Assembly: GCA_016186955.1 (NCBI GenBank)
Contig: JACPKP010000009.1
Coordinates: 97,595-161,594 of the forward strand
Direction: 5' to 3'
DNA: 64,000 nt
Origin: Candidatus Daviesbacteria bacterium
GTDB taxonomy: Bacteria > Patescibacteriota > Microgenomatia > Daviesbacterales > UBA10151
The notes under the pieces were generated by a model, which did no database searches, was not told where the DNA came from, and saw only the letters and a program-made list of their open reading frames with translations. Of the stretch, positions 1 through 64,000 are shown piece after piece. Each line of letters begins with the position of its first letter. Positions within the stretch are counted from its first letter, which is position 1. The position numbers and the translations under genes are program-made.

Positions 1-147
1 CAAGGAGATTGTTTGTTGAACGCATAAAAGATATGCAAGAAGTGGATGGTTATAACTCAGATGGAAAACGTTTTGCAGGAGTTTTATATTTTTAGCTCCG
101 ATGAGGCGTACTTGCAAAAGTTTTCCTAAACAAACTAATATAGATAT

Positions 148-1110
148 ATGGCCAAAGTTTTGGTGACCAGGAAAATTCCCGGGAATGGAGTAAAAATTCT
201 TCAGGATGCCGGGTATGAGGTGGAGGTAGGACAGCAGGATTCTCCTATGGAGCGGGCTGAGCTTTTGCAAAAAGTGGTAGGTTGTGACGGGGTTTTAACC
301 CAACTTCAGGATAAGGTTGACGAGGAGTTTATCAAAGCTGCCGGATCAAATTTAAAAGTTGTGGCAAATTTTGCAGTAGGTTTTGATAACTTCAAGATGG
401 AAGATATCCAAAACCATAACCTGGCTGCCACCAATACCCCGGATGTTTTGACAGAGGCTGTTGCAGAACACACCTTTGCCTTAATTTTTGCAATCACCAG
501 GAGGGTGGTTGAGGCGGATATAATTGCCCACAAACAATCTCAGGCTTTTGGACCGGAAGTTTTGCTGGGTATGGAGCTTAAAGGGAAAACTTTGGGTGTA
601 TTGGGGTTGGGGAGGATTGGCGGCAGGGTTGCTGAGATAGGAAAATGTATGGGCATGAATGTCATTTATTATGATGTCAAACAAAATTCCGAATTTGAAC
701 AAAAAGTGGGGGCTGCTTTCAAAGCTGTCCCGGAGGATCTTTTAAAAGAGGCTGATGTGGTGTCTGTCCATGTGCCGCTTCTTGATTCCACAAAACACCT
801 TATGAATGCAGAGAGGTTGGGGATGATGAAAAATACCGCCTATTTAGTCAACACCTCAAGGGGTCCGGTGGTTGATGAAGCTGCCCTGACACAAGCGCTA
901 AAGGACCATGTTATTGCAGGCGCAGCCCTGGACGTGTTTGAAAATGAGCCTAAACTTGCCCCTGGCTTGGAAAGCTTAATGAATATAGTGGTTACACCCC
1001 ATATTGCATCAGCCACAATTGAAGCCCGCAGCGCCATGGGGGAGTTGGCTGCTAAAAATATCATGGCAGTCTTAAATGGAGAACCGCCCCTGACACCTGT
1101 GCATAAATAA
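148..1110 (+). CDS. D-isomer-specific 2-hydroxyacid dehydrogenase (glyoxylate/hydroxypyruvate reductase family)
   Basis: NAD-binding Rossmann motif GVLGLGRIGGRVAEIG. Conserved catalytic region layout of the D-2-HDH family, 320 aa, ATG start. Confidence 0.85.
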   Translation: MAKVLVTRKIPGNGVKILQDAGYEVEVGQQDSPMERAELLQKVVGCDGVLTQLQDKVDEEFIKAAGSNLKVVANFAVGFDNFKMEDIQNHNLAATNTPDVLTEAVAEHTFALIFAITRRVVEADIIAHKQSQAFGPEVLLGMELKGKTLGVLGLGRIGGRVAEIGKCMGMNVIYYDVKQNSEFEQKVGAAFKAVPEDLLKEADVVSVHVPLLDSTKHLMNAERLGMMKNTAYLVNTSRGPVVDEAALTQALKDHVIAGAALDVFENEPKLAPGLESLMNIVVTPHIASATIEARSAMGELAAKNIMAVLNGEPPLTPVHK

Positions 1111-1111
1111 A

Positions 1112-2104
1112 ATGGATCAGACTGCCCTTTATGATGTAATTATTATCGGCGGAGGGCCGGCTGCTGTTGCGGCAGCTGTTTATTGTGCCAGGAAAAAGCT
1201 TAAAAGCCTGCTTATCACTGAGTCATTTGGAGGCCAATCTATAGTTTCTGATGATATCCAAAACTGGATCGGCGACCCCCACATTTCTGGGCTGGATTTG
1301 GCAAAAAAACTTGAGGCCCATGTACGTGTTTATCCTGATATGGTGGAGATTAAACTGCCGGAAAAAGTGGTGGAAGTAAAATCAGTCAAATGTGAAGAAG
1401 CTGCAAGAATTTGTGATTTTGAGGTAAAAACCGACAATGGGAATACTTACTCCTCAAAAAGTGTAATTGTTGCAGCAGGCGCCAGAAGAAGGAGGTTGGG
1501 GGTGCCCGGTGAAGACCAGTTTGAAGGTAAAGGGGTAGCTTTTTGTTCGACATGTGATGCTCCTCTTTTTGCCGGTAAAAAAGTGGCGGTTGTGGGGGGT
1601 GGGAATGCCGGTCTTGAGGCAGCACAGGATCTTTTTAAATATGCCCAAGAGGTATATATTTTAGACTTTGGAGAGCAGTTAAAAGGCGACCCTGTCACAA
1701 TAGATGAAATTCAGAAAAACCCTAAGCTCAAAGGTATTATAAATAACGCTCAAACTTTGGAGGTATTGGGGGACAAACTTGTAACAGGATTAAAATACAA
1801 AGATGTGAAGACCAATGAGGAAAAAACACTTGAGGTGGGGGGGGTTTTTGTGGAGATTGGTTCAGTACCCAATGCCGAGATGGTCAAAGATTTAGTCCAG
1901 CTTGATCCCCATGGGCAGGTGATGATTAACTTCCAGCACGCCAGGACTTCCCATCCTGGGGTTTTTGCTGCCGGGGATGTGACAGATGACCCCTATAAAC
2001 AGAACAACATTTCAGTAGGAGATGGGGTTAGGGCAGCGCTGTCAGCCCAGGCTTATCTGCAAAATAAGGAGAAGACCAGCCCCGCTGCAGAAAAACACCC
2101 CTGA
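1112..2104 (+). CDS. Thioredoxin reductase-like FAD/NAD(P)H disulfide oxidoreductase
   Basis: FAD motif DVIIIGGGPAAVAAAVY, redox-active CxxC (CSTCDAPLF), NAD(P)H motif VAVVGGGNAGLEAAQD, FAAGDV near the C-terminus. Ends in a TGA stop. Confidence 0.75.
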   Translation: MDQTALYDVIIIGGGPAAVAAAVYCARKKLKSLLITESFGGQSIVSDDIQNWIGDPHISGLDLAKKLEAHVRVYPDMVEIKLPEKVVEVKSVKCEEAARICDFEVKTDNGNTYSSKSVIVAAGARRRRLGVPGEDQFEGKGVAFCSTCDAPLFAGKKVAVVGGGNAGLEAAQDLFKYAQEVYILDFGEQLKGDPVTIDEIQKNPKLKGIINNAQTLEVLGDKLVTGLKYKDVKTNEEKTLEVGGVFVEIGSVPNAEMVKDLVQLDPHGQVMINFQHARTSHPGVFAAGDVTDDPYKQNNISVGDGVRAALSAQAYLQNKEKTSPAAEKHP

Positions 2105-2105
2105 G

Positions 2106-2663
2106 ATGAATTACATGAGTGCTCAGTTGATGAGATATAAATTCCTAAGCGCCTTTTTGGTGAGTTTAGTGATAGCAGTTTTTTTAGCGGAAAACAAGAC
2201 ATTCCATAATTGGCTTTTAGAGCTGGGTGAGCTTGAGTATTTAGGAGTTTTTTTATCAGGTATACTTTTTGTATCAAGTTTTACCGTAGCGGCAGCGACA
2301 GTTTTAATCGTAATTTTATCCGAGAATATACACCCTGTAGCGATAGGGATTGTAGGAGGAGCAGGTGCGTTACTAGGTGACCTATTGATTTATAGGTTTT
2401 TCAAAAACCATTTATTTCAGGAATTGACAACTCTGTTTGGTAAAGAAGGGATCTCTTATATCAGGTCGGTAATCCATTCTAAATATATAGCGTGGACCCT
2501 GCCGATGATCGGTATATTCATTATTGCCTCACCCTTGCCTGATGAATTAGGGATAAGTTTATTGGGCCTGTCTAAAATCTCCCAAACCAAATTTATGTTA
2601 ATTTCATTTATCTCTAATGCTTTTGGGATCCTTGCAATTGCTTCTGTGGCAAGGGTGATATAG
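2106..2663 (+). CDS. Polytopic small membrane protein (unknown family)
   Basis: Several hydrophobic segments. The track ORF 2022.. overlaps the trxB-like 3' end, so I took the first ATG after that gene's stop (2106) as start. Confidence 0.45.
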   Translation: MNYMSAQLMRYKFLSAFLVSLVIAVFLAENKTFHNWLLELGELEYLGVFLSGILFVSSFTVAAATVLIVILSENIHPVAIGIVGGAGALLGDLLIYRFFKNHLFQELTTLFGKEGISYIRSVIHSKYIAWTLPMIGIFIIASPLPDELGISLLGLSKISQTKFMLISFISNAFGILAIASVARVI

Positions 2664-2673
2664 ACTGAAAATT

Positions 2674-3657
2674 ATGGATACGTTACCCACTTTAAATACT
2701 GACTCCGCAGGTAAAATTATGGTTACCAATATTCCCACCATACTGTCTGACGAAAATGCGTCAGCTGCTATGAAACAACTGGCAAACGGGGCATGGGATG
2801 ACATTCATTCGATCTACGTGGTAGATAAAGAAAAAATACTCAAAGGTGTGATGCCGATACACAAACTTGTTACTGCAAAAGATGACGAGAGTGTTGCAGG
2901 ATTAATGGACCGTCCCAAAATAGTAGTAAAACCTGAAACTGACAAAGAAAAAGTGGCGGTTGAAGCATTAAAGAATGATTTAAAATCCGTGCCTGTTGTA
3001 GATGATGCAGGCCATCTCCTGGGTGCAATCAGCACCGACCAGATTTTTGATATTTTGCATGAGGAACACCTGGAAGATTTTTTGCGTTCGTCAGGTATTA
3101 GAGGTAAGGGTTCATGGATTATCAAATTGGCAACAGCCAACCTGCCGGATTTAATTAAATCAAGAATGCCCTGGTTGGTAGTAGGTTTGGGTGGGGGTAT
3201 AGGGGCCAGTTTTATAATCAGCAGGTTTCAGGGTTCTCTGGAGCAAAATGTGGCGCTGGCATTTTTCATCTCGATGATTGCGTATATGTCTGATGCGATA
3301 GGGACTCAGACAGAGACAATATTTATCAGGTCGCTGACTCTTTTAAAGTTTAATATATTCACTTACATTTTCAGGGAATTTATAACAGGGGCTGTCATAG
3401 GTTCTATTTTTGGAGTTTTAACCGGCCTGTTTGCAGCTTTTTTGTCAGGTTCATCTTCCATTGGTTTTGTGGTGGGGTTGTCGCTTTTTTTATCTATGAG
3501 TATGGCAACTGTATTGGCATGTATCACACCAATTATTCTGAAAGCTTTGGGGAAAGATCCTGCGGTTGGAAGCGGTCCGTTTACTACAGCAGTACAGGAT
3601 TTTGTAAGCCTGGCGGTTTACTTTACAATTGCTTCGGTAGTCTTATCTAAATTCTAG
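2674..3657 (+). CDS. mgtE: Magnesium transporter MgtE
   Basis: N-terminal MgtE-N and CBS pair (DDAGHLLGAISTDQIFDIL), then the MgtE TM domain with PFTTAVQDFVSLAVYFTIA. Confidence 0.85.
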   Translation: MDTLPTLNTDSAGKIMVTNIPTILSDENASAAMKQLANGAWDDIHSIYVVDKEKILKGVMPIHKLVTAKDDESVAGLMDRPKIVVKPETDKEKVAVEALKNDLKSVPVVDDAGHLLGAISTDQIFDILHEEHLEDFLRSSGIRGKGSWIIKLATANLPDLIKSRMPWLVVGLGGGIGASFIISRFQGSLEQNVALAFFISMIAYMSDAIGTQTETIFIRSLTLLKFNIFTYIFREFITGAVIGSIFGVLTGLFAAFLSGSSSIGFVVGLSLFLSMSMATVLACITPIILKALGKDPAVGSGPFTTAVQDFVSLAVYFTIASVVLSKF

Positions 3658-3664
3658 CGGGAAT

Positions 3665-3814
3665 TTAACAAAATTCACAGACGTTTTTTACCTCTTTGGG
3701 TATTTTGCAGCATGTAGCACAGCAATATACACTGCCTTGGTGGGTAAAACCTTGACCCGGTTTAATTATCTTACCGCATTTAACGCACTTGTGTTCTTTT
3801 GTGTCAGTCGCCAT
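3665..3814 (-). CDS. Small Cys-rich putative metal-binding protein (TRASH/YHS-like), 49 aa
   Basis: Hand-translated minus-strand ORF MATDTKEHKCVKCGKIIKPGQGFTHQGSVYCCATCCKIPKEVKNVCEFC. It has a CxxCG...YCCxxCC pattern and lies 32 nt downstream of the P-type ATPase on the same strand. Not in the 60-aa ORF track. Confidence 0.35.
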   Translation of the reverse strand: MATDTKEHKCVKCGKIIKPGQGFTHQGSVYCCATCCKIPKEVKNVCEFC

Positions 3815-3846
3815 TTTACTCCGTGTTTAATATATAACATATTAAA

Positions 3847-6381
3847 CTAATTTGTCAAATTTTTGTGGATTTTGAAAAGAGTTTGCAAGGTAACTCCTCC
3901 TATAGAAACAGGCAGATACAAAAGCAAAAACTGTAAGGCGACTGAACTGAAAACAGCCAACGTTAAATATTTGTTTGAGAGAAGGGGAAGGTTATATTCT
4001 GCGCGGATATCAACAAGACGTAACATTTCAAATAAAACAACTGCAGTAAAGGCAAGTGTTTGCCCGTGGATAATATCGTTTTTGAAAAAGAAAAATATAC
4101 CCAACGTAGCAAATGTTAAGAGCATGCTTGCAGAGATCATTTTTTTGAAAAAACGTTGATTGATTATCTGCTCTTTAAAATCCCGGGGTTTAGACTGCAT
4201 GATATTCTCCCTGGCAGGGTCAACTCCCAGGGCAATAGCAGGCAAGCCGTCTGTAACCAGATTTATCCATAAAAGGTGGATAGGTAAAAGAGGTATGGGC
4301 CAGTTGGCAGCCAAAGCTAAAAACACCACCCCAACCTCCATCATGTTTGAAGAAAGCAGGTAATTTACAAACTTCCGGATGTTGTCATAAATTGCCCGTC
4401 CTTCTTTTATGGCCTTTACAATGGTACTGAAGTTATCATCCAGTAAGATCATATCGGATGAATCTTTCGCTACATCTGTCCCTGTTATGCCCATGGCAAC
4501 ACCAATATCTGAGGTTTTTAAGGCAGGGGCATCATTGACCCCATCCCCGGTCATTGCCACCTGATGGCCGAGCGCCTTTAAAGCCTTGACTATCTTCAAT
4601 TTGTGTTCAGGATTCACCCTGGCATAGATGCTGATGTTTTCAACCTGATCCTGGAATTGTTGCTCGGTCAATTTATCAAGATCTAATCCTGTCATGCTTT
4701 TGCCTGTGATTCCTACCTCTTGTGCAATTGCCTCAGCTGTCAGAAGATGATCCCCTGTGATCATGATCACTCGTATACCCGCCTCATTTTGGCAAGTTGC
4801 TATTGTTTCTTTGATGCCTGTTCTTGGAGGGTCCATCATGCCCTGTAACCCCAAAAATACCAAGTCCGATTCGGCGTTTTGACCCCACCTCCCAGGTGTA
4901 ATCTCATTTTTTTCACCCGGGGGGTGTTTTACTTGCTTATATGCAAAAGCTAAAACTCTTAAAGCTTGAGAAGCCATCTCTTCATTAGTTTTCAGAATTT
5001 TTTGCCTGTCTTGTTCAGTCAGGTTTTCAACTTTACCGTTTCTCTCGATCTTGCTGCAGAGGTTCAAGATCACTTCGGTGGCCCCTTTACTGGCAACCAA
5101 CTCATCTTCCCCGTTTTTTGAAGAGGTAGTCATGAGCTTTCTATCTGAGGAAAAGGGTACTTCCAACACCCGGGTATATTTTGTGAGCAGTTCATTTTGG
5201 TCCACTCCGTTTTCAATGGCAACTTTAATTAAGGCTGCTTCAGTGGAATCACCTATAATTTCTCCGTCATTTTTTCTGGCATTGCTGGCAAGGATTGCTA
5301 TTTCATAAAGCTTTTTTAATTCTGCGGTGGGTTCTGTTAATTTATCGTTGGCATAGATTTTCCGCACACTCATAACCCCTTCTGTCAAAGTGCCTGTTTT
5401 ATCGGAACAGATTACGTCTGTTGAACCAAGAGTTTCCGCTGCGGGCAAGTTTCTAATTAGGGCGTTTTGTTTCAAAAGCCTTCTGGTGCCTAAGGCCAGA
5501 GAAATAGTAACAACTGCCGGTAAGCCTTCTGGAATGGCAGCAACTGCCAGTGCGACTGCAGAAATTAGCGCTTCTATGATCTGTTGGCTGCCAAAGACCA
5601 TCTCCTGGAAGGCGACCATAACTGAGATGCCAAGGATGATTTTGCCTATCACTCTACCCATCTTGTCCAGTTTCTGCTGCATGGGTGTTTCAGGTGATTC
5701 CTCCTCTGTCACCAGTTTGGCAATTTTTCCAATTTCTGTTGCCATGCCGGTAGCAACAACAATCCCGGTACCTTTTCCGGTAGAGACAATAGTCCCTGAA
5801 AAAAGCATGTTCTTTTGGTCTGCTATGGGCAGATCGCCTTTTAAAACATCGGATGTTTTGGAAACCGGGGTAGATTCGCCGGTAAGCGAGCTTTCAATAA
5901 TTTTTAAATTAATAGCTAGTGTCAGTCTGATATCAGCAGTGACCCGTTGTCCTTCCTCGATCTGGATCAGGTCTCCCGGTATGAGTTCGGTAGAGGGGAT
6001 TTTTACTAAATTACCATCCCTGATGACCAGGACTTCAGATGTAATAAGTTTTTTAAGGTGCTCAATGGCTTTTTCAATCCTATATTCCTGGATGAAACCA
6101 ACAACCGCATTAATGATTACAATAGCGATTATCATCAGTGCATCCAGTTTTTCCCCGAATAGGAACGAAATGACGGATGCAACTATCAGGATGATAACCA
6201 AAAAGTCGGTAAATTCGGAAAAAAATAAAGCCAGAGGGTTGATACCTTTTTTTTCTTTTAAGGAGTTGGGCCCGTAAGTTTTTAGCCTTGATTTTGCCTC
6301 TTCAACAGACAAACCTTTTTGCAGGTCGGTTTTTAAAAAAGTTGCAATTTGTTTCGGAGTTTGAGCAAATATCTTTTCCAC
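3847..6381 (-). CDS. P-type cation-transporting ATPase (P2-type, Ca2+/cation pump-like)
   Basis: DKTGTLT phosphorylation motif, TGDGVNDAPALK hinge, PEGLP in TM4 (not CPC, so not a heavy-metal P1B pump). 844 aa, GTG start. Confidence 0.9.
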   Translation of the reverse strand: MEKIFAQTPKQIATFLKTDLQKGLSVEEAKSRLKTYGPNSLKEKKGINPLALFFSEFTDFLVIILIVASVISFLFGEKLDALMIIAIVIINAVVGFIQEYRIEKAIEHLKKLITSEVLVIRDGNLVKIPSTELIPGDLIQIEEGQRVTADIRLTLAINLKIIESSLTGESTPVSKTSDVLKGDLPIADQKNMLFSGTIVSTGKGTGIVVATGMATEIGKIAKLVTEEESPETPMQQKLDKMGRVIGKIILGISVMVAFQEMVFGSQQIIEALISAVALAVAAIPEGLPAVVTISLALGTRRLLKQNALIRNLPAAETLGSTDVICSDKTGTLTEGVMSVRKIYANDKLTEPTAELKKLYEIAILASNARKNDGEIIGDSTEAALIKVAIENGVDQNELLTKYTRVLEVPFSSDRKLMTTSSKNGEDELVASKGATEVILNLCSKIERNGKVENLTEQDRQKILKTNEEMASQALRVLAFAYKQVKHPPGEKNEITPGRWGQNAESDLVFLGLQGMMDPPRTGIKETIATCQNEAGIRVIMITGDHLLTAEAIAQEVGITGKSMTGLDLDKLTEQQFQDQVENISIYARVNPEHKLKIVKALKALGHQVAMTGDGVNDAPALKTSDIGVAMGITGTDVAKDSSDMILLDDNFSTIVKAIKEGRAIYDNIRKFVNYLLSSNMMEVGVVFLALAANWPIPLLPIHLLWINLVTDGLPAIALGVDPARENIMQSKPRDFKEQIINQRFFKKMISASMLLTFATLGIFFFFKNDIIHGQTLAFTAVVLFEMLRLVDIRAEYNLPLLSNKYLTLAVFSSVALQFLLLYLPVSIGGVTLQTLFKIHKNLTN

Positions 6382-6480
6382 GTAATTTTAGTATATATCA
6401 TAAGCGAACCGGGGTGTACTCTCTTAAGAGAGGTTGTATTTTTATCTTTTGGGTGTATAATCAACCCACTAAGTTTAAAA

Positions 6481-7497
6481 ATGGAACGGGTTCAAGACCA
6501 TTACAACACACTTGAAGTGAGCCCAAAAGCCAGGCCCGAAATAATTGAGGCGGCTTACAGGACATTAGCCAAAATTTACCACCCCGATATAAAGACAGGG
6601 GATACAGATACATTTAAAGCAATAGTTTTGGCCCATGAAATTTTATCAGACCCGGCTAAAAGAGTTTTCTATGACCGGGAAAAAGATAAATTGGAAGGGA
6701 AAGTAATTGGGGATTACCGGTTCTTGAGTAAAATCGCTGAAGGCGCTTTCGGCAGGACATATAAAGCCGAGCATATAATAATTAGAGAACCCGTATGTAT
6801 TAAGGACTGCTCTAAAATATCACCACAAGCGGAAAAGATATTAATTGATGAAGCGAAAGCTGTTTGGGATTTGCGCCACTATGCCCTTCCCGCAATGAGG
6901 GGGTTGGTCAGGCTTGAAAACAAAAGTTTGGGGCTTGTGATGAGTTACATAGAGGGGCCTACGTTGGAACAAATTGTAGCAAAGGCTGGGAATATGGATC
7001 CCGAAGACGTAGCGTGGATGGCAGAGAGGTCGCTTAACGCCTTAAAGTATATGCATTATAAAGGTGTTATTCACGGAGATATTAAACCCCAAAATATTAT
7101 TATCCAGCCTGAAAGTCACATGGCTGTTTTAATAGATTTTGGGCTTTCAATGGTAAAACCGACTCAAAACTCTGATGCCAAAGGGTTTACACCTTATTTT
7201 GCTCCAAAGGAGCAGATTACCGGATTGGTTATATTACCGGAATCAGATCTTTACAGCCTTGGTAAGACAATGATTTATGCTTTGAGCGGAGGTAATTTAG
7301 ATTGCGTTAGAGATGGGTTGGTGCCAAGAATAGTGCCCGATGAAATGTGTATGCTAATAAGACGCCTGACAAGGGAAGATAGGGCAGAAAGACCTATCTG
7401 GGAAAACGAAGATCTCTGTGATACAATCGCAGATATGAGGGTTAAAGTTTTTGGAAGAAGAAGGTCAAATATGAAACCGGTAGCAGGTTTTTCTTAA
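6481..7497 (+). CDS. J-domain (DnaJ-like) fused to Hanks-type Ser/Thr protein kinase
   Basis: N-terminal J domain with HPD (DHYNTLEV...AKIYHPDIKTG...HEILSDPAKRVFYD). Kinase motifs: Gly loop EGAFGRTY, VAIK-like CIKD, catalytic loop HGDIKPQN, DFGLS, activation-loop FAPKE. Start placed at the ATG opening the J domain. Confidence 0.75.
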   Translation: MERVQDHYNTLEVSPKARPEIIEAAYRTLAKIYHPDIKTGDTDTFKAIVLAHEILSDPAKRVFYDREKDKLEGKVIGDYRFLSKIAEGAFGRTYKAEHIIIREPVCIKDCSKISPQAEKILIDEAKAVWDLRHYALPAMRGLVRLENKSLGLVMSYIEGPTLEQIVAKAGNMDPEDVAWMAERSLNALKYMHYKGVIHGDIKPQNIIIQPESHMAVLIDFGLSMVKPTQNSDAKGFTPYFAPKEQITGLVILPESDLYSLGKTMIYALSGGNLDCVRDGLVPRIVPDEMCMLIRRLTREDRAERPIWENEDLCDTIADMRVKVFGRRRSNMKPVAGFS

Positions 7498-7502
7498 AAA
7501 AC

Positions 7503-8456
7503 ATGTCAGAATCAGCGGATTTTAACCCTGGACCATGGCAAGGACATGACTTTAAAGCAGCCCGTGCTGTTTACGACAGGCATGCCGGCAGAAGCTATGC
7601 AGAAGCAGTAGCCCAGAATAAATCCACCAAAGATTTAGTGCCGCCCTCATTGCTCACCCAAAGCAGAAGGCCATTAGTGGTATCAATTGATTTAACTGGG
7701 TCAATGGAAGAATGGCCAGCTACAATCTGTGAAAAAATTGCTTATTTTGATCTTGAAGTCCAGGAATATTTAGGTGAAGATACGGAGGTAAGTTTTAACG
7801 GGATTGGTGATGCCACAAAAGGAGACAGATATCCTCTTCAAGTCAGGCCGTTTACCAAAGGTCTTGATTTAAAAGTACAGCTTTATAAATTAATTAATGA
7901 ACATGGTGGTGGTGGCGGTGGGGAAGAAAGCTATCAACTTGCCGCCCTTTATTATGCCAGAAAAGTTTCTATGCCTAATGCCATACGACCAATACATATA
8001 TTTATAGGGGATGAACAACCATATCCATCTGTTGATCCAACTCAAGCTAAAAATTTTGCCTATGAAGATTTACGTGAATCGGTTTCAACAAAGGGTATAT
8101 TTGAAGAGTTAAAACAGAAATATTCAGTTTACATTATCAGGAAGCCGTATCCCAGTATGGATAGCATTATCCAAGGCCATTGGGAAAGACTTTTGGGGGT
8201 GGATCACGTAGCGCCTTTACCTGATCCCAACAGGGTGGTTGATGTAATATTTGGCATTTTGGCAAAAGAGACAACCAGGATTGATTATTTTTATAATGAA
8301 TTGGATGGTAGGCAGACTCCTGCCCAAAGAGCGATTGTACGTGAATCTTTAAAAACAGTGCATACTCTCCCTAACGGCGATTTTAAAGCATTACGCTCAG
8401 GCCGTTCAGTTTTGCACAGGCCAATCCAGGGGGAAGATTCTGCCCCGTTAATTTAA
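7503..8456 (+). CDS. von Willebrand factor A (vWA) domain protein, TerY-like
   Basis: MIDAS-like VVSIDLTGSM, then a GGGGGGEESY Gly-rich loop and IFIGDEQPY. Starts 6 nt after the kinase stop. Confidence 0.65.
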   Translation: MSESADFNPGPWQGHDFKAARAVYDRHAGRSYAEAVAQNKSTKDLVPPSLLTQSRRPLVVSIDLTGSMEEWPATICEKIAYFDLEVQEYLGEDTEVSFNGIGDATKGDRYPLQVRPFTKGLDLKVQLYKLINEHGGGGGGEESYQLAALYYARKVSMPNAIRPIHIFIGDEQPYPSVDPTQAKNFAYEDLRESVSTKGIFEELKQKYSVYIIRKPYPSMDSIIQGHWERLLGVDHVAPLPDPNRVVDVIFGILAKETTRIDYFYNELDGRQTPAQRAIVRESLKTVHTLPNGDFKALRSGRSVLHRPIQGEDSAPLI

Positions 8457-9478
8457 TGGTTGAAATTGATTTGATGGTGACTCTTTGGCCCAGTTTCCCC
8501 CACTTTGAAAGGTTTGCAAACGACCGAAGACTTTCCGGCATCAGGCTAAACAGTGCCATGATGTCTAATCCTGAACTCGAATACGAGCTTGAGATAATAG
8601 ATAAGCTAAAACCTCCTGTTCCGCTTTACTATGATATTAAAGGGCGTCAGCTTAGGGTTACTAAAGTTCATTTAAACCCGGGTTATCTTGATTTAGAGCT
8701 AAACCACCCAATCAGCGTTAATACGCCGACAGTTGTTTTATTTAAAGCAGGGGCGGATGATGCTCTCTTGGAGAGGGTGGAAGAGGATGGTAACCGCTTA
8801 ATATTTTGCGGAGGACCGGAATACATGGTTATTGCAGGCGAGTCGCTGCATATACGTGATAAAAGTTTGAAGGTTGGCGGCCCTCAATTTACAGATTTGG
8901 AGCTTTTAAAGATTGAAAAAGTCAAAAAAGCCGGTTTTAAGCGGTACTGCCTCTCATATGTAGAAAACCAACAAGATGTTGATGAGTTTTTGGATTTAGT
9001 CGGTAGGGAAGCAGAGGTGTATTTAAAAATAGAAAATAAAAAAGGGTTAGAATATGTTAAAAATGAATTTCAAAAACAACCGAATCTATCGCTGATCGCT
9101 GCAAGAGGAGATTTATATGTTGAAACAGATATGCCTCATGAGATCTTGCCTGCTATGAGACTCATAATTGAAAAAGATCCCGGAGCAATGGTTGGTTCCA
9201 GAATACTGCTTTCAGTGGTGGACGCTCCGGTTAAGGATTTAAAAGAAGTATTGGAAGAGCTTCATGAAAATAGACTTGACCACAGCCAGGCTGCACAAAT
9301 CCTTTATTCTATGCTGACAACGACAGTACCCTCCTGTGTTGATTTCTCTGAGTTAGCCTGGCTTTATGATATCGGTTACCGGAAAATGCTACTTTGTGAT
9401 GAACTTTGTTTAAAAGAAAACCTTTTGACAACGGCGGTGAATGTTATTGATGTATTCAGAAGAGAATATAGTCCTTAG
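8456..9478 (+). CDS. Pyruvate-kinase-like TIM-barrel protein (A domain only, no C-terminal domain)
   Basis: Matches PK barrel motifs: IRLNSAMM~ARLNFSHG, YDIKGRQLRV~LDTKGPEIR, KIENKKG~KIENQEG, ARGDLYVE~ARGDLGVE. Only 340 aa. Its start overlaps the vWA stop (TAATG). Confidence 0.55.
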   Translation: MVEIDLMVTLWPSFPHFERFANDRRLSGIRLNSAMMSNPELEYELEIIDKLKPPVPLYYDIKGRQLRVTKVHLNPGYLDLELNHPISVNTPTVVLFKAGADDALLERVEEDGNRLIFCGGPEYMVIAGESLHIRDKSLKVGGPQFTDLELLKIEKVKKAGFKRYCLSYVENQQDVDEFLDLVGREAEVYLKIENKKGLEYVKNEFQKQPNLSLIAARGDLYVETDMPHEILPAMRLIIEKDPGAMVGSRILLSVVDAPVKDLKEVLEELHENRLDHSQAAQILYSMLTTTVPSCVDFSELAWLYDIGYRKMLLCDELCLKENLLTTAVNVIDVFRREYSP

Positions 9479-9484
9479 CGCTTT

Positions 9485-10189
9485 TTAATGCACAAAAACC
9501 CTGGTGCCCGGGTTTTCAGGAGTGGCCCTGACAGCGTTTACACCGGCAGGCACAACCGGCCCGGTCCACTCAAAAACCTCTGCAGCGTTTGCTAATGGTT
9601 CGTTGACACACCCGTGGCTCATAGGATGCCCAAAATTATTGTGCCAATAAGCGCCATGGAGAGCATAACCTTTATAAAAAAAATTATTATTTGGGACATT
9701 GGGCAGGTTATAATAAGTTCCCCATTCTTTTGACCCCCCAACCATTGATTGGTATCTGGTTTTATACCAGATATGAAAAGTCCCTTTCGGGGTTGGAGCC
9801 CATTTTCCTGATGAAATAGGGAATTCCATGACTACCCTGTTGCCTTCCCACGCCCTGACCCTTTGTTCATCTAAAGACACCTCAATCCATTTTTCCTCCC
9901 CGGCAGAGTTAGTAGTACCCAAAATTTTTGTGTCAGGGTTTTGGTTTGGAAGATTGCTTTGTGCGAGTGAGGTTTTGGGATAATCTATGATTTCATTATT
10001 GAAGAAAGCCAAAGAGGCATTTTCATCAAAGTCCCCATTTGAATTTTCTACCTCTTTTTCATTGCAGCAGGAAATAGTATGATCGCCGGAGATTCCTAAT
10101 TTATAGGCAATCTCACGCCTGATTGGCAGGTATGATAAAGCAAAAAATAGAACAGCAACTAAAACCAGTAGGGGCAGAAAACGGTGCAC
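9485..10189 (-). CDS. L,D-transpeptidase (YkuD domain), membrane anchored
   Basis: N-terminal TM helix. Catalytic YkuD motif ...HGAYWHNNFGHPMSHGCVN. GTG start. Confidence 0.8.
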   Translation of the reverse strand: MHRFLPLLVLVAVLFFALSYLPIRREIAYKLGISGDHTISCCNEKEVENSNGDFDENASLAFFNNEIIDYPKTSLAQSNLPNQNPDTKILGTTNSAGEEKWIEVSLDEQRVRAWEGNRVVMEFPISSGKWAPTPKGTFHIWYKTRYQSMVGGSKEWGTYYNLPNVPNNNFFYKGYALHGAYWHNNFGHPMSHGCVNEPLANAAEVFEWTGPVVPAGVNAVRATPENPGTRVFVH

Positions 10190-10267
10190 AGTTTCATTTT
10201 GTGCTTAAACCAGGCTGTATGTCAAGGGGGCGTTTGGAGAATTAAAGTTGTGATAATATATTGGTCA

Positions 10268-11353
10268 ATGCATTGGTTTTGGAAGTTGCTAATTGCCGTG
10301 GGTGTGGCGCTTTTTATCTGGTTTACTGTTTTTTTGATACTCCCCAAGATGATGCCCCAGGAAGTTGTGGCTAACTCAGCAGTGCACGGCTTGCTGATAA
10401 GAAACCAAATTTGGGAAGGGACAATCAGGGTAACAGGGGATTTAATCACCGGTCCCTATACAGTGATAACTTTAAAACCCGGCGCCAAACTTTTAGTGGC
10501 AATAGATGGGGATAAAAGCAATTTTGACCTTTTGCCATGGCATAATAAAAACGGCATTAATGTCAATAAAGAATACAGGGGAGTCAGGCCCGGAGAACCA
10601 TTTTGGAATGAAAAAAATAAGATCCAGCTCCATTTCCACAAGCTGGTGGCTATAGGCACCAAGCAGCAACCAATCATTATCAGTTCTGATGCTGTACCCG
10701 GCAGCCCTTATGATTTTAATGTGATCTCTGTAGACAGCGGTGTTTTATCTAATGCAGTAGTATCAAACTACAGAAGGTTTGAAGTGGGTAAAGATGTTAC
10801 GGTCCGGTCTTCACGGTTGACAAATACAGGGGAGTGTGCAATTTGTATAACTTCGGGGCGGCCCTCTATTATCAACAATGTCTTTAGCAGCAATTTGAGG
10901 GAATATATCCGGGTTGATAGGGGAAGCCCGCAGATTGCAGACAATGAGTTTGAAAAATCAACAGGTGCAGGCATAAGAATAGATCCGGTCCGGATTGGCG
11001 CACCGCTGATCTTCCATAACAACTTTGAGATGTCCCAAACTTTGGCAATAGATGTAGTTGGGGGCGGGGAAAACCAGGGTGGCACAGTTTTTCTGAATAG
11101 ATTTTCAGGAGGGACAATAATTCAGGTTCCTTGCAACAGCAGATTAAAATTTTTACAAAACAGCATACTTGGTGTAGTTTCATTTTCAACCGGCAGTTGT
11201 ATCGGGTCTTATACTTTTGGCTCGAATTATTGGGGCGCCCAAGATTTTCCAACCATTATGTCAGACCAGATTATTTTGAAAGAGAAACAGTTTCGGGTAT
11301 CAATACCGGTAATCCTGAAGGAACCTCCAATTCAGGTTGGCAGAAGAGAGTAA
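10268..11353 (+). CDS. Membrane-anchored right-handed beta-helix repeat protein
   Basis: N-terminal TM helix (MHWFWKLLIAVGVALFIWFTVFLIL). Repeated parallel beta-helix-like segments (NNVFSSNLREYIRVD..., IADNEFEKSTGAGIRID...). Start set at the ATG that avoids overlap with the divergent ldt gene. Confidence 0.45.
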   Translation: MHWFWKLLIAVGVALFIWFTVFLILPKMMPQEVVANSAVHGLLIRNQIWEGTIRVTGDLITGPYTVITLKPGAKLLVAIDGDKSNFDLLPWHNKNGINVNKEYRGVRPGEPFWNEKNKIQLHFHKLVAIGTKQQPIIISSDAVPGSPYDFNVISVDSGVLSNAVVSNYRRFEVGKDVTVRSSRLTNTGECAICITSGRPSIINNVFSSNLREYIRVDRGSPQIADNEFEKSTGAGIRIDPVRIGAPLIFHNNFEMSQTLAIDVVGGGENQGGTVFLNRFSGGTIIQVPCNSRLKFLQNSILGVVSFSTGSCIGSYTFGSNYWGAQDFPTIMSDQIILKEKQFRVSIPVILKEPPIQVGRRE

Positions 11354-11381
11354 GTCTGAATGAGTAGATGCCGTAGAAAGG

Positions 11382-12383
11382 ATGACAAATTCTGTACGTA
11401 ATATTATTTTATGGGTAGGTTGTTTAAGTTTAGTTGTTTTAATGATTGCGGGTTTTTTCTATTTGAAACACCGGCAAGTAAAATTAATCTCACCTATTTT
11501 TGGCATTCCCAAAAATAGGTTTGCCGATAATATCTGGTTTCCTAAAGAAGCTTCAGATGAATCGGAACCTGCCATGTTTTACAAAATCAGCGCCCGCTCG
11601 GCATTTTTTGTAGAAACCCGGACAGGACAGGTTTTGTTTGAAAAGAATGCCCATCAAAAGCTGCCGGTTGCATCACTGGTTAAGATTATGACTGTTATTA
11701 TTGCGCTTGAAAACAGGAGTTTTGATGAAATTTTGCAGGTGTCTGCAAAGGCTGCAAATATGGAACCGGACAGGATGATTTTAATTGAGGGGGAAAAACT
11801 TAGGTTGGAGGAGTTGCTGGATGGTATTTTTCTGGTTTCAGCCAACGATGCGGCCGAGGTTTTAGCGGAAAGGGCAACAGGCAGAAGGGAAGACCTGCCT
11901 GCCCTGACTGCCGTTAGGCAGGCCGGCAGGCAGGAGTTTATCAATTTAATGAATTCTAAAGCTTTGCAACTTGGGATGGGGGATAGTCAGTTTATTAACC
12001 CTACCGGCTTGGAAGAGGATGGGCGTAGCCAGTATTCCAGCGCTTATGATGTTGCTTTGATGGTACGCTATGCGATCTACAAATGGCCTCATTTAGTGGA
12101 AATCTCCTCAAAGCAGCATATTTTTATTCCGGAAACCGATACTCACCAGGATTATGATCTGTATTCGGGGATAAACTTGCTGACAACCTACCCTGGGGTG
12201 TTGGGTTTTAAGACAGGTTATACTCCGGAAGCCGGGCTTACTCTGGCTACCTTAGCAAGAAGGGAAGGGAAGGAGGTTTTAGGAGTGATATTGGGTTCGG
12301 AGGACAGGAGGGATGATGCCAAAGAGCTGTTGGACTATTCTTTTAAAAAATTGGGTGTGAAAAATGAGACTGCATCAGACTAG
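11382..12383 (+). CDS. D-alanyl-D-alanine carboxypeptidase (peptidase S11, PBP5-like)
   Basis: SxxK (ASLVK), SxN (SANDAA) and KTG (FKTGYT) motifs in canonical order. N-terminal TM anchor. Confidence 0.85.
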   Translation: MTNSVRNIILWVGCLSLVVLMIAGFFYLKHRQVKLISPIFGIPKNRFADNIWFPKEASDESEPAMFYKISARSAFFVETRTGQVLFEKNAHQKLPVASLVKIMTVIIALENRSFDEILQVSAKAANMEPDRMILIEGEKLRLEELLDGIFLVSANDAAEVLAERATGRREDLPALTAVRQAGRQEFINLMNSKALQLGMGDSQFINPTGLEEDGRSQYSSAYDVALMVRYAIYKWPHLVEISSKQHIFIPETDTHQDYDLYSGINLLTTYPGVLGFKTGYTPEAGLTLATLARREGKEVLGVILGSEDRRDDAKELLDYSFKKLGVKNETASD

Positions 12384-12489
12384 ATCTTCCCTACTCCCCT
12401 GTTGAGCCTGTGATATTGTGCGACAACGAAAATTAAAGGTGAGAATAAATTGAAATTTTAGTCCAAAATTTGTTATTATACCCGGCAAG

Positions 12490-12675
12490 ATGCAACTTGA
12501 AAGAAAAATTTGTGAGTGCTGTAAGATTCTTTTTCTGCGTCCGTATTTTACGGATTATAGACAATGCTTGAAGTGTCTGGAACCTGAGCCAGAGGAAGGG
12601 GTAGAAAAAACTGCACAACGGCTTTTAGAGCAGGTTTTTCCAGATGGACTTTCAGCCAGTTTGGAACAAGATTGA
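12490..12675 (+). CDS. Small Cys-containing hypothetical protein
   Basis: 61-aa ORF with CECCK...CLKC (possible zinc ribbon). No other support. Confidence 0.25.
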   Translation: MQLERKICECCKILFLRPYFTDYRQCLKCLEPEPEEGVEKTAQRLLEQVFPDGLSASLEQD

Positions 12676-12715
12676 TCACCACCAGTGAAGAATAACAATT
12701 TTGTATAATCTAGAA

Positions 12716-13279
12716 ATGCTGATTGTTTTGCTTTACACGGTAGTTGTTTTATTTGGTTTGGTAATCCCCTGCCTGATTATTTTATATGCTGTTTTTGAGA
12801 TAAGAAGCGGTTTTTTAGGTGCGCCTTATGTACCGACAACCAGTGCCTTTGTGAATGAAATTTTGAAAAAAGCAGCGCTTAAAAAAGGCAATTTTTTTAT
12901 GGAGCTTGGAAGCGGTGACGGGAGGGTGGTGAGGGCAGCTGTCAAAAATTACGGGGTGAGGGGAATGGGAGTAGAACTTAATCCCCTGCTTATAATTTAT
13001 GCTTCCCTACTCGCCCGCCTCCAGGGGCTGCGGGAAATAAAATTTAAAAGGGAGAATTTTTTTGATACTGATTTAAAAAAATGCGATACTCTATTTTTAT
13101 TCTTACTGCCAAAAACTTTGATTAAATTGCGCCCAAAAATAGAGAAGGAATGCAAACGATGTTTGGTCATCTCACACGGGTTTAAAATTGATGGGTGGGA
13201 TAAATATTTAATGGAAAAACAAAACCGCAAACTCTTCCCTACCTATTTTTATGAGATTGCTTCGCTCCGCTCGCAATGA
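12716..13279 (+). CDS. Class I SAM-dependent methyltransferase, small, N-terminal TM helix
   Basis: Motif I FMELGSGDGRVV, motif II GVELNP. The track start at 12701 is TTG, so the in-frame ATG at 12716 is used. Confidence 0.55.
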   Translation: MLIVLLYTVVVLFGLVIPCLIILYAVFEIRSGFLGAPYVPTTSAFVNEILKKAALKKGNFFMELGSGDGRVVRAAVKNYGVRGMGVELNPLLIIYASLLARLQGLREIKFKRENFFDTDLKKCDTLFLFLLPKTLIKLRPKIEKECKRCLVISHGFKIDGWDKYLMEKQNRKLFPTYFYEIASLRSQ

Positions 13280-13328
13280 CGAAAAAAGGGTTGTAGGTTC
13301 AAAAGTTCTATGGTAAAATCTTTTCCAA

Positions 13329-14822
13329 ATGGAGAGAGTAAATTTACACCCGGATCTGCAAAGTAGTGAGTTTAATTTAGATGAAATATGTTTTCCCCCG
13401 CGCAGAATTCCCAATTTTGAATGGAGTGATGTAGACCTTTCGACTCAACTGACACGAAATATCCGCCTTCGGGGTATTCCGCTACTAAGCTCTCCAATGG
13501 ATACAGTGACTGGTTCAAAAATGGCAATACTGATGGCTTTAATGGGAGGAATTGGGGTCATCCATTATAACTTTCCGACAATTGAAGATCAGATGAAAGA
13601 GGTAGAAAAAGTAAGAAAATTTGAGGCAGGCTTTGTGAAAAACCCGGCAGTGATATCTCCCAAAATAAAAATAAGCCAGGTGATTGAGCTTATTAATCAG
13701 AATGGATTTTCCAGTTACCCTGTTACCGAAGATGGGACACTGCAAACTAAACTGGTTGGTATGGTGACTGAAAAAGATATTTTTGACAATTTAGAATTGG
13801 GTGTTAGTTTAGACAGCAAAGTCAACAAAATCATGACTACTGCAGAAAATCTAGTAACTGAAAGTAGAAAAAATACTTTAGATAAAAATGATATAAAAGC
13901 AGCAAATAAAAAAATTAGGGAAACGCATATTGATACGTTGCCGATTGTGGATAAAGATTTTAAGTTGGCAGCGTTGGTTACAAGAAGTGATTTAGATAAA
14001 AACCGGGAATTTGAATTAGCGACTAAGGATGAAAATAAACAATTAAAAGTTTTAGTTGCTGTTGAGTCCAGGTTTAATAATGTGAAAGAAAGAATTGCGC
14101 AAGCAGCTTATTATGGGGCGACAGGTATTGTTGTAGACTCCCGGAATATTTATGAAGATGGTATTCCAACTGCAAAATTTACCAAAAAAGAATTCCCGGG
14201 CCTTGAGGTCGTTTTAGGAAATTTAGTTACAGCAGAAGTTGCTAAAGATGTGTTTGAAAGATGTATTGTTGATGGGCTTAGGGTTGGGATGGGAGGGGGT
14301 AAAGTTTGTATAACAGCAGAAAGACTGGGGCTCACAAGAGATTTGGGGGCTGCCACAAGGGATGTGGCAGAGGTGAGGAATTTTTATATAAGGAAAAGTG
14401 GATATGTGGGTCTTTGGATAGATGGTGGGGTAGAATACCCAAAGCATTTTGTGGGTGGAATGATCCTTGGGGCAGATGGGGCAATGATGGGAACTGAGTT
14501 AGCCGGGCTTGAAGAATCCCCGGGGAACAGGATTTTAGATGATAGGGGATTGTTGGTAAAAACAGTTAGAGGTATGGGTTCTCCACAAGCAATAATGGAA
14601 AGACAAGGTGCTTCAAGATATGGGTTAGAAAATGTCAAGCTGCGCAGATACCCTGAAGGTATTGAAAAAAAAGTGCCATATAAAGGGGACGGCTTAGATT
14701 ATTTAAATGAGATGTTGTGTGGAATTAAACAAGCTATGCATGGGTTGGGATGTAAAAACATTAAAGAACTCCGGCTTCATGGTTATATTGCGCCCTGGCA
14801 CCGCTCACCCCTAAAGTCCTGA
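13329..14822 (+). CDS. guaB: Inosine-5'-monophosphate dehydrogenase (IMPDH, CBS-pair containing)
   Basis: N-terminal LSTQLTRNIRL...PLLSSPMDTVTGSKMAI...GGIGVIHYN, CBS pair, catalytic-loop region GMGGGKVCITAE, GGMILGADGAMMGTELAG. Ends in a TGA stop. Confidence 0.8.
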   Translation: MERVNLHPDLQSSEFNLDEICFPPRRIPNFEWSDVDLSTQLTRNIRLRGIPLLSSPMDTVTGSKMAILMALMGGIGVIHYNFPTIEDQMKEVEKVRKFEAGFVKNPAVISPKIKISQVIELINQNGFSSYPVTEDGTLQTKLVGMVTEKDIFDNLELGVSLDSKVNKIMTTAENLVTESRKNTLDKNDIKAANKKIRETHIDTLPIVDKDFKLAALVTRSDLDKNREFELATKDENKQLKVLVAVESRFNNVKERIAQAAYYGATGIVVDSRNIYEDGIPTAKFTKKEFPGLEVVLGNLVTAEVAKDVFERCIVDGLRVGMGGGKVCITAERLGLTRDLGAATRDVAEVRNFYIRKSGYVGLWIDGGVEYPKHFVGGMILGADGAMMGTELAGLEESPGNRILDDRGLLVKTVRGMGSPQAIMERQGASRYGLENVKLRRYPEGIEKKVPYKGDGLDYLNEMLCGIKQAMHGLGCKNIKELRLHGYIAPWHRSPLKS

Positions 14823-14859
14823 TTGACATAAATTTCCAAAACAAATATATTCCATTTGC

Positions 14860-15639
14860 ATGAGAAAACCTGAAGTTATCGCTGTTTGCGGAGGGCAATG
14901 GGGAGATGAGGGTAAGGGGATTACGCAAGATGAGATCGAAGATAGAATTGCAGTTGCCCGTATTCCAGTTGAACAGGAATTTGGTAGTTTACCAGTTTTT
15001 AAAGTTAAACAAGGTAGGTTTATTAATGAAGTCCCTTTTCGTATAGACCCTGACTATAGAACAAACGATTGGGTTTTTAGGTTTTATCCTAAGTGGAGGG
15101 GATGGGAGCCAGGAACTAATGAGAAATATTTGGCTTATGCTTTTCCGCATGATTTAATACATTTTTATCAATTGGAGAGTTATTCAAAGAGATTAGGAGT
15201 TTTTAGAATTATGCCCAAAGCATTTCATCTAGTTTATGCACAAATTTTTGCTGATTGGTTAGAGGGCGCTGCAGATTTATCAACCTGGAAAGTTATATAC
15301 AATATTCTAAATTCCCAAAATGATTTTTTGGCGACTAATCAAGATGGACTTGGCAAATATTTCTCGGACAGGTTAGCAATGGTTTTAACAGGATTAAAAA
15401 AAGAAAAATTAATTGAAAACTCATCAATAAGCGATCTTGGTCTTCCTTTTTATCTTCCAGAGAATATGGGAAAATCTGCCAACCAACTAGCTGAACAATT
15501 GAAAATGAAAAAATCCGACAGATATGCTAGGGGTGTTTTGAGGAGCGCTAGCATTATATCGAAAACAGGCATCTCCCTTAAAGAATTATTACAGACCCCT
15601 ATGAGTAATAAGGAGTTAAAACAAAAGGCAGGGATTTAA
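14860..15639 (+). CDS. Hypothetical protein whose first 20 codons are a copy of the purA N-terminus
   Basis: 14860-14920 is near-identical (2 mismatches) to the purA 5' end 15641-15701 (MRKPEVIAVCGGQWGDEGKG), then diverges into a 240-aa sequence I could not assign. Stops 1 nt before the purA ATG. Confidence 0.4.
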   Translation: MRKPEVIAVCGGQWGDEGKGITQDEIEDRIAVARIPVEQEFGSLPVFKVKQGRFINEVPFRIDPDYRTNDWVFRFYPKWRGWEPGTNEKYLAYAFPHDLIHFYQLESYSKRLGVFRIMPKAFHLVYAQIFADWLEGAADLSTWKVIYNILNSQNDFLATNQDGLGKYFSDRLAMVLTGLKKEKLIENSSISDLGLPFYLPENMGKSANQLAEQLKMKKSDRYARGVLRSASIISKTGISLKELLQTPMSNKELKQKAGI

Positions 15640-15640
15640 G

Positions 15641-17029
15641 ATGAGAAAACCTGAAGTTATCGCTGTTTGCGGGGGGCAATGGGGGGATGAGGGTAAGGGG
15701 AAGATTATAGATTATCTTGCACAGGAGGCAGATGTTGTCATCAGGGCCCAGGGTGGAGACAACGCCGGGCATACAGTTGTAAATCCGTTTGGTAAGTTTG
15801 GGCTTCATCTTATACCTGCAGGAATTTTTAACCCTTTCACGGAAAACATTATCGGTGCAGGTGTTGCCTTAAATCCCAAGAGTTTAATGGAGGAGATGGA
15901 AAATTTAAGTCAGCATGGGGTGCCTTTAGATAATTTAAAAATCAGTCCCAAAGCACATCTGGTTTTTGATTATCACGAAGAGTTAGACAAGCTGCAGGAA
16001 CAGTTAAAAGGTAACGGAAAAATAGGGACAACCGGACGCGGGATAGGCCCCTGCTATATGGATAAGGCTGAAAGGGTGGGGTTGCGGGCAGAACTTTTGA
16101 CCGGCGACCCCTACATTCTGCTTGATGAAATGAGTAAAGCTCTAAAATCAAAGAGGGATGCGTTGGTTGGCAGAAATCTCGCAGCAGCGGTTGATAGTTA
16201 TCTTGAAAGCGAATATGGCGGGGGGCCGGGATTTATTTCCAATGAAGATATCGGCAGGATGGTAGTGGTGAGTGCGGATTTGATTCCCGACTCATTCCAT
16301 GCAGAATATTATGAAGAGTTAATTTTAAATGCGCACAGGCTGCTTGCCCCTATAATCACAGACACTGATGAAATTGTGCACCAGCGCCTGAATAAGAATT
16401 CGCGGATTTTGATTGAAGGGGCGCATGGGACTCTTTTGGATTTGGATCATGGAACATACCCAATGGTAACTTCATCAAGCCCGACAGTGGCCGGGCTACT
16501 TTTGGGTTCAGGGATCCCCCCTAAATATTTAACACGCTCGATAGGGGTGTTTAAAGCTTACCAAACCAGGGTTGGCGCAGGTGGCATGCCAACAGAGCTA
16601 AAAGATGCACAAGGTGAGTTAATCAGGCAGAAAGGGCATGAATTTGGGACTACCACAGGCAGGCCAAGAAGGGTGGGATATTTTGACACGTTAGCTTGGG
16701 AATACGCAATGAAAATGAATGGTTTTTCAGAAATTGCCCTGACAAGACTTGATATCTTATCAGGAGTCGGAGACTTAAAGATCTGTTATGAATATGAGCA
16801 TAAAGGAGAAATTTTAGAAAGCTTTCCAACTGATTCAAGAATTCTGGGTGAATGTAGCGCTCGTTATCTGGAAAATGATAAGAAAGAAGGTTGGGATGAG
16901 GATATCAGCGGAGTAAGGAGATTTGAGGATTTACCGCTTAATGCTCAGAATTATATAGGGAGTACTATTGCAAAACCAAAATTCGTTGGTGTTGGTGAGA
17001 AAAGGGAAGACCTAATTATTATAAAATAA
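15641..17029 (+). CDS. purA: Adenylosuccinate synthetase
   Basis: P-loop GGQWGDEGKGK, GDNAGHTV, TTGRGIGP, full-length family architecture. Confidence 0.9.
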   Translation: MRKPEVIAVCGGQWGDEGKGKIIDYLAQEADVVIRAQGGDNAGHTVVNPFGKFGLHLIPAGIFNPFTENIIGAGVALNPKSLMEEMENLSQHGVPLDNLKISPKAHLVFDYHEELDKLQEQLKGNGKIGTTGRGIGPCYMDKAERVGLRAELLTGDPYILLDEMSKALKSKRDALVGRNLAAAVDSYLESEYGGGPGFISNEDIGRMVVVSADLIPDSFHAEYYEELILNAHRLLAPIITDTDEIVHQRLNKNSRILIEGAHGTLLDLDHGTYPMVTSSSPTVAGLLLGSGIPPKYLTRSIGVFKAYQTRVGAGGMPTELKDAQGELIRQKGHEFGTTTGRPRRVGYFDTLAWEYAMKMNGFSEIALTRLDILSGVGDLKICYEYEHKGEILESFPTDSRILGECSARYLENDKKEGWDEDISGVRRFEDLPLNAQNYIGSTIAKPKFVGVGEKREDLIIIK

Positions 17030-17034
17030 CTTAT

Positions 17035-17310
17035 ATGACTGAAAGAATGCCCTTTGACCAGGAAGAGATGGCTAAGATTTTTCAGAAAGCTGAAAAACAG
17101 CAACAGTTTTGGGATGGACATTATCAGGATTTTGTAAAACAAAAAAAGTATTTAAATAAATTTGTGGCGGTAAATAATCAAGATGGGCAGGTGGTAGCCT
17201 ACAGCAAAGATTTGCTTAAGGTTTTAGATAAAATAAAAGGGAAAGGGTTGAGTTTAAACGAAGTTTGGGTGAGGTTCATCACCGATAACCCGCAGAAGCT
17301 GATGTTGTAA
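17035..17310 (+). CDS. Hypothetical small protein
   Basis: 91-aa ORF packed tightly after purA. No recognisable motif. Confidence 0.35.
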   Translation: MTERMPFDQEEMAKIFQKAEKQQQFWDGHYQDFVKQKKYLNKFVAVNNQDGQVVAYSKDLLKVLDKIKGKGLSLNEVWVRFITDNPQKLML

Positions 17311-17311
17311 A

Positions 17312-18280
17312 TTACTTGCCGGTAGCTTTCAAAAGCTCCCACATAACCTTTGCCCGTAAATTATCAGCTCCAAAACTATAAACAACATTTATCGCGATCG
17401 CCTGATCTTTTTCTCTTGGCAACTCAAAATGTTTGTGTCGGATACCATGAACAAAACTCCATTCCTCATGAATTTTCACAACAACTATTTTCCAAATTTC
17501 TCTTTGGGTTTGGGCGAGCTCCCTCAAGGCCCCGAATAAAAACTCACGGTTTTGCTGGTTTATCTCTGGTGGGAAAGAAGGCGACAAGAAAAACACAGCC
17601 GTTTGTTGAGGATCTAAGGTTTTTCCTTGACTGAATGGCGGTAAAGGGTCTGACGGAAGGGGTTGCCCATATGATAATAAATTTTCGAGATCAGACTGCT
17701 TTTTTACTGAAATGCTTCTAAACCAGAGTGGGTTTGCGGCAAAACATAAATGAAAAGTTTCATTGAATCCTAATTTTCTGATGATATAAGGCAGGTATTT
17801 TTTAAGTTCTTCCTGGATTTCTACAGCTTTACCATCGGAAATACTTTTATCAGTTATAATACCCCAGTCAAAATCCGGCTCTTTTATAGAACCTGATGCT
17901 TCGCGCACCATAGCGCCCCCATGAATAGAGCTTCCCAACAAAACCACAGCTTGGATTTCCGGATATTTTTTAGATAATATTTCAAACGCAAAATTGGCTA
18001 CCCCAGCCATTTTTGGGTGGATTGTCACCTCTTCTTCAATCAAAGCATCTGCCAGTTTGTCTAAGCCTATTTTTTCTTCATATCTTCTTACTTCATCAAT
18101 AATTTTATTCAGAGATTGCTGTTTGGGTAATTGTTTTGATATAGCAGCCCTTCGGATGAGTCTTTTAAAGGCATATTTCCATTGTTTGGGGCTTAATGGT
18201 AATGGCGGATCTTCTATAGTTTGATTGGGTTCGTTGTTATCTTTGAGGGGTTCTTCATCTGTTTCAGTATCTTCGTCCAT
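17312..18280 (-). CDS. Hypothetical protein, possible minimal nucleotidyltransferase fold
   Basis: hG[GS]...DxD-like segment [31 protein letters not shown], with atypically long spacing. Acidic N-terminus. Confidence 0.35.
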
Positions 18281-18344
18281 ATGGCTAAAATACCATAAAG
18301 ATATTCAACAGAGCAAGGCCGTCCAAAAAGAGTATAATAGAGCC

Positions 18345-19745
18345 ATGAAACCGGAAGCAAAACCCCAAAAACAGGATTACCAGTTTGGTTTTCATGACAA
18401 AGAGGATTATATTTTTAAATCAGGGCGGGGACTTTCCCCGGAGATTGTAACAGCCATCTCAGGTTATAAAAAGGAGCCTAAATGGATGAAAAAATTCAGG
18501 CTGCGTTCTCTGGAGATTTTCAACAAAAAACCCATGCCTTCCTGGGGGGCTGACCTTTCAGGCATTGATTTTGACAATATTTTTTATTATGTCAAACCTT
18601 CTGAGAAAGCGGAAGGAAACTGGGAAGAGGTGCCGGACTATATTAAGAAAACTTTTGATAAACTGGGAATTCCGGAGGCTGAAAGAAAGTTTTTAGCAGG
18701 AGTGAGCGCCCAGTATGAATCTGAGGTAGTCTACCACAACATCAGGCAGGATTTGGAGAAAAAGGGGGTTATTTTTACTGATATGGATTCCGGTTTGCGG
18801 GAACACGAAGGTTTGGTCAAAGAATATTTCGGGACAATAATTCCTCCTGCAGATAATAAGTTTTCTGCCCTAAACAGCGCTGTTTGGTCCGGCGGAAGTT
18901 TTGTTTATGTCCCAAAAGGGGTGGAGGTGGAGATACCCCTTCAGGCGTATTTTAGGATCAATACGGAAAATATGGGGCAATTTGAGAGGACGCTGATCAT
19001 TGCGGATGAGGATTCAAAAGTGCATTACATTGAAGGGTGTACAGCCCCAATTTATTCCTCAGATTCCCTCCACAGCGCTGTTGTTGAACTGATTGCTAAA
19101 AAAGGCGCCCATATCCGCTATACCACCATCCAAAACTGGTCCTCCAATGTTTATAACCTGGTTACAAAACGGGCGGTGGCTTACGAAGATGCAGTGGTTG
19201 AATGGGTTGACGGGAATTTGGGCTCCAAAGTGACCATGAAATATCCCAGTGTATATTTAATGGGTCCTCATGCCAAGGCTGAGATTATCTCTGTGGCGTT
19301 TGCAGGAGAGGGCCAGCACCAGGATGCGGGAGGCAAGGTAGTCCATGTAGCCCCCGAGACAACCTCAACCATCACCTCAAAATCCATCAGCAAAGACGGA
19401 GGAAGGACTTCTTACAGGGGACTTTTGAAAATCCACAAAGGTGCATACGGGTCAAAATCAGCAGTTAGGTGTGACGCCCTGCTGCTGGATGAAAAATCCC
19501 GTTCCGATACTTACCCCACAATTGAGGTTGATGAGGAGAAGGTAACTATTGAGCATGAAGCAACTGTGGGTAAAATTGGGGAGGAACAGCTGTTTTATTT
19601 AATGTCCCGCGGGCTGTCAGAGACACAGGCAAAAACTATGATAGTCAACGGGTTTTTTGACTGTTTTACCAAAGAGCTGCCAATGGAATATGCAGTTGAG
19701 TTAAACAGGTTGCTGGCTATGAGCATGGAGGGGGCGGTGGGTTAA
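18345..19745 (+). CDS. sufB: Fe-S cluster assembly protein SufB
   Basis: Full SufB/SufD beta-helix family signature (e.g. [29 protein letters not shown]). Start set at the first in-frame ATG (MKPEAKPQ), because the upstream part of the track ORF overlaps the divergent gene. Confidence 0.85.
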
Positions 19746-19831
19746 TTATACGATCAAAAGGCGTCCCCTTTTAAGGCTGCGAATACAGAGGTCTGTTGAT
19801 TTAAGCTTTATTTTTTGGTATAACAGTTCCC

Positions 19832-20644
19832 ATGGTTGAGAGAAATTATATTGGGGTAACCGGGGCTGCCACTATTGATGAAATAGACCATCTGTCATAT
19901 TCTTTTAACAAATTTTCCCGTATTTATCACCTTGGGATTTACCATAAACCCATGATTGGGATTTTAGCTTCAACCAAAACCTTGCTTGGTGAACAGACTC
20001 AAAACAGACGTTACCCCAAGGTTGAAGAAATCCCCCTGTTATTTAGGCAAGTTAATTATGGCTTTAAAGTGGTTCATTTTAATTCCCGGGAACCTTCAAC
20101 ATTGTCCAAACAGCTAATAAGCCTTTTTAAAACAGGAGACTTGTATAATGAAAATTTATCAAGGGCAGTCCAATTAAATAATGCCTGGCCGCCTCTGGAT
20201 CAGATAATTGAGACCCAAAAACAATTGCCGGATTTGAAAGTAGTGCTCCAGCTAAACAGTCAAGCTATGGGAAAAAGGTCCTCTGGTGAGATAGCCCAAA
20301 AAGTAGCGGGTTATGGAGATATGATACACCATGTTTTAATTGACCCCAGCGGGGGCCGGGGGAAAGAGTTAGAGGTGGGTAAGGTTGTACCTGTTTATGA
20401 AGCTATAAAACATAGGCGCCCGGATTTATTTTTAGGGTTTGCCGGGAAATTAAGCGGAGAAAATGTTTGGTCAAAATGCCATGAGTTAGTAAGCAGGATT
20501 GGTCATTATAAATTCAGTATTGATGCAGAGAGTGGTGTTAGGGATAAGTTGAGTGAGGATTATGGAAATGACCTTTATAGTAGAGACAAAGTAGAACGTT
20601 ATCTCGAGCAGGCGGCCAGGTTTTTTAGTCCAGACCTACGATGA
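19832..20644 (+). CDS. TIM-barrel protein, phosphoribosylanthranilate isomerase (TrpF)-like
   Basis: Weak resemblance to PRAI (HVLIDPSGGRGKELEVGKV ~ LLDSxxGGTGKTFDW). No other trp genes in the window. Confidence 0.3.
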   Translation: MVERNYIGVTGAATIDEIDHLSYSFNKFSRIYHLGIYHKPMIGILASTKTLLGEQTQNRRYPKVEEIPLLFRQVNYGFKVVHFNSREPSTLSKQLISLFKTGDLYNENLSRAVQLNNAWPPLDQIIETQKQLPDLKVVLQLNSQAMGKRSSGEIAQKVAGYGDMIHHVLIDPSGGRGKELEVGKVVPVYEAIKHRRPDLFLGFAGKLSGENVWSKCHELVSRIGHYKFSIDAESGVRDKLSEDYGNDLYSRDKVERYLEQAARFFSPDLR

Positions 20645-21243
20645 AGAAAAGAGCTTTGATAGGAATTATTTTGGTTGGGATAGTTGTTTTGGGTGTTATA
20701 ATGTACAAAGTTTTTGGAACTAGGGATGTTGTGCAAAGTAGTCCTAGCCCCGAAGCTCAAACTGACATGAAACAATACTCAAAATTCCCGGGTGTTTTGC
20801 CGGACACAGAGTTAACAAACAAACAAGTCGTCATAGAAACCAACAAAGGCAAAATTGCATTTGAAATATACCCTGAAGCTTCCAAAGCTGCCTCAAACTT
20901 CATATTTTTAGCCAAGGATAAGTTTTATGATGGATTGAAGTTTCATCGGGTTGTGCCTGGGTTTGTAATCCAGGGTGGGGATCCCAAAGGCGACGGTACA
21001 GGCGGTCCGGGATATAAGTTTGAAGATGAACCTGTAACTAAAAAATACTTAAAGGGAATTGTGGCCATGGCAAATGCCGGTCCAAATACTAATGGTTCGC
21101 AATTTTTTATCATGCTGGAAGATAACTTGACTTTGCCTCCCAATTACACAATTTTTGGGAAAGTTACTGCAGGCCAAGAAGTGGTGGATCAAATAAAGGT
21201 TGGGGATGAGATGAAGACTGTAGCGATAGAGAATCTAAAATAG
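20641..21243 (+). CDS. Peptidyl-prolyl cis-trans isomerase, cyclophilin type, membrane anchored
   Basis: FHRVVPGFVIQGGDP...GTGGPGYKFEDE...VAMANAGPNTNGSQFFI. N-terminal TM helix. 4-nt overlap with the upstream gene. Confidence 0.85.
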   Translation: MKKRALIGIILVGIVVLGVIMYKVFGTRDVVQSSPSPEAQTDMKQYSKFPGVLPDTELTNKQVVIETNKGKIAFEIYPEASKAASNFIFLAKDKFYDGLKFHRVVPGFVIQGGDPKGDGTGGPGYKFEDEPVTKKYLKGIVAMANAGPNTNGSQFFIMLEDNLTLPPNYTIFGKVTAGQEVVDQIKVGDEMKTVAIENLK

Positions 21244-21244
21244 A

Positions 21245-21634
21245 GTGACTAGAGTCCAGAATCCAGAGTCCAGTAAAAAAGAAAAGGGTTACAGAAAATT
21301 AATAGCATGGCAGAAAGCCAATCAACTAGCTCATCTCGTTTACGATAATACTCAAAACTTCCCAAAAACTGAAATTTTCGGGTTAACTTCTCAAATGAGA
21401 AGAGCTGCCCTCTCAGTATGTGCAAACATAGCCGAAGGTTATTCAAGGAATAGTGCAAAAAATAGAAAACATTTTTACATAATGGCTATAGGATCACTTA
21501 CAGAACTAGAATTTTTCATTGATTTTGCATTTGAAAGGGGTTTGATGGAGAAAACAGAGTATGATAATTTAATTAATCTTGAAGATGAAACGGCAAGAAT
21601 CTTAAATGGTCTTAAAAAATCCACTGGATTCTAG
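21245..21634 (+). CDS. Four-helix-bundle protein (23S rRNA intervening-sequence protein family)
   Basis: KGYRKLIAWQKANQLAHLVYDNTQNFPKTEIFGLTSQMRRAALSVCANIAEGYSR is the family hallmark. GTG start. The ORF is bracketed by inverted repeats. Confidence 0.7.
   Translation: MTRVQNPESSKKEKGYRKLIAWQKANQLAHLVYDNTQNFPKTEIFGLTSQMRRAALSVCANIAEGYSRNSAKNRKHFYIMAIGSLTELEFFIDFAFERGLMEKTEYDNLINLEDETARILNGLKKSTGF
21256..21274. repeat. Left arm of an imperfect inverted repeat flanking the four-helix-bundle ORF
   Basis: CCAGAATCCAGAGTCCAGT pairs 17/19 with the reverse complement of 21623-21641. Confidence 0.55.
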
Positions 21635-21641
21635 ATTCTGG
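21623..21641. repeat. Right arm of the inverted repeat flanking the four-helix-bundle ORF
   Basis: ACTGGATTCTAGATTCTGG. A second partial copy (ACTGGATTCTAC) follows at 21644-21655. Confidence 0.55.
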
Positions 21642-21655
21642 CGACTGGATTCTAC

Positions 21656-21745
21656 TTAATGAGCTAAAACTGAGGCTGCAACCGAAAATCCCAGAAGAGC
21701 AAGGAAGAGTCCGATCAGAAGCACTGCTTGGGGGCGCATCTTCAT
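21656..21745 (-). CDS. Putative 29-aa hydrophobic peptide
   Basis: Hand-translated MKMRPQAVLLIGLFLALLGFSVAASVLAH, a single TM helix. Lies between the IVS-like element and the nrdR promoter. No independent support. Confidence 0.2.
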   Translation of the reverse strand: MKMRPQAVLLIGLFLALLGFSVAASVLAH

Positions 21746-21821
21746 CTTATGATTCAAAGTTAGCACAAAGTTATTGATGGTGTCAAATTTAAGCTAATTG
21801 TTTTACGCTTCAGCCCGATTG

Positions 21822-21836
21822 CACAATATATTGTGT
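21822..21836. promoter_or_regulatory. NrdR box 1 (palindrome CACAATATATTGTGT)
   Basis: Perfect palindrome ACAATATATTGT, matching the NrdR operator consensus, about 90 nt upstream of nrdR. Confidence 0.55.
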
Positions 21837-21912
21837 ATTGACAACCCTTCATCAGGGTATGGTAGTGTAGATAATACAGATAAGGATATATTGGGTGATA
21901 AGTAAAGTTGGG

Positions 21913-21928
21913 ATACAACATATTGTAT
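21913..21928. promoter_or_regulatory. NrdR box 2 (ATACAACATATTGTAT)
   Basis: Near-palindromic NrdR-box-like sequence overlapping the nrdR start codon. Confidence 0.45.
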
Positions 21929-22406
21929 GAAGTGCTTTTTTTGCGGCAGCGACCAAAGCAGTGTTATAGACAAAAGGGCAGTTAGAGGTACGGGGGAAAT
22001 CAGAAGACGTCGTGAGTGTTTAAAATGCCAAAAAAGGTATACTACTTATGAACGTTTAAGCGCGTTTGATTTATATATTCTCAAACGGGATGGGCGCAGG
22101 GAAGTTTTTGATCGGGAAAAACTTAAGGCGGGGCTTCAGCGGGCTTTAGAAAAAAGACCGGCTTTGGAAGATCTGGAAAATATAGTTGATAGGGTTATAA
22201 AACGGCTAAAAACGCGGGGCAAAAAAGAAATTGAAAGTAAAATTGTGGGGAGTTTAGCCCTATCGGAATTAAAGAAAGCAGATTCTGTAGCGTATTTGAG
22301 ATTTGCATCGGTGTATAGGAAGTTTAACGATCCGCTGGATTTTACAAAAGAGCTGGAGAGTTTAGGGAATGGATCCCCTCCGCCAGTTGGCGGATCGCGG
22401 GGATGA
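21927..22406 (+). CDS. nrdR: Transcriptional repressor NrdR
   Basis: N-terminal zinc ribbon MKCFFCGS...CLKCQKRYTTYER, then an ATP-cone. Confidence 0.9.
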   Translation: MKCFFCGSDQSSVIDKRAVRGTGEIRRRRECLKCQKRYTTYERLSAFDLYILKRDGRREVFDREKLKAGLQRALEKRPALEDLENIVDRVIKRLKTRGKKEIESKIVGSLALSELKKADSVAYLRFASVYRKFNDPLDFTKELESLGNGSPPPVGGSRG

Positions 22407-22418
22407 CAAAAGGAAACC

Positions 22419-24899
22419 ATGCCAACATTACAAACTAATTTAAATAGTAAAAATAATACCAAAACCCATACCAATGGTGAAGCCAAAAATGGGCAGGTTA
22501 AAAATGGCCAGAGAAAAGGTACTAATGGTTTTGGCATGGTGCCAGCTCCCAAAATTTTGCCTGAATATGTTCAAGGCGAAACTGTTTTGGATGGTGTGCG
22601 CCAGAAAGTTTTTCTTGACAGGTACTCGCTTAAAGACGAACAGGGCAACCCGACTGAAGAATGTCCTGAGCAGATGTGGTACCGGGTGGCCTGGGGAATA
22701 GCCCAGGAAGAAAAAACGCCTGAACTGCGGAAAGAATGGACTGAAAAATTCTATAAAGCGATGGAAGGATTTAAATTTGTCCCTGCCGGCAGGATTTTAT
22801 CAGGGGCAGGCGCCGGTTATCAGGTGACCTTTTTTAACTGCTATGTAATCCCCTCACCTAAAGATTCCAGGAAAGGCATTATGGAAAATATTACCCACAC
22901 AGTGGAGATTCAGGCCCGTGGTGGTGGTGTAGGTGTAAATCTTTCATCCCTGCGCCCCCATGGAGCGCGGGTTAAAAAGGTCAACGGGACTTCATCCGGC
23001 CCGGTTAATTGGGCGTCGCTTTATTCAACCGCCAACCATGATGTGATCCAGCAGGGAGGCTCCAGGCGCGGGGCGCTGATGCTGATGCTTCATGACTGGC
23101 ACCCTGATGTTTTAGAATTTATCCATGTCAAAGAAGACACCACTAAAATCCCCGGGGCCAATCTTTCTGTTTGTGTCTCAGACAAATTTATGGAGGCTGT
23201 GGATGCGGACAGGGAGTGGGTGACCAAATTTCCTGATACCTCCGATCCTGAATATGATGATGTTTGGGATGGGGATATTGATAACTGGGAGGAGAGGGGG
23301 AAAAAGACCATTGTTTATGAAACCCATAAAGCCAGGGATATTTGGGACCAGATCTGCCAGGCTGCCTGGAGGAGCGCTGAGCCGGGGCTGCATTTTCTGG
23401 AGCGCAGCAATAAATGGAGCAACACCTGGTATTTTGAAAAACTGTTGTCTACCAACCCCTGCGGCGAGCAGCCATTGGGTGAGTGGGCTGTTTGTAATTT
23501 AGGAGCAATGAATTTGGCTGCGTTTGTAAAAGAGGGGATGTTTGATTTTGAGGGGCTAGATTCAACAGTCAGGGTGGCGATGCGTTTTATGGATAATGTG
23601 GTGGATGCAAACTACTATTTTTATGATGTAAATGAAACTAAAGCGAAAGAAATCAGAAGGACAGGTATCGGCACCATGGGGCTTGGAGATGCCCTAATCA
23701 AAATGAAGCTCAAATATGGCAGTGATGAGGCCATGCCGGTTATTGAAAAGATCTACCAGACAATCAGAGATGCAGCCTATGATGTTTCAGCGGATTTGGC
23801 TAAAGAAAAAGGCTCCTTCCCGAAATTTGATAAGGATAAGTATTTGCAGGGGCATTTTATAAAAACTTTGCCTGGGCATGTGATAGAAAAAATCAGCAAG
23901 CAGGGAATCAGGAATGCTGTTATTTTAACACAGGCCCCGACAGGCACAACCTCACTGCTGTCTGGTGTCTCCTCAGGGATTGAGCCTGTTTTTGATTTCC
24001 AGTTCATCAGGAGGGACCGGATCGGGGAACATATTATATATCACCCGTTGTTTCAGGAGTGGAAAGAGGCCCATCCCGGTGAGGAAAAACCCGGATATTT
24101 TGTAGGCGCCAATGATATGACGCCAATGGACCATGTTAAAGTACAGGCGCTCATCCAGGGATATACTGATTCTTCAATCTCTAAAACCGCCAATGCGCCG
24201 CATGATTTTACGGTTGAACAAGTAAAGGAGTTATATTTACAGGCCTATAAAATGGGTTGTAAGGGAGTAACCTTTTTTAGGGATGGTTCAAGGTCAGGTG
24301 TTTTATACCACGAAGAAGATAAAAAAGAAGAGCAACAAGCGCCACAGGAGATTTTTTTGCACAGGCCCATGATACTAAGAGGCAGGACATATAAAATGAA
24401 TACACCTGTGGGCGAGGCGTTTGTGACAGTCAACAGGGACGAAAAAGACCAGCCTTTCGAAGTATTTGTAAATATTGGCAAGGGTGGTATGCACACCATG
24501 GCTGACGCGGAAGCGATGGGCAGGCTAGTGTCTTTGTGCCTCAGGATAGCAGCTAAAACCCCAAGTTCGAGGGCAGTTGCTGAAAAAATTATTGCCCAAC
24601 TGCGGGGGATTGGCGCATCGAACCAAGTAGGGTTTGGCAAAGACCGGGTGATGAGTTTAGCGGATGCCATTGCCAAAGTTTTGGCAGAGGACCTGGCCCA
24701 TGTTCCTGCTGCAGAAGCTGCAGAACCCGTGCCTTTGAATTTAACTATGGAGCAGTCTTCATTAACTGATGGGGAACTAAAACAACACGAACTGGTGGCG
24801 AGTAAACAGGCTGATTTATGCCCTGAATGCGGTAACGCCTCCTTTGCTTATGAAGAAGGCTGCAAAAAATGCTACTCATGTGGATATTCAATGTGTTGA
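22419..24899 (+). CDS. nrdJ: Adenosylcobalamin-dependent (class II) ribonucleotide reductase
   Basis: NPCGEQPLGEWAVCNLGAMNL active-site region typical of class II RNR. C-terminal Cys cluster CPECGN...CKKCYSCGYSMC. 826 aa. Confidence 0.88.
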   Translation: MPTLQTNLNSKNNTKTHTNGEAKNGQVKNGQRKGTNGFGMVPAPKILPEYVQGETVLDGVRQKVFLDRYSLKDEQGNPTEECPEQMWYRVAWGIAQEEKTPELRKEWTEKFYKAMEGFKFVPAGRILSGAGAGYQVTFFNCYVIPSPKDSRKGIMENITHTVEIQARGGGVGVNLSSLRPHGARVKKVNGTSSGPVNWASLYSTANHDVIQQGGSRRGALMLMLHDWHPDVLEFIHVKEDTTKIPGANLSVCVSDKFMEAVDADREWVTKFPDTSDPEYDDVWDGDIDNWEERGKKTIVYETHKARDIWDQICQAAWRSAEPGLHFLERSNKWSNTWYFEKLLSTNPCGEQPLGEWAVCNLGAMNLAAFVKEGMFDFEGLDSTVRVAMRFMDNVVDANYYFYDVNETKAKEIRRTGIGTMGLGDALIKMKLKYGSDEAMPVIEKIYQTIRDAAYDVSADLAKEKGSFPKFDKDKYLQGHFIKTLPGHVIEKISKQGIRNAVILTQAPTGTTSLLSGVSSGIEPVFDFQFIRRDRIGEHIIYHPLFQEWKEAHPGEEKPGYFVGANDMTPMDHVKVQALIQGYTDSSISKTANAPHDFTVEQVKELYLQAYKMGCKGVTFFRDGSRSGVLYHEEDKKEEQQAPQEIFLHRPMILRGRTYKMNTPVGEAFVTVNRDEKDQPFEVFVNIGKGGMHTMADAEAMGRLVSLCLRIAAKTPSSRAVAEKIIAQLRGIGASNQVGFGKDRVMSLADAIAKVLAEDLAHVPAAEAAEPVPLNLTMEQSSLTDGELKQHELVASKQADLCPECGNASFAYEEGCKKCYSCGYSMC

Positions 24900-24916
24900 T
24901 GTATTAAAATATTTTT

Positions 24917-25570
24917 ATGTCCTGTGAAATGTTTCCTCAAGGAGAATACCTGCTGCATAGAACCCCTTTTAATGTCAGGTCTTTTAAAAGGTTAGTTGAT
25001 ATAGACAGAAAGGATAGCGCTAAGGAAGGTTCAAATATAACCCCTGCAGAAGTTTTTCAAGTGTATGAGAGAATACTTACTAAATTCGGTGAGCCATTTG
25101 AAACAACAATGTCGCTAGCGACTACACAGGAATACCCTTTTGAGATAAAAGTGCATTATCAGGGAATTGAGGGGTTCCAGTGCCCGAAGATAGTTTTTTG
25201 GGCGGTTGGTAACTTAGATATGCAGGATGTTGACTTGGGCCGCTCGGTTCCCAAAGAAGACCCGCCAATCAAGGATATGGATCTATTTTTAGGGGATGTG
25301 TATAAGGATGGAAATAGATTATCGGTTGTTTACAGGTTCGACCCGGATAAAATTGTAATGGGCTATCATGTGATTAATAACTCATCTATAAGGGGGTTGG
25401 AAGAATTGGTTTCGGGGAGTGAAAGATTGACTGATCTGGTTAATTTTGCCAAATTTTTAGAAAATACCTTCAAGACGCCAAAAACTATCGGTTTGGTAAG
25501 GGCTGTTTATAATACAAGCCGTGTAGGCCAGATCTTAGGGAATTGGATCCTGTCTTTTAAAACATCCTGA
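24917..25570 (+). CDS. Hypothetical protein
   Basis: 217-aa ORF between nrdJ and cobO. No motif recognised. Confidence 0.4.
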   Translation: MSCEMFPQGEYLLHRTPFNVRSFKRLVDIDRKDSAKEGSNITPAEVFQVYERILTKFGEPFETTMSLATTQEYPFEIKVHYQGIEGFQCPKIVFWAVGNLDMQDVDLGRSVPKEDPPIKDMDLFLGDVYKDGNRLSVVYRFDPDKIVMGYHVINNSSIRGLEELVSGSERLTDLVNFAKFLENTFKTPKTIGLVRAVYNTSRVGQILGNWILSFKTS

Positions 25571-25641
25571 ATCGAATCACAGGGATTAAAATTCAAAAAT
25601 TCCACCCCCGAAAGTATAAAGTTCAAATACGTATTTTAATA

Positions 25642-25669
25642 GGTAATATCTGGCAATATTTGGTAATAT
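25642..25669. repeat. Three direct octamer repeats GGTAATAT/GGCAATAT/GGTAATAT spaced 10 bp apart
   Basis: Seen directly 10-37 nt upstream of the cobO start. The phasing is one helical turn. Confidence 0.4.
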
Positions 25670-25678
25670 TAGGATTCC

Positions 25679-26239
25679 ATGAGCGAATTTAAAAAGAAAA
25701 AGTTTAAGCAAACGGATAAGGGACTGGTGATTGTTTATACCGGGGAGGGTAAAGGCAAAACTACTGCTGCTTTAGGTCTGGCGCTGCGTGCGGCAGGCTA
25801 TAAAAAAAAGGTTCTAATAGTCCAATTTGGTAAGGTTTGGTTTACAGGAGAACTGGAAGGAATCAAAAAGCTAGCTCCGTATGTGAAACTGGTCCAGGGT
25901 GGTTTGGGGTTTGTGAAAATTTTTGATGACAGCTCACCCTTTTCTGAACATATTAAAGCAGCGCAAAAAACTTATGATTATTTATATAAGGAGGTTTTGT
26001 CGGGTAAATGGGATATGGTGATTGCTGATGAAATTGTGGGGGCAGTAGCAGGAAAACTGTTAAAACATGAGCATTTAATCAGGCTTATTAAAGACAAACC
26101 TGTCAAGATGGATTTGGCGCTGACAGGCCATCATGGCAAAAAGAATTTGTTTAAGCTGGCAGATTTGGTTACTGAAATGCAACCTATCAAACACCCTTTC
26201 CAAAAGGGAATTTTGGCAAAGATGGGTGTTGACTATTGA
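25679..26239 (+). CDS. cobO: Cob(I)alamin adenosyltransferase (CobA/CobO/BtuR family)
   Basis: P-loop YTGEGKGKTTAALGLALRAAG, ~186 aa. Consistent with the adjacent B12-dependent RNR. Confidence 0.8.
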   Translation: MSEFKKKKFKQTDKGLVIVYTGEGKGKTTAALGLALRAAGYKKKVLIVQFGKVWFTGELEGIKKLAPYVKLVQGGLGFVKIFDDSSPFSEHIKAAQKTYDYLYKEVLSGKWDMVIADEIVGAVAGKLLKHEHLIRLIKDKPVKMDLALTGHHGKKNLFKLADLVTEMQPIKHPFQKGILAKMGVDY

Positions 26240-26282
26240 CAAATATTAGCACTCATGATATTATAGTGCTAAATCGTAAACT

Positions 26283-28691
26283 ATGGCGCTTGATCCTATA
26301 TCACAACCAATTAAACTATCCAGGACTTTACCGGTTGGACTTCTTCGTGGTACTGTTATATTCCCGGGAAATACAGTCCCGATTGCTTCAGGTAGGCCCA
26401 GGTCAAAGGCAGCTTTAGATGTAGCTTGGGCGACCAACAGGCTGATTGTTTTTGTTACTCAAAAAAATGAACGCATTGAAGACCCCAGTGAGAGGGATCT
26501 GTATCAGGTGGGGACAGTCTGTCTGATCAAAAGGATCCTCAAAGTTGATGGAGAATACCAGATCCATGTAGAAGGTTTAGTCCGGGTTTTTATTAAAGAG
26601 TTTACACAGGCAGAACCGTATTTTGAGGCGGAAATTGAAGAGATACCGGAGCTTTTTGAAAAAAATGAGGAAACTGAAGCTTTAAGCCGTACAGTCAAAG
26701 ATCAAATCAGGAGGTTTATGGAGCTTGGCGGCGGCCCTTTACTTGATCCAGCCAGCCTGAGCAACTGGCCGTTTATTTCCCAAAATGATGATCCCAATAT
26801 GCTGGTTAACTCCATTTGCCAGATGATTGATTTTAAAACAATAGATAAACAGCAGATTCTGGAGATGATTTCGGCAGTTGACAGGTTGCGGAGAGTTTCA
26901 GAACTTTTGGCTAAAGAGATCAGAATAAATGAGATATCCCAAAAAATTTCATCACACACACAGGAGCGGGTTTCCAGGATGACCAAAGAGGCTATTTTGA
27001 GGGAACAGATGAGGAGCATTGAGGAAGAGCTGGGAGAATCCGGGGAAAACCAGGAGGTTAGGGAATTTGAATTAAAAATCCGCAAAGCTAATATGCCAAA
27101 GGAAGTCAAAGTGAAAGCCAGTAAAGAGCTTTCCAGGCTTTCCAAGATGTCTTCATACAATCCTGAGGCTGGGTATATCAGGAATTATCTGGAATGGTTG
27201 ACAGACCTTCCCTGGAAGATGAACAAGAAACTGAACCTGGATATGGGAAAAGCAGAACAAATTTTAGACGAAGACCATTATGGTTTGAAAAAGGTGAAGG
27301 AAAGAGTCTTAGAGTATTTAGCTGTATATAAACTGGCCGGTAAATTAAACGGTCCGATATTGTGTTTTGTGGGGCCGCCAGGTACAGGGAAAACCTCAAT
27401 TGGTAAGTCAATAGCAAGGGCGTTGGGCCGTAAATTTGTTAAAGTATCATTGGGGGGGATACGCGATGAGGCTGAAGTTAGGGGTCACAGGAGGACTTAT
27501 GTGGGGGCGATGCCGGGGCGTATTATACAATCAATCAAACAGGCGGGTTCTCCAAACCCGGTGTTTATGCTTGATGAGATCGACAAAATAGGAGCAGATT
27601 ACCGCGGCGACCCATCGGCTGCACTGTTGGAAGCGTTAGACCCTGAACAAAACCATGCATTTTCTGACCATTACCTGGAGGTTCCATATGACCTGTCCAA
27701 TGTCATGTTCATTACGACCGCAAATATGTTGGATACTATCCCCCCTGCTTTGCGTGACAGGCTAGAGGTTATCCCATACCCTGGGTATACCCATGAAGAA
27801 AAATTCCATATTGCCAAAAAATTCCTGATCCCTAAAATTCTGGAGTCACACGGGTTAAAAATGGCGCATATTGATTTTGAAGACCCGGCAATTTATCAGA
27901 TAATTGAGGGTTATACCAGGGAAGCCGGGGTAAGGGGGTTGGAAAGGGAACTTTCGGCAATAGTCCGAAAAATTGCCAGAAAAATTGCCGAAGGCGAGAA
28001 GCAAAAAAATATTAAGGTGACGGCTGATGAAGTAAAGAAATTTTTAGGGCCTGTAAAATTTATGCCACAACTTGCAGAGATTGAAGATATGGTGGGTGCG
28101 TCAACAGGTTTGGCTGTAATGGAATCCATAGGGGGTGATGTTTTGTTTATTGAGGTGACTTTAATGCCAGGGAAAGGACAAATCCAGATCACCGGGCATT
28201 TGGGTGATGTAATGAAGGAATCAGCGCATGCTGCGATGTCTTACGTCAGGACAAATTGGGCTATTTTGGGTTTACCCGAGAGATTTTTCCATAAATTTGA
28301 CATCCATGTCCATGTTCCTGAAGGAGCAGTGCCAAAAGACGGGCCTTCGGCAGGGATTGCCCTGACAACAGCGATTGTATCTGCTTTTACAGGGATCCCG
28401 GTCAGGAAAGATGTGGCGATGACCGGCGAGGTGACATTGCGGGGCAGGGTGCTTGAGATTGGAGGTCTGAAAGAAAAAGTACTGGCTGCACACAGGGCAG
28501 GGGTGAAACATGTGATAGCACCTGAATTTAACAGAAAAGACTTGGAAGATATCCCCCAGTATGTTTTAGGTGACCTGGAATTCCATTTTGTAAAGCATAT
28601 GGATGAGGTGCTGAAGGTAGCTTTAGTGCATCCTCCCCAACCCGGGAAAATACGCCGTATCCCCCTCACCCCCATGCCCGCACTGGCATAA
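26283..28691 (+). CDS. lon: ATP-dependent Lon protease
   Basis: Lon N-domain, AAA+ Walker [10 protein letters not shown], protease Ser motif [10 protein letters not shown], catalytic-dyad Lys region. Confidence 0.95.
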
Positions 28692-28791
28692 ATCTAATGT
28701 TCAGTACGATTTTCCTGCTTGACCATAAAACAGCTTCAGGGTAAAATTGAAATCTAGAACAAGTCTAGAGATCCTTCGGCTTCGCCTCAGG

Positions 28792-30780
28792 ATGACAACA
28801 AACATGGACTATATTTCATTATTAATTTGGGGGGCTGCAGGGGCGGCGGTTTTATATGGTTTGGCCCTGATTTGGTGGGTTTTAAGGTTGCCAACTGGTT
28901 CTGAGAAGATGATGGAGATTGCCTCAGCAATCCAGCAAGGCGCAGCTGCCTATCTGGTGCGCCAGTATAAAGTTGTGGCTGTTGTGGCAGCGATCATTGC
29001 ATTTTTAATCTCCCAATTTTTAGATTTAAACAGCGCTTTGGGGTTTTTGGTTGGTGCAGTAGCGTCTGCGCTGGCTGGTTTGATAGGCATGCTGGTTGCC
29101 GTACGGGCCAACATCAGGTGTACTGAGGCTGCAAAGAACGGGCTTCCCAGGGCTTTTGAGGTGGCTTATAAAGGCGGTACAGTCACCGGATTTTTGGTGG
29201 TAGGTTTGGCGCTGGCTGCAGTGTATGGTTTTTATCAGTATACGCATGATGTTAACGCCCTGGTTTCCCTTGGCTTTGGTGCATCACTGATCTCTGTTTT
29301 TGCCAGGCTTGGCGGCGGTATTTATACCAAGGGGGCGGATGTCGGCACTGATATGGTTGGCAAAGTTGAGGCGGGTATCCCTGAGGATGATCCCAGGAAT
29401 CCCGGGGTGATCGCTGATCTGGTGGGTGATAACGTTGGGGATGATGCGGGGATGGCGGCAGATGTTTTTGAAACTTATGTTGTAACGGCTGTGGCAGCAA
29501 TCCTTTTGGGTCAGCTATATGCTTTCCCCGGACAGCCGCAGCTGGCAATAAATTATCCTTTAAGCCTGATGGCCGGGGCAATTTTTGCATCCATTGCAGG
29601 CAGTTTGTTTGTAAAGTTAAAGGGTAGAAGTATAATGGGGACTTTATATAAAGGGTTGGTTATCTCAACAGCAATCGCGGTTTTAGTGTTTTTTGCTGTG
29701 ACGCGCCTGCTGATTGGGTCGGAAAACCTATCCTACTTTTATTCAACCTTACTTGGTCTTTTGGTAACAGCAGGGATGATGGTTATAACAGAGTATTACA
29801 CAGGGACAAAATATGATCCTGTCAAACATATTGCCCATGCTTCCCAGACAGGGCATGGCACTAATGTTATTGCAGGTCTGGCGGTTTCCCTGCAATCCAC
29901 TTTTGCGCCTATAATACTAATTTCAGCCGCAACATTTTTTGCATTTAACCTGGCCGGGCTTTACGGGATAGCGCTGGCGGTTGTTGCAATGCTTTCTTTG
30001 GCAGGGATTGTAGTGGCGATTGATGCATTCGGGCCGATAACCGATAATGCCGGGGGGATTGCGGAGATGAGCGGGTTGCCCAAAAAGGTACGGGATGTCA
30101 CAGATCCTTTAGATGCTGTAGGGAATACCACAAAAGCCGTCACCAAGGGTTATGCGATTGCTTCAGCAGGTTTGGCTGCCCTGGTTTTATTTGCAGTATA
30201 CTCTCAAAGCCTGGGTGCGGATGTGGTATTTTCACTATCTGAACCAAATGTCCTGATAGGACTTTTTATAGGTGGGGCGCTCCCCTATCTTTTTGCCTCT
30301 TTTGCCATGGAGGCAGTTGGCAAAGCAGGAGGAGCGGTGGTAGAGGAGGTCCGGCGGCAGTTTAGAACCATAAAAGGGATAATGACAGGAGAGGCAAAAC
30401 CTGATTATGCTGCTTGTGTTTCCATAGTTACGCAAGCTGCGCAAAGAGAAATGCTTGTGCCAACATTAATTCCCATCCTGGCCCCAATTGTAGTGGCGCT
30501 GTTTTTGGGTCCGCTTGCTTTAGGAGGGATGCTGATTGGGCTGATTACCACCGGGCTGTTTGTGGCCATATCTATGACTACCGGGGGGGCGGCCTGGGAT
30601 AATGCTAAAAAATATATTGAGGCAGGAAACTTGGGAGGTAAAGGCTCTTTTGCCCACCAGGCTGCAGTGACTGGAGATACAGTGGGTGATCCGTATAAAG
30701 ATACTGCCGGACCCGCTATAAACCCGATGATTAAAGTTGCGAACATAGTAGCCCTATTGTTAGTCCCATTTCTCAAATAA
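28792..30780 (+). CDS. hppA: Membrane-bound proton-translocating pyrophosphatase
   Basis: [47 protein letters not shown] and [11 protein letters not shown] signatures. Start set at the in-frame ATG after a TTG-initiated track ORF. Confidence 0.9.
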
Positions 30781-30846
30781 GCGCTTTCTTCCGAGCTTGA
30801 CTACATCTGCAATTAAGTGTTCAATTAAATTAAGCCCCAACAGGGA

Positions 30847-32112
30847 ATGGAATATATGCAGGGTACAAACAATCAAACTTTCAACCAGGAGAAATTGAAA
30901 TTGCCCGGAGAAGTTAATATTGAAATTTTAGTGCATGTAATAAGAATTTTGCTGAAAACAGCCGTAGTTGCTTTTCTTTATTACAGCGGTGCCCGCTATT
31001 TTTTACCTTTGTCTGTTTATATTATTATCTCTGAAGTTTTAGACCAATTTTCTGTTTATATCAGTAAGGGAAAACCCCGTTACCAAGCATTCGTTAAGGT
31101 GTTTTATGTTATAAATTCCGTAGCTGTTATTACAACAGTAGCTTTTTTTGCCAACTGGGTCACTGATGATTTCTATTTATTTTATCTGATCCATATTTCC
31201 TCTGCCATGCTTATGTATGGTTATAAGATAGGGCTATTTAGTTTTGTGTTATCAGTAAGCCTATACAGCGGTTTACTTTTTATGAACAATGCTCCGCCCG
31301 CAATCTACTTAAGGCTACCGCTTTTATCGTTGCTGTTTTTTAGGTTGTTTATAAACCAGTATAGGTTCGGCAAGACGGAAAAGTTCTTAAACAATGTTTT
31401 GGGCATAGAAAAAGCAAAACAGGATTTTATTGCACTGGCATCACACAACCTGAGGACACCTGTTTCTGCAGTTTACGGCTATATAGACCTGCTTTTAAGG
31501 GGGGATCCAGGTCCGCTCAATGAATTGCAAACAGGCTACATTAAAAAAATAAAAATGAATAACCAGGAGCTTGAAAGGACTACTGAATCACTTTTGCAGA
31601 TCTCAATCTTTGAAATAGGGAAAGGAGTCAACCTATTTAAGCAGCCCAGTCAGATAGAGCTGGTTATTGAGGATACGGTGGAAAAGTTTACTCAGGCAGC
31701 TAAAATAAAAGGATTGGAGCTAATTTTCGAAAAAGAGACAGGTTTTCTACCTTTAGTTGATATTGATGTGCAAAAAATTACTGCAGTTTTATCAAACCTG
31801 ATGGATAATGCCATAAAATATACCAAAAAAGGAGTAATCGTAGTAAACGCTACTAAACAGGAAGACTTTATAAAAGTTTCGGTAAAAGATACAGGAGTTG
31901 GTATTCCACCGGAAGATCTACCTAAAATTTTCAATAAATTTTTCAGGTCAGGAAATGTCCTGGTTTACAACCAAACCGGAGCCGGGTTGGGGTTGTATTT
32001 GGGAAAACAGATCATTGAACTGCATGGCGGCCGGATGTCCATAGACAGTATTATTGAAAGAGGCACAACTGTTACTTTTTCTCTCCCGGTTGCGAAAAAG
32101 GAAGATTTTTGA
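30847..32112 (+). CDS. Membrane sensor histidine kinase
   Basis: Multiple N-terminal TM helices. H box IALASHNLRTPVSAVYGYIDLL, N box LMDNAIKYT, G boxes DTGVGIP and GAGLGL. Confidence 0.8.
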   Translation: MEYMQGTNNQTFNQEKLKLPGEVNIEILVHVIRILLKTAVVAFLYYSGARYFLPLSVYIIISEVLDQFSVYISKGKPRYQAFVKVFYVINSVAVITTVAFFANWVTDDFYLFYLIHISSAMLMYGYKIGLFSFVLSVSLYSGLLFMNNAPPAIYLRLPLLSLLFFRLFINQYRFGKTEKFLNNVLGIEKAKQDFIALASHNLRTPVSAVYGYIDLLLRGDPGPLNELQTGYIKKIKMNNQELERTTESLLQISIFEIGKGVNLFKQPSQIELVIEDTVEKFTQAAKIKGLELIFEKETGFLPLVDIDVQKITAVLSNLMDNAIKYTKKGVIVVNATKQEDFIKVSVKDTGVGIPPEDLPKIFNKFFRSGNVLVYNQTGAGLGLYLGKQIIELHGGRMSIDSIIERGTTVTFSLPVAKKEDF

Positions 32113-32855
32113 TGTCATCTCAATTGGTGATACCGCTTGTATTAATTGGGTTGATTGAAGCAATTTTGTTTTTACAAAGGTTGAAATATAAAGACACTAT
32201 TACAAAAATCAGGTGGTTTAATACGCAGCTTGATATATTGCGGGCGCTGTCTTTTTTGTATACTTCCAAGCACCGAACAATCAAGGCAGTAGTAAATGAT
32301 TTCGCAGCCGCATTTTTTTTACAAAACCGGTTTGACAGCTTTATATTCATCACCCTGCCTTTGGGCAAAGAAGAAATTTTTAGGGTTTCTGACAATAAAT
32401 ATAGTTATATCACGCATGACAAAATTAATACCATAAGTTATGACAGGGTTACAGAGTATGTCCAAAAGCAGAATGTTAGTAATTTTATCCGGCTTAACAA
32501 AACACTTACCCCAATGGAGGAGTACATAATAAAATATATTGAAAAAAACCAAAGCCAATTGCAAACAGCAAATAATACTTTAACAATCGATCTGAAAAAA
32601 ACCATTGGCCAATCAATAACTCTTAACGCCAAAGAGCAAATATGGCAGGTTGGTATTGTTATGCAACTTTCATATCTGGGTGAAAAATTAGGTTTTTTAT
32701 TTTTTTTATCAAAAAATCATATCTTACCTTCAAAATATGATACGGATTTTGTAAATATTATAGGAAATGTACTGTCACTGGTTATCAAAAGATTTCAATT
32801 TGACCAACTTTTATCATATCAAGCACAGCTTAAAGCTGTGGAGGTGGAATGGTAG
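32112..32855 (+). CDS. Hypothetical protein (TM N-terminus)
   Basis: Start ATG overlaps the HK stop (TGATG). No clear motif. Confidence 0.4.
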   Translation: MSSQLVIPLVLIGLIEAILFLQRLKYKDTITKIRWFNTQLDILRALSFLYTSKHRTIKAVVNDFAAAFFLQNRFDSFIFITLPLGKEEIFRVSDNKYSYITHDKINTISYDRVTEYVQKQNVSNFIRLNKTLTPMEEYIIKYIEKNQSQLQTANNTLTIDLKKTIGQSITLNAKEQIWQVGIVMQLSYLGEKLGFLFFLSKNHILPSKYDTDFVNIIGNVLSLVIKRFQFDQLLSYQAQLKAVEVEW

Positions 32856-33496
32856 CTTTGCTTGTATTAGGCCTGTTTGTAGCAGCAGCAGAATTTATAA
32901 GATTGTATTTTTTGCAGATGAAAAAAAATAAAGCGGAAAAAGCTTTAATAAAGAAGGCTAATGAAATTTATTACTTATTACTTTTAACAGGAGATGCTGC
33001 AAGAAATAAAAAAACAATAGAAGAAAGTTTTACGGAATATTCAAATGCAGTTGTGGAGGTAGTTGATTGGAAATTCCATAGCATTTGGCGGCTTGATGAA
33101 GATAAACAGGTACTCTACCTGCGTTTTACAGGCCATCTGCCCGATTGGTATATTAAAGCATTCAGTATTGGGCAGACCGGCATCAAAGTTGGGGATGCCT
33201 GTATAGGTGAGACTGTTGCCACTAAACAACCGCTTACAATAAATGATGCCGCAAATGACCCCCGTTTTAAAAATATCAATAAACTGCCTTTGCAGACAGG
33301 GTATCAGTCGTTGACAGGGAACCCTATCATGGGCAGGCTAAGGACTTATGGGGGGATTAATACATATAGTGATAAGATCAACGCTTTTAATTTACATGAT
33401 GAGCAATTTTTGATGATAGTGGGAAATTTATTGGGCATGGTTTTGGAAAACCGGTTGCTTGAAAAATACTTGACAAGTATGGTTAAAAGAGTATAG
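32849..33496 (+). CDS. GAF domain protein
   Basis: GAF-like core GDACIGETVATKQPLTINDAANDPRF. Overlaps the previous gene by 7 nt. Confidence 0.5.
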   Translation: MVALLVLGLFVAAAEFIRLYFLQMKKNKAEKALIKKANEIYYLLLLTGDAARNKKTIEESFTEYSNAVVEVVDWKFHSIWRLDEDKQVLYLRFTGHLPDWYIKAFSIGQTGIKVGDACIGETVATKQPLTINDAANDPRFKNINKLPLQTGYQSLTGNPIMGRLRTYGGINTYSDKINAFNLHDEQFLMIVGNLLGMVLENRLLEKYLTSMVKRV

Positions 33497-33508
33497 TTTA
33501 TAATAATC

Positions 33509-33919
33509 ATGGATAATACAAACCTAGTCCAACCTTCCCAAGCCCCGTCAGATAAGAAAAAAATATTGATTGTTGAAGACGATTTTTTCATCAGGGATTT
33601 GTATGAACTCCAAGCACGCAAGGCAGGTTATGATGTAGTGATTGCTGCAGATGGCGCCGAAGCCATTGAAAAAGCCAGAAAAGAGATACCTGATATCCTT
33701 TTGATCGACTTGATGTTGCCAAAAATGGATGGGTTGACTGTGATGAAGACTGTTAAAGCAGATTCCAGGTTTTCAAATACACCTTGTGTGATTGTAACTA
33801 ACCTGGAAGATGCTACCAAAGAGCAGGAAGCAAAATCAGCAGGTGCGGCAGGGTATTTATTAAAGATTCAAAATACGCCGGAAATGGTTATACAGTCTCT
33901 TGCAACTTATATTCACTAA
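33509..33919 (+). CDS. Single-domain response regulator (CheY-like receiver)
   Basis: KILIVEDDFFIRD ... DLMLPKMDG (phospho-acceptor Asp) ... Lys region. No output domain. Confidence 0.75.
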   Translation: MDNTNLVQPSQAPSDKKKILIVEDDFFIRDLYELQARKAGYDVVIAADGAEAIEKARKEIPDILLIDLMLPKMDGLTVMKTVKADSRFSNTPCVIVTNLEDATKEQEAKSAGAAGYLLKIQNTPEMVIQSLATYIH

Positions 33920-33935
33920 ATTCGTTTTTGGATAT

Positions 33936-34331
33936 TTAAACTGTTACCGGTTTGTTAGTAAGGGCATTTTTGACTTCATCAACAACCTGAAAGGGTGTTA
34001 AGGTAGCCTTAATTAAATACCCGTTGGCGCCTAAGGCAAAAGCTTCCTGTATGATTGTATCCTGGCCAAGGTTTGTCAAAAGCAATACAACCATTTGCGG
34101 ATTGATCTTTTTGACCCTGATCTGCCTTAAAACCTCAAGACCGTTTAAGTCCGGCAGCAAAATATCCAACAGTAAGATATCAAAATTTTCCTGTGAAAGC
34201 TGGGCTAAACCGGTTTTGCCGTCACCGGCTATTTTTACCAAGAAGCCTGCTTTAGTAAGTTGTCCTGCATAAAGTTCAGCTATAAAACTCTGGTCTTCAA
34301 TGATAAATACTTTTTTTTGGTCTTGCTGCAT
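33936..34331 (-). CDS. Single-domain response regulator (CheY-like receiver)
   Basis: KVFIIEDQSFIAELY ... DILLPDLNG ... receiver fold only. Convergent with the previous receiver. Confidence 0.75.
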   Translation of the reverse strand: MQQDQKKVFIIEDQSFIAELYAGQLTKAGFLVKIAGDGKTGLAQLSQENFDILLLDILLPDLNGLEVLRQIRVKKINPQMVVLLLTNLGQDTIIQEAFALGANGYLIKATLTPFQVVDEVKNALTNKPVTV

Positions 34332-34372
34332 GTTTAAAAGGTATAAGTTTTAGGCCCCAATGTCAATACTTG

Positions 34373-34446
34373 CGGCGCCAGCGGGACTCGAACCCGCGAT
34401 TTCCTGGATGAGAACCAGATGTCCTAGGCCACTAGACGATGGCGCC
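34373..34446 (-). tRNA. tRNA-Glu (anticodon CUC)
   Basis: Reverse complement folds as a cloverleaf: GGCGCCA acceptor, GTCT/AGAC D stem, anticodon loop TTCTCAT, T arm GCGGGTTCGAGTCCCGC, discriminator G. CCA is not encoded. Confidence 0.8.
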
Positions 34447-34619
34447 TAAACCCCTCTAATTTTATCAATTAAGCCTGATTTTTGCCAGTGAGCTGATATC
34501 ATTTAGCAAAATAAGAGGAGGTGTCAAGCCCTGCCTGTCGGCAGGCAGGTAACCCATCCTCCAGGTGTCCTGGTTTTTTGTTGCTTCGTCAGTAGTCGAA
34601 TGGGTGGTTGGAAAGATTA

Positions 34620-35564
34620 TCAGTTATCTTTGCTGAATTCACGCTCTTCCCAGATGAAGTTAGCATCAGATGGGTCTTGTTTTGACCTGAATTTTCTAAG
34701 CCTTAGACCTAAGGGGGCAAGCCCGCCCAAAGCCAATCCTGCCAGAGGCAGACCTGTTTTAGGCAGCTCTTTTACATTCAGTGATTCTTTGGTAATGACT
34801 GCAGGTGTTCCGCTGGAAGCAGCAACACGAGCTGCTGTAAAGCCCAAAACCTCACCTTTACTGGTGACAACTTCACCTTTTGCATTAATAGTGATGTTGT
34901 TAGTGTTATTGTTAGTCAGTGACTGGTTATTGTTTTGAGTTTGAGTTTGCGTTTGAGTTTGTGACTGGGTAATACAAACTACGGTTGACCCAATCAGCTG
35001 GGTTATAAATCCATTAGGGCACTGTTGACCCCCGGAAGGAGGTGTGGGAGTAGGTGCCAGACTAGGTGTTGGGGTTGGAGTAGGGGTTATGCTGGGTGTA
35101 GGAGTTGGGGTAGGTGTTGGGGTTGGAGTAGGGGTGGGGGTTGGAGATGGTGTGGGTGTAGGAGTCACACTAGGTGTTGGGGTTGGAGTAGGGGTTATGC
35201 TGGGTGTAGGAGTTGGGGTGGGTGTAGGAGTGGGAGTTGGCGTAGGGCACTGTTTTTTCTTTTTTGGTTTGCAAGGGCCGGGTTTATTATCCTCATTTTC
35301 ATTCCCCGCACCACCTTGATTATTTTCCGAGGAGATGTCGTTTACAGTTTCGTTGTCACATCCACCACATCCGCTTCCTTCGCTGCCACTGCCTCCAGCC
35401 GGATCAGACGGGTCATCAGCAAGTACAAAAGCAGGCCCTTTTGTGATTAATTGGTTTATGGTTTTAACGTTAAAAATACCAAAAATCAATAAAATAACAG
35501 CTCCGATTAAAAGAAGTCTTTTCAAAGATAAATTGTTTTTTGCTAATTCCATAATACTATTCAT
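34620..35564 (-). CDS. Pro/Thr-rich surface protein with LPxTG-type sorting signal
   Basis: N-terminal signal/TM helix, long (TPTPTPS)n linker, then LPKTG + hydrophobic stretch + RLRKFRSK. 19 further residues follow the charged tail. Confidence 0.6.
35040..35255. repeat. Tandem DNA repeat (about 108-nt unit duplicated, with shorter GGTGTTGGGGTTGGAGTAGGGGT sub-repeats) encoding the PT linker
   Basis: CTAGGTGTTGGGGTTGGAGTAGGGGTTATGCTGGGTGTAGGAGTTGGGGT occurs at about 35062 and again at about 35170. Confidence 0.6.
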
Positions 35565-35618
35565 AATATTATAAGGTAGTATACACTACTATAAGTTATT
35601 TGTCAAGCATTAACATAA

Positions 35619-36422
35619 TTAATACAAAAATGACTCCTGGGGATTGCCTATTGGTTTGGCCATCTCATTTCTTCTGTCCCGCAAGCCCTTTGGCCCTTTG
35701 GCAGCAAGAAATGCTTCTACAGAAGGCCAGCCTGTTCCGATGATATAGTCAGCAGGGGTAAGGCTATCTGGGTCAGTGCATAGCTCCAAACAAACTTCCC
35801 ACTCATAAAATTTATTTGTGCCCGGGATAGGAACAGGCCCGCTCCAATCATCAAGCATTCTCCTGTACTTAAAATTTTCTTTGGCAATGCGTCTTTTTTC
35901 ATGGGTTATAGGGTTTTCATCCCATTTCCAGATATCTACCCCACCGTTAAATACATATTCAATACCTGTTGGCCGGCTTTTTAGGAAACCCGGGTCTTTC
36001 CAGATTGGATTGCCAGGGTTAAAAGCTTCAGGAGTTACATTTATACCTAAACCATTGCCCCACTCTGGTGCATGAAGCCTGAATACCTGGTGTCTTTGCC
36101 CGAAACCCCAAAACTCAACTTCAATGTTTCCGCCATTTTCAACCGGGGATAAAGGGATGTCTCCGGCACGGAAAACTTGAAGTTTTCCGTCTCGATGCAT
36201 ATCTAAAAAATGGAACCTATGCATCAAAAGTTTGCCGTACCATGTGCCAAAGCAGGTCCCTTCAGTAGGGTTACCATTTCTCGGGCAGGCCAGGGCGATA
36301 CCTGATGTATCAACTGCAGAGAGTAGCGCTGCTCCTATAGCAGCCCTGCCAAGCTTTAGAAAAGCCCTTCTTGGCATATTTTTAATTTTGGGCTTATTTT
36401 CTGCGCTAGGTTCCATTTCCAT
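35619..36422 (-). CDS. Secreted hypothetical protein with twin-arginine (Tat) signal peptide
   Basis: N-terminus ...MPRRAFLKLGRAAIGAALLSAV...ALA has the Tat RRxFLK pattern. The mature part is unassigned. Confidence 0.5.
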   Translation of the reverse strand: MEMEPSAENKPKIKNMPRRAFLKLGRAAIGAALLSAVDTSGIALACPRNGNPTEGTCFGTWYGKLLMHRFHFLDMHRDGKLQVFRAGDIPLSPVENGGNIEVEFWGFGQRHQVFRLHAPEWGNGLGINVTPEAFNPGNPIWKDPGFLKSRPTGIEYVFNGGVDIWKWDENPITHEKRRIAKENFKYRRMLDDWSGPVPIPGTNKFYEWEVCLELCTDPDSLTPADYIIGTGWPSVEAFLAAKGPKGLRDRRNEMAKPIGNPQESFLY

Positions 36423-36520
36423 AAATTATTCCAATAGTATACTATAAGTTTTAAGATTTGTCAACCCGGCAATTGACAACCAATTTGGGATGTTTTATAA
36501 TTCCTGATTACAGCGCCAAC

Positions 36521-37021
36521 ATGGCAAGTGCGACGGTTTCTAAAAGAACAACTCAAAACCTCAGAAATATTTATTTAACCCTGGAGGGATTACAAAAAGC
36601 CCGGCAGGAATTGTCATTTTTAAAAACTACCAAAAGGGATGAAATTGCAGGTACAATAGCCCTGGCTGTTGAGATGGGCAATTTAGAGGAAAATGCGGAA
36701 TATGATGCTGCTTTGAGTGAACAATCAATGGTTGAAAACCGTATTTTTGAGCTTGAACAGATCGTCAGGGAGGCTAAAATTATCAAACATGACACCAACT
36801 CAAGCGGTTTTATAACGATTGGCTCAACAGTGGTGCTTAAAATGGATAAGGATGTAGAAGAGTTTACAATTGTCGGGAGTATTGAAGCAAACCCTGCCAA
36901 AAAAATGATCTCAAATGAATCCCTTGTAGGCAGTGCGCTGCTTGGGAGGAGGGTTGGTGAAGAAGCTCAAATTACAACTCCTAGGTATTCTTATAAATGT
37001 AAAATTCTGGAAATCCGCTAG
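36521..37021 (+). CDS. greA: Transcription elongation factor GreA
   Basis: Coiled-coil N domain LTLEGLQKARQEL...EMGNLEENAEYDAA and the FKBP-like C domain. Start set at the internal ATG, since GreA is ~160 aa (the track ORF begins 21 codons earlier). Confidence 0.8.
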   Translation: MASATVSKRTTQNLRNIYLTLEGLQKARQELSFLKTTKRDEIAGTIALAVEMGNLEENAEYDAALSEQSMVENRIFELEQIVREAKIIKHDTNSSGFITIGSTVVLKMDKDVEEFTIVGSIEANPAKKMISNESLVGSALLGRRVGEEAQITTPRYSYKCKILEIR

Positions 37022-37083
37022 CATTGCTTTCAATTTAGCCTCAGAAGAGATATACTTATAAAAGTAACAAGTAAGGGGAGAAT

Positions 37084-38595
37084 ATGGCGTTAGACCAGTT
37101 AAAAAAGGAACGGATAAAAAAACTTAAGTATATCAGGAAACTGGGGATTGATCCTTATCCTGCCAGGCTGGATTCTGGACAAGCACACCTAACAGATGGG
37201 CAGGCCTTGCCTGCCGGCAGGCAGGCCAGAACGACCGCTGTAGAGGCGCTTAAAAAGATGGGTAAAAAAGTGGTTTTAGCAGGCAGAATCAGGTCTTTGA
37301 GGCCACATGGCAAGATCACTTTTGCTGATTTGGAGGATACATCAAGTAGGATACAGTTGTTTTTTGCCCAGAATGACCTTAACGGTGAAAAGTATGATTT
37401 TCTGGCCAATTTAGACCTGGGTGATTTTTTGCAAGTTTCAGGTGAAATTTTTAAAACCCAGGCTGGGGAAACCACAGTAAAAGTTGCCTCTTACAAGATT
37501 TTAACCAAATCACTGCTTCCGCTACCCTCTTCTTGGTATGGATTGAAGGATGTGGAGGAGCGCAACAGAAGAAGGTATTTGGATTTGTTGATGAACCCGG
37601 ATGTGCGCAAAACTTTTGAAACACGGTCAAAAATAATAAATACAATCAGAAGATTCTTAATAGACAAAAAAGGATATTTTGAAGTTGAAAGCCCGGTTTT
37701 ACAGATTTTATACGGAGGCACCCGGGCCAGGCCTTTTAAAACCCACCACAACACTTTAGATACCACATTATATTTAAGGATCTCCAATGAGCTCTATTTA
37801 AAAAGACTGATTGTGGGAGGATTTGAGAAGGTTTTTGAAATCGGCCATACATTTCGGAATGAGGGGATGGACCGTAACCATAACCCGGAGTTTACCATGC
37901 TTGAAACAATGCAGGCTTATTTTGATTACAACGACAATATGGATCTGGTCGAGGAGATGTTTGAATTTGTGGCGCTGGAGGTTTTTGGAAAGACTAAACT
38001 TGAATACCAGGGACAGGTTTTAGAATTTAAAAGACCTTGGCTGAGGGTTAAACTGGTGGATTTATTCAAAAAACATACAGGAGTGCATTTTAATGAAATA
38101 GACACCTTGGAAAAAGCAGTTATTCTGGCAAAAAAATTGGGTGTAGAGATTAAAGATTATATGACAGATGGAGAAATACTGCTTGAGATTTTTGAAAAAA
38201 AATGTACAGATCAGTTGGTCCAACCGACATTTGTTTATGATTACCCCGCAGATTTTTATCCTTTGGCAAAAAGGAAAGCTGATGACCCGAAGTTTGTCGA
38301 GAGTTTCGATATTTATTGCGCAGGAATGGAGATGGGGACAAATTACACTGAGCAAAATGATCCGCAAGCTCTGCGGGAGTCTTGGATGAAAGAAAAGAAA
38401 AAAGCCAAGGCAGGGAATAAGGAGGCTCAAAAATTAGATGAGGATTTTCTGGAGGCATTGGAATATGGAATGCCGCCTACCTCAGGAATAGGCCCGGGGT
38501 TGGACAGGTGGGTGATGTTGATGACCAATTCCCCTTCAATTGCGGATGTGATACTATTTCCGTCACTGAAGCCTGAAAAACAAAAGAAGAATTAA
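37084..38595 (+). CDS. lysS: Lysyl-tRNA synthetase (class II)
   Basis: Motif 2 FRNEGMDRNHNPEFTMLE, motif 3 GIGPGLDRWVMLMTN, N-terminal OB anticodon-binding domain. Confidence 0.9.
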   Translation: MALDQLKKERIKKLKYIRKLGIDPYPARLDSGQAHLTDGQALPAGRQARTTAVEALKKMGKKVVLAGRIRSLRPHGKITFADLEDTSSRIQLFFAQNDLNGEKYDFLANLDLGDFLQVSGEIFKTQAGETTVKVASYKILTKSLLPLPSSWYGLKDVEERNRRRYLDLLMNPDVRKTFETRSKIINTIRRFLIDKKGYFEVESPVLQILYGGTRARPFKTHHNTLDTTLYLRISNELYLKRLIVGGFEKVFEIGHTFRNEGMDRNHNPEFTMLETMQAYFDYNDNMDLVEEMFEFVALEVFGKTKLEYQGQVLEFKRPWLRVKLVDLFKKHTGVHFNEIDTLEKAVILAKKLGVEIKDYMTDGEILLEIFEKKCTDQLVQPTFVYDYPADFYPLAKRKADDPKFVESFDIYCAGMEMGTNYTEQNDPQALRESWMKEKKKAKAGNKEAQKLDEDFLEALEYGMPPTSGIGPGLDRWVMLMTNSPSIADVILFPSLKPEKQKKN

Positions 38596-38611
38596 TATTC
38601 TTCGAAATACC

Positions 38612-39208
38612 ATGAATAGACAAGAAGCTTATAAATTAATGGAGGAGATGGTAAAATCGCCGAATTTACGAAAGCATGCAATGGCTGTGGAGGCGATAAT
38701 GCGGTCTTTGTGTGGATTCCTAAAAGAGCGTTTAGCCTCAAAAGGCGTCCCCTTTGAGCCTGAGGAATTTGATGAGGAAGAATGGGGGATTGTGGGATTA
38801 CTTCATGATGCGGATTATGAGCTGGTGGAGAAAGACCCTAAACGCCACACCTTGGTGACTGAGGAAAAATTAAGGCCTTTGGGGGTGTCCGAGCGGATTA
38901 TTAATGGGATTAAAGCCCATCATGAGGGGATAAAAGAGGGGCGGGATAATTTCCTGGAAAAGGCAGTGTATGCAGCAGATGAACTTTCAGGACTTATTAC
39001 TGCAGTGGCTCTGGTGCGTCCGGACAAAAAACTTTCTTCAGTAACTGTTGAATCAGTCATGAAAAAATTCCCGGAAAAATCCTTTGCAGCCGGCGCCAAA
39101 AGGGAGCAAATTCTAGCTTGCGAGAAGGAACTTGATATTCCTCTCGCGGAGTTTGTTAAAATAGGTTTAGAGGCGATGCAGGGAATCTCAGAAAAGTTAG
39201 GATTATAA
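38612..39208 (+). CDS. HD-domain phosphohydrolase (HDIG-like)
   Basis: H...HD motif (LRKHAMAVEAIMR ... GLLHDADY). Confidence 0.65.
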   Translation: MNRQEAYKLMEEMVKSPNLRKHAMAVEAIMRSLCGFLKERLASKGVPFEPEEFDEEEWGIVGLLHDADYELVEKDPKRHTLVTEEKLRPLGVSERIINGIKAHHEGIKEGRDNFLEKAVYAADELSGLITAVALVRPDKKLSSVTVESVMKKFPEKSFAAGAKREQILACEKELDIPLAEFVKIGLEAMQGISEKLGL

Positions 39209-40516
39209 ATGCTAGATATTAATTTTATTCGGGAAAATACAGAGCAAGTCAAAAAAACAGTTGCTGATAAAAAGGTAAAATTTAATGTAGATGAATTATT
39301 AAAAACTGATAATTTAAGAAGAGATGCTCTTTCAAAAGTTGAGGCGCTTAGGAGAGAAAAAAATGAAGCGGCTCACAAAAGAGATATTGAAAAAGGCAAA
39401 AGCATCAAGGAACAATTAAATAAATTAGAAAAATCATTAGAAATTTGTCAAGAAGCATATAAAAAATTGATGTATGAAGTGCCCAATGTTCCCTTAAGTG
39501 ATGTCCCAGATGGAGATGAATCAAATAATAAGCTTCTTCGAAAAAATAAAGAACCTTCTAAGTTAACGTTTAAACCGAAAGATCACATTGAGCTTGGAGA
39601 AAAATTAGAGATTATAGATATTCAAAAGGCTGCGCAGGTTTCAGGGAGTAGATTCGCATACTTAAAGGGAGAAGGTGCTCTTTTAGAGCTTGCGTTAGTA
39701 TATTATGTAATGGAAATTCTTGTTAAAAAAGGCTTTATTCCAGTAATACCTCCTGCGCTTATTAAGCAAGAAGTAACTGAAAAGCTAGGTTACTGGAATG
39801 GTGGGGGAAATGAAAATTACTATTTAGTGCATGACTTTGAAGTAGGGGGGCCGAAACAAGGGGAACCCTTGCTGTTATATCTTATTGGAACTGGTGAACA
39901 TGCATTAGTCCCTTTGCATAATGAAGAGATTTTAGAAGAAAAGGAATTACCTAAAAAGTATGCTGCATTTTCCTCTTGTTTTAGACGAGAAGCAGGTTCA
40001 TATGGAAAGGATACGCATGGCATCCTGCGAGTCCATCAATTTGATAAGGTAGAAATGGTTGAGTTTGTAAAACCTGAAGATGACGAAAAAGAACGTAGAG
40101 AAATGTTGTCTATTGCGGAAACAATAATGGATTCATTAGGCCTGCCTTATCGAGTAGTACAATTAGCAAAAGGAGACTTAAGTTTTCCTTCTGCAGAAAC
40201 TGTTGATATTGAAACTTGGATTCCTTCACAAGAAAGATATAGAGAAACTCATTCAATTTCGACAACAACAAATTTTCAAGCAAGAAGATTTAATATTAAA
40301 TATAAAATGCTTCAACCTAGTTCGTTGGGTCTCATGGGTGTTGGAGGAGGTTCAAGAATGGAATTTGTGCATATTCTTAATGGTACGGCAATTGCTATAG
40401 GTAGAGCTATTATTGCCATTTTGGAAAACTATCAGCAGGAAGACGGTACTGTATTAATACCAGAAGTCCTGCAAAAATACACCGGGTTTTCCAGAATTTC
40501 CCCCAAATCCAAATAA
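39209..40516 (+). CDS. serS: Seryl-tRNA synthetase
   Basis: N-terminal coiled-coil arm MLDINFIRENTEQVKK, class II motifs (FRREAGS, GEHALVP...). Confidence 0.9.
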   Translation: MLDINFIRENTEQVKKTVADKKVKFNVDELLKTDNLRRDALSKVEALRREKNEAAHKRDIEKGKSIKEQLNKLEKSLEICQEAYKKLMYEVPNVPLSDVPDGDESNNKLLRKNKEPSKLTFKPKDHIELGEKLEIIDIQKAAQVSGSRFAYLKGEGALLELALVYYVMEILVKKGFIPVIPPALIKQEVTEKLGYWNGGGNENYYLVHDFEVGGPKQGEPLLLYLIGTGEHALVPLHNEEILEEKELPKKYAAFSSCFRREAGSYGKDTHGILRVHQFDKVEMVEFVKPEDDEKERREMLSIAETIMDSLGLPYRVVQLAKGDLSFPSAETVDIETWIPSQERYRETHSISTTTNFQARRFNIKYKMLQPSSLGLMGVGGGSRMEFVHILNGTAIAIGRAIIAILENYQQEDGTVLIPEVLQKYTGFSRISPKSK

Positions 40517-40520
40517 ATCC

Positions 40521-41318
40521 TTAACGGGGGGTAGGAGAAGGGTTTTGACGCTCTTTCAGAATTTCCAACGCTGACTTTGGTTTTGATGAACTGGTACCCG
40601 TTGATCCGTTCAAATCTCCAAATCCTGCAGACGCAGAAGGGGAAGCTTCAGATGCAGTAGGTGTAGGGGAAGGTTTAGTTGTTTCAACAGGTTGTGGTGT
40701 TGGAGTTGGTGTTTGAGGTTTACCTACCCCCAAAATAAAATATGCAGAACCGGCGCCAACCAACAGTACCAGCAAGATGCCTCCTATAATTAAAAACTTT
40801 GATAAAGATGAATGATGCGTGGAGACATCGATTGATTCAGGGGTGGCAGGAGAGTTGGGCACTACTAAATTTTCAGAGTTTGATATAGGAGGTGTGTATA
40901 TCTCAGGGGGCGGAGGCTGGTCATTATTGCCGGTAAGCTGCGACAAGTCAGTAGGGGCAGGTTCCGGTTGAGGAATAAGCGGGCCAACAGTACTAGTAGG
41001 TTCAGCAGGTTTGGGGGGATTTAGAATGGCAGCCAGATTGTCAGGGAGTCCGGGTTCAGCAGAGGCATTCAGATTGTTGGGGTCAGTGGGTGGAATAAAG
41101 GTAGGCATAGGGTTTGTATTAGCAGGCGTGGGCCAAGCTGGCTCTTTCGGTTGGAGGGGGTTAGTTGAAAATGAAGTATTTACAGGATTATTAGATGGGG
41201 GTGGGGGTATAGAGTTGGCGCCAAAAGAGTTACCTAGCTGGTTTGCTGGCGCCGGGTTAGCCAGCGGGTTAGTGATAGGGGATGAATTATTATCAGGGTT
41301 TTGGTTATTGTTATCCAT
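40521..41318 (-). CDS. Proline-rich membrane-anchored low-complexity protein
   Basis: Pro/Asn/Thr-rich N-terminal ~190 aa, single TM helix FLIIGGILLVLLVGAGSAYFILGV, PT-rich tail. Confidence 0.45.
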   Translation of the reverse strand: MDNNNQNPDNNSSPITNPLANPAPANQLGNSFGANSIPPPPSNNPVNTSFSTNPLQPKEPAWPTPANTNPMPTFIPPTDPNNLNASAEPGLPDNLAAILNPPKPAEPTSTVGPLIPQPEPAPTDLSQLTGNNDQPPPPEIYTPPISNSENLVVPNSPATPESIDVSTHHSSLSKFLIIGGILLVLLVGAGSAYFILGVGKPQTPTPTPQPVETTKPSPTPTASEASPSASAGFGDLNGSTGTSSSKPKSALEILKERQNPSPTPR

Positions 41319-41410
41319 AGGCAGGATCTAGATTTTAGTGTATAGGATTATCCGGGTATTTGTCAACGCAATAGCTTATTTGGCATGGAATTGTTAGAAT
41401 ATGAAGTGTT

Positions 41411-44233
41411 ATGTTGAGCCTATTTAGCAAATTTATTGATGCCAACAAAAGAGAGCTTGGCCGTTTGGAACAAGTTGTCAGGAAAATAAATGCCTTGGAA
41501 GGGAAGACTAAGAAGTTGTCAGACAAACAAGTTTTGGGCAAAGTAGAAGAGTTGAAAAAAAGATATTTAAAAGGAGAGACGCTTGACGGACTCTTGCCGG
41601 AAATGTTTGCGCTGGTCAGGGAGATAGGTTTAAGGGAGCTTGAACAGCGCCATTTCGATGTCCAGTTGATGTCAGGGATTGTATTACATGAAGGTAAGAT
41701 TTCAGAGCAAAAAACCGGTGAAGGCAAAACACATTCTGCTGTTTTAGCGCTGGCGCTGAATGCTTTAACCGGCAAAGGGGTGCATCTGGTGACTGTCAAT
41801 GATTACCTGGCAAGGAGGGATTGCGGTTGGAATGGGCCGATCTTCCATGCTTTGGGATTATCTTGCGGAGTTATCATACACGAACAAGCTTTTATTTATG
41901 ACCCTAAATATTCGAACAGGGAAGTTACAGACAAGAGGTTAAAGCATCTGCGTCTTGTCTCACGTAAAGAAGCCTACAGCGCAGACATCACATATGGGAC
42001 AAATAATGAATTCGGTTTTGATTATTTAAGGGATAATATGGTGTTAACACTGGATCAGCAGGTTCAGCGCGGCCATCATTTTGCGATTGTTGATGAGGTA
42101 GATTCAATATTGATTGATGAGGCAAGGACCCCGCTTATTATTTCCGCCCCTGCCCAGGAAGCTACAGATAAGTATATAAAATTCTCACAAATTGTTGATA
42201 AGTTATCTGCAAGTACGGATTTTATAGTTGATGAAAAACAACATACAGCTCACCTGACAGAGCACGGTACCATCAAAATCGAAAAGATCCTGGGAGTGGA
42301 TAATTTATATGAAAAAGATTTTTCCACCCTACACCATATTGAAGAAGCGCTGAAAGCAAAAACTTTATTCCAAAAAGACAGGGATTATGTGGTTAAAGAC
42401 GGGGAGGTTATTATTGTGGATGAGTTTACGGGCAGGTTGATGCCCGGACGCCGTTATAGTGAGGGTCTACACCAGGCTATTGAAGCCAAGGAAAATGTTC
42501 CTATCCAGCAAGAGTCACAGACCTTGGCGACAATCTCCTTTCAGAATTATTTCAGGATGTATGAGAAATTGGCGGGTATGACAGGGACTGCAGCTACAGA
42601 GGCTGAGGAGTTTGCAAAAATATACAAACTCGATGTGGTGATTATTCCAACGCATATGCCAATGATCAGGGAAGACAATCCTGATGCAATTTACAAAACC
42701 CAGACAGCAAAATATACAGCTGTGGCCAATGAAGTTGAAGAATTATATAAAAAGAGACAACCGGTTTTAGTAGGCACCACTTCAATTGAAAAAAATGAAT
42801 TTTTATCAGAACTTTTAAAAAGAAAGGGTGTATCGCATGCTCTTTTAAATGCTAAAAACCACGAAAGGGAAGCAGAGATCATTGCTGATGCAGGGCAAAA
42901 AGGCGCCGTTACGGTGGCTACTAACCTGGCAGGCAGGGGTGTTGATATTAAATTGGGTAAGGGTGTGGACAAACTGGGAGGCCTGTTTGTAATAGGGACC
43001 GAGAGACATGAATCAAGGAGGATAGATAACCAGTTGAGAGGCCGTTCCGGTAGGCAGGGTGATCCCGGCGGCACAAAATTTTTTGTTTCACTTGAAGATG
43101 ATTTGATGAGGATTTTTGGTGGGGAACAGGTGAGCAAAGTGATGAATTTTCTCAAAATGCCTGAGGATGTCCCAATTGAACATGGGCTTGTCTCCAGGGC
43201 GATTGAAGGGGCCCAGAAGAAAGTTGAAGGGCACAATTTTGATATCAGGAAACACACTGTTGAGTATGACGATGTGATGAATCAGCAAAGGCAGATTATT
43301 TATGGAGTTAGGAAACAGATACTGGAGGCATCATCGATCTCTGTCATTCACTCCGTTCAGGATGACAAGGGAACCCTAAAGGACGAAATTTTGCAGAAGG
43401 TTGAAATAGAGATAGGTAATATAGTTGCTGTATATTCAGCAGAAAATTTAGACTATGAAAAGATTGCAGAGGAGTTTTCAACTATTATCCCTTTTGACCA
43501 AAACAGCAAAAAAGGCCTGCTGGAACAATTAAAAAATTTATCTTCGGTAGAACAGATCAGTGAATTTTTAATAAAAGTTGCCAGGGATTTATACCAGGAA
43601 AGGGAAAAACAGGTAGGCCCGGATATTGCCAGGCAGATGGAAAATTTTGTTTATTTAAACACGATTGATACTTTATGGATTGAGCATTTGGATACGATGG
43701 ATGATTTAAGGGCTGGGATAGGGCTGCGCGGTTATGCCCAAAGGGATCCGTTGGTTGAATACAAAAGGGAGGCGTTTGACCTGTTTGAAAAACTGATGGC
43801 AAATATTGATGCTGAGATTGTCCACAGGATTTTTAAGGTATCAGTTGACCAGAGGCAGCCTGTAAGAATAGAACCTGCTGTAGATTTATCAAAAGCTTTG
43901 GAAACCCATGATGAGGCGCTGGATGAAACACAGCTTATGGAGGAAATAGGGCAGTTGATGCCCCAAGCGCCAGAGGTCGTAAGTCGGACGTTGGGTATCG
44001 GAAACGGTGAAACTAAAGTTAAGGTGGAGGGGTCAAGCAATGATGAGGCGTACTCAAGTCCTGAACCTGCCACCCGCACTAAAGTAACAATTGAAAGGCA
44101 TGGGGAGATAGTAGCACAGGAAACTTATGGGGAGCAGGGGCAGCTGACAAAACCTCATGGTAAAGTGGGAAGAAATGATCCCTGCTGGTGCGGTTCAGGT
44201 AAAAAGTACAAACGTTGTCATTATCCTAACTGA
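41411..44233 (+). CDS. secA: Preprotein translocase ATPase SecA
   Basis: DEAD-like motor motifs, preprotein cross-linking domain, C-terminal zinc finger CWCGSGKKYKRCH. 940 aa. Confidence 0.95.
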   Translation: MLSLFSKFIDANKRELGRLEQVVRKINALEGKTKKLSDKQVLGKVEELKKRYLKGETLDGLLPEMFALVREIGLRELEQRHFDVQLMSGIVLHEGKISEQKTGEGKTHSAVLALALNALTGKGVHLVTVNDYLARRDCGWNGPIFHALGLSCGVIIHEQAFIYDPKYSNREVTDKRLKHLRLVSRKEAYSADITYGTNNEFGFDYLRDNMVLTLDQQVQRGHHFAIVDEVDSILIDEARTPLIISAPAQEATDKYIKFSQIVDKLSASTDFIVDEKQHTAHLTEHGTIKIEKILGVDNLYEKDFSTLHHIEEALKAKTLFQKDRDYVVKDGEVIIVDEFTGRLMPGRRYSEGLHQAIEAKENVPIQQESQTLATISFQNYFRMYEKLAGMTGTAATEAEEFAKIYKLDVVIIPTHMPMIREDNPDAIYKTQTAKYTAVANEVEELYKKRQPVLVGTTSIEKNEFLSELLKRKGVSHALLNAKNHEREAEIIADAGQKGAVTVATNLAGRGVDIKLGKGVDKLGGLFVIGTERHESRRIDNQLRGRSGRQGDPGGTKFFVSLEDDLMRIFGGEQVSKVMNFLKMPEDVPIEHGLVSRAIEGAQKKVEGHNFDIRKHTVEYDDVMNQQRQIIYGVRKQILEASSISVIHSVQDDKGTLKDEILQKVEIEIGNIVAVYSAENLDYEKIAEEFSTIIPFDQNSKKGLLEQLKNLSSVEQISEFLIKVARDLYQEREKQVGPDIARQMENFVYLNTIDTLWIEHLDTMDDLRAGIGLRGYAQRDPLVEYKREAFDLFEKLMANIDAEIVHRIFKVSVDQRQPVRIEPAVDLSKALETHDEALDETQLMEEIGQLMPQAPEVVSRTLGIGNGETKVKVEGSSNDEAYSSPEPATRTKVTIERHGEIVAQETYGEQGQLTKPHGKVGRNDPCWCGSGKKYKRCHYPN

Positions 44234-44512
44234 TTAGACTATTATATCAATCTAAAATACACATTTTAATACCACATAAAATAGACTTTTTCTATATAAA
44301 TCCACATCAAACTATTACCCATATTTTTGACCTAAAATTTCCTATAAGTCTTGATCTATAACTATCCGCTACCACATGGTTTTGCTTTGGAAACAGCTTA
44401 TGTGTTTCTGCTATAGTTAAAGAAGTAAAACTGCTAGAGTAAGTAATTGGCAAAGTGTCTAGTAATAGCACTTCGTCCAGAAACGAAAGAAGATAGTAGT
44501 CAATTAACAAAT

Positions 44513-45181
44513 ATGTTTATGAGGCCTATACAACTAAAATTTATAATATTGATATTATTTTTCATTGCTGTACTTTGTGGTTTTATCGTATACAAGATTT
44601 ACATATATGCTCCAAAACCATTTTATAAACCCACTTTAACGAATCAGAAAAACCTGCAGATGTACATATGGAAAAAGTACGAATACGCATTCCTTTATGA
44701 TGGTGGTTTTGTCTTAAGAGGGGAGGCCCCTGAACCCATTCCTCCTGGGGATGACGCTTTTTACTTCCATCCAAATGGTAAAAATGAACCTCTTTTGCAG
44801 AGTACCATTTCAATAGATAGGCTTGGAGAAAGAAAAAATCAGAATTTGGAAGAATTTATTAGACAATATTATGAACAATGGTTGTCTTATAATCATTTAT
44901 CTGGTAAGTTTGAACCTCCACATTCTGGGAAAGTAATTAAAATCAACAATTATCCTTTTACTACTCCTTATGGTATAAATGGGTATGAATCTTACTTTAC
45001 AATAGAAGATTGGGAGGACGATCATCCTAATAAGAAATCATATTCAGAAGCAGGCCCTTTCTTTACGTTTGAACTAATTGATGCTAATAAATCATACCAA
45101 GATTTTAGAATTATTGGCGGTGACCATTTTGAAGGTAGGCAAGCGGTTACGACATTTCTTAATACACTAAAACATGTATGA
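44513..45181 (+). CDS. Hypothetical membrane-anchored protein
   Basis: N-terminal TM helix. The track ORF starts at TTG 44447, so the first in-frame ATG is used here. No motif recognised. Confidence 0.35.
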   Translation: MFMRPIQLKFIILILFFIAVLCGFIVYKIYIYAPKPFYKPTLTNQKNLQMYIWKKYEYAFLYDGGFVLRGEAPEPIPPGDDAFYFHPNGKNEPLLQSTISIDRLGERKNQNLEEFIRQYYEQWLSYNHLSGKFEPPHSGKVIKINNYPFTTPYGINGYESYFTIEDWEDDHPNKKSYSEAGPFFTFELIDANKSYQDFRIIGGDHFEGRQAVTTFLNTLKHV

Positions 45182-45310
45182 GGTCCCCTATTTGGATAGC
45201 ATTTCAAAAATGCCACTATCCAAATTAAACTCCCTAGGTGTCCTATTTAGACCACCTCCCAGGTGAATTTTCCCTTTCTTTGATAACAATCGGTTACCAC
45301 ACGACAAAGC

Positions 45311-45787
45311 TTAAAGGAGAATTTCCAATTCAATTTCATCTCTAAGAGGTATATTGTCGATTCCAACTAAAGGAATTTCAGGTTTTAATTTTCGTGACTG
45401 TTCAAGGGCATTCGGATAAACTGTAACAAGATGAAATCCTCGCCTCTGATAGAAATGGAGCGCTTTTGTATTATCGTTTGTTTCAATTAGCCAAATTCTT
45501 TTGCATTTATGATTTTTTACAATCTTTTTGACAGATTTTATTAATCTAGAGCCAATTCCTTTTTTTTCAAGAAAGCTGTTGAGTGTTACAATTTCACATT
45601 CGTCACCTTCAATGTTATAAGTAATGAGTCCTGAAGGTTTACTATTATCTGTAGCAATAAATCCTTTAAGAGCAGAGGCATCACGCATCTTTCCTCGGCT
45701 TACAATATATGTAGAACCCCATTGATTAGTGAGTAAGTCAGCGATCCATTCTTTGTCTGTTTCTTTTATTTCACTGATCTTTATCAT
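45311..45787 (-). CDS. GNAT family N-acetyltransferase
   Basis: Acetyl-CoA binding region RIWLIETNDNTKALHFYQRRGF. Confidence 0.65.
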   Translation of the reverse strand: MIKISEIKETDKEWIADLLTNQWGSTYIVSRGKMRDASALKGFIATDNSKPSGLITYNIEGDECEIVTLNSFLEKKGIGSRLIKSVKKIVKNHKCKRIWLIETNDNTKALHFYQRRGFHLVTVYPNALEQSRKLKPEIPLVGIDNIPLRDEIELEILL

Positions 45788-46239
45788 GTATCAAATTATA
45801 TCATGGTTGACCGTAGAACGAGCTTGTAACAAAATTTTTACACAATGGAAAAAATCTCTTTAACTTCTGGTTTTAGATAAACTCATTTAACTCGAGTTTG
45901 CAACTCTTGTTAAACGATTTTGAACCCAAAATACTTTTTGATTAGACTCAAATTGGAATATTTTGAGTATAAGAGGGACGCATTGACTCTTTGGATTTTA
46001 CATCTGTAATTAAATTTATATGGAAATTCAAAGGTCTGATACGGTAATTAACTCTCGAATTAAGCAACAACCGGAGTCACTAACTTATGAAGAGTTGAAA
46101 GAAAAAGCACGATATATTGTCTTAGGAGAACGTAAAGTGATCCACCTAGAATCACAATTAAGATATAGTCGTTTGGAGAGCATTTCATAATCCTATAGCA
46201 AAAACACTATATTGACATAAGTTACTTTTTTGTCATACG

Positions 46240-49200
46240 GTGAAAACCGTGAAAACTATTTACACAGTCTTTGGATGTATCATTTTAAGTTTCATTGTTT
46301 TGAACCTAAACTTATTTACCCCTTCAGCTGCTGCAAAAAGCGACAGGCCAAAACATGCTTCAGGCGAATTGATTATAAAAATGGGAGTCCAAGGTAACAT
46401 TGATGATATCAAGAATAAATTCAGGATAAAAAATTCCAAAAATGTGTTAGGGAAATTTAATTTAAACAATGACAAAATCAAAAAGTCAGGTTTGGACAGA
46501 CTTTATAAGGTTGAGGTTGATGCTAACGAAGATGTTGTAAATTTATCCAGGCAGCTTCAAGCTGATTCAAACATTGAATATGCTGAACCCAACTTTGAAG
46601 TTTCTGCTACTGTCATCCCCAATGACCCTTCATTTAGTTTGCTGTGGGGTTTAAATAATACCGGCCAATCAGGCGGGAAAGTTGATGCGGATATTGATGC
46701 GCCTGAGGGTTGGGATATCAATACCAATTCTTCACAACTTTTGGTTGGCATTATTGATACCGGTGTTGGTTATAACCATCCTGATTTGCAAAGCAATATG
46801 TGGGTTAACCAAGCAGAGCTTAACGGGCAACCCGGAGTAGATGATGACGGGGACGGGTTTGTTGATGATATACACGGCTATGATTTTGCCAATAATGACC
46901 CTGACCCTTTAGATGACCATGGCCACGGGACACATGTTGCAGGAACCATTGGGGCGGTTGGAAACAACGGTATTGGAGTTGCAGGGATCAACTGGTCTGC
47001 AAAAATTATGGCAATTAAATTTCTAAACAGCTCCGGTTCAGGTTATATCGACGGGGCAGTTCAAGCGCTGTTTTATGCCAATATGATGGGTGCAAAAATT
47101 ACCAATAACAGCTGGGGTGGGGGAGGGTATTCACAGGCTTTGGCTGATGCAATTTCCGCAGCCGATGCTGGCGGTAACCTGTTTATCGCTGCCGCAGGCA
47201 ATAGCGCTGCCAACAATGACCTTTACCCTTTTTACCCGGCCTCTTACACCAATAAAAATGTGATGGCCGTTGCAGCAACAGATACCAGTGATAACCTGGC
47301 TTCATTCTCCAGCTTTGGTGCAACTTCTGTCCATATGGCAGCGCCGGGTGTTTCAATTTATTCAACTGTCCCGACCGGCAGCTGTAACTTATGTAACCCC
47401 TCGGGCTATAGATACTTAAGCGGCACCTCTATGGCGACACCTCATGTTGTAGGCTCGGCAGCCTTGATTTGGGCGCATAGTCCTTTATTAACGCACGATC
47501 AGGTTAAAGCTAAACTTATTGCAACTTCTGATAAAATGATTAATTTGAGCGATAAATCAATAAGCGGTGGCAGGCTTAACTTATTAAATAATTTTGAAGA
47601 CGACTCTACTCCGCCCTCCCCTATTGCGGATCTGCAAGTTGCCGGTAGTTCATATAACAGTGTTACTTTAAGCTGGGCAGCAACAGGGGATGACGGCAAC
47701 AGCGGGCGGGCCGACCAATACGATATCCGTTTTTCAACCAGCCAGATTGACTCTCTAAACTTCAATTCTTCACAGAAAATGCCTAATCCACCCCAGCCGC
47801 AGACTGCAGGAACTGCCCAGACAGTAGTTATCAAAGGATTAAGCGAACAGACTGCATATTATTTTGCTATTAAATCAATTGATAATATGGGAAATATGTC
47901 AGATATATCGAACATAGTTTCAGCTACAACTACGGTGTCACGAATTGTTTTTGATGAGGATTTTGAAGCAAGCCCAAGCGGATGGGTAGTTGAAGGGTCA
48001 ACAGGTGATGCTTCAGCAAGCGGGGCTCTATGGCATTTATCAGAACGAAGATTCGCCAGCCCGACGCATGCTTTCTACTATGGTAGGGAAGATACCGGCA
48101 CTTTTGATACGGGATACAGAAATTGGGGAAACTTAATATCTCCGGTGATTGATCTATCAAAGATTTCCAACCCGAGTCTGGTTTTTAAGCATTTCCTGGC
48201 AACAGAAAACGGTGCAGGCTACTTAGTCAATTACGATAGGGCATCTGTTCAGTTATCAGGAGACGGCGGATTACACTGGAGCGAAGTAATGTTAAAGAGT
48301 TCAACTGGAGGCAGCTGGATGACAGAAAATTTAGATTTATCGGGTTTTTACTCTAATTCTTTAATGGTTAGATTTAGTTTTGATTCAGTAGATAGCATGT
48401 TGAACTATTATGAGGGTTGGTTTGTTGATGATGTTAAGTTGATTGGTTCACCCGATATAACCGCTCCTACAGCTAAAATTATCAGCCCAGCAGATAATTC
48501 TCAGGTTACCGCCACAATTACAATTGAAGCAGATGTTTCAGATGACATTGGTGTTACCATGGTGGACTTTTTGGTTGACGGGACAGTTGTAGCCGGGGAT
48601 TCAACAGCGCCATACATGATAAATTACGATACCTCCCAGTTGGCTCAGGGTTCTTCCCATGTAATCACTGCAAATGCATATGATGCCGCTTCTAATATGG
48701 GTTCTTCCGATCCGGTTAACATTCTGATTAAGGATTTAACGCCTCCGGTAGTTTCTTTGACCGCTCCCGCCCCAAACGCTTATATTACAGGGACGGTTAC
48801 TATGGCGGCCGATGCTTCGGATAATGTTGGAGTTTTAAAGGTCGATTTTATGGTGGATGGGAACGTTTATGGAAGTGACGCCACTATGCCATACAGTTTT
48901 GATCTTAATACCTCCGCCTTTCTTCAGGGTACCAATCACAGTATTTCTGCTTATGCCTATGATGAGGCTGGAAATCTGGGTTTTTCCAGCCAGATAAATG
49001 TCAAAATTAAGGATGTAACTGTGCCAACCGCGTATGTTACATTCCCTACAGAAGGCGCAGTTGTTAGCGGAATAATTAATATTACTGCCGATGCTGCGGA
49101 CAATATTGGTGTTACCATGGTTGATTTTCTGGTTGACGGTGTAGTTGTGGGCAGGGATTCTTTTGCGCCGTATAATTTTAATTTTGACACGTCATTCTAT

Positions 49201-50124
49201 CCCCAAGGGTCTGTACATACGGTTTCGGTTTACGCTTATGACCAAATGGGTAATCGTGGGTTTTCTCCGGTTGTAAGCTTTAGAAACAGGGATTTTATTG
49301 CACCGATTGTTAAAATTAGCGCACCGGCCGATAATTCAACTGTATCCGGTATAATTAATCTGGCAGTTGATGCTTCGGATAATGTCGGGGTTACAATGGT
49401 TGACTTCTTGGTTAATGGAGTTGTGGTAGCCCGAGACTCCATTGCACCTTTTGAGGTAAGCTATGATACCACCATTCTTGATAAAGGGAGTTCCTATATG
49501 ATTACTGCAAATGCATATGATGCCAACAGTAATATGGGTTTATCCCAACCGGTAACCTTTAAGGTTGCTGACATAACACCCCCCACAGTTGCAATGACCA
49601 ACCCTTTAAACAATTCCAATATTTCCGGACTAATAAACTTGACTGCTGATGCAACAGATAATATTGGTGTAACCATGGTGGATTTTCTACTTGACGGGGT
49701 GGTAGTTGGTAGAGATTCAATCTCCCCTTATGCTTACTCCTGGGATTCAAACTATTCGGTTGGCCAACATACCTTATCTGCTAATGCATATGATGGGGCA
49801 GGCAATATGAAACCATCGGTGTCTGTCAATGTTACTGTTTTGGATGTCCAAGCCCCTGCAATCACTATCACTAACCCAACAAACAACAGTACCATCAAAC
49901 GAGGGTCAACTACAACTATTACCACAAATACTTCAGATAATGTCGGGGTTGCAAAAGTTGAGTTTTATGTAAATAACGCCTTAAAATGCACTGACACAGC
50001 TGCGCCCTATTCTTGCAACTGGTTAGTCCCTTCTAAACCAAATGTTGTATATACAGTTGTTGGTATTGCTTATGATGGTGCAGGCAATAACTCCGGTGTC
50101 TCGATAAAAACCACCTCAAAATAG
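46240..50124 (+). CDS. Secreted subtilisin-like serine protease (S8) with FN3 and six tandem Ig-like repeats
   Basis: Signal/TM N-terminus, I9-like propeptide, catalytic triad motifs IIDTGV (Asp), HGHGTHVAGTIGA (His), GTSMATPHV (Ser), then six ~93-aa repeats. GTG start. Confidence 0.85.
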   Translation: MKTVKTIYTVFGCIILSFIVLNLNLFTPSAAAKSDRPKHASGELIIKMGVQGNIDDIKNKFRIKNSKNVLGKFNLNNDKIKKSGLDRLYKVEVDANEDVVNLSRQLQADSNIEYAEPNFEVSATVIPNDPSFSLLWGLNNTGQSGGKVDADIDAPEGWDINTNSSQLLVGIIDTGVGYNHPDLQSNMWVNQAELNGQPGVDDDGDGFVDDIHGYDFANNDPDPLDDHGHGTHVAGTIGAVGNNGIGVAGINWSAKIMAIKFLNSSGSGYIDGAVQALFYANMMGAKITNNSWGGGGYSQALADAISAADAGGNLFIAAAGNSAANNDLYPFYPASYTNKNVMAVAATDTSDNLASFSSFGATSVHMAAPGVSIYSTVPTGSCNLCNPSGYRYLSGTSMATPHVVGSAALIWAHSPLLTHDQVKAKLIATSDKMINLSDKSISGGRLNLLNNFEDDSTPPSPIADLQVAGSSYNSVTLSWAATGDDGNSGRADQYDIRFSTSQIDSLNFNSSQKMPNPPQPQTAGTAQTVVIKGLSEQTAYYFAIKSIDNMGNMSDISNIVSATTTVSRIVFDEDFEASPSGWVVEGSTGDASASGALWHLSERRFASPTHAFYYGREDTGTFDTGYRNWGNLISPVIDLSKISNPSLVFKHFLATENGAGYLVNYDRASVQLSGDGGLHWSEVMLKSSTGGSWMTENLDLSGFYSNSLMVRFSFDSVDSMLNYYEGWFVDDVKLIGSPDITAPTAKIISPADNSQVTATITIEADVSDDIGVTMVDFLVDGTVVAGDSTAPYMINYDTSQLAQGSSHVITANAYDAASNMGSSDPVNILIKDLTPPVVSLTAPAPNAYITGTVTMAADASDNVGVLKVDFMVDGNVYGSDATMPYSFDLNTSAFLQGTNHSISAYAYDEAGNLGFSSQINVKIKDVTVPTAYVTFPTEGAVVSGIINITADAADNIGVTMVDFLVDGVVVGRDSFAPYNFNFDTSFYPQGSVHTVSVYAYDQMGNRGFSPVVSFRNRDFIAPIVKISAPADNSTVSGIINLAVDASDNVGVTMVDFLVNGVVVARDSIAPFEVSYDTTILDKGSSYMITANAYDANSNMGLSQPVTFKVADITPPTVAMTNPLNNSNISGLINLTADATDNIGVTMVDFLLDGVVVGRDSISPYAYSWDSNYSVGQHTLSANAYDGAGNMKPSVSVNVTVLDVQAPAITITNPTNNSTIKRGSTTTITTNTSDNVGVAKVEFYVNNALKCTDTAAPYSCNWLVPSKPNVVYTVVGIAYDGAGNNSGVSIKTTSK
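48455..50121. repeat. Six tandem ~280-nt coding repeats (Ig-like domains) within the S8 protease gene
   Basis: Repeated motif ...I(S/T)xPxxN(S/A)x(V/I)(S/T)G...(A/V)DASDN(V/I)GV(T/L)(M/K)VDF(L/M)VDG...Y(A/D) recurs six times. Confidence 0.6.
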
Positions 50125-50126
50125 TC

Positions 50127-52085
50127 TTACCAAAGAGCGGGATATTCTTGGGGGGGGATATACATTTGATCCCCTGGTTTAATACCGAAAGCTTCCACAA
50201 AATAAGGGATGATTGACAAAGCGGCATTAACTCGGACTTCACTGGGGGAATGAGGGTCAGTCTTATATCTTCTTTTGCGTTCTTCCAACCGCATAAGACC
50301 ACATTCAGTCCTGGCATAGCCGATAAAATATCTTTGTTCGGGTGTTAATCCGTCTATAATTTCATTTTCTCCTGTCCGTTTCTGGTATTTTTTGTATGCA
50401 GCAAATCCAATTGTTAAACCAGCTACATCACCAATATTCTCTCCCAGGGTATATTCAGCGTTAACAGGCACACCTTCAACTGAATATTTGCTGTAATGGG
50501 CAATAAAAGCTTTTGAGCCATTTTTAAACCCCTGCTTTACATTTTCCGGCCACCAATCCTGAAGTTTGCCGCTTACATCAAATTTACATCCCTGATCATC
50601 AACAAAATGGGTTAGCTCATGACCGGCGACAGAACCGAATGCCCCATAATTATAAGCCATATCAACGCTAGGATTAAAAAATACATCTTGCAATATTGCT
50701 GCCGGGAAAGTCATTTCCCTCATTTGATCCGCACAGGCATTGACAGTGGTAGGCGCCATGACCCATTGTGTCCAGTCAGCCGGTCCCCCGGCTTCCTTCA
50801 TTTTTCTTTTAAATTCAAACTCTTGAACATTTAAAACATTTTGTAAAAATAATCTTTTATCAATCTTTAGTGCAGAAATATCAATCCACTCATCGGGATA
50901 ACCTAATTTGAAATTAATATTATCGACTTTTTTATATACCAAATTTTTAGTATCTTCATCCATCCAACCTAAATCATTCACGCGGTCTTTAAAGGCGATT
51001 TTTACATCGTTTATTATTATATGTAATATTTTTTTTGACTCTTCAGAAAAGTGGCGCCCAACATATAAAGGACCCAAACTTTCGGTTAATATCCCCGACT
51101 GCATTGCTCCCACAACCTGTTTCCATAGAGGTTTTTGCTCTTTTAATCCCTGAAGGGTTCTACCATAAAAGTCGAATTTTTCAGAAGCAAAATCCTCGCT
51201 TAAATAACTTGCACTATTATTTATGATGTTCCATTTTAAATATAGTTTAATTGCTGAAATCTCTTTTGTTTGGAAAAGGTTATTAACTGTTGTAAAGAAT
51301 GCGGGCTGTTCAATTATAAAATTTTTGAGTTTAGTTGCGCCTATATTGTTTAAGTATTCTTCCCATCCGAAAGCAGAAAATTGAATTCTGGCTTTTTTGG
51401 GAGTATATTTATGATAGTTTTTATCAACTTCCCGCTCTAGTTCTTTAGGAATTGAGGCATTTGCAAGCTCCAGTTCCAGCCCATAAACAACTTCCATCAT
51501 CTTGCCGGCTTCTTCTTGACTATATCCTGCTTTTTTAAACATGGAAACAATATATTCCTGATACTTATCCCTGATTTTTTGCATATCTTTGCTATCCTCA
51601 AGGTAGTAATCTCTATCAGGCAATCCCAGGCCACCCTGATGGATAAAAAAGGTGCTTATATCTGGGTTTTTGTAATCTTTATAAACATAGGGGTTAAACA
51701 GTGGCCCGAAACCCAATGCATGTAATTTAGCTAAAACTCTAGCAACATCAGGGATTGATTTAATCTCTTCAATCTGATTTAGCAATTTGTTCAAAGGGAG
51801 AAGTCCTTCCTTGTTTCTGTTTTCAATATCCATACCACTGGTATAAAAATCACCTATTATTTGTGTGTTGCTGCCTTGTTTAAAATCCGGTGTTTTTTGC
51901 ATATCTTCGCAAATAAGCCTCAATTGATCCAATATTACATCCCTTAAAACATTAAAAGCCCCCCAGCTTGATTCTGAGGGGGGGATAGGGTTTTCGGCAA
52001 GCCACTTGCCGTTTACAAACATAAAAAAATCATCTTGCGGGGAGATTTGCATAATTTCTTTTTGCATGGGACTGATTCGTTCCAC
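50127..52085 (-). CDS. M13 family zinc metallopeptidase (neprilysin/PepO-like)
   Basis: HExxH (VAGHELTHF) and downstream ENIGDVAGL (ExxxD). GTG start. No obvious signal peptide. Confidence 0.85.
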   Translation of the reverse strand: MERISPMQKEIMQISPQDDFFMFVNGKWLAENPIPPSESSWGAFNVLRDVILDQLRLICEDMQKTPDFKQGSNTQIIGDFYTSGMDIENRNKEGLLPLNKLLNQIEEIKSIPDVARVLAKLHALGFGPLFNPYVYKDYKNPDISTFFIHQGGLGLPDRDYYLEDSKDMQKIRDKYQEYIVSMFKKAGYSQEEAGKMMEVVYGLELELANASIPKELEREVDKNYHKYTPKKARIQFSAFGWEEYLNNIGATKLKNFIIEQPAFFTTVNNLFQTKEISAIKLYLKWNIINNSASYLSEDFASEKFDFYGRTLQGLKEQKPLWKQVVGAMQSGILTESLGPLYVGRHFSEESKKILHIIINDVKIAFKDRVNDLGWMDEDTKNLVYKKVDNINFKLGYPDEWIDISALKIDKRLFLQNVLNVQEFEFKRKMKEAGGPADWTQWVMAPTTVNACADQMREMTFPAAILQDVFFNPSVDMAYNYGAFGSVAGHELTHFVDDQGCKFDVSGKLQDWWPENVKQGFKNGSKAFIAHYSKYSVEGVPVNAEYTLGENIGDVAGLTIGFAAYKKYQKRTGENEIIDGLTPEQRYFIGYARTECGLMRLEERKRRYKTDPHSPSEVRVNAALSIIPYFVEAFGIKPGDQMYIPPQEYPALW

Positions 52086-52161
52086 CGGGTCAGTATATGT
52101 TAAGGGGATAAAAAAATCAACGCTATTGCATCCGGGGGTTGGATAAATTTATACTCGGGAT

Positions 52162-53481
52162 GTGGAATTCCCCAAGGGTTTTTTGTTTGGCAGTTCGGTA
52201 TCCCCATATCAGGCAGAAGGTAATATCACCGGGGAGAGAAAAACAGATTGGGATGTTTATCTAAAAAAACACCCTGAAAAAAATTTAAATTCTTCTGATG
52301 GAATAGGACCAAACTGGTGGACTTTTCCTGTTGCTGAAAGTGATTTTGAAAGGCTTCATGACCTTGGTTTAAATGCCCAAAGATTGGGGTTTGAATGGGC
52401 CAGAATTATGCCTGAGCAAGGCAAAATAGATACAAGTTCTATCAAAAGATACCGTAAAATGCATGATTGCTTAGTCTCACTGAAGATGGTCCCTGTTTGG
52501 ACCCTTAACCATTTTACGCTGCCATATTGGGTGGCAGAATTTGGAGGATGGGAAAATCCACAAATAGTTGCAGAATTTAAAAAATATACAGAAATTATGG
52601 TTTATGAATTTGGGGATGTGACGGACTGGATAACAATCAATGAACCAAATCAGATTGTTGATATGGGTTATATTTTTGGCAGCTGGCCCCCCGGTAAAAA
52701 ATTCCGTTTTGATAAACTCCCCTTTCTGCTGAAAAATTTATCAGCCGCACACAAAAATTCATATGAAATTATTAAAAAAAATATTCCCAACTCAAAAATT
52801 GGAGTTGCAAACGCTGTAAAGTTTTTAAAACCTTTCAACCCAAACTCATTTTTGGATCGGAAAGTTACTGAAATTGCAAATTATCTAGAGAATAATAAAT
52901 TGATTGATTTGAGTAAAGACTACACGGATTTTATTGGCTTGAATTATTACCACAGTTATTTATTAAAATTTAATCCGACTTTAAAACTAACCTTGAGAGA
53001 TGATGCAGAAGGGGTGGTAAAGACAGCTCCGTTTTTGGAGACAGTAAAACCGGAGGGGTTGATTTCTGATGCGGGATGGCCGATTACCCCTGAGTTATTT
53101 CATGAACTGTTACTAAACATATATAAAAAATATAAAAAGCCGATTATGATTACTGAAAACGGAATTGCGGATCAAGAAGATAAACTGGGTGCATTTTATT
53201 TTTTATCTCATTTAAGTTCAGAGGCAAAAGCAATTCAAAAGGGGGTTGTAATAAATGGCCATTTTTGTTGGTCATCGGTCGATACAGAAGAATGGATGTT
53301 AGGTTATAAGTATAAATTTGGGTTGATTGGATTAAACTATGTGACAGAAGAAAGAGAAGTAAGAAACCGGGCTAAGCTTTATGGTGAGATTGCAACAACA
53401 GGCAAACTGGATGTACAAAAGTTGTCAGAAAAATATTTAACATTGGAACAAAAACGGGTTTTGGGTAAAATATATTCATGA
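52162..53481 (+). CDS. Glycoside hydrolase family 1 (beta-glucosidase-like)
   Basis: N-terminal FPKGFLFG...YQAEG, acid/base WITINEPN, nucleophile ITENG. GTG start. Confidence 0.8.
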   Translation: MEFPKGFLFGSSVSPYQAEGNITGERKTDWDVYLKKHPEKNLNSSDGIGPNWWTFPVAESDFERLHDLGLNAQRLGFEWARIMPEQGKIDTSSIKRYRKMHDCLVSLKMVPVWTLNHFTLPYWVAEFGGWENPQIVAEFKKYTEIMVYEFGDVTDWITINEPNQIVDMGYIFGSWPPGKKFRFDKLPFLLKNLSAAHKNSYEIIKKNIPNSKIGVANAVKFLKPFNPNSFLDRKVTEIANYLENNKLIDLSKDYTDFIGLNYYHSYLLKFNPTLKLTLRDDAEGVVKTAPFLETVKPEGLISDAGWPITPELFHELLLNIYKKYKKPIMITENGIADQEDKLGAFYFLSHLSSEAKAIQKGVVINGHFCWSSVDTEEWMLGYKYKFGLIGLNYVTEEREVRNRAKLYGEIATTGKLDVQKLSEKYLTLEQKRVLGKIYS

Positions 53482-54347
53482 ATTTTCATACGCCGGTTTT
53501 GGTTGATGAAGTTATTGACTACCTGAATATCCAAAAAGGTTGTTGGTATATTGATGCTACTTTGGGTGGGGGAGGACATACCTGTTTAATTTTAGAAAAA
53601 GGAGGGAAGGTTTTGGGGATTGACCAAGACCCGCAAGCAATATTGGAGGTTGCCAAAAAATTCAATCAAGCGATAGCAGAAAAAAGATTAATTCTCAATC
53701 AAGGTAATTTTGCTAATATAAAGAAAATAGTGAATGATGAAACTATTTCTGGAGTACTTTTTGACCTGGGAGTTTCGTCCTACCAGTTGAGTAGTTTGAG
53801 GGGATTTAGTTTTAGCAAAGATGCCCCGCTTGATATGAGGATGGATCCGAAAATTGGTGTGCAGGCTGCGGATTTGATAAATGGGTTGTATGAGGGTGAG
53901 TTGGCAGACCTTTTTGGGAGATTGGGAGAGGAAAAGTTTGCCAAAAAAGTTGCCGGAAAAATTGTTGAAGAGAGAAAACTGAGAAAGATTGAAACCACCA
54001 AACAACTGGCTGACCTGATAATTTCAGTCAAACACAGAAGGGTACATGACAAAATCCACCCTGCAACCCAGGTTTTTCAGGCGTTAAGGATTGCTGTCAA
54101 CGATGAGTTGAATAATTTAAAAATTGCATTACCTCAAGCGCTGAATGTTTTGGGAAAAGAAGGCAGACTTTTGGTAATCAGTTTCCATTCCCTGGAAGAC
54201 AGGATTGTTAAGAATTTTTTCAGGGTGATGGAGGATAAAGGTATGGTGAAAATATTAACAAAAAAACCAATCACCCCCAGTGAAAATGAAATTTTATCAA
54301 ATCCAAGAAGTAGAAGCGCTAAACTCAGAGCGGTTGAGAAGATTTAA
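53478..54347 (+). CDS. rsmH: 16S rRNA (cytosine1402-N4)-methyltransferase RsmH
   Basis: HTPVLVDEVIDYL...DATLGGGGHT...GVSSYQL. 4-nt overlap with the upstream gene. Confidence 0.9.
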   Translation: MNFHTPVLVDEVIDYLNIQKGCWYIDATLGGGGHTCLILEKGGKVLGIDQDPQAILEVAKKFNQAIAEKRLILNQGNFANIKKIVNDETISGVLFDLGVSSYQLSSLRGFSFSKDAPLDMRMDPKIGVQAADLINGLYEGELADLFGRLGEEKFAKKVAGKIVEERKLRKIETTKQLADLIISVKHRRVHDKIHPATQVFQALRIAVNDELNNLKIALPQALNVLGKEGRLLVISFHSLEDRIVKNFFRVMEDKGMVKILTKKPITPSENEILSNPRSRSAKLRAVEKI

Positions 54348-54348
54348 G

Positions 54349-55149
54349 TCACGGATAAATTGCAGCGATGCCTGAGATATCGCCGTCAGTTAAAGTGTCT
54401 TTTTTAGTTTCCCACCTTGATCCATAACCATACATAGTGTTGTTTACATAAGCTGGGGCGTATGTGTCATCCAAACCCATCCAATGACCCAGCTCATGGG
54501 TCAAAATATCCTGGGTATCATAGGAATTTGGGTTGGCACAATCAGTGTTACTGCCGGACCAACTCCAGGGGTATTGTTTATTAAAAATAGTGTCTTCTTC
54601 GGCAACTTCATTGGTTGCGGTGTAGTACCAGGTGTAAGTAACAGCTAAAGCTGATTGGGATGTTCTCCCCCAGGCGATTATATTTTTACCGTCAAACGCT
54701 TTTCGGTTGATTGTTGTGTTTCCGATGTTGTTAAAAGTAACAGAATGACCAACGTTAGTAGCAGCCCAAGTAGCAAAAGCATTGTTTGCAATCATCACTA
54801 AGTTTGCACTCCCGATGCCCGAAGGTACACTGCCGAGGTTTAAATAGTAGTTCCAGGCGCCGTTTTTCAAATGCCATGGTGTTGCCGGAGTAACAGCTTG
54901 GGAGTTGATGTCTTGTGCATCCAGTCCGCAAGCAAGAGGAGCAGGAGTAGCGCTTGGTTGGGATTGAGGTTTTTGCTTATGGACAAAGACCCGCACCTTC
55001 ATATTGGGATGCTTGGGAACATTATAAACCCCGTCACGCTCAGGTATATCATTGTCGTTGCTAGAATTTTGTGCAAAAACAGGAAAAGCAGCATAAGCCA
55101 ATAGTACTGCCCCTGAAATTAAAGCTGCAAGTTTTGCTTTTTTGTTCAC
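54349..55149 (-). CDS. Secreted zinc metalloprotease with HExxHxxGxxD (snapalysin-like metzincin) motif
   Basis: Signal peptide MNKKAKLAALISGAVLLAYAAFPVFA. Zinc site ILTHELGHWMGLDD with a Met-turn-like NTMYGYG. Confidence 0.6.
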   Translation of the reverse strand: MNKKAKLAALISGAVLLAYAAFPVFAQNSSNDNDIPERDGVYNVPKHPNMKVRVFVHKQKPQSQPSATPAPLACGLDAQDINSQAVTPATPWHLKNGAWNYYLNLGSVPSGIGSANLVMIANNAFATWAATNVGHSVTFNNIGNTTINRKAFDGKNIIAWGRTSQSALAVTYTWYYTATNEVAEEDTIFNKQYPWSWSGSNTDCANPNSYDTQDILTHELGHWMGLDDTYAPAYVNNTMYGYGSRWETKKDTLTDGDISGIAAIYP

Positions 55150-55186
55150 TTAGATTTTAATATGCTACTACAGAAAAATTAGAAGA

Positions 55187-55552
55187 TCAAGCACCAAAAA
55201 ATTTAATCAGATATGGAAGAAAAATCAATATCCCGATAACGGCTGCTGTGACTGAGGCAACCAAAACAGCGCCTGCTGCCACATCCTTGGCTTTTTTGGC
55301 AGCGGGGTGGGTGTCCGGGGTAAAAGAGTTAACAATCTCCTCAATAGCGGTGTTGGTAAGTTCTAGGCCAATGACCAACCCGATTGTCAAAACAATAACC
55401 GCCCAATCTTCCCTTGTCAATTTTAAAATTACACCAAGAATAATTACTACAAAAGCTGCGGAGAAATGGAATTTTAGATGAGGCTCATCCTTGGTAGCTG
55501 TCCAGATACCTTCCAGTGCATGTTTAAAAGAAAGTATGCTCTGTTTCCGCAT
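55187..55552 (-). CDS. dgkA: Diacylglycerol/undecaprenol kinase DgkA
   Basis: Three TM helices. Conserved EEIVNSFTPDTHPAAKKAKDVAAGAVLV region. Confidence 0.8.
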   Translation of the reverse strand: MRKQSILSFKHALEGIWTATKDEPHLKFHFSAAFVVIILGVILKLTREDWAVIVLTIGLVIGLELTNTAIEEIVNSFTPDTHPAAKKAKDVAAGAVLVASVTAAVIGILIFLPYLIKFFGA

Positions 55553-55558
55553 CCTGTT

Positions 55559-55981
55559 TTAAGTATACCAGATCTTTCTGCCCAAATCTGAAGTTTTTTC
55601 AAAGTGGATTTTTAGAGTAGAATCGGGCAGCAGTTTTTCAATTTTTTCCGCCCATTCAATTAGGATTAAATTGTCTTTGTCTTCTAAAATCTCCTTGATT
55701 CCGATACTTTTGATATCTTCAATGATGTCAAGCCGGTACAGGTCTATATGATAAAAAGTGCGTTGGGTTCCGGGTATTTTATGCTGTCTGATTAATACAA
55801 AAGTAGGGGAAATAATCTTTTCCTTAATGCCTAACCCTTTTGCAAACCCCTGGGCAAAGGTGGTTTTGCCTGAACCTAAATCTCCGGTTAGAGCCAAGAT
55901 ATCGCCCTTAAGTTTATATTTTTTAGCCAGATTTTGGGCGATTTTTTGAGTCTGATATGCAGAACTGCTTTTATGAACCAT
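55559..55981 (-). CDS. tsaE: tRNA t6A37 biosynthesis ATPase TsaE (YjeE)
   Basis: P-loop GDLGSGKTTFAQG, ~140 aa. Confidence 0.8.
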   Translation of the reverse strand: MVHKSSSAYQTQKIAQNLAKKYKLKGDILALTGDLGSGKTTFAQGFAKGLGIKEKIISPTFVLIRQHKIPGTQRTFYHIDLYRLDIIEDIKSIGIKEILEDKDNLILIEWAEKIEKLLPDSTLKIHFEKTSDLGRKIWYT

Positions 55982-55989
55982 AAAAATGG

Positions 55990-56202
55990 TTATTGATCAA
56001 ACGGAGGTGTGCGTTTTTGTGAAATACAATCTTTAATAATTTCTTCTTTGGTCCTTAGAGGCCTTCCGAGTTGTTGTTCTAAAGCATCAAATAACAGTTT
56101 ATTGATCTGTTCTGCTTCTTCCGGAGTGGGTGGCTCGACGGTTGCCAAAACTCCATCCCGCTGAGTTTTTAGTTGTGGTTCTTCTTCCATCATAGTATAC
56201 AT
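55990..56202 (-). CDS. Hypothetical small acidic protein
   Basis: 70-aa ORF packed tightly between tsaE and the surface protein gene. Confidence 0.3.
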   Translation of the reverse strand: MYTMMEEEPQLKTQRDGVLATVEPPTPEEAEQINKLLFDALEQQLGRPLRTKEEIIKDCISQKRTPPFDQ

Positions 56203-56211
56203 ATTACCACA

Positions 56212-57357
56212 CTAGGCAGCTTTTTGCAATTTAGGGAGGATTTTGTCTTTTAGTTTGGGGTAAAAAAGTACACCTGCGCCGGAAACAAAAACCATTAAAC
56301 CTGCTCCCAGAAGCCAGAAGTTGGGTTTATTGTTTGATTTTTGCTCTTTGTCAGATGCTGTTATTACAGGGGTGGACGAATCCGTAGAGACTCCGGCGAC
56401 ACTGGCAGTGTTGGGGTAGTTAAATTTTGGGCTGGCGCCGGATTTTGCGGGGTTCGGAGAGGGGGAAGATGTGTTGACAGAACCGGCAAAATTTGGTTGG
56501 GATGGACTTGTGGATTTTTCAGGAGGGTTTCCGGTTATGTTTATAACAATTTCGTTGCTCCAGGCAGGTCCGGAACCGCTTTCCGTATACTTACCGGCTT
56601 TAAAAATATAATCTCCGTTGCCTGTAAAACCGTTGTCTTTGCCATCAGGCTTTATATCTAAACTACCATCCCAGAAACCCGAAGAACCGGTTGTTATCAG
56701 AAACTGGTCTAAATAACTGGCGCTATTTTTAACCCAACCGTTTGAAACCCGGGTCAAGCCAAAATAATTAGATGAACCCTCCTTAATAAAAGCTCCCTTT
56801 AAATAATATTTACTGTTTGGGTTTAACCCGGCGATGTGGATATTTACAGAAATACTATCTTGCAGAGTGATTGAAAGTTTTCCGGGAGCTATAGTAAAAA
56901 TGGGTGTATTTGATGGTGAGGGGGAAGGGGTGGGGGATGGTGCAATTGTGGAGGTTGGGGTTGGGGTGGGAGTGGAAGTGGGAGTAGGTACAGCCGTAGG
57001 CGTGGCAGATATAAGAGTAAACGACCAGACACTGCTCCAGTCACTGGCGGCTCCGCTAGAATCTTTGGCCCTCACCCTCCAGTACCATATTCCATCATTA
57101 AGGTTGGGAGAATAAGCAGTATTGCTGGTATAGTAATCTTTATCAGGCGAGCTGAAAAGCGTATTATCATCAACCTGGACTCTGTAGGGATTGGAGAAGT
57201 AAAGGGGGTAACTTGGAGATTGCCAGTTTAGAACAGGAGTTGTAACAATCGAACTGTCTGATGGGCTGAGCAACACCGGAGCTGAGATTGCAGATACCGG
57301 AATTGGAAATAAAAACAAAAAGCCTGTCAAAACTACCACCGCTAAACCTAATTTCAT
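56212..57357 (-). CDS. Secreted Pro/Thr-rich surface protein with C-terminal TM anchor
   Basis: Signal peptide MKLGLAVVVLTGFLFLFPIPVSA, beta-rich N domain, PTPTSTPTPTPT linker, C-terminal FWLLGAGLMVFVSGAGVLFY. Confidence 0.5.
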   Translation of the reverse strand: MKLGLAVVVLTGFLFLFPIPVSAISAPVLLSPSDSSIVTTPVLNWQSPSYPLYFSNPYRVQVDDNTLFSSPDKDYYTSNTAYSPNLNDGIWYWRVRAKDSSGAASDWSSVWSFTLISATPTAVPTPTSTPTPTPTSTIAPSPTPSPSPSNTPIFTIAPGKLSITLQDSISVNIHIAGLNPNSKYYLKGAFIKEGSSNYFGLTRVSNGWVKNSASYLDQFLITTGSSGFWDGSLDIKPDGKDNGFTGNGDYIFKAGKYTESGSGPAWSNEIVINITGNPPEKSTSPSQPNFAGSVNTSSPSPNPAKSGASPKFNYPNTASVAGVSTDSSTPVITASDKEQKSNNKPNFWLLGAGLMVFVSGAGVLFYPKLKDKILPKLQKAA

Positions 57358-57424
57358 ATTAAGGCAGTTTTTGCTATCCTACCATTTTTATACTGTATGT
57401 CAAATATGTTACAATAATTAAAGT

Positions 57425-57880
57425 ATGAGAGGATTATCGGTTAGTTCCTTAAGAGATAATGCTTTAGTGCAAAAACTGCAATTTTCATCTTCACATACAA
57501 GATTATATGCGGTGATCTTGACGGTTGCACTTGTGGCTGGTGTGGGTACAGGGTATGTCTTGGCCCGGGGCAATACTCAAACCACAAAAATACCTTCTGT
57601 TGTTCCGCAAGCTGCTAAAAGTGCACAATCAGATACACGGACATTTAGGGATTTTGCAGAAGGGAAGATTGAAAAAAAACCCGAGCCTAAAAATCAGGAA
57701 GTGTATAGTGAAGGAACGCACATGTTAATAAGGGATAAAGCTGTCCCTGTAGCGCTGACTTCATCTGTGGTTGACCTCTCTTTGTACGAGGGGAAATTTG
57801 TAAAAGTTTATGGAGAAACCCAAAAAGCCATCAAAGAAGGATGGCTTATGGATGTAGGGAAAGTGGAAGAAAAAAAGTGA
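57425..57880 (+). CDS. Hypothetical membrane-anchored protein
   Basis: One TM helix (LYAVILTVALVAGVGTGYVLA). No motif. Confidence 0.4.
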   Translation: MRGLSVSSLRDNALVQKLQFSSSHTRLYAVILTVALVAGVGTGYVLARGNTQTTKIPSVVPQAAKSAQSDTRTFRDFAEGKIEKKPEPKNQEVYSEGTHMLIRDKAVPVALTSSVVDLSLYEGKFVKVYGETQKAIKEGWLMDVGKVEEKK

Positions 57881-57908
57881 AAATAATTATAGTTTGTAAT
57901 TTTAACCT

Positions 57909-57931
57909 GCCCGTCCGGCAGGCGGGCTTTT
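57909..57931 (+). terminator. Rho-independent terminator-like hairpin
   Basis: GCCCG-TCCGGCAGG-CGGGC followed by TTTT, 29 nt after the stop of the 57425 gene. Confidence 0.5.
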
Positions 57932-57956
57932 GAATTTTACATTTTGAGCTTCCTTT

Positions 57957-58643
57957 ATGTCTATTAAATTTGAAAATGTCAGCAAAAAATTTGGTTTAAA
58001 CATCACTGCTTTGGAGGATATCAATTTGGAGGTTGGCGGGGGTGAATTCGTCTTTATTGTTGGCCCGTCAGGTGCAGGTAAATCTACTTTACTCAGGCTT
58101 TTAACGAAGGAATATTTACCCTCAACAGGTAAAATTTTAGTTGACGGGAAAGATATCGGCAAGATTAAATCCCGCGATATTCCGATGTACAGGCGCAAAA
58201 TAGGCTTCGTCTTCCAGGATTTTAAACTTTTGGATGATAGGACTGTTTTTGAACAAGTCGCCCTGGCCTTGGAAGTCAGGAATTTTGAAGAGGGTGAGGT
58301 TAAAAAAGAAGTTGAGAGAATTTTAAAATTGTTTGAGATTTGGGACAGGAGAAACCTTTTCCCCCCGCAACTCTCAGGAGGGGAGGCGCAAAGGACAGTA
58401 ATTGCCAGGGCAATGATCGGGAAGCCGGAATTATTACTGGCAGATGAGCCGACAGGTGATTTAGACCCTCAAACTTCCTGGGGGGTTATCCAGCTTTTAA
58501 ATGAGATCAATTCATGGGGGACGACAGTGATGATGGCTACCCATAATGTGGAAATTGTAAATACCTTAAAGAGAAGGGTAGTTTCAATCAAAAATGGTAA
58601 GATTACAAAAGACAAAAAAGAGGGAAAATATGAGATACATTAA
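57957..58643 (+). CDS. ftsE: Cell division ATP-binding protein FtsE
   Basis: Walker A GPSGAGKST, ABC signature LSGGEAQR, Walker B LLLADEPTGDLD. Confidence 0.9.
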   Translation: MSIKFENVSKKFGLNITALEDINLEVGGGEFVFIVGPSGAGKSTLLRLLTKEYLPSTGKILVDGKDIGKIKSRDIPMYRRKIGFVFQDFKLLDDRTVFEQVALALEVRNFEEGEVKKEVERILKLFEIWDRRNLFPPQLSGGEAQRTVIARAMIGKPELLLADEPTGDLDPQTSWGVIQLLNEINSWGTTVMMATHNVEIVNTLKRRVVSIKNGKITKDKKEGKYEIH

Positions 58644-58660
58644 AAAAATTTCAAAATGAC

Positions 58661-59530
58661 ATGAAGATTGGAGATTTAGTTAAAAGAAATATCCGCAGGA
58701 CTCCATACCAGGCTTTGGCTGCAACAATGGTAATGTTTTTAACATTTTTAACCCTGCTTGTTTTTCTTCTTCTGGCATTGGGGTCGCAGGAAATCCTGAA
58801 GTACTATGAAAGTAAACCCCAGGCGATAGCATTTTTTAAAGACAATACAACTGCAGAAGATGTAAAAGCTATTGAGAATGCTTTGAAGCAATCAGGCACA
58901 GTTACATCATTGAAGTTTGTTTCCAAAGAAGAGGCATTAAAAATTTATCAGGACAGGAACAAAAGTAACCCGACATTGCTTGAACTGGTGACTGCAAATA
59001 TTTTACCTGCATCACTTGAAATTTCCACATCCTCTCCCAAAGATTTGGGTGTGCTTGCTGCCATATTGAAGAAGGAGCCTGTTGTTGAAGAAGTGGTTTA
59101 CCCCGAAGATGTAGTTGCCGCCTTGACCAAGGCTACGGGTGTTGTAAGGATTATTGGGTTGGTTTCAGTTTCTTTTCTGATAATCTTCGCATCTTTGGTC
59201 ATACTAATGGTGATTGGTTTTAAGATCAGATTAAAAAGAGGGGAGATAGAAACAATGAAACTCCTGGGTGCTTCAAGTTGGTTTATCAGGGCTCCTTTTC
59301 TCCTTGAAGGGGTGGCTTACGGAGTGATTGGCGCACTATCAGCTTGGATTATCAGTTATATGACTTTGTGGTATTTTACACCTTTCCTGCAGGGTACTTT
59401 GGGTGAAGTTAAGTTGTTACCTGTTTCCTGGGTGATGATGCTGGCGTTGCTGTTAATTTCAATAATGACGGCAGTTTTAATAGGAGGTTTAGGTTCATAC
59501 GGTGCATTGCGCCGTTATCTTAAACTTTGA
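58661..59530 (+). CDS. ftsX: Cell division permease FtsX
   Basis: N-terminal TM helix, periplasmic domain, three C-terminal TM helices. Directly follows ftsE. Confidence 0.8.
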   Translation: MKIGDLVKRNIRRTPYQALAATMVMFLTFLTLLVFLLLALGSQEILKYYESKPQAIAFFKDNTTAEDVKAIENALKQSGTVTSLKFVSKEEALKIYQDRNKSNPTLLELVTANILPASLEISTSSPKDLGVLAAILKKEPVVEEVVYPEDVVAALTKATGVVRIIGLVSVSFLIIFASLVILMVIGFKIRLKRGEIETMKLLGASSWFIRAPFLLEGVAYGVIGALSAWIISYMTLWYFTPFLQGTLGEVKLLPVSWVMMLALLLISIMTAVLIGGLGSYGALRRYLKL

Positions 59531-59568
59531 ATGATTCTCATGAATGCAGAAATTCCTGCATTCTAAAT

Positions 59569-60798
59569 ATGGTTATGAAACTTCTGACCAAAATTTCACT
59601 TTGCTGCCTGCTTTCATTATTAATATTCAACCAGCTGATCCCAAATTTGGTTCTTGCCCAATCGGAAGATGATTTGGACAGGCAGCTTCGTGAGAAACAG
59701 GAACAGATTAAAAAGCTTGAGGGTGAGCTGCAAAAAGCACAACAAGAAGAGAAAACATTAAATTCACAGCTTAAATATATTGACGGTCAAACCCAGCTTA
59801 CCCAGTTAAAAATCCAGGAAACTTTATTTTTAATTACTAAAACCAGCAAAGAGATTGAAGAATTGACAAATAGAATTATCAGGCTATCTTCAACTGTTGA
59901 TTCGATAGCAACGATTTTGCTGGGGCGGATTGTCAATACTTATAAATACGGTAATTACACTACCCTTGATTTAATCTTTTCTTCCCATGGTTTTTCAGAC
60001 CTTTTGACAAGGGTCAAATATATCCAGGTTGCACAGGCCAATGACAAAAAAGTTTTATACCAGCTGCAAGCTACAAAAACTTCATTCAGCGACCAAAAAA
60101 ACGAAAAGCAGACCAAACAGGCGCAACAGAACAAACTCAAAAAAGATTTGGAAAATTATTCCGCCCAACTTGAAGTCCAAAAAAAAGCTAAGGAGGACTT
60201 AATAAAAATTACCAAAAACAGTGAAGCAAAATTCCAAGCTGAGCTGGCAAGACTACGGGCAGACACAGAATCAATCAGCAGGGCGCTGGCAGGAAGAGGT
60301 GTTAAGCTTGGGGATGTAAACAGGGGGGACAGGATTGCTTCTATTGGAAGTTCAGGTTGTTCAACCGGGCCGCATCTGCACTTTGAAGTGATGACTCCGG
60401 CAAGAGTAGAAAATGGAGCAGTTACTCGGGAATGTAAAGATGGTAGTGGTAATCCAATTACGTGTAAGATTGACCCAAAACCATATTTGGATTCAGGTAA
60501 ATTAGGTAAACCAACTGCCAATTATAACGGAGGAGATTGTTCAGAAAGTAACAGTTGTAATGTGGGGGAAATATCTACCCGCTTTGGTCAGCGCTATTTC
60601 TTAGGTACGCATAGCGGTTTAGATATTGTAGAATATGCCGGGACATCAATTTATGCTGCAGACAAAGGAGTATCTTATTCTTTTGCTGACAGTCAAGTGT
60701 GTAATGCTTCAGGAATTCCTCTCCCCCACACTGTAGGTAAAGGGGTGGTGGTTGACCATCAAAACGGTACAGTCACACTGTATTGGCATATTCCATAG
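59569..60798 (+). CDS. Coiled-coil M23 peptidase (EnvC-like murein hydrolase activator); M23 motifs in reversed order
   Basis: Signal/TM N-terminus, long coiled coil, then GSSGCSTGPHLHFEV (HxH) before THSGLDI (HxxxD). The track start at 59527 is TTG, so the in-frame ATG 59569 is used. Confidence 0.7.
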   Translation: MVMKLLTKISLCCLLSLLIFNQLIPNLVLAQSEDDLDRQLREKQEQIKKLEGELQKAQQEEKTLNSQLKYIDGQTQLTQLKIQETLFLITKTSKEIEELTNRIIRLSSTVDSIATILLGRIVNTYKYGNYTTLDLIFSSHGFSDLLTRVKYIQVAQANDKKVLYQLQATKTSFSDQKNEKQTKQAQQNKLKKDLENYSAQLEVQKKAKEDLIKITKNSEAKFQAELARLRADTESISRALAGRGVKLGDVNRGDRIASIGSSGCSTGPHLHFEVMTPARVENGAVTRECKDGSGNPITCKIDPKPYLDSGKLGKPTANYNGGDCSESNSCNVGEISTRFGQRYFLGTHSGLDIVEYAGTSIYAADKGVSYSFADSQVCNASGIPLPHTVGKGVVVDHQNGTVTLYWHIP

Positions 60799-62194
60799 GC
60801 TGGCAGTGTTTTTTTACAATATCCACCAGCCCTTGGTTGACAATGCAATTTTCCAGCCTGAAGGATTTTAAAATATCATCAATTTTTTCTTCGGACATCC
60901 CTTTAAAAAGCAAAACATACTCTTTTTGTAATATGGTCCCTGTTGCATTCGAAAGAGTGTTGTTTAATAAGGTCCAAACCTCTGCGTCTCCCTTTAACTC
61001 CTTTTCCAGCAAAAGACCATATTCTTTTAATTTATGTTTGGCAACTGTCATTGGCATCCAGTGCATCCAGGGATCCGCTCCAAACTCTTTTTTTACATTG
61101 AGTAAAGGTTGGATAAGCTGCATATAATCTGATTTTGGATCCGGCGTAACCCAGCCCATTGTCCCGGTATCCTTATAAGTCCAAAGAGTCCAGTGAATAC
61201 CTAATTTTTCCAACAGATCAATCTGGTCATCTAAGGCTTTTAAGCGGTATCCGGTTTCTGATTGGGGACCGTTATAAACAGAACCAAATTCCCCTGCCCA
61301 AAGGGGAACATTATATTTTTTAGCAAATTTTGTTCCTTCTTCACCTTCAAACTTATTTTTTTGTTTCAATTTATTCCAATATTCCCCCCTGATCTTTCCA
61401 GGGTAAGGACCAGGGCCAAATCCCGGGGGATGATAGTTGTGGGTTGAGTAAACCAGGTTTTGGGTGAAAGGCTCTTCCAGTTTGGAGTATTTATTGGTAA
61501 AATGGTCACCCTCAAGAAATATTATATGGTTGGGGTCAATCTTTCTAATCTCTAAAACAACCCGCTTATTCAGTTTGTTTAAAAGATCCCACCTTAAATT
61601 ACCCCCGAATTGTCCGGTTGAGGGCTCATTTAAGATTTCATATCCTGCAACTGCGGTATTATTTTTAAATTCACGGGCAAGGGTATTCCATAAAGCCACC
61701 AACCGGTTTTGAAAGTGCGGATGGTCCCATAAAGAAGCGGTACCAGTGTTATTATCACAATGCCAATCGGAGTTTTGGTATCCTTGCGCTGCATGGAGGT
61801 CTAAAATTGCATAAAGGGAGTATTTTTCGCACCAGCCCAGAACCTGTTTTAACCTGTGGAAGCCCTCATCTCTATAAAAATATGGTTTTTGGTCATTTTC
61901 AAGGTGGCGGTAATTGAAAGGTATCCTTATGGAATTTATTCCCAAATTTTTTACAAACGCGATGTCTTGTTCTGTAATAAAGTGGTCAAGCATTCTGTCA
62001 AAGAAGAACTTAGCTTTTAAAATTCCTAACTCCTGAATGAAAATCTGACGGAGGGTATGTTCAACCCCGGGGAAACCGTTGATAAAATTTTCCATATTCA
62101 TCCATCCGCCCAAGGATACTCCTTTGAGCAGAATAGGTTTGCCGTCTGGGGTTAAAATTTTGTCCCGCTCAACTTTTAGGAATTTACCATACAT
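60773..62194 (-). CDS. Glycoside hydrolase family 5 (cellulase-like)
   Basis: Acid/base ILNEPS (NEP), nucleophile WAGEFGS (GEFG), aromatic-rich barrel. 26-nt convergent overlap with the M23 gene. Confidence 0.75.
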   Translation of the reverse strand: MYGKFLKVERDKILTPDGKPILLKGVSLGGWMNMENFINGFPGVEHTLRQIFIQELGILKAKFFFDRMLDHFITEQDIAFVKNLGINSIRIPFNYRHLENDQKPYFYRDEGFHRLKQVLGWCEKYSLYAILDLHAAQGYQNSDWHCDNNTGTASLWDHPHFQNRLVALWNTLAREFKNNTAVAGYEILNEPSTGQFGGNLRWDLLNKLNKRVVLEIRKIDPNHIIFLEGDHFTNKYSKLEEPFTQNLVYSTHNYHPPGFGPGPYPGKIRGEYWNKLKQKNKFEGEEGTKFAKKYNVPLWAGEFGSVYNGPQSETGYRLKALDDQIDLLEKLGIHWTLWTYKDTGTMGWVTPDPKSDYMQLIQPLLNVKKEFGADPWMHWMPMTVAKHKLKEYGLLLEKELKGDAEVWTLLNNTLSNATGTILQKEYVLLFKGMSEEKIDDILKSFRLENCIVNQGLVDIVKKHCQPMEYANTV

Positions 62195-62293
62195 ACTCTG
62201 TCAAGAGCATAGCTCAAAAAGGACGTCCAGTCAAAAACACCCAAGCCGGGCTTTCTTTTGCATGACTATGTTGTATGATAGCTTTAGTTGATT

Positions 62294-62683
62294 ATGATGA
62301 GTGATATTTTTTCCAGGTTTGCTCACAAAGTTTCAGAGATGATTGAGTCTCCGGTTGCCTTTATCCTGGCGCTTGAAATTTTAATCCTTTGGGCCCTGTC
62401 GGGTTATGCATTCCATTTTTCAGATACCTGGCAGCTGGTTATCAATACAGGCACCACAATAGTGACTTTCCTGGTGGTTTTTTTAATCCAGAATACCCAA
62501 AACAGGAACGATAAAGCTATCCAGCTCAAATTAAATGAATTAATCAGGGCTTTAAAAAACGCCAGGAATAGTTTCGTGGATCTGGAAGATTTGACGGAAG
62601 AAGAGCTTGATAAACTTCATGTGCAGTTTGTTAAGTTAAGGAACAAAAAAATCAAAACAATAAAAACAAGAAAAAAAAGATAG
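62294..62683 (+). CDS. Small membrane protein, low-affinity iron permease (Fet4-like) family candidate
   Basis: Two TM helices and IQNTQNRNDKAIQLKLNELI, recalled as typical of the bacterial 'low affinity iron permease' family. Start set at ATG (track start is TTG 62288). Confidence 0.4.
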   Translation: MMSDIFSRFAHKVSEMIESPVAFILALEILILWALSGYAFHFSDTWQLVINTGTTIVTFLVVFLIQNTQNRNDKAIQLKLNELIRALKNARNSFVDLEDLTEEELDKLHVQFVKLRNKKIKTIKTRKKR

Positions 62684-62687
62684 GTAA

Positions 62688-63767
62688 CTAGAGGGAGCTC
62701 TCCAGTCTTGTTTCCGCCTCTATGAAATCATCAAGATTGCCGTCAAGGACACCCTCTGCATTTGAGGTTTCAATATTGGTCCGCAGGTCCTTGACCATTT
62801 TATAGGGATGGAGTACATAAGAGCGGATTTGGGTGCCCCAAGAGGCTTGAGTTGTGGTTCCCCGCATTTCTTTTTCTGCCTGCTTTTGTTCCAGCTGTTG
62901 TTTATCCCAAAGTTTCGCCATTAAAATTTTCATGGCATTTTCCCTGTTTTGCAGTTGTGACCTTTCTGTTTGGGCTGTTACAACAATACCTGTTGGGACA
63001 TGCTTGAGCCTGACAGCGGTTGAGACTTTATTGACATTTTGTCCGCCAGCCCCGCCGGAACGGAAAGCTTCAAATTCAATATCAGCTTCATTGATCTGTA
63101 CTTCTTCTTGGTTTTCAATGACCGGTAACACCTCTACCAGAGCAAAAGAAGTTTGCCTCAGGTGGTCAGCGTTGAAAGGGGATTGCCTGACTAACCTGTG
63201 TGTCCCCTTCTCGTTTTTTAAAAGACCGTAAGAGTAGGGTTTATGTACAATCATGGACATCTGCTTGATCCCGGTCTCTTCCCCTAAACTTTCATCAGTA
63301 ATTTCATACTCCCAGCTTTTTTTATCAAAAAAACGCTGGTACATCCTCGAAAGCATTTTTGCCCAATCCATTGCTTCAACCCCGCCTGTACCTGAATGGA
63401 TAGAGATAATTGCTTCGGAATTGTCATGAGGACCTGATAAAAAAAGCCGCAATTCCACTTCGGAGAGAATTTTTTCAATCTGGCCCGTTTCGATGTCCAA
63501 GTCTTGTTGCATGTCAGCCTCTTCTGCAACTTCCAGCGCATTTTGTATACGTTGTTCTAAATCTTCTAAGGTTTGCAATAATTTTGTTTTTTCTGAAAGC
63601 TGACGGCTGGTTGCTGAGGACTCTTTTTGATCATTCCAAAATCCTTCCTTCATGGTTTTGGCCTCCATCTCCCTGATCTCCCTGTGTATAAAATCCCGGT
63701 CAATCTGGGTGGATATTTTTTCAAACCTGTTTTTCTGGTCTGAGAGTTTATTTTTAATCTCATCCAT
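62688..63767 (-). CDS. prfB: Peptide chain release factor 2
   Basis: GGQ motif [15 protein letters not shown] tripeptide (RQSPFNADH). Contiguous 359-aa ORF with no programmed frameshift. Confidence 0.9.
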
Positions 63768-63928
63768 GGGAAGATTATATCAATTTTGGGATCAAATAAC
63801 ATATTTGGGATCAAATGAAGCTTCGCTCCGATGAACATCGAGGCGGTTTCTTCCAGAAATCGCTTCTTTCCGTCGCCTTCATCCGTGGACTTATTAGTCC
63901 ACGGATTTCGGCAGACTCCAATAAGACG

Positions 63929-63967
63929 GAGACAATACATAGCTATAGCTACTCATTGTCTCTTTTT
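63929..63967 (+). terminator. Terminator-like hairpin (GAGACAAT...ATTGTCTC + TTTTT) preceded by a second perfect hairpin at 63881-63906
   Basis: 8-9 bp stem with an internal TAGCTATAGCTA palindrome in the loop, then TTTTTATT. No plus-strand CDS precedes it. Confidence 0.35.
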
Positions 63968-64000
63968 ATTAATTGTGTTAATCTTTGGCAATGGGTAAAG

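What the first reader, a model, noticed from the sequence alone, without database searches (positions are those of the whole stretch)
6481..9478. Translationally coupled operon: J-domain-Ser/Thr kinase + TerY-like vWA + truncated pyruvate-kinase-like barrel
Three genes are packed with 6-nt and 1-nt (TAATG) junctions, so they are almost certainly co-translated.
- Gene 1 fuses a DnaJ J domain (HPD present) to a Hanks kinase with intact catalytic motifs (EGAFG, HGDIKPQN, DFG, APKE-like).
- Gene 2 is a vWA protein with a MIDAS-like DLTGSM.
- Gene 3 reproduces the pyruvate kinase A-domain signatures (IRLNSAMM, DIKGRQLR, KIENKKG, ARGDLYVE) but is only 340 aa with no C-terminal PK domain.

A vWA + STK pairing recalls the TerY-P stress/conflict triad (vWA + kinase + PP2C phosphatase) known from comparative genomics. 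Here the phosphatase slot is instead occupied by a PEP-binding-like phosphotransferase barrel. I know of no described module with this combination. It could be a phospho-signalling or stress-response cassette in which the vWA protein is a kinase substrate or scaffold and the J domain recruits DnaK.
Basis: partly seen in the sequence, partly recalled or inferred. Interest (0 to 1): 0.75.

Follow-up and report, generated by a model that had tools for sequence, protein, structure and literature searches.

The report
Conserved kinase–vWA–pyruvate-kinase-like gene cassette
Three tightly packed genes (a J-domain protein kinase, a metal-binding adaptor-type protein and a shortened pyruvate-kinase-like enzyme) form a cassette I could not find described anywhere, which recurs almost unchanged in ultra-small bacteria, ultra-small archaea, some other bacteria and a giant phage; its function is unknown but it looks like a phosphorylation-controlled enzyme switch.

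Summary
Window 6481-9478 (+) holds three ORFs with a 5-nt gap and a 1-nt TAATG overlap.

- **Gene 1:** DnaJ J domain with HPD, plus a complete non-RD Hanks Ser/Thr kinase.
- **Gene 3:** a very divergent pyruvate kinase homologue (about 15% identity) with A and B domains only. All PK catalytic residues are kept.

The genome is Candidatus Daviesbacteria (CPR). The trio is strongly conserved:
- genes 2 and 3 are adjacent in 62 of 62 loci from CPR bacteria and DPANN archaea;
- the kinase is adjacent in 57, and nothing else is conserved around it;
- divergent copies occur in Eremiobacterota and in a 485-kb phage;
- a kinase+vWA pair occurs in about 200 cluster C mycobacteriophages;
- eukaryotic relatives of the vWA protein carry U-box domains.

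The TerY-P analogy holds only loosely. PP2C sits beside the trio in a few relatives rather than being replaced by the PK-like gene. The HPD motif is kept in only 34 of 57 kinases.

Most likely it is a mobile phospho-switch that controls a PK-type phosphotransferase. Function is untested, and I found no published description.

The parts
6481..7497 (+). Gene 1, 338 aa: J-domain Ser/Thr protein kinase
   Evidence: ORF. Pfam DnaJ E 1.5e-16 and Pkinase E 3.5e-29. About 50% identical homologues lie next to the gene 2 family in 57 loci.
6496..6675 (+). J domain (residues 6-65) with intact HPD (YHPDI)
   Evidence: Pfam DnaJ covers 6-65 of 63 profile positions, 60.7 bits against a cut-off of 27.8. HPD is kept in only 34 of 57 family members.
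6715..7494 (+). Hanks-type kinase domain (residues 79-338), non-RD (HGD), with conserved C-terminal tail FGRRRSNMKPVAGFS
   Evidence: Residues conserved in at least 90% of 57 homologues: G88, G91, K108, E124, H198-G-D200-x-K202-x-x-N205, D219-x-G221, T237, E244, D256, R304. Tail motif FGRxxSxMKPIPGF.
7503..8456 (+). Gene 2, 317 aa: cytosolic vWA-fold protein of an unannotated family (matches phrog_2971)
7689..7706 (+). MIDAS-like loop D63-L-T65-G-S67-M68, directly after strand beta1 (58-63). The second MIDAS element D170-E171 (nt 8010-8015) follows strand 164-169.
   Evidence: D63, T65, S67, M68, D170 and E171 are invariant in A2 and at least 95% conserved in 62 loci. Strand positions are from the model.
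8385..8453 (+). Disordered C-terminal tail of gene 2 (residues 295-317) with conserved G-[KR]-S-[VI] (S302) and terminal [KS][SP]L[LI]
   Evidence: pLDDT below 50 for 295-317. S302 is invariant in A2. The motif is seen across loci. Its role as a phosphorylation or docking site is inference.
8456..9478 (+). Gene 3, 340 aa: divergent pyruvate-kinase homologue with A (TIM barrel) and B (lid) domains and no C domain
   Evidence: Pfam PK 18 bits, below cut-off 30. NCBIfam pyruv_kin E 9e-6. A1 profile against solved PKs E 3.5e-9. AF2 pLDDT 90.8. Foldseek top 50 are all pyruvate kinases, E 1e-17, TMq 0.64-0.72, about 15% identity.
8657..8881 (+). Lid (B-like) beta domain of gene 3, residues about 68-142, inserted after the DxKGxxxR motif
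   Evidence: All-beta segment 67-133 in the model. It aligns to the PykF B domain but is shorter.

Best explanation
**What it is**

The three genes encode one self-contained, horizontally mobile three-protein cassette.
- Protein 1 is an active-looking, non-RD Hanks Ser/Thr kinase with an N-terminal J or J-like domain.
- Protein 2 is a cytosolic vWA adaptor with a metal-ion-dependent adhesion site (MIDAS) and a disordered, serine-bearing C-terminal tail.
- Protein 3 is a pyruvate-kinase-type phosphotransferase. It has kept the full PK catalytic set (Arg/Asn phosphate site, Asp-x-Lys-Gly-x-x-x-Arg, catalytic Lys-x-Glu, Mg-binding Asp, and Ser in place of the proton-donor Thr) but has lost the allosteric and tetramerisation C domain.

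**How it most likely works (inferred)**
- The vWA protein and the PK-like enzyme are made in equal amounts and form a complex through the MIDAS.
- The kinase phosphorylates the vWA tail and/or its own tail. In some relatives a neighbouring PP2C would reverse this.
- That phosphorylation state switches the PK-like enzyme on or off. The enzyme would then carry out a PEP-dependent (or pyruvate/2-oxo-acid-type) phosphoryl transfer to a nucleotide.
- External control by a kinase-vWA switch would thus replace the missing allosteric domain.
- In genomes like this one, where HPD is intact, the J domain additionally couples the kinase to DnaK.

**Shown versus inferred**
- Shown here: the folds, the conserved catalytic and MIDAS residues, and the tight, cross-domain conserved linkage.
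- Inferred: the complex, the phosphorylation targets, the substrate and the biological role. The role is probably a stress or infection response rather than core glycolysis.
For: **Domains and folds**
- Domain assignments.
- Kinase catalytic residues are conserved in at least 90% of 57 homologues.
- MIDAS residues are invariant and sit after beta1 and beta4 of the model.
- The PK catalytic set is conserved in the CPR/DPANN family and in all divergent trios at 28-44% identity. Its mapping onto E. coli PykF K220/E222/D246/T278 is visible in the HMMER alignment.

**Linkage**
- Genes 2 and 3 are adjacent in 62 of 62 loci and the kinase in 57. Three of the five exceptions are cut by contig ends.
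- No other gene family is conserved around them.
- Median gaps are 24 nt and 8.5 nt.
- The same trio occurs in 18 IMG/VR contigs, in Eremiobacterota and other bacteria, and in phage LR745208.1.

**Phospho-switch theme**
- PP2C lies next to the trio in L021, L029, L033, L043 and L070.
- Conserved Ser-containing tails are found on genes 1 and 2.
- Published precedents for vWA plus Ser/Thr kinase switches: the TerY-P triad (PMC11090510), and ArnB, whose phosphorylated C terminus mediates partner binding (PMC6509490).
Against: - No experiment exists, and no complex prediction could be run.
- Gene 2 has no sequence-level link to TerY or any characterised vWA family.
- HPD is lost in about a third of kinases, and the mycobacteriophage kinase has HGA instead of HGD. 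The kinase or J activities may therefore not be uniformly required.
- The kinase+vWA pair exists without any PK-like gene in about 200 mycobacteriophages and on a phage-like contig. The PK-like enzyme may be one exchangeable output rather than the regulated core.
- The substrate of the PK-like enzyme is unknown.
- High sequence conservation (50-65% identity across phyla and domains) and housekeeping neighbours would also fit a plain metabolic role.
Confidence: 0.45

Rival explanations
1. Gene 3 is simply the organism's glycolytic pyruvate kinase in a minimal CPR/DPANN form. The kinase and vWA genes would be its dedicated regulators, or merely neighbours. The cassette would then be core fermentative metabolism.
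For: - The complete PK catalytic set is present.
- JGI names several members 'pyruvate kinase'.
- No other PK homologue lies in the 64-kb window or in about 750 kb of related flanks.
- Neighbours are housekeeping genes.
- Sequences are strongly conserved.
Against: - Identity to real PKs is only about 15%, and the Pfam PK score of 18 bits is below the cut-off of 30.
- Linkage to an unrelated vWA gene holds in 62 of 62 loci.
- The trio also occurs in a 485-kb phage and in Eremiobacterota, there alongside a GGDEF-like gene.
- The archaeal copies form a clade nested among the bacterial ones, implying transfer.
- In complete Nanobdellota genomes, genes annotated as K00873 'pyruvate kinase' are patchy. 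They occur in Pacearchaeales that cannot make PEP by glycolysis (preprint 10.64898/2026.05.13.725050).
Confidence: 0.15
2. The cassette is a biological-conflict system: an anti-phage defence in cells, and a takeover or counter-defence module in phages. The J-kinase/vWA pair would sense infection or proteotoxic stress. The PK-like enzyme would be the effector, for example draining PEP or altering nucleotide pools.
For: - It is mobile and self-contained. Only the three genes are conserved, in ever-changing neighbourhoods.
- Transfer between domains is implied by the tree.
- Accessory genes vary: PP2C, a GGDEF-like gene, a second vWA, and a LAGLIDADG insertion.
- It is carried by phages.
- The gene 1 kinase domain matches defence kinases mad6 and PD-T4-6.
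- TerY-P-like vWA/kinase/phosphatase modules are reported as stand-alone defence systems (PMC11090510).
Against: - Genes 2 and 3 hit no PADLOC model.
- The kinase hits are generic to the kinase domain.
- The window neighbours are housekeeping genes, not a defence island.
- Sequence conservation is unusually high for defence genes.
- The full trio is in only 1 of 50,697 GenBank phage records.
- The viral status of the IMG/VR contigs is uncertain.
Confidence: 0.25
3. The cassette is an Hsp70-linked protein-quality-control device. The J domain brings DnaK to clients bound by the vWA protein, and the eukaryotic vWA-U-box relatives would be the ubiquitin-ligase version, CHIP-like in logic. The PK-like enzyme would supply local NTP or be a client.
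For: - The J domain with HPD is present here and in the phage trio.
- J-like remnants occur in distant kinases.
- Eukaryotic members of the same vWA family carry C-terminal U-box domains.
- A phage J-domain protein acting on DnaK has a precedent (PMC3486835).
Against: - HPD is missing in 23 of 57 kinases and the J domain is absent in four.
- No Hsp70 gene is conserved nearby.
- The idea does not explain the strict conservation of PK catalytic residues.
Confidence: 0.1

Closest known systems
TerY-P triad (TerY-like vWA + PP2C phosphatase + Ser/Thr kinase fused to a zinc ribbon or OB fold), as summarised in PMC11090510
   Same: - It pairs a MIDAS-type vWA protein with a Hanks Ser/Thr kinase in one compact, mobile operon.
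- PP2C is a neighbour in five related loci.
- It is proposed to be a phosphorylation switch.
   Different: - The vWA protein belongs to a different family that Pfam VWA models do not detect.
- No PP2C lies in this window.
- The kinase carries an N-terminal J domain, not a C-terminal zinc ribbon or OB fold.
- A PK-like enzyme is an obligatory third member.
ArnA/ArnB with kinases ArnC/ArnD of Sulfolobus acidocaldarius (PMC6509490; PDB 8s05)
   Same: - It is a cytosolic vWA protein with a helical C-terminal part and a tail that carries the phosphorylation sites, working with Hanks kinases.
   Different: - Here there is no FHA partner and no link to motility genes.
- Tail phosphorylation is only inferred.
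- A PK-like partner is present instead.
Canonical pyruvate kinase (EC 2.7.1.40; e.g. E. coli PykF, PKM2)
   Same: - It has the A-domain TIM barrel with an inserted B lid.
- Residues equivalent to PykF R32, N34, D66, K68, R73, K220, E222, D246 and E314 are conserved.
   Different: - Identity is about 15%.
- There is no C domain, so no known allosteric site or tetramer interface.
- The B domain is shorter.
- Thr278 is replaced by Ser, and Ser36 and His37 are not conserved.
- It is always encoded next to a vWA gene.
GAK / auxilin-2 (eukaryotic kinase + J domain protein). This comparison is from my own knowledge.
   Same: One polypeptide combines a Ser/Thr kinase with a J domain that recruits Hsp70.
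   Different: The domain order is reversed, GAK has extra PTEN-like and clathrin-binding regions, and there is no homology beyond the generic domains.
Deinococcus radiodurans DRA0331-DRA0334 operon (vWA, STPK, FHA, PP2C; preprint 10.64898/2026.01.23.701218, abstract seen)
   Same: vWA and Ser/Thr kinase genes are co-operonic as a signalling module.
   Different: That operon contains FHA and PP2C genes and has no PK-like gene or J domain.

Membership tests
J-domain proteins (Pfam DnaJ PF00226) | J-domain profile match above the curated cut-off | tested here: met
   60.7 bits against a cut-off of 27.8, residues 6-65.
J-domain proteins (Pfam DnaJ PF00226) | HPD tripeptide needed to stimulate Hsp70 | tested here: met
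   YHPDI is present in the window protein. Across the family only 34 of 57 keep HPD. Stimulation of DnaK was not testable.
Hanks-type Ser/Thr protein kinases (Pfam Pkinase) | Profile match plus the catalytic residues: Gly loop, VAIK Lys, alphaC Glu, HxD-x-K-x-x-N, DFG, and the APE region with a GT signature | tested here: met
   102.5 bits. G88, G91, K108, E124, D200, K202, N205, D219, G221, T237 and E244 are conserved in at least 90%. It has HGD, so it is a non-RD kinase.
von Willebrand factor A (vWA) domain | Sequence-profile match to a vWA family (Pfam VWA, VWA_2, VWA_3, VWA_CoxE) | tested here: not met
   No Pfam hit at E <= 1. No PDB sequence hit even with a 40-sequence profile.
von Willebrand factor A (vWA) domain | vWA (Rossmann-like alpha/beta) fold | tested here: met
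von Willebrand factor A (vWA) domain | MIDAS motif: DxSxS after beta1 and Asp after beta4 | tested here: met
   D63-x-T65-x-S67 follows strand 58-63 and D170 follows strand 164-169. All are invariant. The Thr-for-Ser variant and metal binding itself were not tested.
TerY-P triad | TerY-like vWA protein recognisable by sequence | tested here: not met
   No Pfam VWA hit and no PADLOC hit at E <= 1 for gene 2.
TerY-P triad | PP2C phosphatase in the operon | tested here: not met
   No PP2C homologue anywhere in the 64-kb window. One is present beside the trio only in L021, L029, L033, L043 and L070.
TerY-P triad | Kinase fused C-terminally to a zinc ribbon or OB fold | tested here: not met
   The kinase domain runs to residue about 320, followed by an 18-residue tail. 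The only extra domain is the N-terminal J domain.
Pyruvate kinase (Pfam PK PF00224 + PK_C PF02887; NCBIfam TIGR01064) | Barrel-domain profile match above the curated cut-off | tested here: inconclusive
   - Window protein: 18 bits against a cut-off of 30.
- TIGR01064: 24.5 bits against 306.
- Many family members carry a precomputed PF00224 hit, and the phage copy scores 32.5 bits.
- The family profile hits solved PKs at E 3.5e-9.
Pyruvate kinase (Pfam PK PF00224 + PK_C PF02887; NCBIfam TIGR01064) | Catalytic and metal-binding residues of the A domain | tested here: met
   R30, N32, D60, K62, R67, K191, E193, D219, S248 (in place of Thr) and E316 are invariant. They align to PykF R32, N34, D66, K68, R73, K220, E222, D246, T278 and E314.
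Pyruvate kinase (Pfam PK PF00224 + PK_C PF02887; NCBIfam TIGR01064) | C-terminal alpha/beta (allosteric) domain | tested here: not met
   The protein ends right after the last barrel helix at residue 340. PykF continues for about 130 more residues.
Pyruvate kinase (Pfam PK PF00224 + PK_C PF02887; NCBIfam TIGR01064) | PEP + ADP -> pyruvate + ATP activity | not testable with these tools
   This needs an enzyme assay.
Known anti-phage defence systems (PADLOC-DB 2.0) | All components match models of one system | tested here: not met
   Only the kinase domain matches generic defence kinases (mad6, PD-T4-6). Genes 2 and 3 have no hit.

The most novel reading that the evidence does not exclude
This is a previously unrecognised, ancient and mobile three-component system: a J-like Ser/Thr kinase, a new MIDAS-vWA family, and a C-domain-less pyruvate-kinase-type enzyme.
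- It is shared by CPR bacteria, DPANN archaea, other bacteria and huge phages.
- In it a PK-fold enzyme has been repurposed as the phosphorylation-gated output of a signalling or conflict switch.
- Its vWA component was inherited by eukaryotes as a family of U-box E3 ligases.
- Part of what metabolic reconstructions of ultra-small symbionts score as 'pyruvate kinase' would then be this enzyme rather than a glycolytic step.
Probability: 0.35. Interest if true: 0.85.

Novelty: new variant of a known kind. Interest (0 to 1): 0.7.

Why it matters
- **Widespread but unannotated.** The gene 2 family has at least 1,500 clusters at 50% identity and the gene 3 family at least 1,200 clusters at 90% identity. 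The gene 2 family has no Pfam model or name, and no paper on the trio turned up.
- **Retained in tiny genomes.** It is kept in some of the smallest known genomes (CPR, DPANN), where retained genes are usually important. It has crossed between Bacteria, Archaea and phages.
- **A new use of the pyruvate-kinase fold.** If the PK-like enzyme is controlled by an external kinase/vWA switch, that is a new way to use and regulate the fold.
- **Consequences for metabolic reconstruction.** Automatic 'pyruvate kinase' calls in CPR/DPANN reconstructions may be misleading.
- **Tractable entry points.** The link to about 200 cultured mycobacteriophages (kinase+vWA pair) offers an experimentally tractable way to study the pair in M. 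smegmatis. The eukaryotic U-box relatives offer an evolutionary lead.

Tried and rejected
**Searches on gene 2 that found nothing or little**
- Sequence-profile identification failed in Pfam, NCBIfam and PADLOC, and in PDB with both a single sequence and a 40-sequence profile.
- Only PHROGs gave a hit, to a family of unknown function.

- The afdb50 fold library was not available, so no annotated AlphaFold-database neighbours were obtained.
- The search for related loci with the mixed alignment A3 failed for lack of a conserved stretch.

**Literature searches with no description of the cassette**
- J domain + kinase + vWA + CPR.
- Pyruvate kinase-like + vWA.
- TerY triad.
- vWA + U-box + pyruvate kinase.
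- LR745208.
- Bxz1 kinase/DnaJ.
- Two Aravind-lab conflict-system papers mention neither pyruvate kinase nor this trio.

**Ideas considered and rejected**
- Chance adjacency: rejected by conservation in about 80 loci.
- A fourth universally conserved gene: rejected, because only antisense shadow ORFs and lineage-restricted neighbours were found.
- The PK-like gene replacing PP2C: rejected, because both co-occur in five loci.
- A pseudogenised or truncated PK: rejected, because all 1,243 relatives are the same length and keep the catalytic residues.

**Checks that were negative or could not be done**
- A paralogous PK, PP2C or second kinase in the window: none.
- Whether the IMG/VR contigs carrying the trio are real viruses: two flanks gave an ambiguous mix (LAGLIDADG, RNA ligase, DHFR, glycosyltransferase).


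Full report
**1. The observation**

The window has three same-strand ORFs at 6481-7497, 7503-8456 and 8456-9478.
- Gene 2 and gene 3 overlap by one base (TAATG).
- The ATG at 6481 is the right start for gene 1, because homologues align from residues 1-8 of that reading.
- No sigma-70-like promoter or terminator pattern above background separates the genes.
- Exact copies of the gene 2 and gene 3 proteins are on record as hypothetical proteins HYW46_05290 and HYW46_05295 of a Candidatus Daviesbacteria bacterium, a CPR/Patescibacteria lineage.
- The neighbours are ordinary housekeeping genes: a P-type cation ATPase, an L,D-transpeptidase, IMP dehydrogenase and adenylosuccinate synthetase.

**2. 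Gene 1**

- Pfam gives DnaJ (residues 6-65, 60.7 bits) and Pkinase (from residue 79, 102.5 bits). HPD is intact.
- In 57 homologues the Hanks catalytic residues are at least 90% conserved: G88, G91, K108, E124, H198-G-D200-x-K202-x-x-N205, D219-x-G221, T237, E244, D256 and R304.
- This points to an active Ser/Thr kinase of the non-RD type (HGD).
- A C-terminal tail motif, FGRxxSxMKPIPGF, is conserved.
- The J domain is less constant. Only 34 of 57 homologues keep HPD and four have no J domain. Distant kinases of the same cassette retain only weak DnaJ similarity (E 0.003-0.06).

**3. Gene 2**

- Nothing was found in Pfam, NCBIfam, PADLOC or PDB sequences, even with a 40-sequence profile.
- D63-x-T65-x-S67 follows strand beta1 and D170-E171 follows strand beta4. 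These are the positions of a MIDAS, and the residues are invariant.
- The last roughly 23 residues are predicted to be disordered. They carry a conserved G-[KR]-S-[VI] and usually end in [KS][SP]L[LI].
- There is no signal peptide-like N terminus. Instead the N terminus is a conserved soluble motif.

**4. Gene 3**

- The window protein scores below Pfam's PK cut-off (18 against 30 bits). The family profile nonetheless hits solved pyruvate kinases at E 3.5e-9.
- The model (pLDDT 90.8) retrieves only pyruvate kinases among the top 50 PDB matches (E about 1e-17, TMq 0.64-0.72, about 15% identity).
- The invariant residues R30, N32, D60, K62, R67, K191, E193, D219, S248 and E316 align with E. coli PykF R32, N34, D66, K68, R73, K220, E222, D246, T278 and E314.
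- The protein consists of the A barrel and a shortened B lid, and it stops where the PK C domain would begin.
- It is therefore a catalytically competent-looking PK-fold phosphotransferase without the allosteric and tetramerisation domain.
- It is far more divergent than orthologous PKs usually are. That last point rests on my general knowledge.

**5. Conservation**

- The gene 2 and gene 3 families have 785 and 1,243 clusters at 90% identity in the large protein collection. Members are 50-65% identical to the window proteins.
- A complete Sungiibacteriota genome (CP066690.1) and Woesearchaeota contigs with archaeal ribosomal and Spt5 neighbours carry all three genes.
- Among 59 loci from GTDB species representatives, plus these and the window (62 in all), genes 2 and 3 are adjacent in 62 of 62.
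- The J-kinase is adjacent in 57 of 62. Three of the five exceptions are cut by contig ends, and in five of the 57 the kinase is divergently oriented.
- Clustering all flanking ORFs shows no other conserved family.
- Median gaps are 24 nt (gene 1 to gene 2) and 8.5 nt (gene 2 to gene 3). Close packing is typical, but the exact TAATG overlap is not.
- A rough neighbour-joining tree of genes 2 and 3 puts nearly all DPANN copies in one clade nested among CPR copies. It has no support values, and taxa come from record titles, some clearly unreliable. This suggests inter-domain transfer.

**6. The wider family**

- A profile search of 1.84 billion representatives finds 1,544 gene 2 relatives at E <= 1e-3, of which 333 are at E <= 1e-30.
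- More divergent cassettes keep the kinase-vWA-PK-like order:
  - L071/L072;
  - L068, with a J-like kinase;
  - L070, with PP2C and a second vWA;
  - an Eremiobacterota MAG (L073) and another bacterium (L074/L075), which add a fourth gene with a GGDEF-type domain at 27-37 bits.
- The PK catalytic residues are kept in all of these.
- PP2C lies directly beside the trio in L021, L029, L033 and L043.
- An AbrB-PhoU gene lies near the trio in 12 loci, mostly archaeal.

**7. Phages and eukaryotes**

- Gene 2 matches phrog_2971, a family of unknown function, at E 2e-24.
- In GenBank phages, gene 2-like genes occur in 204 records, and 201 of them are Mycobacterium phage records; every one listed is a ~155-kb genome of the cluster C type, and the one inspected (Sebata) is a Bixzunavirus.
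- In phage Sebata the gene 2-like gene (gp261) lies directly after gp260. That gene is annotated as a Ser/Thr kinase, has an N-terminal HPD-containing J-like segment, and reads HGA in place of HGD.
- The 485-kb uncultured phage LR745208.1 carries the complete trio in order: DnaJ+Pkinase with HPD, the vWA-like gene, and PK at 32.5 bits. Identity to the window proteins is 39-45%.
- LR745208.1 is the only one of 50,697 phage records with the PK-like gene.
- Eighteen IMG/VR contigs also have the full trio, but their viral nature is uncertain.
- Eukaryotic relatives of gene 2 come from MMETSP and EukProt transcriptomes (Stereomyxa, Trimastix) and from a contig with eukaryotic genes. They start with MGG and are fused to U-box, NUDIX or SAM domains.

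**8. Interpretation**

- Shown here: three proteins with defined folds and intact active-site or MIDAS residues are inherited and transferred together.
- Inferred:
  - the vWA and PK-like proteins form a complex;
  - the kinase, with PP2C where present, sets a phosphorylation state on the conserved Ser-bearing tails;
  - that state gates a PK-type phosphoryl transfer;
  - the J domain, where HPD is intact as it is here, adds a DnaK link.
- I give this mechanism about 0.45.
- The biological role is open.
  - Mobility, phage carriage and variable accessory genes favour a stress or infection (conflict) role.
  - Strong sequence conservation and housekeeping neighbourhoods favour a metabolic-control role.
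- The 'plain glycolytic PK' reading is disfavoured but not excluded. I could not scan the whole genomes.
- A 2026 preprint reports that genes annotated as K00873 'pyruvate kinase' are patchy in complete Nanobdellota genomes. It finds them in Pacearchaeales that cannot make PEP glycolytically. That fits, but does not prove, the idea that some such calls are this enzyme.

**9. Comparison with known systems**

- The nearest concepts are vWA plus Ser/Thr kinase switches:
  - the TerY-P triad;
  - ArnA/ArnB, where the phosphorylated ArnB C terminus mediates binding;
  - a Deinococcus vWA-STPK-FHA-PP2C operon.
- Membership in TerY-P fails on all three defining features tested here.
- The PK-like partner, the J domain and the new vWA family make this a new variant of that kind rather than a member.
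- No paper describing it was found. The library is incomplete, so prior description cannot be excluded.

**10. Verdict**

- Novelty: new variant of a known kind.
- Interest: 0.7.

Noticed in passing
window 14860-14920 and 15641-15701: A 61-nt direct repeat (97% identical) makes an unannotated 259-aa ORF (14860-15639, no Pfam hit) start with the same 20 residues as the adenylosuccinate synthetase gene that follows it (15641-17029). It looks like a 781-bp insertion or duplication at the 5' end of purA.
   Followed up: partly
L097 (Mycobacterium phage Sebata NC_041993.1) 2667-4798; 201 Mycobacterium phage records: ~155-kb Mycobacterium phages of the cluster C type (Sebata is a Bixzunavirus) carry a two-gene version of the cassette. 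gp260 is a J-like (HPD) plus kinase-like protein with HGA instead of HGD, so possibly a pseudokinase. It is directly followed by gp261, a homologue of gene 2. There is no PK-like gene, and a PurA-like gene lies two genes downstream.
   Followed up: partly
L096 (uncultured phage LR745208.1, 485 kb) 5932-8895: The complete J-kinase / vWA / PK-like trio sits in a huge-phage genome at 39-45% identity to the window proteins. This is the only one of 50,697 GenBank phage records with the PK-like gene.
   Followed up: yes
P0364, P0369, P0372, P0383, P0384 and about 2,500 relatives; L066 8001-9233: Eukaryotic relatives of the gene 2 vWA family begin with MGG and are fused to C-terminal U-box (E3 ligase), NUDIX or SAM domains. 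They come from protist transcriptomes (Stereomyxa, Trimastix, MMETSP) and from a contig with mitochondrial-carrier, La and L35Ae genes. The ~300-330-aa members that lack these fusions include bacterial copies, two of which (P0480, P0463) lie inside trios.
   Followed up: partly
L073 8866-10446; L074 8963-10618: In an Eremiobacterota MAG and another bacterium the trio is followed by a fourth gene of 526-551 aa. Its N terminus is a GGDEF-type nucleotide cyclase domain (27-37 bits), and the remaining roughly 400 residues are unknown.
   Followed up: partly
L021 3907-4650, L029 2846-3658, L033 8011-8889, L043 4046-4822, L070 509-1267: A PP2C phosphatase gene lies directly beside the complete trio in five loci (four within the CPR/DPANN-type set, plus the divergent cassette L070). 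None is present in the window.
   Followed up: yes
12 related loci, mostly archaeal, e.g. L003 9818-10924, L016 2158-3117: A roughly 315-aa AbrB/MazE-like plus PhoU-domain protein lies within 1-2 kb of the trio in 12 loci, on either side and either strand. This could be shared ancestry among related archaea or a loose functional link to phosphate sensing.
   Followed up: partly
L092 3439-4952 (IMG/VR contig, 442 kb): A LAGLIDADG homing endonuclease gene and a 243-aa ORF are inserted between the kinase and the vWA gene. The flanks carry RNA ligase-like and isochorismatase-like genes, and in L081 a DHFR gene, so these large IMG/VR contigs may be real huge phages.
   Followed up: partly
L020 6985-7947; L070 3698-4795; L036 6374-7237 and L058 7092-8000: There are variations inside the cassette. 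The vWA gene is tandemly duplicated in L020 and L070. An unrelated roughly 290-aa gene with no Pfam hit is inserted between the vWA and PK-like genes in two loci whose record titles are archaeal (L036, L058).
   Followed up: partly
window 8456-9478, residues about 255-290 of gene 3: The window protein and its closest relative (L006) carry a roughly 32-residue helical insertion (lower pLDDT, 65-87) before the conserved VPSC motif. A differently sequenced insertion occurs at the same spot in L001 and L068, and most family members have none.
   Followed up: no
record titles of L006, L011, L014, L015, L022, L035, L036, L045, L049, L054, L064: Several MAG records that carry the trio are titled Gammaproteobacteria, Spirochaetales, Bdellovibrionales, Methanosarcinales, Binatia or Obscuribacterales. 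Their trio sequences nest among CPR or DPANN copies. For example, L006 is 79-91% identical to the Daviesbacteria window. The titles are probably placeholder or wrong taxonomy.
   Followed up: no

Follow-up and report, generated by a model that had tools for sequence, protein, structure and literature searches.

The single-gene purA unit of this CPR bacterium has probably been made into a two-gene operon by a true insertion, in which a complete zincin-like gene without expression signals of its own came to lie after purA codon 20, with 61 bp of the same sequence on both sides. In the window (the whole 64-kb stretch of DNA analysed), positions 14860-14920 and 15641-15701 form a direct repeat of 61 nt, 59/61 identical, with a start-to-start spacing of 781 nt. 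The near identity of the two stretches with two mismatches, and the common N-terminal start of the two consecutive ORFs, had been pointed out in an earlier sequence-only reading of this DNA, and both were borne out: each ORF begins MRKPEVIAVCGGQWGDEGKG. The features of the locus are the following.

13329..14822, + strand: guaB (IMP dehydrogenase with CBS domains; Pfam IMPDH 3.1e-72, CBS 1.1e-14), upstream neighbour, syntenic with L001 and L092
14823..14851, + strand: native purA promoter, TTGACA-17 nt-TATATT, ending 8 nt before ATG 14860 and now upstream of the chimeric ORF
14860..14920, + strand: repeat copy A, with GGA at codons 11 and 15; the first 20 codons of purA and 1 nt more, still behind the native upstream sequence of purA and now coding for the N-terminus of the chimera
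14860..15639, + strand: 259-aa chimeric ORF (NCBI HYW46_05325, hypothetical by annotation) that joins residues 1-20 of purA in-frame to a predicted zincin-like domain of 239 aa
14921..15640, + strand: inserted DNA, 720 nt, holding the family gene from the position of its own start codon (ACG 14923-14925) to 1 nt beyond its stop
15148..15162, + strand: HDLIH (residues 97-101), the H-[E/D]-x-x-H motif with its two family-invariant H, within a long predicted helix
15256..15279, + strand: WLEGAADL (residues 133-140), in which E135-G136 is invariant and lies on the following long helix; a candidate for the third, gluzincin-type metal ligand
15630..15640, + strand: purA re-coupling junction, SD-like AGGGA 15630-15634, TAA 15637-15639 and G15640, followed by the purA ATG
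15641..15701, + strand: repeat copy B, with GGG at codons 11 and 15, the beginning of intact purA
15641..17029, + strand: intact purA (adenylosuccinate synthetase, 462 aa; Pfam Adenylsucc_synt PF00709, 3.4e-143)

The repeat and the empty site at purA

Comparison of the two flanks of the insert by blastn returned the 61-nt repeat with E = 3.6e-26. The identity ends abruptly on both sides, with none upstream of the ATG and none past the A of codon 21. The two mismatches are both synonymous, since each is a glycine codon (11 and 15) written GGA in copy A and GGG in copy B. When these codons were compared with L001 and L092, the two nearest relatives, codon 15 alone matched copy B, at a distance at which third positions are saturated. 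The pair is the sole dispersed high-identity repeat of at least 28 nt in the whole window, the remaining repeats being either tandem within genes or pairs of 73-79% identity at chance level.

The intact purA is a full-length match to its family, the N-terminal GDEGKG P-loop included, and is 69% identical over its full length to the purA of L001; identity to that of L092 is 61%. In both of these relatives the empty site was found, purA following directly after guaB with nothing between. In L001 the two genes are separated by 37 nt, which is also the length of the spacer between guaB and the chimeric ORF in the window, and in L092 guaB overlaps purA by ATGA. The comparison of the purA locus among related genomes, suggested in the sequence-only reading, thus showed the insert to be absent from L001 and L092. 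The same reading had considered that an insertion into the purA 5' end captured the initiation region, and this agrees with the two empty sites and with the takeover of promoter and start. Judged from the sequence, the observed repeat is the mark of a genuine insertion at the purA 5' end. No purA closer than 69% identity was present among 5.8 billion proteins, the chimeric arrangement was not found in any second genome, and the exact chimeric protein had no match in the gene-position index; the arrangement is apparently a one-off variant.

The ends of the insert follow the reading frame of the newcomer. At its 5' end the ACG at 14923-14925 aligns with the ATG of homologues (N-terminal alignment with family members P0004 and P0005), and the DNA around this codon reads GATT-ACG-CAA in the window and GATT-ATG-AAA in L084, the locus of another family member. 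At its 3' end the first ORF stops 1 nt before the purA ATG, as had been noted from the sequence, with TAA at 15637-15639, G15640 and ATG at 15641. Expression signals of its own (promoter, RBS, terminator) are absent from the insert. Its GC content is 0.353 against a gene mean of 0.410 +/- 0.037, a composition that is not an outlier. There is no second copy of the insert within the 64-kb window and there are no terminal inverted repeats at its ends, and Rfam (E <= 1) identified no intron and no riboswitch at the locus, giving one chance-level match to a lncRNA.

The inserted protein and its family

Searches of Pfam, PHROGs, NCBIfam, PADLOC and PDB sequences with the 259-aa and 239-aa proteins matched only the purA-derived first 20-30 residues, and a homologue search of the 239-aa unique part by shared words returned only the protein itself. 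The insert protein belongs to a family with 17 other clusters among 1.84 billion representatives (E 1e-25 to 1e-3; 215-304 aa), and none of the 18 members, the window protein included, has a match in these five resources. The earlier description of 240 aa of unassigned sequence stands as regards the divergence after the purA part, while the unique length is 239 aa and the sequence is a member of a conserved family. A metagenome scan with a five-member family alignment retrieved P0013 loci only, and no relatives were detected in phage, plasmid and viral-contig collections (phage/plasmid tblastn and viral-contig scan). The family is scattered patchily over genomes with GC from 0.35 to 0.58. It is small and unannotated, and could be a suitable addition to domain databases.

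All of the residues that are invariant in the family alignment (H97, H101, E135, G136, L195 and P196) are kept in the window protein, which also retains the natural C-terminus of the family, ...AG[IV]; Y103 is nearly invariant across the alignment. The second position of the H-x3-H motif is E in 9/18 members, D in 8/18 (window protein included) and H in the remaining one (1/18).

The AF2 model of the 239-aa part has a pLDDT of 92.1 and a pTM of 0.89, with the HDLIH helix at residues 68-92 and the E-G helix at residues 111-131 of that model. In the model of the full chimera, residues 1-17 have a pLDDT below 50 and the other 10-residue blocks are mostly at 82-98, with one at 65; the purA-derived residues 1-17 are thus modelled as a disordered tag. 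Foldseek against PDB gave a best E of at least 1.3, mostly to metallopeptidases (CapP, Pz-peptidase, aminopeptidase N, BlaR1, lethal factor, MMP). The fold search in BFVD gave an uncharacterised phage protein (E 6e-4) and a 'Peptidase' (2e-3) at TM 0.42-0.45, followed by 'Lethal factor', SprT-like, IrrE and M1-like matches. When hhalign was run against a segment of the M1 peptidase LTA4H, for which an approximate sequence was used, the HExxH motif alone was aligned, with 1.4% probability. On the predicted structure the insert protein is probably a zincin-like, zinc-dependent peptidase, and the word peptidase is to be taken at the level of fold and motif, because no PDB fold match had E below 1 and hhalign gave only that probability. 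Its catalytic competence is uncertain, as the protein has HDLIH and not HExxH; the D is found in seven other members and one has H.

The closest known counterpart is the gluzincins of clan MA, in particular minimal M1-like or 'Peptidase_MA'-like proteins. The gluzincin pattern is HExxH ... W-x-x-E-G-x-A, and the family resembles it by H-[E/D]-x-x-H on one helix and by an invariant E-G within W-x-E-G-x-A-E-L on the following helix. The weak fold matches are likewise dominated by zincins, and in the family model three beta-strands precede the motif helix. The family differs from gluzincins in having no Pfam or PDB sequence match, in fold E-values against solved structures that are not significant, and in the replacement of the catalytic E by D in eight of the 18 members, the window protein among them. 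Also, the spacing from H to E is 33 residues in the family, whereas it is 18 residues in M1 peptidases. What is defined here is a small unannotated family with invariant H-x3-H and E-G motifs and a confidently predicted zincin-like fold.

Leaderless start and re-coupling of purA

The TTGACA-17-TATATT element upstream of the chimeric ORF is the best promoter-like site of the region (11/12 matches), and the equivalent position in L001 reads TTGACT-17-TATATT-8 nt-ATG. No Shine-Dalgarno sequence lies between the promoter and ATG 14860. The ORF had been suggested to inherit both the promoter and the RBS of purA; the promoter it does have, while the absence of a Shine-Dalgarno sequence upstream of 14860 gives an architecture of leaderless type. 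In leaderless genes the -10 box lies about 6-9 nt upstream of the start, there is no SD, and transcription starts at or next to the AUG. The locus is alike in its -10 box 8 nt before the ATG and its lack of an SD, with promoter and spacing kept in L001. From the spacing between promoter and ATG, we infer that the mRNA starting at the chimeric ORF is probably leaderless. Leaderless starts may be common in this genome, as TAnnnT occurs 5-10 nt before the start in 25/56 window genes and in 13 at a control offset, an approximately 2-fold enrichment of -10-like boxes in an AT-rich background, and an SD-like 4-mer is found upstream of the start in 7/56 window genes.

At the start of the intact purA the SD-like AGGGA sits 6 nt upstream of ATG 15641, and the SD-type sequences of other internal genes of the window are AGGAG, GGAGG, AAGGGGAG or AGGGA. 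No -10 box is present 6-10 nt upstream of 15641. As in translationally coupled operons, the restart follows 1 nt after the stop (UAAGAUG), and an SD-like element precedes them. We know of no described case in which a gene inserted in-frame seizes a leaderless start and the host gene switches to coupled or SD-dependent initiation.

According to the insertion model, transcription from the conserved purA promoter would begin at about the A of ATG 14860 and yield a leaderless mRNA. Ribosomes starting at this ATG would make a chimera of 20 purA residues, as a disordered tag, and the 239-aa peptidase-like domain. Termination at TAA 15637-15639 and restart at ATG 15641, aided by the AGGGA, would then give normal full-length purA by putative translational coupling. 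The duplication of 61 bp would let the host retain purA and the newcomer be expressed without signals of its own. The gene may have entered when DNA was captured at a staggered break by an illegitimate or microhomology-mediated process, or by homology-facilitated recombination with donor DNA that already carried a purA 5' end. As a third possible route, a 781-bp circle with the 61 bp in common could have integrated by a single (Campbell-type) crossover; its junction would read ...GGGATTTAAG/ATGAGAAAACC...GGGGA/TTACGC.

If real and expressed, the locus would be a clean natural case of a signal-less gene domesticated in a genome that apparently uses leaderless mRNAs, by fusion to a resident start codon, the resident gene being rescued by a short duplication as the second cistron of a coupled pair. 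In an organism of minimal metabolism, it would also make a key step of AMP synthesis, that of purA, depend on the translation of a foreign ORF.

Alternative explanations and known mobile elements

The best surviving alternative, which we nevertheless regard as unlikely, is that the insert is a selfish mobile ORF akin to the mORFs of fungal mitochondria, spread into purA by the peptidase-like protein or by a factor acting in trans. The topology of a duplicated terminus, an in-phase ORF and an intact host gene is that of mORF gene hybrids (PMC3630166). In addition, the insert is polymorphic in presence and absence among relatives (L001 and L092 being empty), the patchy family spans genomes of very different GC, and the site that was hit is the most highly conserved segment of purA, that of the P-loop GDEGKG. 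The family member at L084 is also flanked by a duplicate of a neighbouring gene end, a direct repeat of 31 nt that is 84% identical (blastn E 8.5e-5, 28 nt at 86%) and whose score was reached by 0/300 shuffles. This repeat corresponds to the 3' terminus of the ASCH-like gene lying upstream; the live gene ends KKDLRGWMVLK-stop, and the orphan downstream copy reads KKDLRGWVVLGCTK-stop. However, no signature of a nuclease, integrase, transposase or reverse transcriptase was found, and the predicted fold is zincin-like and not LAGLIDADG, GIY-YIG or HNH. In the nine other family contexts the gene is an ordinary free-standing one beside unrelated genes; each has an SD and a terminator to itself, and flanking repeats are absent. 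Homologues are lacking in the phage, plasmid and viral-contig collections, as is a second copy in the window, and between the window and L084 the repeats are unequal in length (61 vs 31 nt) and the insert ends have no common sequence.

It is also improbable that the insert is real and inert, i.e. a recent accidental capture of a gene fragment that is unselected and non-functional, with an ORF still open for lack of time and purA expressed from another signal. Only two substitutions separate the 61-nt copies, which fits a recent event, the motif is HDLIH in place of the canonical HExxH, the original ATG has changed to ACG, and the arrangement is in no other genome. A weak promoter-like site lies within the insert (TTGAAA-18-TATGCT, 15499-15528; 9/12 matches), at chance frequency. 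Against this reading, no family-invariant residue has been lost across 239 codons, the C-terminus is complete and the D of the motif is common to seven other members, and the frame, the position of the stop and the SD-like sequence exactly fit continued translation of an essential-looking purA.

A broader view, to which we give little weight, takes the window and L084 as independent insertions of an 'ORF-only' minimal cassette in CPR bacteria. A signal-less gene would enter a host gene at its very 5' or 3' end, duplicate 30-60 bp, hijack the 5'-terminal AUG as the sole start signal for translation where mRNAs are leaderless and leave the host gene re-coupled behind it, with the zincin-like protein or a trans-acting system responsible.

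An assembly artefact, in which a separate sequence (a small circle sharing the 61 nt, or a piece of a different strain or locus) was threaded between two passes of the purA 5' end, is very improbable. The source is a metagenome-assembled contig, repeats shorter than a read are classic points of mis-joining, and the same arrangement was seen in no second genome. Yet the copies differ at two positions and the longest exact match common to them is 32 nt, so an assembler using k >32, as with typical k-mer sizes, would keep them on distinct paths, which counts against a collapsed or looped repeat. The junctions are also tidy (in-frame fusion at the family start codon; TAA-G-ATG) in a way unlikely to result from a random mis-join, and copy A retains the native 37-nt spacer and the promoter, with copy B running into full-length purA.

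Two further ideas are suggested by the 781-nt spacing, which resembles a tandem unit, and by the ORF ending 1 nt before purA: that the first ~781 nt of purA were duplicated in tandem and then diverged, or that the ORF is merely a long regulatory uORF. They are refuted, since the insert, next to 61 nt of 97% identity, has no significant similarity to the body of purA (best blastn match a 13-nt inverted word at E 0.025; none by tblastn), and the unique part has homologues and a confident fold of its own. The regulatory uORF, one of the options of the sequence-only reading, likewise gives way to an intact protein from a conserved family (215-304 aa) whose predicted fold is confident and globular.

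Among known mobile elements, the remnant of a homing-type insertion, which had also been considered earlier, was not supported, as the profile searches (Pfam, PHROGs, NCBIfam, PADLOC, PDB) found no HNH, GIY-YIG or transposase. For homing endonucleases in general (LAGLIDADG, GIY-YIG, HNH, His-Cys box) there was no profile match for the 18 members, and the AF2 fold is zincin-like. An IS element or transposon was rejected on the lack of a transposase domain and of inverted repeats at the ends, and on the unequal duplications of 61 and 31 nt; target-site duplications of such elements are short and of fixed length, and 61 and 31 nt are far above the typical. An intein does not apply because the ORF ends in TAA and purA restarts at its own ATG, and a group I or II intron had no Rfam match (E <= 1). 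In the case of an integron gene cassette, where an attC recombination site would follow the promoter-less ORF, just 1 nt lies between the stop and the purA ATG and no structured inverted repeat is present at the 3' end.

Integrative elements that target the ends of protein genes supply a replacement end, as SXT/R391 does in the 5' end of prfC. These elements are tens of kilobases long and have a tyrosine recombinase and defined att sites, whereas here there are 720 nt with one ORF, no recombinase and no spare non-coding DNA. Alike are the insertion into a 5' coding end, the restoration of the gene and the flanking direct repeat of host sequence.

The nearest parallel is given by the mORF 'gene hybrids' of fungal mitochondria, known from atp6 of Allomyces macrogynus and from atp6, atp9, cox2 and nad3 of Glomus, in which the mORF enters the end of a conserved gene, carries a replacement gene end and leaves a duplicate behind (PMC3630166). 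Common to both are a foreign ORF at the end of a housekeeping gene, a short duplicated terminus, an intact host gene and relatives without the insert. In the hybrids it is the C-terminus that is duplicated, and the ORF is a demonstrated endonuclease (PMC3630166). In our case the N-terminus is duplicated, including the start codon and the use of the promoter, the host is a CPR bacterium, and the protein is zincin-like by prediction and bears no signature of a nuclease; at L084 the topology is C-terminal, again without a nuclease. If the flanking duplication recurs, the 'mobile ORF with duplicated gene end' would extend from fungal mitochondria to bacteria, and to cargo other than nucleases.

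The purA locus and its empty counterparts

The sequence-only reading had described two successive ORFs with a common N-terminus; both lie on the plus strand and do begin with MRKPEVIAVCGGQWGDEGKG, since a 61-nt direct repeat (14860-14920 and 15641-15701, 59/61 identical, 781 nt apart) starts at the ATG of each. The two flanks align in blastn with E = 3.6e-26, and the repeat has sharp edges: similarity starts at the ATG and stops one base into codon 21. At both mismatches the upstream copy has GGA and the downstream copy GGG, so that glycine is encoded either way and the changes are synonymous. The first ORF ends, as had also been claimed, in TAA (15637-15639), followed by a single G and the purA ATG. 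No second dispersed repeat of comparable quality was found when the whole window was scanned.

Features of the purA neighbourhood
14823-14851: promoter-like site, TTGACA-17-TATATT
14860-15639, plus strand: chimeric ORF, 259 aa (NCBI: hypothetical protein HYW46_05325, from a 291-kb contig of Candidatus Daviesbacteria bacterium)
15641-17029, plus strand: purA (adenylosuccinate synthetase), 462 aa, Pfam 3.4e-143
17035-17310, plus strand: DUF5678 protein, 91 aa, Pfam 3.3e-6
17312-18280, minus strand: convergent ORF, 322 aa, faint Pol-beta nucleotidyltransferase match (E 0.034)

The closest purA among 185,579 species genomes, at 69% identity, lies in locus L001, and no closer relative was found among 5.8 billion proteins. 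In L001 the end of guaB (IMP dehydrogenase) is followed by 37 nt and the purA ATG, with nothing between, and in the window guaB (13329-14822) ends precisely 37 nt before the ATG at 14860. In the next relative, L092 (purA 61%), guaB and purA overlap by ATGA. As both loci are without the insert and the 37-nt spacer matches, the ancestral state is guaB-purA, to which the window adds a unit of 781 nt (720 unique nt and one 61-nt copy). These empty sites, together with the position of the insert before an intact purA and behind the purA promoter, support the core claim that an insertion captured the initiation region of purA.

On sequence comparison with L001, 17035-18280 is a second indel in this neighbourhood: two genes between purA and sufB are absent from L001, where the gap is ~320 nt. 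Neither the DUF5678 protein nor the 322-aa ORF had a PADLOC match. For sufB (18225-19745), the TTG start that was listed mechanically overlaps the opposite-strand ORF and is probably too far upstream, since the L001 orthologue begins near an internal position of the window gene. PurA is 449-462 aa long in the window, L001 (1659-3008) and L092 (4001-5386) versus ~425-433 for the bulk of the remaining hits from CPR and bacteria, and in the window lineage its Pfam match is split in two stretches; this implies an internal insertion of ~30 aa near residues 170-225 that is specific to the lineage. Elsewhere in the window, a G-rich imperfect tandem array at 35029-35247 with alternating 12/18-nt spacing (GGTGTTGGGGTTGGAGTAGGG...), within the minus-strand ORF 34620-35564, presumably encodes a low-complexity Pro/Thr/Asn-rich segment, and six tandem 279-nt (93-aa) units at 48505-49974 (62-79% identity), within a 1294-aa ORF (46240-50124), resemble a set of repeated domains in a large surface protein.

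The inserted protein family

The 239 unique residues of the chimera had no match in Pfam, PHROGs, NCBIfam, PADLOC or PDB sequences, and no nuclease or transposase signature that would favour the homing-endonuclease and transposase options raised earlier. Exhaustive phmmer against 1.84 billion representatives related them to 17 other clusters (E 1e-25 to 1e-3) with lengths of 215-304 aa. Invariant in the family alignment are H97 and H101 in H-[E/D]-x-x-H-x-Y-Q, E135-G136 in W-x-E-G-x-A-E-L and L195-P196 in an L-P-F motif, with F197 present in 90% of members or more; conservation extends to the C-terminus (LL-x-TP-x-[TS]-N-x-EL...AG[IV]). The window protein has lost none of the invariant residues, retains the natural end ...KAGI, and shares with seven other members a D instead of E in H-[E/D]-x-x-H.

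An AlphaFold2 model from the family alignment (pLDDT 92.1, pTM 0.89) places three beta-strands before a long helix with H-x3-H and a helix with E-G. When the entire chimera is modelled with AlphaFold2, the stretch that derives from purA (residues 1-17) comes out as disordered, with pLDDT <50, and does not disturb the domain. Membership in a conserved family and the confident fold leave the suggested regulatory uORF without support. Foldseek gave no significant match among solved structures (PDB), but zinc metallopeptidases make up most of the weak top matches (CapP, Pz-peptidase A, aminopeptidase N, oligoendopeptidase F, BlaR1, ACE, lethal factor and MMP-11). In a viral library the best E was 6e-4, then 2e-3 for an entry named 'Peptidase', and lower matches included 'Lethal factor', SprT-like, IrrE and M1-like proteins. 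Because of the motif and these weak fold matches, the unique part is considered an uncharacterised zincin-like, gluzincin-type, putative metallopeptidase. The family is undescribed, as 0/18 members match any Pfam family.

Start signals at the junctions

The promoter-like site is the best in the region and ends 8 nt before the ATG at 14860; L001 has the homologous TTGACT-17-TATATT-8 nt-ATG. No Shine-Dalgarno sequence lies between the promoter-like site and the purA-type ATG. Of 56 long ORFs in the window, 25 have a TAnnnT box 5-10 nt before the start versus 13 at a control offset, and just 7 have an SD-like 4-mer, a modest enrichment that fits frequent leaderless or near-leaderless transcripts. 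TATAAT-like boxes 6-10 nt before the starts of many genes that lack an SD (e.g. 13314-13328, 19818-19831, 45788-45800, 62768-63780) suggest that leaderless transcripts are widespread in this Daviesbacteria genome, and locus L085 has the same architecture. If purA was leaderless, its sole start signal would have been the 5'-terminal AUG, which the inserted gene would now hold.

No -10 box precedes the displaced purA, and a weak promoter-like site within the insert (15499-15528, 9/12 matches) is at chance frequency. AGGGA (15630-15634) lies 6 nt upstream, followed by the TAA-G-ATG junction, the layout expected for termination-reinitiation coupling, by which purA would probably now be expressed.

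At the left junction, the initiator Met of homologues P0004 and P0005 aligns to chimera residue 22, and the DNA reads GGG-ATT-ACG-CAA-GAT versus TTG-ATT-ATG-AAA-GAA in L084, the locus of P0005. The left edge of the insert is therefore no more than 3-4 nt away from the native start codon of the family gene (now ACG in the window), and its right edge lies 1 nt past the family stop. Family genes elsewhere have ordinary Shine-Dalgarno sequences and, at several loci, a hairpin and T-run directly after the stop, unlike the window copy, which has neither. They adjoin unrelated neighbours (Na/Ca exchanger, TatD, PolX/RuvA, SecE) in genomes of GC 0.35-0.58.

Origin of the insert

A self-mobilising element is an unlikely explanation, although the topology has a mitochondrial counterpart (below) and a second family locus carries a flanking duplicate of its upstream neighbour's 3' end (an ASCH-like gene).

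1301-1331 and 2160-2190 of L084: 31-nt direct repeat, 84% identical, either side of the P0005 gene

In blastn this repeat scores E 8.5e-5 (28 nt at 86%), reached in 0/300 shuffles; the live ASCH-like gene ends KKDLRGWMVLK* and the orphan end, KKDLRGWVVLGCTK*, follows the family stop at a distance of 52 nt. However, flanking duplicates occur in only 2 of 11 contexts examined (ten with DNA), the remaining nine being plain free-standing genes. Searches showed no sign of a nuclease, recombinase or transposase, no terminal inverted repeat and no intron RNA; the window has no second copy, and collections of viral, phage and plasmid sequences yielded no relatives. An assembly artefact is still less credible, as the longest exact stretch common to the copies is 32 nt, each junction keeps the reading frame and is functionally tidy, the upstream copy keeps the native spacer and promoter, and the downstream copy runs on into intact purA. 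A diverged tandem duplication of purA was excluded since the unique DNA resembles the rest of purA at neither DNA nor protein level.

One-off recombinational capture is the default reading. Possible routes are filler DNA at a staggered break, integration of a 781-bp circle (Campbell-type), or illegitimate recombination facilitated by homology. Runs SRR22387924, SRR22388032, SRR22388041, SRR22388241 and SRR22388340 (Logan) fall in one block of SRA accessions (SRR22387924-SRR22388340). From it come P0003, P0004 and P0005, which are three of the four nearest family homologues, as well as the distant P0018 and L092, second-closest by purA. The block is possibly one study and may represent a local gene pool; it would be the likeliest source of empty or filled alleles.

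Gene insertions that duplicate a terminus of the host gene are a known kind of event, and the window locus is a variant of them. It stands out for its 5'-end topology, for a leaderless start that was probably taken over, and for a cargo that belongs to an undescribed zincin-like family. The topology is like that of the fungal mitochondrial 'gene hybrids', in which a mobile endonuclease ORF (mORF) enters the end of atp6, atp9, cox2 or nad3 with a duplicate C-terminus (PMC3630166).
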